From Vitrella brassicaformis CCMP3155 (lineage: Eukaryota > Protista > Chromerida): DNA of 64,000 nt. Each line of letters starts with the position of its first letter. Within the stretch, counting starts at the first letter, position 1. The notes beneath the pieces are model-generated. The model was not told the DNA's origin. It saw only the letters and a program-made list of their open reading frames with translations, and searched no databases. Where the stretch lies: NCBI GenBank assembly GCA_001179505.1, contig CDMY01000393.1:1-64000 (forward strand). The letters run 5' to 3'. Positions 1 to 64,000 of the stretch are shown piece by piece. The position numbers were made by a program, and so were the translations under genes.

Positions 1-148
1 CCCTCCCTCCCGCCCACCATCACCATGGACTGGGCCCAACACACATTCTGCGAGTAGATCTACCTCCCACAGCCGCCCGCAAAAAGGCCGGTTCTTCACC
101 CCAGCATCCTCCCCGCCCGCCCCTCATCCATTCACGCAAGTCAGTCAG

Positions 149-1085
149 TCAGTCAGTCCTCTCTAAGTCCCTCCCGTCGGAGCACCGCAGCCTCGTTCCG
201 CCTTTGCCCTTTTCACCCGCCCCCTGCTGCTGCGCCTGCGGCACTGATGCAGGAGGAAGGAGTGTGGACGTCAGAGGGATGGGTGGGTCGGACGATGGAC
301 GGAGAGAGGGAGTGGTCTGTGTCGACTGGGTCTTGGTCTCGCGGCCGGTGACGACGGGCAGATAGTACACCTGCTTGGGGAACGGTGGGGGGAAGGGGTA
401 GCTCTTCTGGTGGATGGCTGGTTCCTTGGCTGCCTCGTCCTTGATGGAGTCCTCCTTCTCCGTCGACACAGCATCACCACCCCCACCCCCGCCAACGCTC
501 ACAGTGAACAGTGTGGCCTTGGCGCCGCCCGTCATGCACCGGGCGCCCTCATGCACCACATCCCCTCCACCATCACCGCCGAAGGTAGGTGGGGGCGCAG
601 GCACACCCACGGCCGTGATGGGCTGCTCGTTACTGCTGTACGCCGAGAATGGCGAGACGGGCGACAGGCCTGCGGCCGTCGAGTGGTCCGCATCGCGCCG
701 GCACTCCTCTTCCCTGTCCGGCCGTCGGTCTGTGCGCTGGGCGGGACGCCGTGAGGACGACGAGTACGGTGCCCGGGGGCGGTAGCAGCTCTGAGCAGTA
801 GGGCGCGAGTATGAGGGCGGGTGACGGTTGTGGATGGGTGGCAGCTCGTAGTGGATGGTGCGGGGGTCGCGCAGCTCCTGGTCGCTGTGTGCGAATGGGC
901 AGAAGAAACGGTCGCACTTGGGGTAAAACTGACAGAAGGACTGAACGACAGATAAAGACACGCAAAAGAAAGGCTCTCTCTTTTTCTCTGTGTCTGTCAT
1001 GTGTGTTGGTTGGTTGGTTTGTTCTGCTTACTGACTTACCGTCTTGTATCTGAGTGGGTGGTAGAGGGTCTCCTCCTTCGTGTGG
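149..1085 (-). pseudogene. 5'-truncated tandem copy of the Unkempt-type CCCH gene (3' exons only)
   Basis: Exons read HTKEETLYHPLRYKT|SFCQFYPKCDRFFCPFAHSDQELR, then a Pro/Ser-rich tail. 1016-1085 is identical to 2993-3062 and 1-50 to 2643-2692. Homology stops at 1086 and the upstream finger exons are absent. Confidence 0.55.
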
Positions 1086-1821
1086 CCACGCGCGCCGCAC
1101 AGACACAGAGAGAGACTGGGGGCCGGGTCGCAGCTGAGAAAGACGCGTAGAGAGAAGGTGCCCGCCAGAAGCTGAGGGCGTGTGTGCAAGATAATGTGAC
1201 TTTCCCCTTTCAGGCCTTACCAAGCAGAGGGCATGAGGTTGTGTGTGCGGGTGATGAGGCGAATCCCAAGTTGCTCAAAAGGTATCCCACCGTGAAGAAT
1301 GACGAAGTAAATAACATACAGGCCTCTCCAGCTCAGAATCGCACCTTCATCGAGAGGTCAGAAAAGCTTTGCTAGGGCCCTTGACGGCATGGCCTATCCC
1401 TTGAGATCGAGCAGCATCTCTGTGAGCAGACAAGCGCACAAACAGAGAGAGATGTCATGTGAGAGGCCTTGTGGCTGCTTCTCGCTTCGTGTGTGGCCTC
1501 TGTGTGTGAGCCTTTCTGGTGCTTTTGTGTTTTCGGAGAGAGCATGCGCCGTTAGCGACCCCTAGCACCACTCAAGCTCGCAACTGTAAATACTCTCTGC
1601 CACAGGGCTTTTCCCATTGCAGGAGGGCGGGGGCGGCTGCTGATGTGCTCGGGTAAACCCTAATTATGCGTAGGGTTTGCGAATTTCGTGAATGCGCGTG
1701 TGCAGGAGGGCGCAGCACGAAGGCAGGCGCCTTCCCACACACGGATGTGCGCAGGGGTGGACTGTGTGTGCAGAGAGGGAGGGAGGGAGGGAGGGAGGGG
1801 GCGTGCACTGCACATGTGCCC

Positions 1822-1852
<31 letters not shown>

Positions 1853-2444
1853 TGTGCGTGTGGGTACCGCGGGCGTGGTGGATGGAAGAGACAAGACAGA
1901 CACCCCATTGCTGATTTATTTGCATTTGTCTGTCTTTCAACTATTCAATTTCGATACATACGGACCGGAAGAGTCCTTTCTGTCCCACGTACCATCCATC
2001 CATGTATGTGTGTACATACAGATATCGACACAGCACAGAGAGAGGCAGCACACATATGAGAGAGAGAGAGAGGCACAGAGAGAGGGGGGCACCGCACCGG
2101 GTAAGGGAAGGTAGAGGGGAGGGAGGCACCAGCCTAGGAGGGAGGGAAAGCTACACACACAGAGGCAGGCATGGATCAATGTCTGTCTGCAGGGATACAG
2201 GCACGAGATGCATCTCTAGCTTTCTTGCTTGCTTGCTCAACCAACAGGACAATCAATCGCTACAAAACACCTCAGCTCCTCCCTGCGTCAGTCAGTCATT
2301 CCCTCGCTCCTTAATTACCAAGGTAGGTAGGTGGACACGCTAGTCCCCTCCCCTCCCCCCGGTTCCCATACGAACGACCATTGGTCGCTATCTTACTAAC
2401 CGACCCACAAATGCAGCGATCCGTCCGTCCGTCTGTCTGTCAAG

Positions 2445-3655
2445 TCAGCCGCCTTCACTCGACCTGTGTCGTGTGTTGGCGGCATCAGTCAGCCAGCCAG
2501 CAGCCAGCCAGCCGATAGACAGAAAGAAAAAAGAGAGGCCACATCCTATCCGTGGTATGATCCTGTCAGTCAGCCAGCTACCTTCCATCTCTCTCTTCTC
2601 TTCGGTCGACACACACGGTGGTAAGATCTCACTCACAGCCCTCCCTCCCTCCCGCCCACCATCACCATGGACTGGGCCCAACACACATTCTGNNNNNNNN
2701 NNNNNNNNNNNNNNNNNNNNNNNNNNNNNNNNNNNNNNNNNNNNNNNNNNNNNNNNNNNNNNNNNNNNNNNNNNNNNNNNNNNNNNNNNNNNNNNNNNNN
2801 NNNNNNNNNNNNNNNNNNNNNNNNNNNNNNNNNNNNNNNNNNNNNNNNNNNNNNNNNNNNNNNNNNNNNNNNNNNNNNNNNNNNNNNNNNNNNNNNNNNN
2901 NNNNNNNNNNNNNNNNNNNNNNNNNNNNNNNNNNNNNNNNNNNNNNNNNNNNNNNNNNNNNNNNNNNNNNNNNNNNNNNNNNNNNNNNNNNNGGTTTGTT
3001 CTGCTTACTGACTTACCGTCTTGTATCTGAGTGGGTGGTAGAGGGTCTCCTCCTTCGTGTGGGCATATCGACACTGCACAGCACACAGCCAACCAGCCAG
3101 CCAGGCAGGCAGCATGACAGACACCATTATGTCACAAGCCAGCCAGGTGTGCAGACAACAAGCAGTGCCTTCCTTCCCCCTTTCTGTGAGTACGTACGTT
3201 TCGTTTGTTCCTGCAGCTGTTGTTCTCCAGGCTGAGCTTGCGCTCATAGCGGTTGCGGGAAAAGCTCACGTCGGGGCACAACGTCGGCCTGGCGAAATCA
3301 GTGAGTGGGGTCGATATATCAAACAGGTAAGGTGGCGGGCACTTTGATTTCTTCTCGGCTTTTCGCTCACCAGTATGAGTAGGCGAATGGGTCGCGTCGC
3401 TGCCAGGCCGTCGAATGGCTGTTGGGGCACCGCTGGGAGTCACACGCCTGCGGATGCTCGCAGGCACGGGTGCGGAACGACGCCAACTCGTCTGAAATAA
3501 GACAAGACAGACAGCAGAGAGCGCCTTCCAGTGGCCGTCAGTCATTCCATGTGCGTTTCTTGACCTTCATTCAGGTATCCGTATTGCTGCCCCGTGAACT
3601 CGTCGACGTACGTCGTGAAGCGCTTTGACTGCTTTGACGGCCGCTGATGCTCCAT
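2445..3655 (-). CDS. Unkempt-like tandem CCCH zinc-finger RNA-binding protein (multi-exon; 3' part hidden in a gap, end approximate)
   Basis: Exons MEHQRPSKQSKRFTTYVDEFTGQQYGYLNE | DELASFRTRACEHPQACDSQRCPNSHSTAWQRRDPFAY | RPTLCPDV...NNSC | CRYAHTKEETLYHPLRYKT. The FRT..C..C..C..H..W.RR.P and AH..EE.LYHP..YKT motifs are typical of Unkempt-type fingers. Confidence 0.75.
2693..2992. other. Assembly gap (300 N)
   Basis: Run of N. The flanks match the duplicate at 1-1085, implying about 965 bp of true content if the copies are colinear. Confidence 0.99.
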
Positions 3656-3902
3656 GTCCTTCCAGACGACAATGCCGCAGTCTGGACCTGCGATTCAGGG
3701 GAAAGGAGGAACAAACGCTTGGGAAGCGATCCATCTGCGAGCTCAGCTCCAATTTCGTCATTTGGAGGAGCCACGGATTCTAATGAATGCGGTGACTGCA
3801 GTTGGTGTGCTGATGCTCCCTTTGCAGCCTGAGATGACCGTCAGCTGATTCATCGACGAGAGCAGATCTCCGTCTCGCCAGCCGCTGCGCAGGGTCGGCA
3901 CA

Positions 3903-6900
3903 ATGGCAGATCAGCTGGTGGCTCAGCTGGAGCTCTTGCGCAAGGCCGTCAGCGACGCGTCGGCAGGGCAGGTGACCAATGGCCGCAAGATGGAGGTCCT
4001 CCGCACCCTTCCGTCGCTGCTGCCGTCGCTGCCCAAAGACGCCATCCGCAAGCACCAGAAGCACCTGGAGGACCTCACGCACCAGCTGGTCAAGCAGAAC
4101 CCCACCCAAGTCATCAAGCGCCTGCTGGCCGTCAATCTCGTGCTGCTTTATCGGCATGGCGACTCGGTCACAGTGACGTCGACGGTGAGTCAGCTGGTGC
4201 TGACGGCAAATAGTCCGAGTGCCAAGGTGGCCCCGCCTGTGAGGGCGGCTGCGTTGGCCGTGGTTGGGGAGATGGTGGCGCATCCGGGCGATCCTTTGGC
4301 TGAAGAGGGTGTGGTTGGTCTGGGAGTGGGCACGTGGCTCAGCAGCTTCCTCCCTGAGATTGTGTCGGCCGTCGGCAGACACCAGAGGGTCCCAGAGGTG
4401 AGCTGAGCAAGGAGAGCCAGCCAGACGAACACTCTTTGCTTTTGAATGATGTTGGTTGGCTTCTCGTCGTCTGTGTGGTCAGGCGGGCATCCGTGAGAGC
4501 GCCCTGCTGTGTCTGTGGCGGTGTCTGGAGGCCATGGGCGGGATGGTCGGCGGCATCACACTGGCCAACGAGGGATGGAAAGTAATCAGCAAAGCCCTGG
4601 CAGACAAGGCCCCCTGCGTCCGGGCGGCGGCATACAAGTGCCTGGGTGCTCTGGCGTGGTCGTCGCCAGTGGCTTTGACGACGCACTTCGACTCGATGGT
4701 GGGGCTTTGCGTGAAGAATGCGAGTGAGGAGGGGGGAGGGGTGGACAGGGGGGGCAGGAGGGACCTGGTCGAGGCACTCGCGGCCATTCTCACCATGGCT
4801 GCATCGCTGCCTGTTGCTGATGCACAGACGGTCGGTTCCCACCCCACCCACGCGCCATAGAGAAACGCACATCACACATGGACACCCATGAAATCTCTGT
4901 GTCCGTGAATGGATGGATGGCTGCAGGCGCCCTCGAGCATGGGCATGACGGTTCCCTGGCTGTCCACCCCCACCATCACCACCATGACTATGGACAAGAA
5001 ACGCCGCGCTGTCGTCGACACCCCGTCCGCCCTCACCTTCCTCACCTCCACCTTCAGCAAACCCAACCAGACCCCCCAGCTGCGCGAGACACTCGCTGCC
5101 ACATACGTCACCGTCTGCACCTTCAAGCAGGCCCTCAGCGAGCAGGCCATCCACGCGGCCTACGGCTCAGAGGGGCCCGACCTCAGCGAGGCGTTGCAGA
5201 TATGGCTTGACGGTCTGGGCGTTGGGGGCGAGAGGAGTGCCTTGGGTCTGGTGGGGTTTGCCGGCATGCCGCAGGCCATGCAGAGGGGGGCGGGGTGGGG
5301 CAACACCCTCGATGGCTGGCATGCTGTCAGGTAGGAGCAGACAGACAGACAGACAGAGAGAGAGATGGATATCGCTGTATGTGCCCTTGTCTGTCTCTCA
5401 GCTGCGTGTCGCACAGCAGCCGGGGTCTGGTTCGGCTTGCGCGAGGGTCAGCCCCGGGAGGGCCGCTGGCCTCGCTGATCGAACGTGTGCTGTGCCCCTT
5501 CCTGACGGCTTATACGCCCAGCACGTCGCCCATGCAGATGGTGTGTGTCCTGGAGGTCCTCGCGTACGCCTGCTACCAGGTGAGCTCTCAGTCGGGTGGG
5601 TGGGTGCCAGGGGAACAGTGAGTGCCATGGAGGGAGCGGGGGGGTTCATTCCTGTGTTTGATATAATATGTATATGTGTGCCAGGCCGGTGAGAGTCTGT
5701 GCACCCTGGAGACCCAGGTGACGGAGCCGCTGCTCTACATCCTCTCATCTGTCCAGGTGAGCCATCACCCACGCGGACTGTCATCTCACCATTCATGGCT
5801 CTGTTCCTGTGTTTTATCTGCAAATGGATGGATGGGTGAGTGCAGGGCGAGCACGCTACGCTTCTGCAGCAGCAGGCCGCCTGGGGTCTGCGGATCATCG
5901 CACACGCGTCGCCCCCCAAGCTGTTCCAGCTCCTCAGCGTGCTCCTCAACCTGTCCACCATCGACAACGCTGAGCTCATGGCTTTCACCTCAAAGGACGC
6001 CGCCAAAACCGACCCTGATGGCCGGTTCCTGGAGGTGAGAAATCATCTGTCTGTCTGTCTGTCTCTCTGTCACATGAAACACGCCCCTCTCCCGCCTGTG
6101 TGTTCAGGGTCATCTCCGTTCGCTGTGCGGTCACTGCACGGCGCTCGCCTCGCTGGTGGCCGAGCTGTCCCCCCCAAACACCAACTCGCGGCTGGCAGTG
6201 CCCCACGACGTGACGTCGGCAGTGATGGGGACATGCAAGGCCCTCACGCAGGCGCACCCGCTGCCGCCCGTCTTCTCGCAGAGACGGCTCTGTGCGTTTG
6301 TGTTGCTGGAGCCGCTGATGGCCCTGGGGGACGACTGGACGGGGGCGAGGCTGACCACCGTTTTTGCGTTGTGGAAAAGCGCATTGGGGAAGAAGAGCAT
6401 TGATGGCCTCAAGTAGGCAGGGAAAGGACACACACATAGAGGGAGAAAGAGGTGGATGGATCGGTGTGATTCTGTTTGCAGGCAGCTGTATCAGTACCAC
6501 CACCCGTCCCCAGGCGAGAAGCCCTCCCCGCCCGACGGCGAGGGCGCCCCCTCAAAGGATGCCAAGCCCACCGACGAGCTGCTCGTCGTCCTGGCCGCTC
6601 TCAAGTCGCTTCTCTCCTTCCTCAAGCACTCCAAACACGGCCTGCTCGTCTCGCTCCCCCACCTGCACAAGATCGTGGTCGTCTTCCTGACCAACGTCTC
6701 GCAGCTGGTGAGCTTCTTCCCCCACCCCTACTCGATGGACGGCGGGGGGCCGAGGGGGGTGACCTTCTCGGGGAGCGAGTGCGGGATGGGTGGGGTGCTG
6801 TTGGCGATGCGGGCGGGGCTCTATGAGGCTTTTGCGGCGATTGCCTCGACGCACTACGCTGGGAGGTTTGTGTCGCTGCTCAACTTGCTGGCGGACGATT

Positions 6901-9900
6901 TGACGAGGCCGGCTGCGTCGCCCGTCTTCCCTCTCTACTCAATGGTCAGCCGCACAGGCAATCAGAAAGCACCAAGGAACGGGGGATAGCATCGTCTCTC
7001 GCGTCTGTCTGTCTGTTCAGGTGTCCGACTACCTCCCCAGCAGCGACCACTACGTCGATCTGTCGGACCTCCAGGCTACCCAGCCCGACACGCCCATCAC
7101 CCTCCCACAACCACACCCCTCACCCAGTTCCACCTCCCATCAGCCGCTCGATGACGACCCCGACGGCCCGATGCCGCCAAACATGGCGTGTGTGGCATTC
7201 GGGGGGCGGATGGGGGGGCTGGGTGTCTGGTGTCCGCTGTGGGACCCCTGGGACGTGAGGGAACCGACGGGCAGGCCGCTGCTCATGGAGAGGGAGCCTC
7301 TGGAGCTGAGGTGTCGGACAGCAGCATTGTGTCTCTTTGGGGAGATCATGGCAGCCCCCAGTGTGCCAGAGAACACCCGAATGACGGTCATCCAGCATCT
7401 CATGAAGAAATACCGCCAGTCGGCCCCGCCATCCACAACCACAGGTGCCAGCACTACCAGCGGCATTAGCGGCACCGCATCCGCCATCCCATCTTCGTTG
7501 CACCAGCACCAAGACCTCTCACAGGCCGGCAGGACAGCAAGCACATCCACTGCCACAGCGACAGCAGCATCGGCCGTGGCGAGCATCATCAAAGACCTGC
7601 CCAACCTGAACCTCAATCGGCCCGCAGCAGGTAGCTCCTCCAGCAGTGCTGCCGCTGCGGGGTCGTCATCCGGCCCGCTGCACACGTGGGACGCCTCGCT
7701 GGTGGTGCCGATATCGGTCATGGCTGGGGTGCTGTCGTATTTGCTGAGGGCGGCTGCTTATAGGGGTCAGAGGGACAAGGAGGGGGGCGACGCCGGCAGT
7801 GGTTTGGGAAGGGGTGAGGAGGATTTGATAGTGGGTGTGGTCAAGGAGGGGCTGCTGGCGCAATCACCGCTGCTCGTCAGGATGCACGTCGAGGTGACCA
7901 CAGACAGACAGGCAGACAGACGAAATACGAGAGAGGGGCAACGGTATTCTCTCGTCTGTTGTCTGTTTGTCTGTCTGGTCATTGACTGCAGGTGTTCAGC
8001 CTTCTCTTCGTTCTGCATGAGTTGCAGAGGGAGAGGTCGTCTGGCGCAGCCCCGCCCCTACTCGACGTAATCCACCAGTTCACAGCCAACAAAGCCAGCC
8101 CCCAGGCACGGGCCTCCGCCGCCCTCCTCTGCGGCTCGCTCATCCGATGCTTCTCACAATGGGCGCCTTCGCTTACCCCAAACTCGACCCCCTCCCCCTC
8201 GCCCTCTCCCTCTGTGTGTCCCTACCTGCGGCCTGTAATGGGCGATCTGCTCAGCCTCGCCACTGAGACCGCCCAGCCCGGCCGCCTGGCGATGCTGCAC
8301 GCATTCGGGCTGATCATGGATGCCACCGGTGGGGCGTTCCTGCCCTACATGAAGGACAGCCTCACCTTCGCCACCGCCCACTTGCTGGCGGACCCCTACC
8401 CCAATCCACTCATCGCCGCAGCACTCAGCCACATCCTCATGTCGGCCGTGACGGTGGTGCTCTCGCCTTCTCCGGGCGATGCGGGCGTGAGAGAGGAGGC
8501 CCTGAGCAAGGTGGTTGGGGTGTGGAGCGAGCTGCGATTCTTTCCTTTTCCGGAGGCGACGGCGCCGCTGCACTGTGCGGTGATGAGCGTGCTGCGGCGG
8601 GTGGTGCTGGTGGCGCCGTGGAGCTTTGATCTGTCGTCGTCTGAGCTGGCGGGGGTGGCGAGGGTGCGGCTGGACCACCCATGCTCGACGGTGAGGTGGG
8701 CGGCACTCGAGGCGCTGACCGCTCTGCTCAAGGCTCACATGGCGCTGCCCGCACTGCTGGATGAACAGGTGGGTGGGTGAGGATGACACCCTGACACAAT
8801 TCACTGAATGCGCCCACTCTCGATTGTGTGTTTTTGGTGTGATGGATCAGCTTGACGGGCTGTTGTTCGTGATGCTCGACGACGAGGAGGAGCCCCTGGT
8901 GTTGGCTGCCGCGCGCCGGCTCATTGCGCTGAGGCTGCAGCAGGAGGGCCTCTCACAGCTGCCCAAATGCATCGGCCTGCTCAAGTGAGTACCTAACCTG
9001 GCAGACATGGATGGATGGATGGCAAATGGCAGACTCGTGCTCTCATGGGGCTCCTTTATCGATCCTGTCTGTCATTCATGTCAGGTCAGTGCTGCAAGGC
9101 TCATCTGCCTCCGACTCCCTCCGCCCCGTTCGCTCTGTGCGCACATCCCCCGCCCCCCCACCCCCCCGAACGCCCTCATCTCACCATGACGAGCCGCCCA
9201 ACGAACAGAAAGACAGGTAGGTAATAATGATGGGCACAACACAGACAGACAACCGACAACAGTCACCCACTAATAGTGTTATGTGCTCCCGCATTGCATG
9301 CAGTTTTGACGACGATGTGAACGAGGACTCGACCCCTCCCACGTCGCCCACTGCAGGGGGCAGAGGCAAGGGCGCGTCGATGACATCGTCCGGTCAAGGC
9401 CTCAGCGATGGGCGAGAGGGGGGCGGCAGGGCGGGGTCGCAGAGGGGCCTGCCCAGCGGGCTACAGCCACGGATGGCCCCTTCGCTGAGCAGGAGAGGGC
9501 GGGGGCGGAGCAGGGAGGCCAAGGCGACTACCAAGGCGTTTGCTATCAGATGCCTCAGGTAGGTACACATACATACCCACACCTGTCTGTCTGTCTGTCT
9601 GCATGGATGTTTGTGTGCACTCGTCAGGTGGTTGCTGGAGCTGGCGAGCCCCCACGATGCATCACGACACTACACACTGGATCCTGAGGATGTGCACGGG
9701 AGGGGAAGTGAGGGGGGGAGTGGTGGGGATGATGGCTGCCTTGGTGGGAGGCTGGTACACCACCTCGAGACTCTCCTCTTCCTTGCCTGTGGGGCCGTGT
9801 CGTCGCCCCTCATGACCGTCGCCGAGGAGGGCACCCACCTGCTGCTGCTGCTTGTGCAGAGGTGAGTCGGTGGGGCTGTGGGTGGATGGATGGATGGATA

Positions 9901-12691
9901 GCTCGTCTGTGTTGTGTGTGTCAGGTTCAAGCGCACCAAGGACCCCCACAAGCTGACTGACGACGACAACGAGAGGGATGACGGCGAGAGTGCCGACCGC
10001 CGACCCCCTCTGCTGCTGCAGTTCGAGGCGCCCCTCTTCGCCGCACTCCGACAGACACTCCAGCCCGACTGCCCGCCTCCGATCGCCATACTCGGGCTGC
10101 ACCTGCTGTTCGAGCTGCTCACCGGACGTACGCAAACCCACCAAGAAAAGAGCCTCCATCTATGCAACACGTGCCATTTCCTCCTTCGCTTCGTCCCACA
10201 GATCTGTTCTCATCGTCACGTCGGCTAGTTCAGCTGCTGCTGGGCCCCCTGCAGTCGCCATTGGCATCGTCATCGTCATCGTCAGCAGCAGCGGCATCGA
10301 GCAGCAGGAGGGCGGATTTGGGCGCTGGTGGTGGTGGTGGTGCGGGGAGTGACTGCAACAGCGACCTGGAGAGCCACATGCGGTTCAATCCGTTCTTCTG
10401 CGAGCGGGAGTCGTCCAAGCTGCACCTCTGCCGCATCAAGCTGGCGTGTCGCGTGGCGGAGGGAGAGGGCGACGTGGGTGTCGATGAGATCAGGCCATAC
10501 CTCCCTGACCTCACCAGACACGTGTGGCTGCTGTTCCGGTGAGTAAGGGGGGTGGGTGGTCGACACAGGGGCGTTATGGATGGATGGTGGTTGGTTCCTT
10601 TCTGTGGTTCAGGGATTGTGTGCTGCTCCAGTCTGAGATGTCGTCGACGTTTCTCCGCAGCTACCAGCCATACAGCCTCGTCATGGCGGACTGCAAAGCC
10701 CTCGCCTCAACCTACCGCACCATCCTCACCGACACGACCCTATTCAGAGGCCTCAACGCCCTCGCCAGACACAACCACCTCCAGCCCCTCATGCAGCCCG
10801 CAGCCAAGCCGTCCTCACCCACCCCACCATCCCCACCGTCTGTCATCATCCTGGGCTATGCCGTCCACAGGCTCACCCAACTCGCGTCGCAGCGAGGCAA
10901 AGATGGGGCGCTTGGCGGCAACGATCTGAGTGCGTCGTTTCGGGAGCTGGGTGTGGGCGACTCGGCTGTGGGCGAGAGTGAGGTGACTGAGATGCGGTGC
11001 ATTGTCGAGTGTGTGCGGCATCTGATGGGGCTGCGGCGGGAGGGCGGGGGAGGGGTCGCCGAGAGCGATTGGGGTTTCGCTGAGGAGGTGCTGAGAGGGG
11101 TATGGGAGGCGACCTTCCACCACACCGACCCCACTGTCAGGTCAGAACGAACCCACCATGCACGCCATGTGACACACTTTATGTCTCCCTGCTGCATGGT
11201 CATGTCATCATCAGGTCGATGCTTCTGCCCGATCTATTGGCCCTTCTCAACCACTTGACGGTCAACCTCCCCCGGCCGTCATCCTCGCCAGGCGACCCCT
11301 GCCTGCCCTTCTGGCACACGCTCGCCCGAGCCTCCTTCCAGCTGTGCGTCGTGGCCTTCAACACCATCGCGTCCTCACACCCATCGGCATCCGCCAGTCT
11401 TGTCCCGCTTGTCTATGACTTCTACGCACTGTGGCTTTCGACCATCACACCGGTGACCCACGGTCGACTCAGCGCCTTCTGGTGGCTGCTCTTCGTGTCG
11501 CCCTTCCCTGTGGACGTCCTGCTCACACACGGGAACCCACAGCCGGTGCTCAAGGCGTGGCGACACATCTGTCGGGCTCTCGCGGACAGCACAAGCCCGG
11601 CCTCGTCTCTGTTGGTGCTGAGGTGGCTGTTGGGAAGCCAGGATGAGCACCTGAGAGGCCGGCTGCTCAAGAACGGAGTGGGGGAGAGGCCAGACGGCGA
11701 GGGGGCGTTGAGCAGGGCGGGGTCGCTCGGGTCCCAGGCGTGGGCTAGCGAGAGGGAGGAGGCTGAGAGGGCGGCGCTGGTGCTGTTCGCTTTATTTGTC
11801 ACAACGCTATCGCATTTCGACGGGTTTGACCGCAACGTTGACAAGCGACAGCTGGCGAAGAGTGCCGGCATAGCCCGTGGACTGTTCGACGCTATGATTT
11901 ACGGCGACCAGGACGGCCTGCCCGTCACCCTCCCCCTCCCTCTGTCCATGACCCAGAGCCCGATCGTGTCGTCGCTGCACAACCTGCTCCAGTCGTCCAA
12001 TTGCCGCTGGCTGGTGCCCTCGATGCTCGCCACCCTTTCCCCATCCCTCCTTCCCCTCGTCCGTGTGGCACCCCCTGTGTTGGTGGTCCCTTCCTCCCCA
12101 CCGGTGTCATCATCTCTCATGAAAGACAGCGACGAGGAGTTCGGTCTCTCCAACGGCAAGGTGGGCGAAGACGTGCTCGAGGCCCTCACAGGCTGGCACG
12201 GCCTGCAGCTGTGTCTTGCCGCCATGACCGCCAGCGCCACCAAGGAGAGCGAGGCCGCTGCATGGGAGGGCGTGGCTCGGCTGGTGCTGGTGCTGGCGAG
12301 TGGGTGCCTGGAGGCGCTCATGGATGCGGCCATCGGGGCGAATTGCATCGTCAAGCGGACGGACGGCGAGCAGCAGCAGCAGGAGTGGATCAAGGTCTCC
12401 ACTGGCGGGGCTGGGGAGCTGTCGGGCTACCACCGCACCATGGCAGCAATGCTCCTGGACTTCGCGTCACGCCACCAGGATGCCTTCAAGACAGCGCTCG
12501 GCACGGCACTCTCAGCACGGCAAAAGCAGCTTGTGGAGGCTCTGTTACGCGCACATCTGCCGCAGATGGCCAAGAGAGAGGATGGGAGGGAGGCAGAAAG
12601 GGGGCAGCAGGGGAAGCGGCAAAGGAAGGAGGGCCCTGTCAAGGCAGCGCAAGTCAAGGGGGGTAGAATCGAACTGAAAATGCAGTTCTAG
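3903..12691 (+). CDS. HEATR5: HEATR5/SWEETIE/Laa1-family large HEAT-repeat protein (AP-1 accessory factor), many exons
   Basis: N-terminus LRTLPSLL..DAIRKHQKHL..PTQVIKRLLAVNLVLLYRHGDS matches the HEATR5 N-terminal pattern. HEAT-like segments follow (LADKAPCVRAAAYKCLGAL, VRWAALEALTALL) and the C-terminus GRIELKMQF resembles the family's terminal motif. GT-AG introns link the ORF pieces. Confidence 0.85.
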
Positions 12692-15298
12692 CTCAGGCAG
12701 GCAGGCAGGCACATACCATGGGCACATATGTAGCGAGACCTGATGCGGCAATCGGAAACCGTTTTATGGGTGCGTGTGTGCGAATGCGCGTGTGCGGTGT
12801 TGACCGGTGGTTTTTCGGTCGTGTTCATGTGGTTCCTGTCCGCAATTCACTGAGGTGCGTACGTCCTCACAAGACTCTGACACGAACTTTCCACGGCTTG
12901 AGAGAGGCGGCATCGGATGGTGCTCCAAACACGTGAGGCCACACAAAACATGCCATGACTGCATCGCATCTCCTTGCGGCAGTTGGCGGAGCTCGAGACG
13001 CCCACGGCGATGAATTCGATCATGCCCCCGTCTCTCGTTCGGCGGTCGAACTCATCTGCGTGTGCAGGACGGGCCTTTGAGAGCGTCCAGGGGCAGGTGT
13101 AAGAGGGCCTGCCCCATCCTTTCCCTGCCGCAAGCCCGTGGACAGGGCCCCACATGCATTGCCGCGTTTGAGACGATTGTGTGGCCTGAATGGATGAATG
13201 GATGGCAGAAACCCGTCTGCAGTGACGTCTCGAGTGATGTCACACACACAGTCGGTGAATTGCGTGGCTCTAGCCACTCACAATGTGCACGCAGATGCCA
13301 GTGTACTGCTAGGGGAAAGCTGACTTCGGAGGGAGAAGTCCCCCCCACTCGGGATGCCCCGCTTCTCTTCTCGCCGTCCGTGCCGTGTGTGTAATGTGCA
13401 TTGCCACGCTTGGTGCATGAATTCATTGTTGCCGTGGCTATCCATTCATTAGTCGCTGGTCTAGAGTCGGCAATGTACTCGAAGAATAATGGGGGGAACA
13501 CAATCCCAGGAAGCATCCGACACAAACCAAACATCGTTCCCAAGCAAATCCCTCACGGCCGGTCCTGGCATGCGTACATGTGCATCTGCTCCCCTACGGC
13601 CACTGTCCTGCGCCCTGCTTTCTCCCGGCTATCCCCCCTGATGATCCTGACCATTCTCTGCCCCAGTGGTCTCTGCCTTCGCGTCTTGCACGCCCTGGCA
13701 ATCAATTCATTCATCGTTGCACGAGAAACGATGGGTGAGCAGCGATATATATGCCTCTGGGTCAGTCAGTACTCAGTGCATTCAGTGCAAAGCGAAGCGT
13801 GAGTACGTGCACATTGCCGGAAGAACGATGAGTGGGTGGGTGGTGGAACCAGCTCCATGTCTCTCGTGCATGCAACCAATTGCAGGTAACCCGTCGTCGT
13901 ACTCAAATGGTTCGTATAGGGTTTGTATCAGGGCTCTTGCATCCAAAGAGCAGCGAGACCGATTGACTACAGCACTCACTCCAGCACACTGTTCTCCGCT
14001 AGAAGTTATGATGATGATTGATGTGTAACGATGCGCCGGGAGCCACACACGCGTTGGTCAACGGAACGAACAAGCACGAACAGTCGATCATGATGATGTA
14101 CATGTAATGATAACGAGCTACAGACACTCAAATGAACAAACGATGCTAATGAGCAGCACACGTGAATGCAATGGACATGCACAGACATGCAGACTGACAG
14201 ACAGACAGACAGCCAACCAGCACGGCGCATACATCCAGGCCAATCAACACACAGTATCTCCACACGCCTGCTCACAGGGGGCACCCTCAGACGTCATGAG
14301 GCGTCTTATCTCACTGACAACACCAGCACTGCTGCTGAATTTCACTGTCATGTCTCACAGAGAGGCTAAGGCTGCCCTGCTCTCCTCTCAACACATCCCG
14401 CTCTCCTGGACACTTCTCCTGGCCACGTTGGGGCTTCAGATTTCTGCATGTCCTCGCACTTCTGGCTCGTCGGAGCTAACAAATATTGGCTCGGCCCTGC
14501 CTTGCAAGTCAAGCCGCGCCTCTGTGCGCGATGATGAGTGATCACATCTGCTTCATCTTGTCATCTGCACACCATCCACTGCCATGTACATATCGTCGTC
14601 TGCTGCTTTGCACTGTGCTGCTGATAGCTGCTGAATTGTTCGCAACGGCGAGCTGCCCTGGCAAATTCTGCCTCGTCGGAGCCAACAAACCATGGCTCGG
14701 CCCTGCCCTGCAGTGTCGAGGATCTGGTCCTCTGCACCCATCCACTGCCATTACACATGCTGTCATCTGATGCTGTACAAGTCTGCTGCGGAGAGACGGG
14801 GGCGCGAAAAAAAAGGATATCGCTAATTGAATTCGGAGGGAGGGAGCGGTTTCACGGAATATGAAATCTGCGAGCTAAGCCGAATTTCGTGTTCTCCCAA
14901 AGCTTCCTTCTCCTTCTCCTCTGTCTTCTGTGTGTGTCTTTCAGGCTGCCGTCACCGCTGCAAGGGAAGCGTCGGTGTCATTGAGATTGCGCCACTCTCC
15001 TGCACCGAAGCGGCTGCGTCCTGCGCCAGATCTACCCCTCACAACGCTGCCTATGATGGCGGAGAGGCCGCTCTGATGGAGCGGGAGGAGGCGACCTTCT
15101 CGGCTTTTTTCGCCAGTTCAAAGCAGGTGGTTTGGCCGCCTGTTCCGCGCCATCATCCCTTTCCAGATTGAGATCACTTTCAGCAACCGCGCGATCATCC
15201 GCGCGGGCGATCGCGACGCTGTCGTGAAAAGGAGAAATTCAAGCGCGTGCAGCGACGACGACAACGACTTCACGCCGCTGAGCAGCCGCATCGACACC

Positions 15299-17658
15299 AT
15301 GGGCTGCTGCTGTGCGAGATTGGGCCACGGCCCAGCAGGTGAGGTGGACGGGAATGAATTGGGAAGGCCTTGGGCGATGTCAGTGAGTGCTTCTGGTGTC
15401 AGAGAGAAGCAGACAGATGCGTGGACATCCTGAGATAGCTACATGACAATGTGGTGATACAGGTGTATCACCTTCGTGTTTCTCTCGGTGTCTGTCTACA
15501 GATGAGGAGGCGAGGCGCAGAAGACTGGCGGAGGAGAGCGCCACGGGAGAGGTCGCTGCGGCACAGGTAACAGGGATGCCGAGGGGGAGATGTTGCACTC
15601 ATCGGTTGATGCCATGTTCTTTCTCTTGTTCAACAGACGTCTGCGATGGGCGAGGAGGCCACCACTGACAACACCAACACCAACACACAGGTACCCAAAC
15701 AAAGACCACATAGATACACATAGATACGTCCTCACCTTGCAGATGAGTGGTTAGTCGTATCTCTGTGTGTGGCAGGGGGCTGCGCCCGAGAGGGAGGCCA
15801 CGATGGAGATGGGCGCCCATCGTGACGAGGAGGGGGAAGGGGGGGATGGGCAGGGGACGGCGGTGCAGCAGGAGGCGGGCCACCAGCGTGAGATGGACAG
15901 GTCCATGTCCACCCTGGTGCCCGCCATCGAGCTGACACTGGAGAGAGAGAGGGACAGGGACAGGGAGAGGGAGGCCATGCCGGTGAGGCCTCGCGGCACA
16001 CCCACACGAGAGGGCCAGGTACACAGCACACCACTGGTAGAACAGACCTGCATGTACATCCAATCGTCACCTTATCTCTGTCTGTCCATGTGTGTTGTGT
16101 ATGCAGGAGCTGCTCGCCCTCAGCGGCACGGAGGGGGAGGACATGCTCGCCGCCGCGGCCGAGACCGCATCCTCCTTCGTGTCCAAGGCCATCGACAACT
16201 CGCTCCAGTTTCTGGACGACACCGACGAGGCCGTAAGCGAAGAAAACGCCATCAATGGAGAGATACATCAACACATTGGGGTGCCTGTTGTGATGTGGTG
16301 AATGTCAGATTGAGGGCAAGAAGAAATGCCGCACCGCAGTCCAGCTGGCCGTTGACGGCTACCGGCAGCAGATCGACGACATGCGGGCGACCAAGGGCGG
16401 CTACCGGAAGAAGCGGGAAGCCATCCGGGAGCGGGAGCAGCGGATGAGGGAGCGCCAGGTCGAGATCGACGCGCTCGACAAGGACATCCGTAAGCGGGGC
16501 GCAGACAAAGCGGGTATACACAAAACAATGTGATCATTCCGTATCCGTTTTGCTTCAGAGCTGCTCCAAGCCCGGATCACCGCCCGCCCGCAGTCCCCCA
16601 GCCAGTCGCCCAGACAGTCGCCCAGCCAGTCGGCCGGCCAGTCGCCCACTCAGCCACCCGCTCAGCCCACCCCAGACACGACGCCCAGACCCCCCACGAG
16701 AGCGCCACAAGGGCGACGGCAGAGCAAGAGCGCCGCTGCAGCCGCTGCAGAGGAGGCCATGGACGAGGCGGCCAGGGCGGACCGACAGCAGGCGACAGAC
16801 GACGCGTTGCTGTTCTTCATGCTGGATGGCCACCTCGTGCCGCAGGAGGACGAGGAGCGACTGCGGCCCCGCTACGAGGCCATCACAAGGGGGAGACGGG
16901 AGACTGCACCTGGTGCTGGTGCGGACGTCGCCCCTGACGTCGCCCCTCCTCCCTCCCAAGACACCCCGACCACACCAGACGCGGCAGCGAGTGTGGCAGC
17001 AGCAGTAGCAGCCCCATCACAACCAGCAGATGAGCCGTCGAGTGGCGATGAGGGCGGCGACGACCTTGGCGACGAAGAGGACCTCCGTCGTCCTGTCAGG
17101 GCGCGCCGCGGGGCGGCAGGGGAGAGGAAGGGCGGCGTGCGGCTGTATCAGCCGGTCGGCTCATCAATATGGCGCCCGCGGCCTGTGACGGACTTCCCCT
17201 CTCCGTCCGGCCGTCGTGGTGCGACAATGACGAGAAGCCGAGCGCCGTGTGGATGCTGCCCCCCTCCGACGGCCGGCGGTGGCGTCCCCATGCGGCGAGA
17301 TGTGGTCCAGGTACAACAGGTGTACCTGGACCGCATTCTCGCCGACGTCGAGAGGGCCGCCGACGCTCCCTCGCCCTCCAGCTCGTCGTCCGCCCCACCA
17401 GACCCGCACATCACGTTCGTCCTGGACAACGACCATGGCCGTTTCATCACCGGCCTACAGCACGCCATCGGGCAGGCCCGCACCGCTGATGGCGACTGGA
17501 CGGGGGCGGGCGAGGACGTGGGGTGCATGTGGGGGGATGTGGTGGTCAAGGTGGATGGGCGGTTGGTGGGGGGGCGGGAGTGGTATCAGGGCAAACTGAT
17601 CGACTCGGTGCACTGCAGGGATCTGTGCGTGTTTTGGCTGAGCCGGGTTGATCGCTGA
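15299..17658 (+). CDS. Unknown protein with N-terminal MGCCC acylation motif, coiled coil and low-complexity regions (7 exons)
   Basis: Splice phases checked: MGCCCARLGHGPA|DEEARRRRL..|TSAMG..|GAAPE..|ELLALS..|IEGKKK..YRQQIDDM..REQRMRERQVEIDALDKDIRKR..|ELLQAR.. to the stop at 17658. Confidence 0.7.
16591..16650 (+). repeat. 12-bp coding tandem repeat x5 (QSPS QSPR QSPS QSAG QSPT)
   Basis: Units cagtcccccagc / cagtcgcccaga / cagtcgcccagc / cagtcggccggc / cagtcgcccact. Confidence 0.9.
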
Positions 17659-18590
17659 TTGCATGTGGGGAAGGGGAGGGCGGAGGGAGGGAGGGAGGGA
17701 GGGCGGAGCCGTGTTGTGTTGAGGGAGGTCGCCGCGTCGACTCAATGTGCCATTTTCTGTGTGTTGGTGTGAAAGGGAGGGAGAGGGAGAGAAAGAAGAA
17801 GGGAAGAAGGGGGAAGGGGCAAAGGAAGCGAGGAATGGAGGGATCCCTGGGTCGAGCGGGGTGCTATTTTTTCTGTGTCGTGGTGTGACGGACGTGTGCA
17901 GCAGTTCCTATGCACTGTCACATGAGTTTGGTGTCGTTGATGCATAAAGACTGAGAGAACTGACCTGTCTATGGACATTCGTCACTAAGTGATGTGTCCT
18001 CCCTCGTATGCGCACCGACGTGCTGCACAAGATGGACTGAACTCAGAGAGCAAACCTGACTGAGTACTAGACAGCTGTGTATTTGGAGTGCTTCATCGCG
18101 CCTGATGCATTGTGGTGATGTGTGTCGTTCCGTGAGTGTATGGTGCACGTGTGCCGTGGCTGCGTGTGCGTGTCAGACAGACACAACTGGTAGGTAGAGA
18201 TTCCTTGATCATGGGTCAAGTCAGTCCATCGTATCAACCACAAACACACGCAAACATCATTGAAACATGTACCGACGCACTCAGGCACTGATGCAGGAGA
18301 CTCGTTCGGCGCGTGTTAAATCAATGCGCATGGATGGATGGATGGATGGATGGATGGATTCTCCGCTCGAAATCAGTGACACGCGCATGCGCATGGAAGG
18401 CCGCTTTCTGCACCACCAGCGCGGAACGGAAAACCAGACACTCTTGTACGGGAAACCAGCAGCTGCCGCTACTTGCTGCCTCTGAGGCGGGCGGCAACAA
18501 GTAGCTGCCTCTGAGGACAGCCACCGAGCAGACGCAACCCCACCAGCAGCACTAACGGCCAAGTAAGTACACCCTGTAAACGCCCCACAG

Positions 18591-19249
18591 ATGCTCGCCG
18601 GTAAGAGAGGTTTGAAGCGCATCATGTGCCGCGGATGTTGGTGTGTGCTCCGTGTCAGGCGACAGTGCGTCCCCCGTTCGTCGCCAGCTTCCATCCCGCA
18701 CCACGGCTGCTGCTCGGAGTGTGATGTCGACTGTGATAAGCCCCCGCCAGTGACGACGACACCCAGCCCCACGCCCACGGCCGCACTTCTCCCCTGCGGC
18801 TGGACCTGCCACACACCTGACCCGTTGAGCCTCTGTGAGGACAGAGCCCTCCAGGCGTGGCGATTCGCCTGTGACGAGATCTGCGCAACGGCCGGGGAAT
18901 CTGGGCATTGCCCCCATCAGCCGAGGTGCACAGGCAACATGAAGAGTGCAGCAACATGCCGTCCGGCAGCTGTGCGGCCCGGTGCTACGACGGGCACACG
19001 AATATGCCGTATTGCTTCTGCCTGCCCGATGGCAATCTGACCACGGCCCCAAGCTTTATCGATGGCACTTTGCTCACGGCTGCTGCACGGCAAATCCTGG
19101 CGAATGTGGGAGTTGGCCGGAGTGATAACGCTTCGTTACTGCAGTGCATTTGTCTTTGTCTCTCTTGGGGGAGAGGGCGGGGGGGAGGGGCTGTCATCAA
19201 TCCAGTGTTTTCTCTTCCTGCACATACTCGTGTCAATCTGACGCAATGA
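18591..19249 (+). pseudogene. Cysteine-rich coding remnant in two overlapping frames
   Basis: CCSECDVDCD..PCGWTC..LCE..ACDEIC lies in one frame and ECSNMPSGSCAARCYDGHTNMPYCFC in another. No intron joining them was found. Confidence 0.35.
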
Positions 19250-19729
19250 ATGGCTGACAGATGGCGCTGTCTGTTCTCTCTGCCCTGCAGTTGCGTGTGT
19301 TTTGGTTGGTATCGGATAAGTGTCTGTCTGTCTGTCTGTTATGTGCATGCCACCTAGTCACTTCCTGCTGTGTGTGAGCTGATCGTGTGCACACAAGAAG
19401 TAGACTTGGCGCATAGAAGGGTGTGTCTGTATGTGTGTAATGAGCAGACGCGTGCATTGAGTCAGGCAATGCACAATGCACATGGACAAGTTGGTGCATG
19501 TGTGTGCACGTATATGTGATGGCGGCCATTGAGGGGCAGACCCATGGATACGTCTACCTCTGCCTCTGTGAGTGTGGGGAGACGTGATTCGACATATAAA
19601 TCGACTTACTTTTGGACGGCAAGCCCGGCAGTACACACGTCATTTTCGTCTGTATGTATGTTTCCGCTGCACGCACCAAGTTGTGTCGCGTGCGCAGCGA
19701 TCTCAATTGAGCAGTGTGAGCGAAAAGCA

Positions 19730-21745
19730 GGCACTGTCATGACGGCATGCACAGACGACAGCAAGTCAGCCAGTCACGCCGACAGCACACATGTCCGCAA
19801 TAGGTGAGCCAGCAGGGCATTGTTCATCCGACACACCACAGCATCACACTGATGTTTCTCTCGCCCCTCCCTCTTCTCTCTCCCCGGCTGGCTGCGAATT
19901 GAAAAGCAAAACGATCGATCGACTCCCACCTTAGGCACGACCAAATGATACTTACGACTCGTCACTCAGTCACTCACACTCATGAATTTTCGCGTGTGTG
20001 GCTGAGGTCGCCATGGGCAGACAGACCACGCACTCAGCCAACCGCCGTGCATTGCATCCACGCTCACGTGTACATCATTACGCATCCCCGCCCTCTCCTA
20101 CCACACGACGACAAGGCCAAGAGCTACACCTCATACGCGCCTATTGCGAGGGCAACAGAAAAAGCAAGGAGAAGGTTCTCTCCGAAATCGACAATGAATA
20201 AAACATGTCCACGCATCTCTCAATCGAGTCAATCAATGTGTTCCCTGGCAGGCAGGGGTAAGATTGGGGGAAGGTGGAGGGGGAAGGGGGGAAAGGGGCG
20301 CAGGGCAGGGTGTTGCGGGCTGCGATTGAGTCTCCTCATCCAGATACAGCACGTCCAGCACCTTGCTCGGCAACTCAGGGCTGCACAGAGAGAGAGAAAA
20401 GGTAGACGAAATATGTGCGTTTGAAATGAGAGAGAGAGAGAGAGAGAGAGAAGGTAGACGAAATATGTGCGTTTGAAATGCATATCGATCTGCCTGCTGT
20501 TGTCGGCTACTGCTCACCTGGTGTTATATGCCCACGACACTAGATACACCGGCTTGCGATCGATAGGTGAGTTCTTAAGGATATCCAAAACAATCTCAAA
20601 GTCACCATCGCCGGCCACCAGGACAAGAGCATGTACAGCTCTCTCCAGCTCTCGCCTCTGCAGCTCCATGGCAATCTTGACGTCACCGCCCCGCTGCTTC
20701 AACGAGTACTCATAGCAGAATTTGCATTGCGATGGCTTCAACCTGCGGAAGGTAAACAGAAAAAGCTCTTAGGACTCATTGTCGATACGTCGATGTGTTT
20801 TCTCCTTTGTGCATGCTCCTCCCACTCAATGACTGCTCACATACTTCGTTTCGAAGACGCTGTAGCGTTTTCTCTTCAGCGCCTCGTGAAAATGCCACAG
20901 CTCCTTTTTGGTAGCACTGCTGAGCTCGGTTGGATCGGTGCTCACGTACAGGCAGTGAAAAGGACTTACATGTAAGCCCCACTTGGTCTCGATCTTCCTC
21001 ACAAGGACTTCAAAGTCCTTCACTCTAGGGGCTCTCCAGTAGTGGCCCTTGAATGTGCGATACCAGTAACCGCCATCCACAACGAGCGATGCGAGCGATG
21101 CGAGCGATGCATTGGGAAGGAAAAACGTGTCGGTTTTGATGGCGTTAGGTGTGTTGGGCTCGCTGCGCGCGCGCTGTGATGGTAAGTGAGGCGATTGACT
21201 GCACATAGAATACGAGGAAACAGGGGGATCCATTTGATAAGTAGTTGTATGTGTGTGCATACCTAGTCAAATGGCCATTCGGCGGAAGGGGCAAGAAGGG
21301 ACCAGTCATTTGACGAGCACTGCACACAGACGCGAACAAATAGCATTCATCTGCAAGACGACTGGAACGAAGTGTACTTCGGTCATACGTACTCGCTGGG
21401 CGTAGGGTGCTGCGCAAAGACATGAGGGCTTGGCACGCCGCTGTTTGGTGGAACTCAAGTCGTTTCAAGCCTGAAAGAGCGTTACATACATCCGTGGACA
21501 CGCGAATCGTCTCGTGGCATTTACCTGTCAATTCGGAGCTCGTAGGACGCGATATCTTCCTGCATGCCAATGACACACTTGAACGAATCTTGGCATATCA
21601 ACCAGACACGTAATCACGTGCACAACTAACCTTTCAGTTGAAAGCGGGGGCACCACACTTCGATCCGACGCCTGCGACTGCGGAGAGGCCTGCGGCCCAC
21701 AGGCAAGCATCTTGTGAGCACTGCACAAACGCAATGCACACAAAG
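19730..21745. repeat. Segmental duplication, copy A (~2 kb; partner about 23230-25160)
   Basis: Shared colinear blocks include cagtcacgccgacagcacacatg, gctgcgaattgaaaag.aaaacgatcgatcgactc, gggcgcagggcagggtgttgcgggctgcgattgagtctcc and gggcaccacactt.gatccgacgcctg.gac. Confidence 0.9.
20233..21700 (-). CDS. NYN-domain (PIN-like, LabA/DUF88-type) putative ribonuclease, copy A; 5' end uncertain
   Basis: Spliced motifs VVDGGYWY (Asp at 21075-21077), CKFCYEYSLKQRGGDVKIAM, ALVLVAGDGDF (20598-20612) and VYLVSWAYNTSPELPSKVLDVLYLD follow the NYN pattern DxxN..KGVD..SGDGDF..S..L...D. Confidence 0.8.
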
Positions 21746-21769
21746 ATGTAAGCCTGCAACCACCATTCT

Positions 21770-22950
21770 TCTTCGCTGGCCAGCCACCTCTCTTGCTCTT
21801 CCACGTCGTCAGCTGCGCTCACATATGCTCCATCGGCATTATGTCCATGCGATTCCTCATGCTCGGTCGATGCAGCACACGGAGGCGGCCGCAGGTCGGA
21901 AACCGAAGGAGGGGGTGCATGTCCACGAGCCTCCTCGTGACCAGTGGATGAAGCATAGGGAGGGGGCAGCGGGCTGGACAGCGAATGAAGAGGACCACCC
22001 TTCGTATCTCCAGTCTCGGTCCCTGTGAATGGATCAGTGCCAAACAAGGGAGTCACCAGACGGGCAGGGCCAAGGGATGGCTGCTGTGCCGAAGTAGACC
22101 TGGACGAAGAAAGTCCCTCAACGAGAGAAGTGGCATCTGCATCATGACCACGCGCCTTCTGGTCATCATGGGATGCAGCAGGGAGAGGCGGCACCGGGCT
22201 GGAAATTGAGCGGGGAGAAGCGTCGATCGTGTGTCCGTTGTCCGTCCCCGAGGGAGTGTCCTCGCAAGGAAAAGAGGAGGGGGCAGGGTCAGGCTGCTGG
22301 GCTGAAGACGATGAAGAAGGTCTCTCAACGAGAACGCTAAGGACAACTAATGAAGAGAAATAACGGCTGATGATGACGCATCGCTTTGTTTCTCTGCTTG
22401 TTCCTACCTTGCATTGGTTTCTTCCGTCGCACCGCTACCCTCCGCTGCCGTTCGATTCATGCCCATTCGGAGTTCGCGCTTGGTAAAATGCGTGTTTCCC
22501 GCCTCTCCCACATCAGGAAAGCTCGTACGATAGCCTTCAGGGTTTTGTTGTGGTTGAGGACGTGCCCGAGAGGGTGGTGCGGAGTGAGCATGCGGCAGTG
22601 GCGCTTGTGCTTGTCGTGGGTCATTCCGGGTCCGACTGAAGAGTTCCACTTCCGCTTCAGAGTGTGCGTATGGGCAGGATCCTGGAACACAACACACCGA
22701 CAGTAAAGGAGAGCATGCAAGGAGATCACCATCTCTTTCCTCTGCTTACTCCAAGTGCAGTCGCGCCAGGGCACGGTTGGGGGATTCCTGCGTGAGGCCA
22801 ATTGCAGCTTTCGCCACCCCAACAATGCCCCTGCAGACAAGCAAACAAAGGATCAATTTGCCAGAAGAACGAGCAGGAGCTGAATGCGAACCCGTCGCCA
22901 GTAGCAGCAAGTCTTCCTGGGCCAGACGCCTGTTCAAATAGACACACACA
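21770..22950 (-). CDS. Low-complexity repeat-containing exons and CCCH-like remnants, possibly the 5' part of NYN copy A
   Basis: Open frames carry ~70-aa repeats ending in HDDQKARGH / GHEEARGH / EHEESHGH, plus CLQGHCWGGESCNWPH and SCPYAHSEAE segments. The connection to the NYN exons is not resolved. Confidence 0.4.
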
Positions 22951-23229
22951 CACACACACACACACGCACGCACACACACGCACACAGCGGGTGAACGAGG
23001 TGCTTGTTTGTCCGATGGGGTGTGTCAAAAAGACGCGCTCTCTCGCTCTCACCTTCTCGCGACATCCGAGGCAAAGATCTGTCAGGATCCCGTCATCCTC
23101 CTCCTTCCTCAGTCATGATCGCGTCAAAGTGCCGTGATGCTGCTTTGTGTTTTGCAGTACTCCGTGAAACTGCTTTGTGACCGTTGCTTCACGCAGGGAT
23201 CGGAATGATCATGCACACGAACGCTCATG

Positions 23230-25160
23230 AGGGCGTGCACATGAACACGAACAGCGAGTCAGGCAGTCACGCCGACAGCACACATGCAATAGGTGGCCCA
23301 ACAGGTCATGACTCATTCATCACACCACAGACAGCATCACACTGATTGATGTATCAACCCTCTCCTGCCTTCGCTCTTTCCCGGGCTGCGAATTGAAAAG
23401 GAAAACGATCGATCGACTCTCACGTCAGGTTCGACCAAACGATAGCACGACTCGAGCAGTGTGCACTCGCACAAAGGCATGAAACACACCCTCACTCACT
23501 CATGCACATCCTCACGAACCGCATTCGCACATTCCCACGCACACACAGTACGCATACACTGCACACACATACATGCACGTACGCATCAATCCACCACCCC
23601 CCCACAGCAAGACGGCAAGACCATACGCGACAGACAAGACTAAGCGGTGCACCTCACACGAACCTATTGTGAGGGCAGCCAGTGGGTAGAAGGGAAGGAG
23701 AAAGAACTCTCCAAAGTCGTTCGACGAATCAATTCATACATCAACTTGGAGGCAGGGTCAAGAGTGGGGGAAGAGCAGGGAGGTGAGGGGGCGCAGGGCA
23801 GGGTGTTGCGGGCTGCGATTGAGTCTCCCGATCCAGATACAGCACGTCCCGCACCTTGCTCGGCAACTCAGGGCTGCACCGAGAGAGAGAAAAGGTAGAC
23901 GAACATATGTGTGTTCGAAATATATATCGATCTGCCTGCTGTTGTCGGCTGCTGCTCACCTGGTGTTATATGCCCACGACACCAGATACACCGGCTTGCG
24001 ATCGATGCAGCTCTTGAGGATATCCAAAACAATCTCAAAGTCACCATCACCCGCCACCAAGACAAGGGCATCCACGTCTCGGTCCATCTCTCGCGTGTGT
24101 AGCTCAAGGGCAATCTTGATGTCTCCGCCTCGCTGCTTCCCCGAAGGTTTCAACCTGCGGAAATGCGACCACAAAAAAGCCATTGGGACTTGTTGTGTGT
24201 ACATATGCACGTGTATTCTCTGTTCGCCATCGCTCACACTGACTTCGTTTCGAAGACGTCATAGCGTTTTCTGGACTTCAGAGCCCTGTGAAAATGCCGC
24301 AGCTGCTCCTTGGCATGAGTAGCATTGCTGAGCTCGTTCGGATCGGTGCTCACGTACAGGGAGTGAAAAGGACTTACATGCAAGCCCCACTTGGTCTCAA
24401 TCTTCCTGACAAGGACTTCGAAGTCTTCCACTTGAGGGGCTTTCCCGTAAGACTGCTCGAATGTGCGATACCAGTAACCGCCATCCACAACAAGCGATGC
24501 CAGCGATGCGTTGGGAAGGAACGAGCTGTGGGGCCTGATGGCGTTGGGTGTGTTGGGCACGCTCTGTGCGTGCGGTAAATAAGGCGACTGACTGCACACC
24601 CAACACCAGCAAAGAGAGGAATCGATTGAACGGTAGCTGTGTGAATGTGTGCGTACCTGGCCAGATGGCTGTTCGGCGGAAAGTAGTCGCCTGGTGTACT
24701 CGCAGCCGGCGAAAAGGGACCAGTCAAATGACGAGTTCTGCACGCAGACGCGAACAAATAGCATTCATCTGCGGACGACTGCACCGACCCGTAGTACGGT
24801 CATACGTACTTGCTGGGCGTAGGATGCTGCGCGAAGACATGAGGGCTTGTCATGCCGTTGCTTGGTGGAACAAGGGTCGTGTTAAGCCTGAAAGAGCGAC
24901 GTATGCATCATCCGTGGACACGGCGCACTGTCTCGTGGCCCTTACCTGTCAAGTCGGAGCTGCGCAGGACGGCTGATCTCCCTGCATTTCAAGGTCACAC
25001 CTAATGTGTCTTGATCTATCTATCATACACATGCAAACTCACCTTCCTGGGAGAGGGGGCACCACACTTTGATCCGACGCCTGTGACTCGTGTGCATTGT
25101 GTTCGTTTATCTTGCGTTTATCTAGTGCTTACGAGATGCTAAACCACGGTCCACAGGCCT
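23230..25160. repeat. Segmental duplication, copy B
   Basis: Same colinear blocks as 19730-21745, diverged by substitutions and indels. Confidence 0.9.
23741..25085 (-). CDS. NYN-domain putative ribonuclease, copy B; 5' end uncertain
   Basis: VVDGGYWY (Asp at 24483-24485), PSGKQRGGDIKIAL, DALVLVAGDGDF (24037-24051) and VSWAYNTSPELPSKVRDVLYLD, with the same exon layout as copy A. Confidence 0.8.
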
Positions 25161-27060
25161 ACACACACACACTCACACACACACACATCACACACAAATA
25201 CTCTCTGAGTTTGCTGTCTCTCAATTGTGTATTGCTAGTCACAAGCATTGAATGGACCTCGGCTCCCGCCGAACAAAGTGCACACATACGGAATGGATGG
25301 CTGGGCCATTGATGCGATTTGTTAATCGTGGCGCTGGGAGCCTGGACGGGCGACAGACACCGGCAGCGTCCAGCCAATCTGCACACAGACAGAGAGACAG
25401 AGAGACAGAGAGACAGACAGACAGACAGAGGGAAGGGTGGGCGTATGTGCGTGGATGCCCCACCCACACATCCGTGCAGGTACCCGCGCCCGGCAACGTC
25501 TTCTGTTCGGTGTGCGATGCAGTGAGCACAATCGCCATCAGACATAAAATGTAGGCAGCAATCTTCTGTCTGTCTGTCTGTCGGGCCCCTCGCACCACCT
25601 GCACCATAGACAAAAGACACATCACACAACAATAGCATATGTGTTATTGGCTGACTCACTCACTTGCTGTTCGATGGTGGGGATGCGGTCCGGCCGGCGA
25701 TCCGGGGGTGGGGATGCGATTACCCTTCCACGTGTGACACTCTTTGAAGTAATCCAGATCCGCCTGATCGATGACGGACGAGGAAGGGAAGAGCGCCGAG
25801 ACCACAAGGGGGGAAGGTGGAACCATACATCCGAAAACACACCACAGCACAGCAGCAGAGGGGAAAAAGTGCAGTGAGTACACACCACATCCGGCGCAGC
25901 TTCACGACGGACCTGCACCCATCACACAACGGACAGAGATCACACGGATGAGATGTGACATCCCCGTCTGTGTGTGTGTGCATGTGTGTGTGTGTGATGG
26001 ACATACTTGAAGTACAACTGCACGAGCTTCTCCCACTCCTCCTGAAGGACCGCCTTCATCTGCGACACACACACACCAACCACAGCGCCACACAATGACG
26101 AGTGAGCCCAGCAGCTGCGGCTGTCTGTCCTTCCTTCCATCATGTGTGTATGTAATGGGATGGTTCGTGTGTAAATATACACGCACCGCATCTCCTCTCC
26201 TACTCCGATGTAAGAACGTGGTGTGTGTGTGTGCCGTACCTGGTCTTCAGTGCGGGGGCGATCACCGCGCTGGTCGCACTTGAAGTAGTCGAAATCCTCC
26301 TAATCGATGACGGACGAGGATGGGGTAAGGAAGGTGGAAGCGTACATGCGAAAACGCAGCACAGCTACCGTGCTACTGTTCTACGGCGGCCATGACTAAT
26401 GCCTCCCTCCCAACCTCACTACCCGTCTCCCTGCCTGTCTGCCTGGCTGACCGCCCTCCGTCACTCACTCACCTCGTCCTGTGAGACGGGATGGGGCTCC
26501 TTGAGGTCCTTGCGCAGCCGCTGCTCGATACTACGGCGGTAGGCGGTGCCGGGAGCCAGGTAGGCCGGCGGGATCTCTTCCGGCAGGTCGAGCGGCAGCA
26601 GACGGGCGAGCTGCAGCACCTCCGTCATCCTGATTGATAGATGCCAGCCAACGATATGCGCAGCCAGGAGGCAGAGAGGGAGGGGAGGATAGTGTGTGTG
26701 TGAAAGGTAGGTGTCTGTGTCTGTGTCGACCGACCGTGTGGCTTGAGGTTTGGTTTCCTTGGGGTTGGCGACGAGGCAGTCGATGGTGGGGATGCCGTGA
26801 GGCTGCGTGCCGTCCCCCTGCACCGGGGCACGCAGGTCACGCGACACACAAGACAGCCAGACCTGTTGACAGCTCGACTGCGCTATTCCTCGCCGGCTTG
26901 TTACTCACCTGTCGGCGTCTGTGTCGCCTGATGGCCCGGTTCTCCACAGACTGAGTGAGACAGCCAGCCAGAGCCAGCAATGATCAACAAACACACCTTT
27001 GCGAAAGCCCCTTCAGCGTGTCTTACGCCTGGTGCAGCCGTGGTGAGAGGGCGCTGGCCG
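25121..27060 (-). CDS. Unknown multi-exon gene or pseudogene with an internally duplicated exon
   Basis: Phase-compatible exons MTEVLQLARLLPLDLPEEIPPAYL..QDE | EDFDYFKCDQRGDRPRTEDQ | MKAVLQEEWEKLVQLYFK | ... | KIAAYILCLMAIVLTAS. No family recognised. Confidence 0.45.
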
Positions 27061-27145
27061 TGACAGAGGACAATCTGATGTAGGCACACACAACGCACAG
27101 TCGCATCAGTCGGATGGATGGCTGGGTCGTTCGTTGCTTCTTAGA

Positions 27146-27700
27146 TTATGTGACCGAGTCGTAGTGCAGGCCGCTGAGGTGTGAGAGCCGCATTGGGTGG
27201 GGACTGCAGGCGCTGCCCGTCTGGTGACGCAACTCTGAAAGGACAGCGCAGCGACAGAGGGCGGCGGGCACATGACATGGATGCATCTGTGAACGTGTGT
27301 GTGTTTTGCTGTCTAGGTGTCAATCAAGGTGGCTACGGTACCGCTGATGGATGCGTCGTATATTTCTATTCTGCGGTCGGGCTTCACAGACCGTATCTTG
27401 AGGCCACAGGCCGCCAGATGGCTCCTCAAACCCAAGTTGGTGGAACCATCAGGCGGGCAGGAAGTGGCTGAGGGTGACGGCGGCGGGTGGGGCTCCGGCG
27501 GCCCTTGCTCTTCTGGGCGTGCTTAGTCTTACCCATTTGCCACAAAGCTGGCGGATCTGCAGCAGCGGTTTCAAAGATCCACTCCCGCCAGGACGCCTAT
27601 TCTTCTTGCTACCGCCCTTCCCTCCCCCGCCCAAGGGTTCTTGACGTAACGGAAAGCGACACTGCTCTTCTTGGCGTGCTTGCTCTTGCCCGGTCGCCAA
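27146..27700 (-). pseudogene. Decayed OTU-family deubiquitinase (OTUD3/5-like) lacking the catalytic Cys region
   Basis: GLRSHLAACGLKIRSVKPD is fused directly to RRIEIYDA. After an intron comes MRLSHLSGLHYDSVT* (His box, 27146-27166). Upstream frames contain stops. Confidence 0.6.
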
Positions 27701-28567
27701 AGGTCGTTTGTTGGTTTGTTCGTTCCTCGATGAGGTGTGGGTGAAATGAGATGCAATGGGAGAATCTGCCGCTTAAAGAATAAATATCGTCTGGAGACAG
27801 AGGATATATTTTCGACACACCAGAATTTACAGAAAGAACAAGAGGGGGGTGCTTCCCACCTCTTTCCCCGGCAGATGCAAATGGGGGAAATGGGCATGGC
27901 GATGGAGGCAGCTCGAGGACGAACGAAAGAAAATGTGGCGGGCAGCCCCGACATCCATGCAGGCAGCCCGAAGGCTGCACAGCCCACGACACGTGTGCCT
28001 CAGGCAACGCTCCTGCTGGAACGAAAGATGCCATGCCCTCACACTTTTGCAATGATGTATCACACATACACACACACTTTTATTTGTGTCTTGCACACAG
28101 AAGGACTTGAGCCAACCAGGACGAGAATCCACCCACGGATAGGCACTTTGCAAAGCAACACTGACTCCATCTCACTCAGGAACGCAGCCAAGTACCAGCC
28201 ATACAGTCCGCGGATCGCATTCATTGCTGCATTCTGGAAAGATGCGCTAGAAACCGTCAATCCATCCATCACGCAAACACTGCTTCCTTCGGATGGGATG
28301 ATGCACTGCACGGTGGCCAAGTAAGTTGTTCCATCCATCCACAAGACACACGGCGTCCCGTCCACCGTCCGCCTGTCTGTCCCTCGATGGATCCGATCCA
28401 TGCACACACCTGTCTATCTGCTTCATTTCTTCCGCCTCGAAGGGGTCCCTCGCGCCTCCGCCGCTTGACGCCTCGTCGTCGGACCCCTCGGCTGCGGGGC
28501 TGACGCACGGGGACTCTCGCCATCATCCTGCACTCACAGACACCCCACACCCCCACACCCCACAATA

Positions 28568-31500
28568 TCATGCACCGCGCAGCCCATCCCATTCTCCCTC
28601 CCATACCGCGTTGGCAGCAGCAGCAGATGCCCGTGTCCTGCGTCCTGCGTGAGGCTGTGACGGCTGAGGCTGTGCGCCCTCGTCGCTCGCAGCAGGCTGT
28701 GAAGCGATCGCGACAGCCGCCGGTCCTGCCGCTGCAGCGGCATGCTGCTGAGCTGATGCCGTCGAGCTAGCTGCGGCTGCGGCCGACTGTGTCGCGGCTG
28801 ATCCAGCAGTGACGCTCGCACCGGTGGCGGGGCCACCACCAGGGCCCTTGCCGGTAGCCGTCATGGCGGGAAACGTCGGCGGCCGGACTGCACGAACCTC
28901 TGGAGGTCGAGGGGCCATCGGCATGGCATAGGGCACAGCAGGCGCCCGTGGTGCTGATGGAATAGAGTATAGAAGGCGGCTTGGCGGCATCGGGGGGAAG
29001 GGGGGCGGGTGGGCCACGGGCCCACGAGGACGGGTCGGCTGGGCTCCTGCCGATGGGGCGTTGGGCTCGCTCTTGACATCTGCCGCCTGGGCCACCGATG
29101 CACCACCGTCTGGGGGTGTCGCCACTCCACCGGCGCTTCTGGGCTGGGATGTGACCCCCGACACACTCGGTGTCACGGCATTGGCAGTCGCCCCCTGCAC
29201 CTGCCCAAGCCCTGGCGCCTCAGGCGCTGGTCTCGATGCGACGGGCGGGGCAGTGGCCGGTATGGCGTGCATCGGCTGGTAGAAGCCATGCTGGATCGGG
29301 CCAGCACCAGCTGTCATGCCACGCTGAGCTGCAGCACCAGCAGTGGGACCCACACCCACTGGCGCTGGCCGGGTAGCGAGACCGAAGCCCATAGGGAAGG
29401 TCGGTGCGAAGGGCGCCCCGGGTTGATAGAAGGCGGGAGCCATGGGCTGGAACATGCCCACGCCAGCCTGGCCCGCAAACATGGGAGGGGCGGCGGGGGG
29501 GCGAGGGGCCGCTGCAGCGACGGAGACGCTGGTGGTCGCAGGGGCTCGCTCCTCCTTGATCAATGGGGCTGTCGCCGGTGCAGTGATGCCGCTGGATGCC
29601 GCACCGACAGCTGAACCGCTGATGGCCCCTGCCTGCCCTGCTGCTGCGGGTGTCTGCGACGACGTCACGGCTGCAATCGACGCTCCTTGTGTGGTAGGTA
29701 GCAGTGGTGCTTGTGGGGGTTCCAGTGGGCCGGCAGCTTTTGGCCGGATGGTCTCTGTCTTGACCCCGGTGGCCGCGGCTGCTGCCGCCTTCATGGCGTC
29801 CATCTCCACACGGAAGTTCTGCTGGAACTGATTCACGGGCTGTGCCGACTGCATATAGTTGCCCAGCCAGGGGGCGACGGGCGCGGGTCGCGCCGCACCA
29901 GCAGCATGCACGCCCGTCGGCTGTGAGAGCGAAGCGAAGCCAGTGCCGGGCGAGCCGCGACCGGCGGCCATTTGCACCCCCTGAGGGAACTGAGGTGTCG
30001 GCGGCCGTGCAGGCAGCTGTGGAGTCGACAGGCTGACCGGCTGTGTGCCGCTGGGTGCGCTGACTGCAGCCGGAGGGGCGACTGCCGCAGCAGCAGCAGG
30101 AGGGGGGCGTACAGGTTGCTGTGGGGGCGGGATAGTGGGCGCCCGTTGAGCGAATGGTGCTGGGGGCGGTCGTGTGGCTGTGGGTGAGGAGATTGGCGGG
30201 GGAGACGAGTCACGGGGGAACGATGTCGCTGACATGGGAGGGCAGACAGACAGACAGACAGACAGGATGTGGCAGGATCGTGTCCACATGTGTGTGATGT
30301 GTGTGTGTGCTCACATTTGTATGGGTGGAAGGAGAATGGAGGCGCCAACAACGGAGGCCGGCCACGATGCTTTCGCTGATGGAAGGCACAAACAAAGCCA
30401 AAGCGACCATTATGACCCACAGAGACACGTGAGTGTCCCTCCCACGAGTGCTCGTGCAGTGAGTGCATCGATGTCCTCCCTCACCTTGAACTTCTGGCTG
30501 AGGACGAACTCTGCGTCTCGCAGTTCCTTTTGGCTGATGCGGTTGCCGTAGAGGTGCAGGAACTGCACCTTGCTCTCCTCATTGTCTCTAAGCGCCGAAC
30601 ACAGACGGTCACCCGCACCGGACTTCTGATAGATAAACGAAGCGCAGCCAGCAAGTCACCCAAACAGACAGAATCAATCAGTCGAGCCATGCCATGTGCA
30701 TGGGTAAAGGTATAGCCAGGCGTGTGGCGTACGTTGGCTCCGCCGCTCCACGAGATTCTGTTCCAGTAGAGGTCGAGCACCACGAGGGTCTTGTTCTTGC
30801 CCAGCGCAACGGCGAGGTCACAGCCACCTGCACACACAGAGACAAACGGAGACAAAGAACCGACACGTCACGCCCACTCATCCATGCACGACTCGCTCTG
30901 TCTCTTGTCCTTCTGGGCATGTGTGTGACTGACCTTGGTCCTTTATGTCGTTGAATTTGAGTGAGAGGCTCTGCAGTGTAGAGTTGGCTTCCAGCCCGCT
31001 CGCCACCGACGTGGCCCCCGAGTCGCCCAGACCACAGTTGCTCAGATCCAGCATCTGCACGTCAACGAGCAGATGCGTTGTGCGGGAATGCGGGAGACAC
31101 GATTCGTTGGCCTGGCTGCTTACGGTGAGTGTCTTGTTTTCCCTGATGAGTTTGGCCAGGACGGCGTTGACGTGGCCGTTGGCTTTGTCCAGCAACTGGT
31201 TCTCCTGCAGTTAGTGTCACACACATGTGCAGTGCAGGGCAGTGCAGTGCAGGCCAGACTATCACTGTGAGTGAGTGTATTGGTTCGTCTGGTCTGTGTG
31301 TGGTGTTCCTTCTATCTGACGTACGTACCTGCATTTGGAGCGACCTGAGGTGGGTGTTGTGCACGAGGGCGCCCAGGATGCCCGTGGACGCCTTGAGGCT
31401 GAATTTGCAGTCGTTGAGGTTGAGTGACTGGAGGAAGGGCCCCTCCGTCGTCCTCAGCAGACCCTCCAGCGCCACACCCACTGAGTCATTGAAGACGTTG

Positions 31501-31726
31501 TCCTGATGGATTCATTGATTGGGCAGACAGTCACGTCACGCACGGATGCCTCGACATGGCCGTGATTCACGTCATTTGATTGATGTCAGTCAGTGACTTA
31601 CGGCGAGGTTGAGATCGACGAGGTTCTTGGCCGTCTTGGGCGTCAGGTGTTGGACCAGCACACGACCACCACTCAAACTCATGAGCACACTGCAGGCAGT
31701 GAGCAACACATGACATCAATGAAGGC

Positions 31727-31757
<31 letters not shown>

Positions 31758-32788
31758 TGACATGCCCACAGAAAGGTGGCATGGCATGGCGGGGTGGGGT
31801 GCTCATACACAACAGACAGACAGACGCGTTCGTCTGTCCTCACCTCGCGAGCCCGAGTGTCTTGAGCTTGGGCAGATCCTTCAACGTCATGATCAGCAAG
31901 GCGATGCCACTGTCACCCAACCGGTTCCTGCCATGCCAGCGGGAGGGACACAAACCAACAAACCAACACACCAACACACACACTCTTCATCCCATCCTCG
32001 TATGTATTAGCCCTCTCCCTGCCTGTCACTCGGTCGCTCGCTGACCTGGAGACGTCGAGTGTGACGATGCCGTGCATGTGGAGATGGAAGCCCCGCAGCA
32101 GCTTCCACGAGTAGACGTGCGGGCAGTATAGGCCGACCACCATCCTACCCAGACCGCTGTCACCCCCCTTCTCCACCCCGCCAGCGCCGCCATCGCTGCC
32201 CGTGGCGCTGCTCGAACCCCTCACTATCGGCGAGTGTGTGTGCCTCGGCGTGGCGCCGCCGCCCGCCTGAAGCGTCAGGCTGAGAGACCGGTGAAGAGGC
32301 TCCGGCTCTGGCGGGTGGTCCACCTGCATCACTGACGACGACGAACGGACCACTGAACAGAACACAACACACAGCACCAGACAGACAATCATCTTCCATC
32401 CATCCATCTATCTCAGGTCATGCTCACGTGCTTCCTCAGGCGGCAGGTGTGTATGCGAGACGGTCTGCAGTGCGTCCCTCACGCCGGTGGAGGCCAGGCG
32501 GAAGCGCAGCACGTCCTCGCTCCCCAGAGACGACACGACCAGCCACACGGTGTCCCTCGCCAGACACTTGATGTGGTCACCGCCCTTCGTGACCTCCCTC
32601 ATAGCCCGGCTCGTCCCTTTGCTCTTGAGCCGCTCCATCTCTGCTGCCGTGGCCCGACGCGAATACCGGTACCCCACTGAGTCTCCGGTGCCGCCTGTTG
32701 TGGCCGTGGCTGCTGGTGCGTCACATTGTGCTGATGGCTGCGGGTCATCGGGTGCGAATCGATAGGCCCAGTGGGATGACGGCCACAT
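28568..32788 (-). CDS. F-box-like + RNI-type leucine-rich-repeat protein with a ~550-aa Pro/Ala-rich tail
   Basis: F-box-like DTVWLVVSSLGSEDVLRFRLAS. LRR exons include LQSLNLNDCKF, LDLSNCGLGDSGATSVASGLEANSTLQSLSLKFNDI, LVVLDLYWNRI and FLHLYGNRI. A phase-compatible link (KFK|RKHRG..YK|STSFPRD) joins them to the 573-aa ORF. Confidence 0.8.
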
Positions 32789-33112
32789 GATTGATGAGAG
32801 GGATGGTGGATGAGTCAGTCGTCCGTCACGATGCTCTTCGGAACCAGATGATGACGAGATCACAAGACATCCGAGTCAACGAGAGCCTTGCGTCAGGAGC
32901 GCGAGAGATGAGCCTCAAACTTCAAGCTCGCAAATGTCAACCGATCTTCCGCGAACACCTTCTTGGAACACCAGCTGTGAGCCAAGGCATCACAAGATGA
33001 CCGACATCTGCCATTTCTTTCGCGAATCGCAACGGTATGAATGATGATGCTGTCTGCAGAGATGTCATGAGGAGCTAATGAGGAGCGGCATCGCTTGACG
33101 GGATGAGACCTC

Positions 33113-34613
33113 ATGTTCGTCCGCCTGCTCATGCTCTTCCTCGGCTGCTCAAACAGCTGTCGTGAAGGCCTCAGCACTGCACCTGCCCTGCATCGGACGC
33201 TCGTGTTCATCGCGCTTCCCGCTACTGATCTGAAGCCCTATCGGCCTGTCCTGCGTTCGCACTGTCCCGCCATGGAGATGAAAGCCATATCCCCTCCCAC
33301 CACTGCAGAGAAACCCCGAACAACGCGGTCAAGGCGCTCTCGTAGGTCCCGAGAGCCCATCACGGTGCCTGCCTTCGAAGAATTCGACTCCGATATTGTT
33401 CGCTCGATGTGCGAGCGGGAGCTGAGATGGTCGCCGGGGAAGCATCTGTTCCGCCAACATCGGCAGATCGACGCCTGGTATGACGGGATGGTGGCCACAG
33501 TGGGGGAGGAGTATGTTGAGTTCCTGGTTGGGCTGCTGGTGGCTGCGGGGAGTGCCGATATAGAGGGCGGTACGCGTGAGGGTGGCGGGGCATCGCTGCG
33601 TTATCAGCTGGAGCTGCGGACGCACCAGCTGGACCTGTTGCTGTTCGTCCAGTGGGCGCTGGGGTGCGGGGTGCTGAGGGCAAAGAGGTGGCACGGCAAG
33701 ACCAGGCAACCTGTCGCTTACTCACTCCAGTTCCGCGACAGAGACTCCATCCTTAAACTCGCAAGGCTCTTCTCAGGTATGTGGTGTGTTGAGTAGAGAG
33801 AAAAGATACGACTGCAGCATGCTGCATGACTCTCTCTCGGCTCTTGTTTGTGTGCTCTCTCTCTCTCTCTCTGTGTGTGTGTGTTGTGTGCAGGTCGTGT
33901 GTGCAATCCCATGGCGCAGCGTCGGTTATCTGAGTGGCTGCAGATCGCCAATCTCCGCTTTGATGGCTTCTGGTTCGATCCCCTTTTCCCCGCCCCCGAG
34001 GAGACCCCGCCCGCACAGCTGGCCGGCTTCCTCGAGATCGTCGGCATCTTCACCGCTCGCATCTTTGAGGTCAAGAAGAAGAGGTCATTATCTGACGGCA
34101 GCAGCACCGCCACCGATGACAGTGGAGATGGCAATCCTCCACGAGCGTCGACAGCCCCCGGCATCCACCTAATGTTCCGGTCGCGCACTTGTAATGCCAC
34201 GCTCTCTTCCTACCTCAAGACGATGGTCCAAGGTGGGCAGATCCTCCCTGACGGCTCTTACGCGTGGAAGGGCCGCCATCCGAGTGACTTCAAGCCCCTC
34301 CTCACCCGGCTGGACCGCACCCCGCCGCTGTCAATGGTGCGGCGAAGATCTGTCGGCAAGTGGCGACGGCTACTAAGCAAAATGGGCGATGAGGAGAGCC
34401 TCAAAGCGTATGCGAGGCGCATCAATGACCACGTCGACCGGTGCTATGCGCACAGGCGGCAGGGGCTGCCCGGGAAGTTTGTCTATCGGCCGCCGGGCAA
34501 GGCGAGATCCAGTGACTTCCTCAGTGAGGAGTATCTTGGTGCTTATCGGTTGCACGGCCACTGGCGCGCGATGCTGTCCAGGTGGCGGAGGAGTGGGCGG
34601 GGGGAGGGGGAGG
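33113..34613 (+). CDS. Nuclear two-domain LAGLIDADG homing-endonuclease-like protein, catalytic residues substituted; 3' end runs into a gap
   Basis: Motif 1 LVGLLVAAG (33524-33550), then YQLELRTHQLDLLLFVQWALGCG and YSLQFRDRDSILKLARLFSG. GT-AG intron at 33777-33893. Then RVCNPMAQRRLSEWL, motif 2 LAGFLEIVG (34019-34045) and RLDRTPPLS..KWRRL..YARRIN. Confidence 0.7.
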
Positions 34614-34913
34614 NNNNNNNNNNNNNNNNNNNNNNNNNNNNNNNNNNNNNNNNNNNNNNNNNNNNNNNNNNNNNNNNNNNNNNNNNNNNNNNNNNNNNNN
34701 NNNNNNNNNNNNNNNNNNNNNNNNNNNNNNNNNNNNNNNNNNNNNNNNNNNNNNNNNNNNNNNNNNNNNNNNNNNNNNNNNNNNNNNNNNNNNNNNNNNN
34801 NNNNNNNNNNNNNNNNNNNNNNNNNNNNNNNNNNNNNNNNNNNNNNNNNNNNNNNNNNNNNNNNNNNNNNNNNNNNNNNNNNNNNNNNNNNNNNNNNNNN
34901 NNNNNNNNNNNNN
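34614..34913. other. Assembly gap (300 N) flanked by G-rich runs
   Basis: Run of N. Confidence 0.99.
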
Positions 34914-34914
34914 G

Positions 34915-34945
<31 letters not shown>

Positions 34946-35457
34946 CGGCATAGGCGGGTAGAGGACCGACTTACTGACCTCTTCTCGCTCTAGCCAGGGG
35001 GTGGGTGGTACGTATGTGTCCGTCCGGTGGAGGGCGAAACGGCTGATGGACATGGGCAGGGCACGTGGCCATGAGACTGACTGACTTGATTTGATACATA
35101 AGATAACGATGCCATCGACACACACATGCCTTGAGTCCGATAGATCCGATCCGCCCCATCGACAATATGTCTGTCTGTCTGTCTGTGTGTCTGTCTGTCT
35201 ACCAGTCAATAATCCGCATGCACAAGGCCTTCCTTGCCTGGCTAATATCGATGATAGCCACACGACCACCGCCTTTCCTTTCCGCCACCTGTACACCTGA
35301 CCTGCATCCATCCCCTCTGCGCAGCGCACAAACACCATACATGAATGACACCACAGCACAGCCCCTTCTCGTGTCTTCTGTTCGCAAAGTGTCCCGGCTT
35401 ACTCTGGTGGTGTGGTGGTAATGAGTCAGTCCATCAGTATGGCGAGGCAGAGGCATA

Positions 35458-36060
35458 CTACGCCTGCACGTGATACTCTCTGGGGAAGCACGCGGGCGGC
35501 CCTCTGAATATCTTGGCTCCGACGGTATGGAGGCGGTCGGGAGGCTGCTCGGTGAGATTGGGCATGTCAGTAATCTGCCCAGCCGACCTATAGATGTGAC
35601 TGACAGGCAGGCAAGCAGACGGAGGCGTGGGACGGGCAGATGTCGTGTCGTTTCGTGGGTGTGTGAGCCTACCGGTATTCTTGGCACACATGACGAATGT
35701 GGGCAGGAAGGAGGCAGAGACACATTCATCGAAGCTGCAGAGTCCTTCGTTGTCAGCGTCATGTACCTTGGCACACTGAGCACCCCATGCAGCAGCACAC
35801 CACGAAGAAGTCTGCAGCCAGCCAGCCAGACAGACCAACAACAACACAATGTGCACACGTCGCCCGCATTGCCCTGGCAGTAAGTGCTGTGCTGTTCTGA
35901 CCTTCTGCGCAGTCTGTGGGCGGGATGTGGTATTTCTCTCGTATCTTGGTGCGGTAGTACCAGTTGAGTAGGATCATGGCCACCGCAAAGGCACCGGCGA
36001 GAAACCCCAACGCCACCACGGCAGGATGATGCTCCCACACCTCCTGACACACACACACAA

Positions 36061-36103
<43 letters not shown>

Positions 36104-36820
36104 GGGAATCCATTTTCTCTCTTCCCTTCTCTGGTGTAGTGCTGACCGCATTGAGCATATCCTCAGTCACGTTATCTATGCCGCCTTCCTTGTCAGCGAT
36201 ATCCATCCGCACCTGTGTGTGTGTGGACGAGCAGAGACACATACAGATGAAGGGATGGATGGATGGATGGATGGCGGTTTGACGCTTTCCTGGTTGCGGA
36301 GGATGGAACCGGTGGTTGATAAGACGAAGTACGCCAACCACGTCAGCCCTGGACGGACGGATGAATGAAGAACCATGGCGACACAGAAACGAAAAGCACT
36401 GCACTGCACCGCACTTTCCTTGCTCGTGTGGCGCCCACCGAATATGGCCAGTCCCCATGTCAGCTTGAGGATGGCCGAGCGGTTGAGCGAGATGGCCTTG
36501 ATGAGCCATCCGAAGCCAAAGAACGTCACCAAGCAAGACGGCCAATGGCTGAAACAGTCCAACACGCCGTCAGACCTGTGAGGGGCCAGAACAGAAAGAC
36601 ACATGAAAGCCTGTATGCCCGGTTGCAGGCGACGTCAGAACCATGTGTTCTGCCATCTGCTGATGTCGATCTGAACTTCTGGCAACGGACCTGTCAGTAC
36701 GTGAGGAGGGAGGGCATCAACACACACACAGGGCGGTGCAATGCAATCATGAGAGATCTGTCGGCCCTTCCTTTATTGGTTACCTGCTCCATAGGTTTGC
36801 ACCAAGGGCTGAGAAGCCAT
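35458..36820 (-). CDS. PLAC8 / Cys-rich (PCR, FW2.2-like) membrane protein
   Basis: Spliced MASQPLVQTYGA|GPLPEVQIDISRWQNTW|SDGVLDCFSHWPSC..., hydrophobic segments, YRTKIREKYHIP and ADFFVVCCCMGCSVCQ match PLAC8 signatures. Confidence 0.85.
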
Positions 36821-36850
36821 CCGCTCGCGCTCGAGAGTTTACGCGCGCAG

Positions 36851-36884
36851 AAACCCTTGACCCTAAAACCCCTAGACCCTAAAC
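36851..36884. promoter_or_regulatory. Degenerate telomere-like (CCCTAAA-type) array between divergent start codons
   Basis: aaacccttgaccctaaaacccctagaccctaaac contains four ccct cores. A regulatory role is inferred from position only. Confidence 0.5.
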
Positions 36885-36914
36885 AATTGTTGCCAGGCGA
36901 CATTTGTGACCGAG

Positions 36915-39381
36915 ATGAAGCGCGGCTACGACACGTTCCGGGAGTCGAATGGCGGCAACGAGGACAGTGGTGGACGCCGCCCTTCCTCTGCCCGACGACT
37001 CGACGAGCCACTGGTCAACGAGAGCATGCCAGCACCACCCCCACCCTGGGTGCGCATCGCATACCGCACGACACGCACAGACAGACACTCACACACAGGA
37101 CCCACTCATGTTCTTCTCTCTGATGTTTGTTATCGGTTCAGGTCCCTCCTGGTGGTGGCTTCTTCGCCAATGGCCCGCCGATGCCACCCGGCCCGCTCTT
37201 TTCTTCCTCTCCCGCACCCCAGGCCAACGGCAACGACAGCGGGTGGACGTACCATCGCTACACGTCCGAGGAGGAGCTGATGGCTGCCGTGGCTCACGTG
37301 CCGATGTCGCCTCGCGAGGCGCGGGAGATGGAGCGAGTGGAGCAACAGCTGAGGGCGAGGGGCAACCCGGACACGGTGGGCCGGATGCAGGCCCCTGACG
37401 CCGAGATGAGGGCACCGGAGCCGCCTGTCACGGTGAGGAAAGGGGAAGGCGGAACACCGACATGCATGCACAGGTCTATTCGTTGCCTCTTCCCTGTGAT
37501 GGGATGGTTCTCCTCTGTTCGGTCAGCTCAACCTCCTGAAGCACTGGAGGCACCGGCTCGGTCAGCAGGCGCCCACCAAGACCGACCAACAATCAGGCCC
37601 GGACATCTCCGTCCACCGCCCACTCCAGACCGACGCGCAACTCGGAGCCGCCGCAGCGGCTGCGGCCGGCTCCATCGACCAGCAAGACGTCCAGACTGAT
37701 GCTATGCCGGCCGAGCAGCGCTGGTGGCTCAAGCAGCAGAGCACCATGACGCCCCTCGGGGGGGCTGGGAGCAGGAGTGCCTCCATCCAGACGGCGCCGG
37801 CCAGGACCGTGGACGTGGGAATGGGGTTCCCTGCATCGAGGGACCCTGATGCTTTTGTAGCGGCTGAGGTGCAGACAGAAGGGACGGGAGAGGGAGAAGG
37901 GGGGGCGAGGGGAGGTGGTGGTGACGAGCTGAGGGGCCTCAGCGCCGATCAGCAGAGGCGTCTGCAGGAGTGGGTTCGGGATTCGCTGCGTGGAGCGGTG
38001 TAAGCGAAGCGAAGCGGGGAGAAAAAGGAGAGAGGGATGATGGTTTGGTTTGCATGACATGGGACGGGACGCATATACTTGTGCTTTCCTTCCTGCTATG
38101 TGGCATTCATTGATGATGTGTGCAGGGTGAGTGAGGAGATCCGGGGCATCTTGGCGTCCCTCGACACGTTTGTGGGCATGCTGGTCACCGACCCACGTTT
38201 GTCAGCTGCAGCTGCTGATGTGCTCAACTTTGCCCTGCCTGACGTCACGCCGCCCCAAGAGGTAAATGAACCTAGACACAACACACCCGTCCATGCCATT
38301 TCTGCATCTCGTGCTCTCTTCTTTGTTTCGTTCTACTTGCGCAGCCTCCCCCAATGGCGATGGCAGCAGAAGAGCAGCGCCATCCACAGCCAACCCCACC
38401 CACACAGCTGCACCCGCCCGCTGCGCCCGTGGCACCATCTGGCGCTCCATCGGCTGGCCGTGGTGCCCAGGAGGAGGACGTGGTCATGGCTGCTGTCCCC
38501 GAGCAGGACGTGGTCATGCCGCCCGCACCTGCTGCTGCTGCGGTGGTGGTTGGGCAAGGAGGGGCGAGGGATGGCGTTCCGCAAGTGAACCAGGTGGGTG
38601 TGAGCGAGAGCAATGAAGGAGACATCATGTGAATAATGTGTCCTTCTGCCGTTCATTCATTCATTCAGGGTCCGCGTAATGGAGGTTTGAATGGCGGCGC
38701 ATCGAGGCCGCCGGTGTCTGCCTCTGTGTCTGGCGAGACCTCCATGGCTGCCAACGGACTTTCGGGCATGGGCATGCATCTAGTGTCAGGGCTGCAGCCC
38801 AACGAAGAGGTGAGCAAGGGCACGGACAAAGGACAATGGAATGAATCCATGTGAATGTGCCCACTCTGTCCCCGTCCGTGTGTGCAGAGGTGTGACGAGG
38901 AGGAATCGGACCAAGTGGACAGCGCAGAGGAGGAGGAAGAAGAGGAGGAAGAAGAAGGACCGGCACAAGGTACATGCGTCATACACACGCACCCACTCCA
39001 CCCACACATCCGCCGTGGATGTGATGTGCCCGTCCACTTGTGTGTGTGTCCTCAGGCTTGTCTGGCCTACTCAGGCGTCAGCAGCCTGCAGTCCCGCCTG
39101 CTGTGGCCGCCCCCGCCCCCGCCGCTGCCTTCGGGCAGGGCCAGCCCTCTCCCAGCGAGTCAGTCGACGAGGACGAGGACGATGTCGAAGACGACTTCGA
39201 TGACGAGGAGGACGGCTACATCGATGAGGAGGATGAGGACGACGACGAATATGATCGCCTGGCGGGCAGCAGTGCCGACAACGCCATAGACCTCGAGGAC
39301 GACGATGAGGAAGAGGACGGGAATAACGGGCAGGTCGGGAACGGGCAGGGCCACCACAACGATGACGCGCCTGCCAACTGA
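36915..39381 (+). CDS. Unknown low-complexity protein with an acidic C-terminus (multi-exon)
   Basis: MKRGYDTFRES..PPPW|VPPGGGFF.., EIRGILASLDTFVGMLVTDP and DEDEDDVEDDFDDEEDGY.., with GT-AG junctions. No domain recognised. Confidence 0.65.
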
Positions 39382-40426
39382 GGGACCGAACGAGGGGGCA
39401 TGGGCAGGAGGGTATGGATGGATGGGTGCATGTGAGATGGTCGTGTGTGAGAGAGCAGTTTAAGCGTGGACCGGACAGGGTGAGTGCCATTTGACTGGGT
39501 GTCTGCTGCTGCGCGGCAGCGCGGCGTGTGATGTGTGTGGTGCAAGTCCATCTGTGTGTTTGGCGCCGTGTTTGCCGCGTTTTTCCTGCCTGACTGCCTG
39601 GATGGTGCTTTGTCGACATTCCTGTCGATTGAGTGGTGCGCTCATTCTTCGCGCCTGGTGGCAAGGGTGAGGGGATCTGTCCAGTTCCCTCAGTCTGACC
39701 ACCATGCCCGAGGACACAGCCGCTGACAGTCGACACACACACACACACACACGAGGCCGGACAATGAAGAGGGATCTCTTTAGCCAAAGAATGGAGGACG
39801 TTGCTGACGTGCACTGCAGCACTGCAATGGGCAACCGCCTTGAACTACTGCTCGCCAGCTGAGGCTCTGCGGGCATCCGTAAAATCAGACAGGATGGGAC
39901 AAACAGAGAGAGGGAGACACTGCATGACAAGCATTTGATATTTGAACAAGATGCCTTGCTGCACACTTATTGAATGCATTGCAGTCATCGCGAGGGCCCG
40001 TCTTGCAGACACCCAATCCACCACCAACCACACACGAAATGCTGCCTTTGCCGATGGACGCAACACACGAACCTTTCTCATGGCAGGTGACGTTCGTCTC
40101 CGATGCCGCAGTGCAAATGGCTGTGTAAACAGCATGTTTCGGGCCTCGGCGTGCTCTGCGGTGAGCTGATGAGCTTGCCATGTCCAATCACGGTTGGTCA
40201 ATTTGCGAGCTCAAATAGAGTGCAGATCTTCCCCCCTTGGTTCTCTTTTCTCTTTTCTCCCGCTCTGTCGTCTTTCCGCGCTATCCACGATGCTCTGACT
40301 ACCACAGCTCACCTCCAACGGCTCAGGGTCGCACCTCTCCCTTCTCTCTGATCGCAGAGGCGGCAGCTCCCCTGTTCGATTCCTTCGCAGCCGAGCTGTT
40401 CCGTGGCCAACCACTCCCTCCCCACA

Positions 40427-42919
40427 ATGTCGAGCAAGCCGCCACTTCCCTCGTCCTCCTTCACCGTGTTCGGCGACGAGCCCGTCCCATCGATCCTGGT
40501 TGACTCTGTCATGATCCGGCAGGACTGCAAGACGCAGCAGTGGTCACACGGGCCGTTCCCAGTGGAGGACGTTTCGCTCCACAGCGCCGCTCGAGTGGTC
40601 ACACAGTTTATTCGCAAGTCGTCGGGTGTCTTGGACTACAAGCATACGGCACCTGTCGGGCCCATCCCAGCTGTGGTGTCCCACTCGTCCAGCAGAGCGT
40701 CCACCAAGGCAACTGTGAGCACAATGGGACCCGTCGCCACTGATGGTGAGTTGAGAGGGGNNNNNNNNNNNNNNNNNNNNNNNNNNNNNNNNNNNNNNNN
40801 NNNNNNNNNNNNNNNNNNNNNNNNNNNNNNNNNNNNNNNNNNNNNNNNNNNNNNNNNNNNNNNNNNNNNNNNNNNNNNNNNNNNNNNNNNNNNNNNNNNN
40901 NNNNNNNNNNNNNNNNNNNNNNNNNNNNNNNNNNNNNNNNNNNNNNNNNNNNNNNNNNNNNNNNNNNNNNNNNNNNNNNNNNNNNNNNNNNNNNNNNNNN
41001 NNNNNNNNNNNNNNNNNNNNNNNNNNNNNNNNNNNNNNNNNNNNNNNNNNNNNNNNNNNNGGGGGGGGGGGACAGGGGCACACACACGACATCCAGTGTA
41101 GGCTTCACTTGTTCTTGCCGCTTTGTCCACTGTCTTGATCTGCACAGATCGGGTCATTTGCGAGGTGTCCACCCCTCGCAAAGTGCAGGAGGGCGTCGTC
41201 GGCAGCGTTGGCGGGGGGAAGGACAGCAAGGGGCTGGGGATGTCGGCCATGGCATATGCCTTCGATGACAACTGGCCACTCACTGTCTGGGGCCTGCTCA
41301 CCGGTACACACGAGAAGCGGCACGCGCCACTACTTCGAGATGGTCACGCTGAGCGACATTCTGTTGTCTGTTGTCTGTTTGTTCCCTCCCTCTCTGTGTC
41401 GATATCCAGCATGGGTGTTGACGGCTGCGTTTTTTCTTTTGGCGTTGTGGCGAGGTTCGATGATGATGCCCAAGCCCACCCCCCAGTGGTTCAACATCCT
41501 GCTCATAGTGGTCGTGGTGCTCAAGATCGTGCAGACCACCACCTGGCTCTTCTTCGTCCCCACCCTGCAGTCATACAAGGTCCGCCCGCTGCTGGTGGCC
41601 ATCCTCATCCTCACCTCACTCCCAGTGGAGATTCTCGTGCAGGTCAGGGAGGGAGGGAGGGAGGGAGGGACCTCCGAACGAACAATCGCCGCACTGCACG
41701 CATCGGTCAACGGATTGAATGCTTTTGCCTCGCTCCCGCAGTTCCACAATCCCTTCGCAGATCCCATCCTCACACTGGTCCTCTTCTACGTCCAGGCGGC
41801 TGCGTGGACATTCTTATTTGCTGTCTACCTCGAGAGGAGGCGGGACGACCAACAGCCACAGCCGCCGGCAAAGAAACAACAACCACAGCAGCAGCAGCAG
41901 CAGCAGCCAGGGGTCGACGGCAGCACGGATGTGGTGTCGAGTTCGGTGACGGCGAGTAAGCTGAAGACGTCGATGTTCGGCACGTCGTGGCGCGACGAGG
42001 CGACTGAGAAGGAGTTTGTGTTCCGTTCGTGCCAGCGGTGGTGCTGCGTGCCATTTGGGGGGCGGCTCTCGCCTCTTGCATACAGAAGGTGGGCGACAAC
42101 CAGGCAGGGATGGGATATGAAGCCCTCTGCGGATCCGTATGGCTGGCTGTTGTTTCTCCCATCCATTGTATCTCTTTCTTTCATGTCATGTATGGTATGG
42201 TATGACCAGGCTGGTGTTTTTCGGTCGTCATTTCCTGGTGTCGGTGGACCTGTTCTCTGACGTGACTGTGGGGCTGGGACTCATCAAGATCAGCTGGCGG
42301 CCCACCACACCCACACCTTGGGTATTCTTCAACGCAGGTGCGGTGCCTAAGGACAGATGCGATGCGCGAGGGAGGGTGTCGGGGTGTGACTATTCTATTA
42401 CGTGAGATTGTGTGTGTTCAGGTCTGACGATCTTTGTGTTGGCGATGGTGGAGGTCAACTCGATTTTGGTGGAGATCTTTGTGCGGCAGCCGTCGGCCAC
42501 TAAGGCGCTCCTCAACCTTTTCACCGCATGTCTAGAGGTGAGGGACCTGACTGACACGACGGAGGGAGGGAGGGAGGGACGGCCGCCCACCAGCACCCTC
42601 AAATGCGTTTCTTGATGCACTGTTCAGGTCCCCATTCTCATCCTGACGGTCATGTATTGCCCTCAGGTACACACACAGCGAGCACAGACAGCACATGCGT
42701 TGGACTGCACACACACCGAGCGAGCGAGTGCTCATGTGCTGTGCTGTGCTGTGCTGTCCTCTCGTCTGTGTCACCTTTCAGTGGAATCTGCCGATGACGA
42801 TCGTGTCTGGTGTCCTGACGTTGTTGGGCATTTTGTACAAGGCCGGCACCTGCGTGTACGCTTTCAAGAAGCCGGGCGCCCCCGCACAGAAGACGACTTA
42901 CAGTCACGAGACTGCATGA
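40427..42919 (+). CDS. Uncharacterised multi-pass membrane protein (about 7-9 hydrophobic segments), spanning a gap inside an intron
   Basis: Exon 1 ends in phase 1 (ATD G|) and matches the post-gap exon (|AT = D). Hydrophobic segments include WVLTAAFFLLALW, WFNILLIVVVVLKIV, LLVAILILTSL, ILTLVLFYVQAAAWTFLFAVYL, LTIFVLAMV and IVSGVLTLLGILY. Confidence 0.7.
40761..41060. other. Assembly gap (300 N) flanked by G runs
   Basis: Run of N. Confidence 0.99.
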
Positions 42920-43279
42920 CATGCATGACATGACAAAGTCACATTGAGCGAGGCAGATCGAGGCGACGCTAAGAGATGGATGGATGGATGGATGGATGGA
43001 GAGGGGCTGACCTGACACGCCTGGCATCGCATGGTGGCTGGCTGTGCTGTGCTGGCCTGCACGTACACATGTGTACATACATAGAGTACTACAGTAAGTA
43101 CACACATAGATAGATGTACACAGCTAGCTGTCTAGTCGGTAAGTCAGCCAGCCACTCACGTGCCTGTGTGTGACGTGACGAATGCCAGGCCTTCATTGAT
43201 TGATTGATTGATCGTGTGTGTGTGTTTTATCTTCTTCGAGCTTTGTTTGTAAGTGCGTTTTTCACCGCCCGCCTGACTG

Positions 43280-43462
43280 ACTCGGGCTGTCTGGCTGACA
43301 CACGATGCGATGCGATGCGATGCGATGCGATGCCTCTACACGTGCATCCACCCACCCGCCAACCCACCCAGTCTGGCCGTCACGTTCACCGTTGCTGCAT
43401 GACAGACATGTGGGATGGATGGATGGATGGTTCGATGGATGGACGGATGGATCACACACAGT

Positions 43463-43493
<31 letters not shown>

Positions 43494-43800
43494 TCCATAC
43501 TCACCACCGTCTTTGTGTCCCTCCTCTGCCTCTGTGTGTGTCCTTTCCACGCCTATGCACTACAGCACACGTACGTACCAGCCGCCCAGTTGCGAGACTG
43601 ATGGCTGTGTCGATGGACCTACACGCTTTTATCTACAAGCGGATGGCATGGATGGCATGGATGGGTGGGCGGATGAATGGATGAATGCTCGTGTGCTAAC
43701 GTGCAAGCGATTTATGTCCAGTCCTTCTCTCACTCCCTCTGTCTCTCTGTCTGCTGTGCGTGCCTGTATGCCTGCCTGCCTGCCTGTCTGAATGCGTGCC
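43280..43800. repeat. Compound microsatellite field: (CGATG)n, (GGAT)n, (GGCT)n, (GCCT)n
   Basis: Visible directly, e.g. cgatgcgatgcgatg at about 43304-43333 and ggctggctggct at about 43465-43490. Confidence 0.9.
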
Positions 43801-44980
43801 GTGCGTCTGTGACTTTATTTATCGATGCGATGCACGCAGTAGGGCCAGCCGACTAGAGACTAGAGGCTAGAGACGGACATGCTATGCTGGCTGGGTGGGT
43901 GGTTGTGGTGGGCGGGGAGGTGTGTAGCGGGCCGGGTGGCTGGGTTGGGCGGGTGTTTATGGGGCGGGCGGTGTGGGAGGGAGGCCGGAAAGAAGGCCGA
44001 CTGATTGGTCGATCAAGAGGCGAGCAAGAGGAGGGCGGGCGGGAATTAGGGGGGCCACCTGCGTGCCGTGCGTACGTGCTATTTGGTGGTTTTTCAACGG
44101 CTGCTCTCTTTGAAGGGGAGCGAGCCTTGTTCGTACTGGATGGATGGATGGATGAGCCAGCTGGGAAGGGCCCAAGGGCAGCCGAATCGGTGCAGTGATG
44201 TGATGCATGATGCATAGATATACATAAGTGATATGTAGTGATTCTGATGCGCATTTTTTGACGTCAAGAGCACATGTATACATACACACCTACCTCAACA
44301 TGCAATACTTTTTGAACTTGAAGATCGACGATGTGCACACACACTCACACACACACCCGTGCACAGCTGGCAGTCGGCAATACGATGCCAGCGGGCCGCA
44401 CGCGTGGCAGCACGGTGGATTGAGGGAGGGAGGGAGTGGGGTAGGAGTTTGAGTGAGTAGGGCCATGTAACGTCGGGTGTTTTGATGACGGACTTGTTCA
44501 CGACGGACTTGTCAGAGACGCGTCGTTTGCGACAGGCAGGCATTTAAGCCCTCAAGACCACTGAAGGTATTCGAGCCAACATCAAGTGGGTCAACATCAC
44601 ACACGCGCGCGCTCCCACACACACAGAGGCTGTCAAAGCAGACACCGAACAAGAGACGGATGCACTTAACGGGGTGTGCTCAGAAGGAGAGTGACGCGCA
44701 TCCACTACACCGACAGAGGAAGCAAAGTGGTTGCTCATGCAAGCAAAAGACTGATGTAAAACAAAGCCAAAACCAACAGTAAGTCCCCATCCCAATGAGT
44801 CTATGTGCCCAAACCGACTGAGTCCAGCCCACTACAACCGCCCACTTGCACCGACAGACACAGGGAGAGGATCAGTAAGCACACCGCCTTGCAACGAGCG
44901 ACCTGCATGAACAAACAAGGATCAACAAGAACCCATGCATCGTATCCTTCCTGCCGACCTGTCCGTACTCCGCTCTAGCG

Positions 44981-46553
44981 CTACTCCGCCTCCATGGCGT
45001 CCACTTTGGCACGGATCAGAGCCGCCGTGCGCGGGAACCGCTGAGCTGCGCTCCGTTGCCTCGGAACACGAGGCTCAGTAGTGACGATCGATAGATTAGA
45101 CGTGTGGCTTGGTTGGTGGTATACGTTCACGTTCATGAAGGCTGCAAACTCGTCAGTCGCTTTGTCACCGCACACGACCGCAGTTGTACTGCACCACCCC
45201 CACTCAGGGGAGCAGCTCTTCCACACGTACGCCAGCCGACTCCCGCTCCACGTTGGGCCCATCTGGGAGGTGAGTTTTCCGAGCCGCTCCGTCAGCTGCT
45301 GCTGGGCGGTCCGCGTCATGATCTCGTCTGGCTTGATGCGCCTTGAGCGGTTGTTGATGCCTTCAATACCTCTGAAGATCACGTGGAGGCAGAAGTCAGT
45401 GAAGGATGCGGCTGTGTCGCTCGACGATGCGGCTTCGTCCCTCTCGTCTGCACATAGGCAGACAAATGAGCAAACTACTTCAAGCATCCTCATGTGTGTT
45501 GTTACGTGCTCCTTTTGCCTCACATATGACTGGTGGGTCTGATGTGTTGACAGTGAGTAGGTCGCCTGGCAACATGTCGGGCGTCAGGACTCGCTTAAAT
45601 GCCTCTGTAAGCGCCTGGCGGTCTCGAGCTTTGATACTTTTGCTGAAAATAGACGGGGTGCCTGCATCGTCAGCTCGAGAACGAAATAGCGAAAGCTGTC
45701 GCATAGCCGCGGGTTGGGAATCGAACTCCATCTTGGTGCCCACTTGGCGCACGTCATCAGGAGTGATGATGACCGGCAGAGAAGGGAGGTGGCCGCAGTT
45801 CTTCAGCAAGTGAAGAAGCTGCAAACAGCGCTCCCACGGCCCTCCCTCCTCGACAAAGTGCGTCATCCGGAGCAGATAATCCATCCGACTTATCCTCTTC
45901 CGGAACCCGAACAGAACCAGCAGTCCACCCCAAAGATGCTTTTGAATCAACTCCACGACTTTTGTCTGCTTGTCAGAAACCCTTCTCAGGAAGAGGGATC
46001 CGAAAAACTCGTCCACCCGTCCCGATTCTACGGCTTCACAACAAATGACGATCGCGCCGGTGACGCAGAGGAAGAACAACGGCGCAGCCACCGCCAAGGC
46101 ACATACCATTATCAAGCACCAAGTCCACCAGGCGCATGATGCTGGTCTCTCACTCAGGCAGGGAAAGATGCGTGTCACCACCCACAAACCAACCACCGAC
46201 GCTGCCAACACACCGAGATGCCAAACAACGAGGTACCCCAGAACAGCTCCCCCGAGAAAAATCCAAAGAACCACATCCACCAGTTCGCTGACAGTGGCCG
46301 TGAGGCAGTGCTGCAGGTACGCCAAGGTGGTCTTGTGCCGCTTCGCCACCGCCATCACCCCGTCCAGACCTTTATCGCGGATGGATCTGTCGAGGCGGTC
46401 CGTCAGATAGTCCTCACTGATGAGATAACAGCCGACGCTCTTGGACGCGGCTCGAAGGGTTCCGCAGCTGACGGAAGGGAGGAAGCTCCTCACCTCTGTA
46501 CGGATCTCCTCCGGCAGGCCCGCGAGATGGCAATCGGAATGGTCTCCAGTCAT
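44981..46553 (-). CDS. Lineage-expanded F-box-like family protein with an inserted transmembrane block (2 exons)
   Basis: F-box-like LPEEIRTEVRSFLPSVSCGTLRAASKS. Core LLRMTHFVEEGGPW..LPVIITPDD..FDSQPAAMRQLSLF and ASFTDFCLHVIF resembles, from memory, the large Vitrella unnamed family. Hydrophobic block at 46038-46283. Confidence 0.7.
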
Positions 46554-46878
46554 CGTGGCAGCGCGTGAAATCGTGGAAACGCCAAAAGATGTTGGTGGAT
46601 GTGTGTGTGTGTGTGTGTATGTTTGCGCGTACGGATCCACTTGTTTCGAACGTGGTCTTAGCTCGCCCATGCGGATCGCACTCCTCTCCAAGGCTCATCG
46701 AAGCAGTCTCCGTGGCCTGCCGTGTACACTTCCACGCACTGCCGACTGATGTCACTGCATACGCACACGTGATGCAAGAGTACTTTGCATTGCAAAGGTC
46801 CCAGCACATACAAAACACTATCAGACACCGATTGCGCCGCCGCCGCCGCTTCCACAGTCAGCGGCCCAGCACGCTCCG

Positions 46879-49264
46879 TCACCATTCGTCTGTGACACAC
46901 CCCTCCGACGCGCTCTTGACATTCTTGATGTACTTGAGCAGAGTGCCACGCTCAACCTACACAGACACATTCATGAATGCTACGACGCGGCCAGCCCAGA
47001 TCTTTCGTCTGACGCATGCACCTTGTAAGGCGGCGGCGTGAATTGCTGTCTCCTCTTGTCCATTTCGTCATCGGATACGTCCACGTCGATCTCGAGTGTG
47101 TCTGCGTCGATGGTGATGGTGTCGCCGTCACGCACCAGTGCGATGGGGCCGCCCTCCTGCGCCTCAGGACATATGTGACCGATGATGAACCTGCACACAC
47201 AGCACAGCACAGCACAGCACAACACAGCACGGGGGGAGAATGGGTTGACAGCTGCAGGGATCGTTAGTCGTGTGTGGGTACCCGTGCGATCCTCCTGAGA
47301 ATCTCCCGTCTGTGAGGAGGGCCACATCCTTGCCGAGGCCAGTGCCCACAATTACTGACAGCCAATCGGGACAACAGATGGATGACTGGCTGGCTGGAAC
47401 ACATGTACCCATCCATCATCGCCCGCCCACTCCCTCACCTGACGTCGGTGTGAGCATCTCAGGCATCCCCGGCCCGCCTTTCGGACCCTCGTAACGAATC
47501 ACGACCACATCGCCCTGCACACACCACACCACACCACACACGATGGATGAACTCCTACGACCAGGACACATGCCGTGCATGGCATGGCTGTGTTCTCACC
47601 TGCTTGATTTGTTTCTTCTCCGCTGCCGAGAGCATGTCCTCCTCGCAGTCGAACACGCGAGCAGGGCCCCTGAAGCGCGACCCCTCCTTGCCCGTGATCT
47701 TGGCCACCGCGCCATCTGGCGCAAGATTGCCCCGCAGGATCTTGATGTGGGCCTTGGGCTGCAGCGGCTTGCTGACGGGCAGGATGACCTTCTGCGCGTT
47801 GAAGTCTAATGGCTTCGCCGCCTGTCCACACACACACACAGATGCGCACAGCCAGGCCGTGACGACAGCAGCCACAGCTTACAGTGTATGTTGGCTGTCT
47901 CACCTGCAGGTTCTCCTTGACGGTTTTGCCGGTGACGGTGAGGCAGTCGGGGTGTAGGTATCCCTCCTCCAGCAGGTGGCGCATGACGGACGGTATGCCG
48001 CCGATCTTGTGGACGTCCTCCATGACATAGGTGCCGCTGGGCTTCAGGTCTGCGATGAGGGGCGTCTTGTCGCTCGCACGCTGGAAGTCGTCGATGGTCA
48101 GGGCGATGCCCACCGACCTCGCCATGGCGATCAGGTGCAGCACCGCATTGGTGGAACCGCCCAGAGCCATCACCACCGTCAGGGCGTTCTCGAAGGCCTG
48201 ATGATCGGATCCGCAACACACAGACAGAAATGTACAAACAGGGCGTTTCCCTCCCTCCTTTCTCCCATCTCGCTGCTCTCACCTCTCGTGTCATGATGTC
48301 CTTGGGTCTGATGTTCTTCTCTAGTAAGGCCTTGACGGCAGTGGCGGCCTCCGCGCACTCCTGCTGCTTCTCGGGCGACACAGCAGGGTTGGACGACGAG
48401 TAAGGCAGCGACATGCCGAGAGCCTCAATGGCGCTCGCCATCGTGTTGGCGGTGAACATGCCGCCACACGCACCAGGCCCCGGACAGGCGTGGAAGTTGA
48501 TGTCCAGCCGTTCCTCCTCAGTGATGGCCCCCCTCAGGTATCTTCCGTACGACTCGTTTGCATCCAGGACGTTGATCACCTCCCCCTTGCTGGTCCTGCC
48601 TGAGGCGATGGTGCCGCCGTAGAGCATCAGGGAGGGGCGGTTGAGGCGGCCCATGGCAATGATGCAGCCGGGCATGTTCTTGTCGCAGCCGGGGAGGGTC
48701 ACCAAAGCGTCATACCACTGAGCACCCATCTGCAGACAGACAGACAGACAGACAAGCCAACCAGCATCACAACACACTACACCTGTGTTCTCTCCCTCCC
48801 TCCCTCCCTCCCTCCCTCTCTTCCTCCCAGGTGCGGCAACAGACCAGTGTTTCGATGCTGTCAGCGATGAGGTCCCTGGATTGCAGCGAGAAGGACATGC
48901 CGTCGGTGCCCATGGAGATAGCGTCGCTCACCCCGACAGTGTTGAACTGGAAGCCCACCAGCCCCTCGGTCTGCAGCTGCTCCTTGACGCGGTGCCCCAG
49001 GCCCAGCAGGTGCATGTTGCAGGGGTTGCCTTCGTACCACACGCTCGCCACGCCCACCTGCGGCTTGCTGAGGTCCTCCGGCTTGAGGCCCGTGGCCATC
49101 AGCATGGCCTGGGAAGCGCCTTGGCACTTGGGCTGTGTGATGCGGCAGCTGAAACGGTTCAGTTTCGACATATCCTCGATGTCTGGGGTGGCAGCAAACA
49201 TACGGTTGAACGGCACCGCGGAAGAAGAAGAAGAAGAAGAAGAAGACCAACACGGCTGATCCAT
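46879..49264 (-). CDS. ilvD: Dihydroxy-acid dehydratase (IlvD/Ilv3); 5' end uncertain because of the upstream gap
   Basis: Motifs [93 protein letters not shown] and a terminal [18 protein letters not shown]. Confidence 0.97.
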
Positions 49265-49506
49265 TATTTTGTCAGTACTGCTATTCTTTCCTTCGGAATT
49301 GAGTTGAATGAATCAAATCGATACAGGATTGTCTGTCAACTGCCGCCGTCACTCAGAGTCTTACGCTCTACCGACCGACAGCCCATCAAAGAACAAGGGT
49401 GTCAGTCCACCTACAGAGATCAGTGGACGCACTCACGCACAGAGACTCACATTCAGAAACTCTCTCCCCAACCACGGCCACCAAGGCCGCAAACCCCCCC
49501 CCCCCC

Positions 49507-49806
49507 NNNNNNNNNNNNNNNNNNNNNNNNNNNNNNNNNNNNNNNNNNNNNNNNNNNNNNNNNNNNNNNNNNNNNNNNNNNNNNNNNNNNNNNNNNNNNN
49601 NNNNNNNNNNNNNNNNNNNNNNNNNNNNNNNNNNNNNNNNNNNNNNNNNNNNNNNNNNNNNNNNNNNNNNNNNNNNNNNNNNNNNNNNNNNNNNNNNNNN
49701 NNNNNNNNNNNNNNNNNNNNNNNNNNNNNNNNNNNNNNNNNNNNNNNNNNNNNNNNNNNNNNNNNNNNNNNNNNNNNNNNNNNNNNNNNNNNNNNNNNNN
49801 NNNNNN
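49507..49806. other. Assembly gap (300 N); both flanks contain caaa(C)13-14
   Basis: Left flank 49490-49506, right flank 49807-49824. Confidence 0.99.
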
Positions 49807-50457
49807 CAAACCCCCCCCCCCCCCAGGCGCATGGACAAGCTCACACCCAGGCAGACACGAAGGCAGGCCGGCTATCGTCGAGAGTATCAAACGCGCGCAG
49901 CAGCATTCTCACCGAACGTGTGTGAGAAGGGCGCGTGTACTGACTGAAAAAACCATGCACTGGTCTGGTCTTGTGTGTCGTTGCATCTCCCTCCCTCCCT
50001 CGTGTGTGTCGCACATCACTTCGCTTCGCATTTATGACCATTGTGTGATCTACCATAGCAGAAGAGTAAGGGGTGGAGGGGTGGGGGGTTGGGGAAAGTG
50101 CCCATTCCATTCGCCCACCAGCTGGCTCTGAACGCAAAAACAATCTGGCAGTGAGTTGAGGTGAGGTGCAGTGGATGGGCTGACTACGGTGGCAGGAAGG
50201 CAGCAGGGTGGCGTGGTAGTTTGTACACATCCGTCTGTCATACAGCAGAGATCGATCCCAAATCCGAAAGAAAGACAAGAGAGCGGAAAAATCGCCTTCC
50301 TTCCCGAAACTTCGTCCGTCCCTCGCTCCCTCCCTCGCTTTCTCTCTGTGTGGTACATCTCATCTCGCAGAGTATTTCTCATCACCCCGACAAACCCTCC
50401 CCCCACCACACCCCAAGCCCCATATACACCGACTGCATTGGACGTCTATCTATCCAT

Positions 50458-53424
<2,967 letters not shown>

Positions 53425-54219
53425 TGTCAGAGAAGAGGGAAGCAAGAGGAAGATCTGCTCGGGCTGAAGTCGTTGCGGATCTGTCGCCGCGGTAAAGGCT
53501 GTCTACAAAAGCCTCGTGTCTACCCTGCACCCCTCCTTCGTCGGTCTTCTTTTTCAGGGTTTGGAGTACCAGTGATCGAAATTTGTGGGATGACCCCTCC
53601 TTGGCAAATCACCCTACCAACCTCAGTGCCACTCGGAACGCCTTGCAGTGGTCACGGGGAATATGTGCGACGAAGAATAAGAATCGAAGTGAGGCACAGG
53701 TCGCGAGCTCGAGCTTGCAAATGGCCCCCGTGGCCCCCAGTCTCGAAAAAAGTCGATTGTCTTCGCTTCCCCACTTTCCGTAGTCAGGACTGCCCCGAGG
53801 ACATCGAGAGAATCCGGCGAGTCCGTCAACGAGCTCACGGAGGCGCGGCCTTGCATTGGCCGCAACCTCCCACTGCCCGTGTTGTTTCTGCTGCACATCG
53901 TAGGACCTGTTCTATCGTACCCCTCCCGACGCGGCGTGTGCCTGAGGGACAACCAGAGAGCCTCAGGACTGTGGTTGACCCCTCTTCTCGTGCACGGCCC
54001 CCCTTGTCGGCTTCGTGTTCTTTCCTTGGCGTCGCTGAAGCTTACAAAGCGTGAGCCGCAATCAGCGTGTTTTCAGCTTCCTATTGCTACTTCCCAGCCC
54101 GGTGCTTGGAGGACAACCGGTTGTGACTTGCGGAGAAAGCCCCCTCCCTCTTTCGCCCGTGGAAAGGCGCCGCCCTGTCTTACACGAGTGTCTTCCACAA
54201 TTCCCTGTGCTGAGAAGCG

Positions 54220-57200
54220 ATGAGCCGGGAGATAGAGTCTGACTACAGCCCCGTGTCCGACCGCCAGTCGTCGGCCTCCCAGCTCCCTGGTGGCGAGGAG
54301 GATCCCCCTGTGCCCTCGTTCGGCGCCCAAGTGATCGGCAAGACACTGTCGAAGCAGCTTGAGGACCAAGGGGAAGAGGGCGACGAGCGGGGCGGTGAGG
54401 GCGACGACGAAGGCGACGAGGAAGAGGAGGAGGAAGAGGAAGAAGAAGAAGAGGAGGAGGAAGAGGAGGAAGGTGAAGAATACGAGGAACGTGAGGTGGC
54501 TGAGGAGGATACTTATGGAGTCGTCCAACAACCAGCAGAGTGTGTCGAGCAGCAAGAAGAGCTGGTCGTGATGGGCGTTGAGGCCGAGGCCGAGGCTGAG
54601 GGTGCTGAGGGTGCTGAGGGTGCTGAGGGTGCTGAGGGTGAGGGTGGCGAGCCCGAGGACCAGGATGTCCGCGAGCCCGTCTCGAAGCAGCTGTCGCAGA
54701 CGCCATCCCAGCTCGGGGGCGGCCCCGTACCGGCCGCCATGGAGGAGCAGCCCCAGGGCACTTTCCAGCAGCCACCCAGCGGCCAGATAAGCAAGAAGTC
54801 GACCCAGCGCGAGGACGCCTCACCCCTCGGCCGCCAGCGCAGCCAGCGGAGCGAAGAGAGGGAGAGTGTCGATCGCGAGCTTGATGACTTGGCCGGCATT
54901 GGGGAGGAGGGCGAGGAAGAAGAATATGAAGACGAGGAAGAGGAAGAGGAGGAGGCGCCGCCACCGCAGTTCGGCCAACCTGCTCAAGACAGGGGCGAAG
55001 AAGGTGAGGTGAAAAGCAAGCAATCCATTCACACAGACTCCCAACGACTGTCACTGTCTGTTGGCTGCTGTGCTGGCCTTGTTCTCTCTCCAGAGGAGGA
55101 AGAGGAAGGTGCCTCCCACACACATTGAAGAGCCGCACCAGGCAGAGGCGCACTCGGCATGTCTCGCCTCTGTTGTGTCTGTGTTGTGCTCAGAGGAGGA
55201 AGAGGAGGAGGGCGAGGAAGAAGAGGAAGAGGGTACGGCACTTGATCACATCCCACCACACTCGCGATGCATTGCTGGCTATTCCATGCCTCGCAACAGA
55301 GGAGGAAGAGGAGGAGGAAGCCGAGGAGCCCGAAGACCGTGAGCTGGAGGACCTCTTTGAGTTTGCTGACAGAGAGGTGGGTTGATCTGATCGCACAGGA
55401 TGGGTCTCACCTGGCCGGTCACCCACTCACTCACTGGCTGGATGACCGTGTGGGCGTAGGATGAGGAGTTGGAGGAGGACCGTCGTGTGGTGATGGAGCG
55501 CATCGAGGAGCTGAGGAATCAGATCATCCTGAGCGACATCCAGCCGTACGTTGAGGAGTTCGACGAGGCCGTTGACAAGGATACACTGCTCATCGGCAAG
55601 CTGCCGATCGAAGCCATCCAGGTACATATGGCGTCCGCCCACTCTATCTAGGCACACCTGGGAGGTTTGCTGTAACGTATTGTGTATCAATCACAGGAGG
55701 AGGAGCGACGTTTGGAGGAGCAGCAGCTCAAGGCCTACCAAGAGCTCGCCAAAGCACACCAGGCACGGCTCGCACGAACCGCACACAAACACACAGGAAT
55801 GCACACGGCCATACATGCTCATGCGTTGCGTTGCAGGAGCGAGCTGCGGAGGTGTTGCGTGCTGAGCATGCTGCTCGCCAGCGGCTCAACAAAGAGGCAC
55901 TCGACCTGGAACTCAAGTCAGTCGGCCACACATGCACAGAGAGAGAGAGACATGACCGATGGGCTCACATGTAGATGTCTGATCGCGTGCTTTGCTCCTT
56001 CCATGCTGCAGAGTCCGAAAGCGAGAGCTGCGAGCCATCGAGCGCGACAGGACCCGCAGGGTCAGTGCACGACACACGCATTCAACCAGAGCGAAGACGC
56101 AAGATTGAGCTATCCGTCTCTCGCTCTTCTGCCTGCCAGGCTCGTTTGAACAAGGCGTTCCGTCGGGCAGAGTATCGTTTGGACACGGTGCTGCGGAATC
56201 GTCAGGCGGAGATACAGAGCAAGTACGGCAACCTGGAGGTCGACGAGGACTACAAGAGCTTCAAAAAGGGAAAGTAAACATGACACAAAGCCAGAGAGTG
56301 ATGGACGTCGATAGATACCCATGGGATGGTCATTCATCATCAGAGTCCCGGTCGCCCGTGCAAAGCGTTATAGAATTGACTGGAACCGGGCCCCACAGGT
56401 GCGCGAAGGAAACAGGCAGGAAGGACTCGCTCTCATGCCACACTTGTCTTCTCTGTGTCTCGATTATGTGTGTGTGTGTGTGTGTGTGTGTCAGCCCATC
56501 GAGCTGCGTCTTGAAGTATGTCGTGCGGTCAAGGACAAGCTGCCGAGGGGCCAGTATGTGCTTATGTGCTCACTCTACGACAGGTACGTGAGTGCACACA
56601 CGAATGGGCAGTCACCTGTATGTCCATGCCTGTCTGCATTGGCGGGGACACACAGGATTGGCGGCAGTCGTCTGGCGTGGAGCAATGTGGAGGGCGGCAC
56701 TGAGTTCCTCACCAGTGTGTCATCACCGGTGAATCATGGAGGAAAGTACTTCGAACCGGTGAGCAGACGAACAGGGCCGATACAAGAGCAGCAGGCACTC
56801 TCTGGTTGTGCCTGTGTCCGCAGGATTTGCGCTTCGAGCAGAGCATCTTCGTTGCGGCACCGGGCAAAGTGGACCTCAAACCCTCGATGGTGTTTATTTT
56901 CGAGATGTACATACTGCGCGGCAAGGCTTCTCCGACCGACAAAGTGGTGGCCTGGGCTCCATTCCCACTCATGAACTCTGACTTTCAAATCATCGAAGGC
57001 AAATTCAAAGTAACCACAAACAAACAATCAGGACACGGAGGGAAATGTCAGTAATGTCTCTGTCTCTGTCATTCCTTCATTCACTCATTCATCAGGTGCC
57101 GATGCTGCGCGGTGAGGTGGATCCCTACATCGACAAGTTCGGCACGTACGAGGACATGTACTCGGCCAACATCGACGAGTGGCTCTGCAACCTCTACTTC

Positions 57201-60161
57201 CAGACGCTCCTCCTGCCCAAATACCAAGCCGGAGAAGTTGAATTTGAAGTCGAACTCGACTACACAGGCAAGGCAACCACATTGAATGACGCACTCACAC
57301 AATAAAATGACACATCCTTCCTCCCCTTCTCAGGTCGTCTATTGAAATTGGGCAAGCCCCAGCGACGTCGCCGCAAGCGCAAGAGCCGTCGTGAGTCGGA
57401 ACAGCCGCTGCTGACTACCGACACCGAGGAGGAGGGCTTCCCTCGGCAGCTGCCCGATACTGAACAGCCACTCGCTATCGCAGACGCATCGCCCGGAGGA
57501 GCCAATGGCGGCTCCCAGCCAGGGTCACCTGTGGGTGACAATAACAAGGTCATTCGTGGTGAGCCCAGCCCCACCAAGGCCAGGCGCCGCCGCCGCAAGA
57601 GTGACAGGGAGGACATGGACGTCACGGAGGAGGACAGTCCCTTTGTGCTCGACCCTGAAAAGGAGAAGAAGGCCGCCAGACGCATTGTCAGTGATGCTGT
57701 CGGCGAGCTCAAGGTAAGAGCGCAGAGTTCAGAGACAGAAGCGGCTCGTGTTTCATGATGCGTCTGGTTGTGTCAGACCGTTCGGATAACGACAGTGGGG
57801 GGTGAGGAGGGCGAGCCGTCTGTGTCCTTCGCAGGAGACGACAGACGACCCAGCCAGGGGCCAGGTGAGGAAGACACGCACAGCGCAAGCTAAGGCGGCA
57901 GCGCCTCTCATCTCCTGTGTTCCCTGTCCTCCTATCAGCTATTCGTGATCGTTCGGCCTCTCGCTCTCCCTCAATGCGCGGCGGCATGTTGAACAATAAT
58001 ACTGGCAACAACAATGCCAACCTGCTAGGTCTTGCCGACGAGGGGGCATCGCCCACTGCGATCCGTAAGGCCAGTGTGTCCACCACCAAGTCGGTCACCA
58101 TCGCTGGCCTCGACAAGGCCAAGACCAGCGATGAGAACCTCTTCGCTGACAACTATGACAGTGAGTGCCGGCACAAAGAGAAAGTGTATAAGCATGCACA
58201 GTCTCAATGCTTGCAGATCCCGATCCTGAGGACATCGAGCGCGTTGAGAAGGAGAGCGAGTTGGCAGTGATTGCACAGCAGCGAATCGAAAACGTCAAGG
58301 CCATGATGCATGGTCAGTAGCAAAGCAGACTTAATACGTCAAATATGGTGTCTCTGATCTGACTGCCCCGCCCTGTGCATTCAGGTCATTTGCCTGAGCG
58401 CAATTTCCCGCCCCTCCGCACCGCCGACCAGATGGATGCCTACCACTATGTCGTCACCATGGGCGAGCTCAAAACGGGACAGGTCAGCCATCTGTCTGTT
58501 AGCAGAGTGGGAGGATGTATTTGCGTGTCTTGGTTGTGCAGTTGACATTGAAGAAGTGGCGTTATTTGAGCGACGAGGTGTTCAGCGAGATCCACCCGTC
58601 CAAGTGGAAGACGGGCATCTACTGGCTGGCCATCGTCACACTCATCGTCGCCGGGCTCCTGCGGATCTACCTCAAGGGAGCCGGACAGTGGCTCTTCCTC
58701 AAGACATGCAGGTGCATACATGAGGGAGGGAGCACAGGGCGCAAGGGACAGGCCTGCATTCTTGTGTGTGTATATGTGTTCTTGTACAGGGTCCCCGTGT
58801 ACAACTTCGATGCGAGCCAGCAGCCTCTCAGAGTTCGCGTCGACTACACACAGGTAAGACACCAGAGACATGTCGTGGATGAGAAAAGGGCATCTCGCCT
58901 CCCCTGTGTGGCTGTCTGCATGCAGGACAATGTTAGCTCCCCCGTCGAGGTCGGCGTGGTGGTGTCGGGCGTGCTGATCAACGTAGTCTTCTTCCTGTTC
59001 CTCATGCTGGTGGCCTTCTGCTCGAACAAGTTCCTTGGCCGCTTCCCCGCCGCCTGCTACCGTTTCATCTCCGCCTTCGGGCTCTTGTGCTCGATCGACC
59101 CCATCCTGACCCTCGTAGTGGACCTCATCTGGTGGGAAACCAGACACGGCGACGCCTTCAAACTGGGCACGTGGTTCGAGCGGCGGGAGGGGGACGGGCT
59201 CATCGGCCACGTCATCACTGTGTTCCTCAACCTGGCCCTCATGGCCATGATCCTCTTCATCTACTACATCTACCTCGTCTCACTGCACATGAACGGCAGG
59301 TTGCTAGACGTCTACAACCGCATCACGGGAGAACTCGCCGCATTCTTCATCCCATTCGATGCTGAAATATCCGGTGAGAGAGGGAACGGGGGACACTCCA
59401 GACACTCAGAAGGCTGTCGACATGTCTCGCTCGTTTTGTGTTTTGTGGTGCCTTCAGAGCGTCAGCTTCGGTGGATATGTTTGAAGTCCCGTCAGTGGCA
59501 GGGCATCACCGGAGAGGCCAGGAAGATCAACGTCACCGACTACGCCATCAAAGACCCTGAAGACCCGGTAACTAAGACGATTCACAGCCTGATGCAGACG
59601 ATTGATCGATCGATCGATGTCTCTCCCCTGTCTGTGTGTGGTCACGTATAGACATTCGAGGAGGTGACGACGCACATCGCAATCTTTACCGTCAGCAAAG
59701 ACAAGACAAGGACTCTATACCGACACTTCCTCAAGCTGCCTGAGGGGGCCATCCTCGAGATGCCGCCAGACAGGGCCCATGACGCCGGCCTTGCACCCGA
59801 CAGCGCATTCCTGCAGAAGATGCTTGGCACTACGGGAGACGACGGCAGCCCCACAAGACTCTCTGATCGGTCCGTCAAAACCGGCTCACCAACGACGCGG
59901 TCTCGTCGACAGTCACGCCGAGAGTCGAGGGCATCCCGCATCGCTTCCCGCAAGGAGTCCCTCGCTGCCAGTCGCCGGCCATCAGAAGCTCCATCGAGAA
60001 TTGGAGACGAGCGCAAGGCATCCTTCGCAGCGTCACAAGTCGATAGTGAAGCCAGGCGGTCGTCACTGAAGGAGAGCGGCATCCACCCGGACAGGCCCGC
60101 GGAGAGAGTGGTAGAGATAAGGCAGAGGTACGGCGGCTTGGACGAGTTTGTTGACACTTGA
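54220..60161 (+). CDS. OFCC1: OFCC1-like (orofacial cleft 1 candidate) large protein: acidic N-terminus, coiled coil, conserved central domain, C-terminal membrane region
   Basis: RYRIDWNRAPQ|PIELRLEVCRAVKDKLPRGQYVLMCSLYDRIGG, DEWLCNLYF, GDAFKL and HMNGRLLDVYNR..FFIPFDAEIS match OFCC1-family motifs as I recall them; unverified. Confidence 0.7.
54595..54639 (+). repeat. 9-bp coding tandem repeat (GCTGAGGGT)x5 encoding (AEG)5
   Basis: Visible directly. Confidence 0.9.
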
Positions 60162-60775
60162 CGAGTTTGTTCAACCAACTTTGTTGTTATCATGATCAGA
60201 TCGATTGACGACACCTTCGACATCTGATGGAGGGAGAGCATGCTCTGTGCATGCATGCAGTATGCAGCATCGATTAATTGCTGTTTTTTGAATCGCGCCA
60301 AGACAAGAAGGGGTGGCTGCGTGCATGTGATGTATCCGTGGGTATGTGAGCGAGTGAGTGCAAAGATGTACAAAGGTCTGGCTGCCTTGTGTGTGCGTTC
60401 GTGCTTGCGTGTTCCAATGGAGGGTGTGAGTATCGGGGAAGAACGCCACCCGTCGGCTCATGGATGCGTGTGCTTTGCGTGTCTTGTCTTCCCTTTGCCT
60501 TGCTCCTCTCTGACTAGCCTTCCTTTCTCCCTGTCTGCTTTGCGTGATTCCCTTGCAGCCATGTTTCATTGCTGATACATGACTGCGTCTGGGAGTGCAT
60601 GCATCCATGCCTTTGACCTCGACAGCTTTGGAACATCGTGCGCACGAAAGGACAGAAGGTTCGATCGGGTCGACACAGAATGATCAGCTCGCATGTCCGT
60701 CCGTCCGTCCATACATATGGTCGTTCATATGTACACCAACACAACACCAACACAACACCCCCACCTATATGGCAA

Positions 60776-62294
60776 TTAGCTTCTGGGTGGTGGCGACCAT
60801 CTCTTGCCCTTCGTCAGCTCTGCCACAAGCCCCTCTAGATATGGCGACACTTCCGGCGGATAGGCACCCAAGTGCCGCAGCAACGCCAGCACTTCCTCGT
60901 CCCTCAGACCTCTCAGCCACTCGTCCAGCTCACCCACATCGATATCAGCATCTGCCGCCTCTCCCCCGATCCGCCCATCGCCATCGCCCGTGCCGTGCAT
61001 CATGTCCCTCTGCATCTGCTGGTGCCGCCACGCGTGCATGAGGCTGACACACTGGTCGCGCCTGCCATCGTCAAGCTGAGCCGGGCAGAACATGCCATAG
61101 ATGCGGAGAGGGTGGTTAAGGGTCGATGGGATAAAGTCCCGATAGTAAGAAAGCCGTCGCCTCAAACCCTGCGCACATACATGCACCCGTGGCCACCTTT
61201 ATCGGTGCGTTCGTTCGGCTATTCTATTTCGTGGTTACCGTCTGTTGCACTCACCTTGGGAATGACGCGGAAGCGCTCCCTGAAGAGTTGACTTGCCGAA
61301 AGGCCCTTGAGGGTCGGCGTGCGGTTGCGGTTCTCCAACATCCATACGCGACCAAGCACGTACTTGACCCACTCAATGCCCATCCAGACGGCCCTGATAT
61401 GCACACACACATGCGACCGACGAACGAAAAAGGTAGTAGGTGTACAGTACATCCAATCCATGTGCCCACCTGGGGACTCCCGTTTCGATCTCCTCTCCAT
61501 CGGCATCACCCCTCGCCGCAGCAGACGCACTCTCCCCGTCCCCTTCCTCGCCCTCGCCCTCGCCATCCTCCTCCCCCGCATCAGCCACTCGCGGCAGCTT
61601 CATTTTGGGCGCCTTGGTGCCACGCGAGCCACAGTCGTATACCAGACACACGTTGCCGAGAGCGAGCTGCATGAGGAGGTTGTGATCAAGATTCTCGAGC
61701 AGAGCCAGGTAGGCCTGGATCTCGCAGTGGGACGACTGCAGCCGCATGAAGTGAATGTCGCTGGCGGGGATGCCCAGCGCACTCAGACGAGGAAGCACCT
61801 GAGTGAGTGAGGACACACCGCGAGAGAAGGTGTACACAGCCGCCGTGTCGTGTCTTTGTGTTTCTCACCTCAATGCCGTTTGTGAGGTTGATGAAGTGCC
61901 GCACTCGCTTCATGAGGAAGCGGCACTGATGCGGATGCACCTCCATCCGCTCATCGTCACCTCGCCAGAGCCTCAGCGTCGCCCCATTGTTTGTCTTGTC
62001 AATCAGCCCGGCTGACTCATCCTCAGCAATCGACTTAGTTGGATGTGGCTTGTCCACCTCGAGTGCAGATGCTCCTTGCGTCATGCGGAAGCCTGCAGCC
62101 TCTCGCCATGGTCGCTTCCGCCCCTTTCGCTGCCTGGCGAGAGGTGTGGGCATGAATACGGGCCCTCGTCGAGGCCTTCTGCCGTCCGTAGCACACCCCG
62201 CAGCTCCAGATAAAGCAGCGGAAACAGCGGCAAGAGCAAGATCTGCGTTCCACAAGGAGCACGCCAGGGAGAGCATCGATGTCAGCCAGATCAT
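60776..62294 (-). CDS. Uncharacterised conserved-looking protein with a possible bipartite plastid leader
   Basis: Spliced core VRHFINLTNGIE|VLPRL..IHFMRLQSSHCE..LDHNLLMQLALGNVCLVYDCGSR..VPR|AVWMGIEWVKYVLGRVW..|GLRRRLSYYRDF. The N-terminus is hydrophobic, then Arg-rich. Confidence 0.7.
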
Positions 62295-62603
62295 CGAGGA
62301 GGGGGAAGGCACGAACGAGCGATCCCGCGAGCTTCAAACGGATCGAACTCATCGTCCTTTTCATTTGACGCGCATAACTTGGTTGCTTTGTCTGTCTGTC
62401 TGTCTCATTCATTCGCATACACACATACAGCCAGTGAACAGTGCACACTGACGTTTGACACACGCGAATACATAAATTAAGGAAGGATTCTACCTACCTT
62501 GCAACACGTATGGATGGATGGATGGATGCAGCTCTGCATCGACCGCTCAGCTCTCTCCCTCTCTCTATGTGCCTGGCCTGCCTGATCTATCTTATCTGTC
62601 TGT

Positions 62604-64000
62604 TCACACCCCCTGTATGGTGTCTGCCCCCTGCTGCACCTCCTTCCACTTCATGGCGTTAAGGTCGGCCGCCAGCTTGAGCAACTCGTCTGCCTCCTTC
62701 TTGTCACCACCGCCACCTGACGGCACACTCACCTTCTCACCCCGCTGCACCACCTCACCTGACCAAGCACAGCCCCACACTAGTCACTCTCTCCGGCTGT
62801 CATGTCTGTGCATTTCTGTCTCGTCACTCACCTGCCGCATCCTGCTTTTCCCCCTGCGCAGCAGCAGCTGCCTTTGCCTTGGTGGCTCCCTTGGTCGCAG
62901 TGGAGGCAGCCACAACGCGTTCTGAGGCACACCACAAAGGTACAAATGTGTTGATCCTCGGCAAGCATCTTCGCGGACCTCCGGATGAAGCGACAGTGTT
63001 CTTGGTGCCCTTGGGCGGCTTGGCGGGCGGTGCCGACTGCGAGAGACTCTTTCTGCATCCACACATCATGCAGAGACATTGGTTGGGAAAGTATGGACTC
63101 TGTTGCGTCTGTGTATGACTCTTGTTGGCTTGGGGGTGGCGCTGCCGGTGCGGCAGCGGACTTGGCCTTGGTGTTGCGACTTGACTTGATGGACGTGTTG
63201 GCACTCCTACTGCACAAGAAAGGCAAGTGGCCCAAGGTTGGCCATATACTCACTTATGCGTTGCCTTGCTTACGCGGACTGCTGGACAGCCAAAGCACCT
63301 TCAAGCTCCTCATACGCTGCCACAAGTCAGTCGAGACACTTATGGGGTGGTCTCTGCCTCAAGTCTCAATGAGCGTGTGTGGCTGACTGATTTACTGACC
63401 AGCCCTCTGCCTCTGCTGTGTGTGCTGCAGCCGCTGGATGAGCTCCAGCTCCTCCTTCTCCATCATCGCTATCTGCGCCTCCTTTAATCGCTGACCGACA
63501 CGTGTCCTCGAGTCTATGTGTTGGTTGACCGCCCGCCGACCTGCCTACCTGCAGGTCATCCTCCCGCTGCAGCTTCTCCTGGAAGTGCTTGCGAGCCAAC
63601 GTACGGCGATGCTCCTGCATGCGAGACACCATCAGGCACAGTGGTGTCTCTCTTGCCTTAGCCTTGTCTGCCTCCCTCCCTGGTCTTATTTACGTCTTCT
63701 CGCTTCCGACGTTCCTTCATTTCTTGCTCGCTCTGTCGAATCTTGTCCTTGCGGGCCACCAGGAACTCCTCCTCCTGCCGACGGGCCTCAGCCAGCTCCT
63801 TCTCCGTCTCCTGTAGTAGTAGGTAGAAACATGCGTATCGTATCACACATACACATATTCCCTCTGCGTGCGTGTGATCGCTGAAATAGCGACCGACCTT
63901 TCGCTGAGCGTAATAGTCGCTGATGCCCTCGATCTTTTGCAGTCGATGCTGCTCCAACCGTTCTCTGCAGGGCAGCAGACAGAGGGGCCGTGTGGGTTCA
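62604..64000 (-). CDS. Coiled-coil protein, 3' portion only (5' end beyond the window)
   Basis: Exons QHRLQKIEGISDYYAQRK | ETEKELAEARRQEEEF.. | ARKHFQEKLQREDDLQ | AQIAMMEKEELELIQRLQHTQQ | .. | DELLKLAADLNAMKWKE. Confidence 0.65.

Follow-up and report, generated by a model that had tools for sequence, protein, structure and literature searches.

A spliced nuclear gene of Vitrella brassicaformis encoding a putative non-cutting protein of the double-LAGLIDADG type

In LAGLIDADG enzymes of the I-CreI type, the metal ligand is the residue at position 8 of the motif (Asp20 of I-CreI). Homing endonucleases and maturases of the LAGLIDADG_1 family (PF00961) are found in organelle introns and phages, and domesticated or degenerate LAGLIDADG proteins are a known kind. 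OTP51 of land plants, in which a PPR tract is joined to two LAGLIDADG motifs, acts in the splicing of ycf3 intron 2 (PMC9459714). In bacteria, WhiA, a regulator of sporulation and cell division, carries a C-terminal helix-turn-helix (PF10298 and PF02650). UMAG_11064 of Ustilago maydis, whose active site is mutated, is a case in which a homing endonuclease gene from mitochondria was inserted into the nuclear genome; this gene, of the GIY-YIG type, was inserted recently, has mitochondrial codon usage, shows no significant transcription and was judged to be non-functional (PMC7593156).

The gene described here lies on the forward strand of a 64,000-nucleotide stretch of Vitrella brassicaformis CCMP3155 DNA (contig CDMY01000393.1, positions 1 to 64,000; hereafter the window, to which all coordinates refer). 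The window is scaffolded eukaryotic DNA with a GC content of 58.7% and four gaps of 300 N each. This GC content agrees with the 59.6% given for Vitrella plastid-reference transcripts (PMC6668581), and the N-gapped scaffolds and the ENA runs of 2015 are in line with PMC4501334. Like OTP51, the product is encoded by a nuclear gene with spliceosomal splicing, bears two degenerate motifs and would presumably act on nucleic acids without cutting them. Unlike OTP51, in which a long PPR tract serves RNA recognition, it has no PPR or other Pfam domain in aa 1-221, no detectable sequence similarity to that protein and no known organellar intron as a substrate, and it comes from an alveolate rather than a land plant. 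With the LAGLIDADG_1 enzymes of the I-AniI, I-OnuI and I-DmoI types, the putative protein shares two domains of ~120 residues, a spacing of ~126 residues between the motifs and the order in which the conserved elements follow one another, and the homing endonucleases and maturases of this family are the nearest language-model neighbours of both of its halves. It differs from these enzymes in that the Pfam model fails on it and in that Ala and Val replace the metal-binding acids, and also in being nucleus-encoded, with a spliceosomal intron and the codon bias of the host, rather than lying inside a group I intron or an intein. Neither of the two WhiA models finds a match in the product, the C-terminus of which is incomplete. 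As in UMAG_11064, a homing endonuclease gene of organelle type would reside in the nucleus with a mutated active site; whereas UMAG_11064 shows the features of a decaying copy, the present gene has a codon bias like that of the host, contains an intron and yields a transcript that is spliced.

Gene structure, transcription and surroundings

The coding part of exon 1 (33113..33776) comprises aa 1-221 and the first base of codon 222, as given by the open reading frame list and by RNA contigs of run X1 (records 2 and 3) and run X2 (record 5). It is followed by a spliceosomal GT..AG intron of 117 nt in phase 1 (33777..33893), which starts with GTATGT, ends with TGCAG and carries a CT/GT dinucleotide repeat at its 3' end, and then by the coding part of exon 2 (33894..34613, aa 222-461). 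The frame is still open where an assembly gap of 300 N begins (34614..34913), which has G-rich runs on both flanks and is spanned by no RNA or DNA contig; the C-terminus of the protein and the 3' end of the gene are thus hidden. Upstream of ATG 33113 there is an in-frame TGA at 33104-33106. The spliced frame from this ATG runs through 461 codons into the gap, and unspliced read-through of the intron would lead to a stop at 33794-33796.

The 461-codon frame is clearly coding-like, beyond what chance would give. The GC fractions at codon positions 1, 2 and 3 are 0.61, 0.51 and 0.73, respectively (GC3 > GC1 > GC2), with 0.49 in the intron, and the enrichment at the third position resembles that of the neighbouring gene. 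The chance of 461 stop-free codons at the given composition is ~9e-7, and each of the remaining five frames contains 7-19 stops.

Public RNA and DNA-like runs (X1 to X4) were mapped on 32300-36000, and the sequence of all mapped runs is identical to the window. Contig record 3 of RNA run X1, 872 nt in length, aligns to 33606-33776 and 33894-34594 with zero letters between the two blocks (record positions 702 and 701 adjoin). Since this record joins 33776 directly to 33894, the intron is removed exactly as an earlier note, made from the sequence alone, had proposed, and the RNA-seq check that it had suggested thus yields a precise junction. RNA cover is also provided by X1 record 2 (33060-33590) and X2 record 5 (33225-33645), with a low depth of about 7-10. 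In the mapped runs, RNA cover is absent over 32424-33043 and from the gap to 35151, which places the start of the transcript near 33060 and its end in or just past the gap. The nuclear gene is real, being both spliced and transcribed, and all the sequence features listed for it by the earlier note are present, with the ATG, exons, intron and motifs as described there.

The DNA-like runs X3 and X4 provide genomic, unspliced sequence up to the CT/GT repeat, and their depth at the locus equals that of the flanks (about 21 and 13, respectively), indicating a single-copy locus. Downstream, a minus-strand gene (35209-36000 and beyond) shows three spliced joints in RNA run X2, two of them clean CT..AC, which identifies the surroundings as ordinary nuclear DNA. 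The gene under study is set between intron-containing genes and not within an intein or an intron of the group I or archaeal kind. A search of other assemblies for sequence closing the gap gave none; the only recorded instance of the exon-1 open reading frame is a prokaryote-style call on Logan contigs of 2.1 kb (ERR558200), and these contigs end at the intron repeat. Separately, one foreign contig touches both 32395-32412 and 35815-35835 in opposite orientation, as a transposon might; both sites are tetranucleotide microsatellites, and the transposon reading was therefore rejected.

LAGLIDADG-like features of the product

Two putative LAGLIDADG domains can be placed on the protein. Domain 1 (aa about 128-245, 33494..33964), which is interrupted by the intron, is placed by the ESM Atlas, by hhalign and by the order of elements in a low-confidence model, and it includes the motif helix LVGLLVAAG (aa 138-146, 33524..33550) as well as LRYQLELRTHQLDLLLFVQWALGCGVL (33596-33676) and NPMAQRRLSEWLQIANL (33905-33955). 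Domain 2 (aa about 255-385, 33992..34384), placed by the hhalign comparison with a C-terminal-domain profile and by the Atlas, includes the motif helix LAGFLEIVG (aa 264-272, 34019..34045), GIHLMF, CNATLSSYLKTMVQGGQIL and TPPLSMVRRRSVGKWRRLL (34319-34375). The two motifs lie 126 residues apart, in the manner of two packing helices in one chain. Both halves contain a packing helix, a strand, the pattern H/D..LL..(I/V)...LG.G(I/V), then two paired strands and, last, a helix that bears (P)(L/M)...(R/K)R...(E/K)W. Where the first beta hairpin of domain 2, which belongs to the sheet contacting DNA, would be expected, a low-complexity Ser/Asp/Gly/Pro insert of 28 residues is found (aa 284-311, 34079..34162), which appears as a gap of 21-26 residues in the hhalign alignments and has no secondary structure in the predicted model. 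Beyond the domains, the protein extends by ~125 residues at the N-terminus and by at least 60 at the C-terminus. The intron had been taken to separate the two domains; its GT-AG nature holds, but its position does not, as the profile alignments put it (aa 222) inside the last helices of domain 1.

In the hhalign alignments, LVGLLVAAG falls on the LAGFIDGDG columns and LAGFLEIVG likewise on the motif columns. The second Asp of LAGFIDGDG aligns to Ala145 in motif 1 and to Val271 in motif 2 in every alignment, in agreement with the Ala and Val that had been read at the metal-binding eighth residue. Motif 1 contains no acidic residue, and in motif 2 Glu269 occupies position 6, which is not a catalytic one. 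With Ala145 and Val271 at the metal-binding position, canonical LAGLIDADG nuclease activity is to be regarded as excluded on the aligned residues.

Searches of curated collections gave no family. In a hmmscan of Pfam-A at E<=10, no family of the LAGLIDADG clan (which includes PF00961, PF03161, PF14528, PF05204 and PF10298) was obtained for either exon product, and the Pfam search for LAGLIDADG_1 named as a check in the earlier note thus gave no match even at E=10. NCBIfam and PHROGs likewise contained no family matching the exon products at E<=10, and phmmer against all PDB chains returned noise only, with no match at E<=10. Weak matches to DUF7599, CotI, a RimK-related protein and a nascent chain in the curated and PDB searches were dismissed as noise. 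An exhaustive phmmer search of exon 1 against 1.84 billion representatives revealed no genuine homologue; the sole hit, P0001 (1747 aa, with six near-identical repeats), was rejected because the repeats inflate its summed score and because the match, on aa 88-122, does not reach the domains. Exon 2 and domain 1 had no hit in word-index searches, two metagenome scans gave no relatives, no paralogue was found in the 64-kb window, and BLAST of domain 1 against domain 2 detected no similarity. The gene is therefore an orphan, with no detectable relatives among the databases searched.

The protein language model results point to one family. In the ESM Atlas, LAGLIDADG_1 is nearest to aa 100-221 (0.92, 188 of 256 features), and the best ten named hits all belong to one clan. 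Exon 2 also gives LAGLIDADG_1 (0.89, 162 shared features), with a 'recognition' value of 1995, under the 2300 mark, and the core of domain 2 gives an unnamed phage cluster (0.90) followed by LAGLIDADG_1 (0.89, 167 shared features). Read against a calibration in which scores near 0.9 arise in 4-10% of shuffled proteins, the Atlas result is fairly strong for domain 1 and a lead for domain 2.

For the profile comparisons, family profiles were derived from 42 IMG/VR loci, retrieved with a back-translated LAGFIDGDG pattern, and from 120 PF00961 proteins retrieved with an alignment of these loci. With double-domain profiles, hhalign produced one colinear alignment with both motifs on motif columns (P 0.07-0.08, a score equalled in 2-3 of 120 shuffles). 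The score of domain 2 with the C-terminal-domain profile was 24.6 (P=0.0021), which none of 500 full or windowed shuffles attained, and that of domain 1 with the viral single-domain profile was 18.4 (P=0.0099), attained in 2 of 500 shuffles. Each domain was compared with about five profiles, and only the best profile of each gave a significant score, the rest being marginal. Most of the other profile comparisons were not significant (P 0.05-0.28, with the score reached by 16-29 of 80-120 shuffles), several hhalign pairings among them staying at shuffle level (P 0.12-0.28). With the deeper profiles from the 120 PF00961 proteins, domain 1 was not significant, nor was domain 2 against the single-domain and N-domain profiles, and default hhalign aligned only 22 motif columns (P=0.052). 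A phmmer comparison with 151 LAGLIDADG proteins gave p ~0.02-0.03 for domain 1 and no significance for domain 2, and hmmsearch --max and phmmer together are marginal: for domain 1, p lies between 0.004 and 0.03, and for domain 2 the results run from p 0.013 to not significant. AlphaFold2 models of the two halves, made with no alignment, have pLDDT values of 38 and 44. The helix and strand order in the low-confidence model of domain 1 fits the LAGLIDADG core, and both Foldseek against the PDB and VIA-align wide returned noise only on these low-pLDDT models.

Allowing for the approximately five profiles per domain, the sequence evidence for a LAGLIDADG relationship is suggestive rather than conclusive. 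When the colinear architecture and the two language-model results, which are independent, are taken into account as well, LAGLIDADG ancestry appears quite probable. The resemblance of both halves to LAGLIDADG domains is supported by the Atlas and by the best profile for each domain, but not by the curated models or by several of the profile comparisons, which are not significant.

Possible function and rival explanations

The reading that we prefer, at somewhat better than even confidence, is a functional single-copy nuclear gene whose product would be a very diverged two-domain LAGLIDADG-fold protein that binds nucleic acids without cutting them. Each half would retain the core order of packing helix, strand pair, helix-turn, second strand pair and closing helix, and the packing helices of both halves would meet in the usual pseudo-dimer interface. 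Without the metal-holding acids, the protein could not cut DNA by the canonical mechanism; like other retired LAGLIDADG proteins, it would most likely bind DNA or RNA, recognising sequence or structure, and leave it uncleaved. The disordered insert at aa 284-311 would then reshape the nucleic-acid-binding saddle. Against this reading stand the absence of a curated or PDB match and of a homologue, the non-significance of most profiles, the pLDDT values of 38 and 44 and the low RNA depth.

A gene of the same ancestry may have lost its function altogether, as a retired endonuclease gene in neutral drift from which low-level transcription remains. Such a relic would fit the loss of both catalytic acids, a divergence so large that curated models fail, the lack of an orthologue in any search, the low RNA depth, the upstream ATGs crowding the 5' leader and the disordered insert carried by a core hairpin. 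We nevertheless consider it unlikely, as a relic so diverged should have gained stops and indels, whereas the gene keeps 461 open codons (P about 9e-7) beside 7-19 stops in each other frame, is enriched in GC3 as is the neighbouring gene, and has an intron that is spliced precisely with the frame kept. Quite unlikely, too, is a protein unrelated to LAGLIDADG, that is, a lineage-specific orphan with hydrophobic helices and G-rich turns whose likeness to the motif is a coincidence. The empty searches of Pfam, NCBIfam, PHROGs and the PDB at E<=10, the several hhalign tests at shuffle level, the default run with its 22 columns (P=0.052), the uninformative structural models and the Atlas scores of ~0.9 that are also seen in 4-10% of shuffled proteins would all be in line with a chance resemblance. 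It is opposed by LAGLIDADG_1 being the nearest of thousands of families for two separate halves, one of them with 188 shared features, by the colinear alignments that set both motifs, ~126 residues apart, on motif columns, and by the best profile for each domain, whose scores were beaten by 0 and 2 of 500 shuffles.

An active endonuclease holding its metal with other residues, for example Glu269 at position 6 of the domain 2 motif, is very improbable. Although Glu269 lies two residues ahead of the canonical position, the canonical positions themselves align to Ala145 and Val271, the ligand in I-CreI-type enzymes is at motif position 8, and the domain 1 motif is without any acid.

If the protein is a non-cutting binder, as preferred here, a more specific history can be put forward tentatively, in which a homing endonuclease scaffold was taken over by the chromerid nucleus as a non-cutting, sequence-specific binder, either an organelle DNA or RNA factor or a nuclear DNA-binding regulator; we regard this as possible but rather doubtful. 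In the organelle variant, the fragmented DNA or RNA of an organelle would be its target. No group I or II intron is known from chromerid organelle genomes, and introns go unmentioned in a paper on how plastid transcripts of chromerids are processed, so that a maturase role like that of OTP51 would be without an obvious substrate. The variant as a nuclear regulator would echo the AP2 domains, for which an endonuclease-linked origin has been proposed.

In the literature searched, no paper was found that connects LAGLIDADG to nuclear genes of chromerids or of other alveolates. A stand-alone, intron-containing and doubly inactivated LAGLIDADG protein in an alveolate nucleus would be new and, if it is indeed a domesticated non-cutting binder, the first description from alveolates of a domesticated LAGLIDADG protein that stands alone. 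Confirmation of its fold and function would mean that retired homing endonucleases have been recruited as nuclear-encoded binders beyond plants (OTP51), bacteria (WhiA) and yeast (HO). Among photosynthetic lineages, this one is most closely related to the apicomplexan parasites, whose organelle genomes are unusual and whose nucleic-acid factors in the organelles are poorly known. At present, this is one orphan gene without a partner, a context or an orthologue found, for which the description as the best candidate for an undescribed system was an overstatement; its value is that of a well-defined test case.

Start codon, N-terminus and compartment

The minimal 5' leader seen in RNA, from the start of X1 record 2 to the ATG at 33113, is 53 nt long (33060..33112) and holds four upstream ATGs (33062, 33067, 33078 and 33103). 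The last of these opens a 20-codon out-of-frame upstream reading frame, which overlaps ATG 33113 and ends at 33165. ATG 33113 itself has a weak context (gacctcATGt, with C at -3 and T at +4). Only with this ATG as the start is the hydrophobic, signal-peptide-like N-terminus MFVRLLMLFLGCS (aa 1-13, 33113..33151; mean Kyte-Doolittle 2.17 over aa 1-11) part of the product. It is followed by a basic, hydroxylated stretch rich in Ser, Thr and Pro, ending in the basic Arg/Ser run RTTRSRRSRRSR (aa 69-80, 33317..33352), which is compatible with the tail of a transit peptide or with a nuclear localisation signal. An alternative in-frame start, Met54 (33272..33274), has a strong context (cccgccATGg) and is the first ATG in any frame past the end of the overlapping upstream reading frame. 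Translation from 33272 would give a protein beginning MEMKAISPP..., without the signal-peptide-like stretch and with the Arg/Ser run exposed.

The bipartite plastid signal of chromerids consists of an ER signal peptide with a transit peptide directly behind it, and in Vitrella conservation of the Phe that follows the cleavage site is weak (PMC6668581). The predicted leader from ATG 33113 has the form of such a signal, and Phe is absent at plausible cleavage sites behind the hydrophobic aa 1-13. The N-terminus from ATG 33272 would be consistent with a presequence for mitochondria or with a nuclear localisation signal. The organelle leader suggested by the earlier note is doubtful because four upstream ATGs precede a weak ATG 33113, while ATG 33272, in a better context, skips the hydrophobic N-terminus; the hydrophobic and basic stretches on which the suggestion was based are present, but the use of ATG 33113 is questionable and the case for the leader is thereby weak. 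As a rough estimate, the protein may reside in an organelle, which is slightly favoured, with the nucleus rather unlikely and any other compartment a little more so.

Leader and gap edges of the LAGLIDADG-like gene

Within 33060-33165, the 5' leader of the LAGLIDADG-like gene that is present in RNA contains four upstream ATGs on the plus strand, at 33062, 33067, 33078 and 33103, and the uORF starting at the last of these is out of frame with the annotated start and overlaps it. The first base of the RNA contig at the leader is immediately preceded by ctgtctgcag, which, judged by its sequence, looks like a 3' splice site. As the RNA contig starts directly after this motif, an additional, unassembled non-coding exon upstream of the leader is possible.

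The 300-N gap is bordered by G-rich edges (34594-34613 and 34914-34956), with GGGGAGGGGGAGG on one edge and a G run of ~30 on the other. All DNA and RNA contigs end at these edges; what the gap hides is therefore probably a short sequence of homopolymer type, which could code for poly-Gly when read in the frame of the LAGLIDADG-like gene.

Database record and source of the C-domain profile

The exon-1 ORF with an intron read-through tail is carried by L043, a Logan contig of ERR558200 (2149 nt), and is recorded as a prokaryote-style gene call of 227 aa. This call has no Pfam matches, and the phmmer search with exon 1 against 1.84 billion representatives returned neither the call nor any self-hit. 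The C-domain profile, against which domain 2 scored best in hhalign, derives from a family of double-domain PF00961 proteins of metagenomic and phage origin (P0008-P0121), whose second motif reads LAGFIDAEC, with Glu rather than Asp at the metal position, followed by Cys.

Surroundings of the locus

Many foreign contigs touch two sites, 32395-32412 and 35815-35835. Each of the two consists of a tetranucleotide microsatellite, with catc and cagc/caga as the repeat units, and terminal repeats of an element were therefore ruled out there. The neighbouring minus-strand gene (35209-36000 and beyond) has three splice joints in RNA run X2, including two clean ones (35317-35402 and 35812-35901, CT..AC on the plus strand). 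At the third (35601-35766, TG..AC on the plus strand), the X2 contig carries six other letters (GGTATT), and the boundary there may therefore differ from that in the window. Among ten long ORFs of the window, a Pfam match was found only for that at 11102-12688 on the plus strand (TPR_LAA1_C, E 7e-08), the predicted product of which is a eukaryotic LAA1/HEATR5-type protein.
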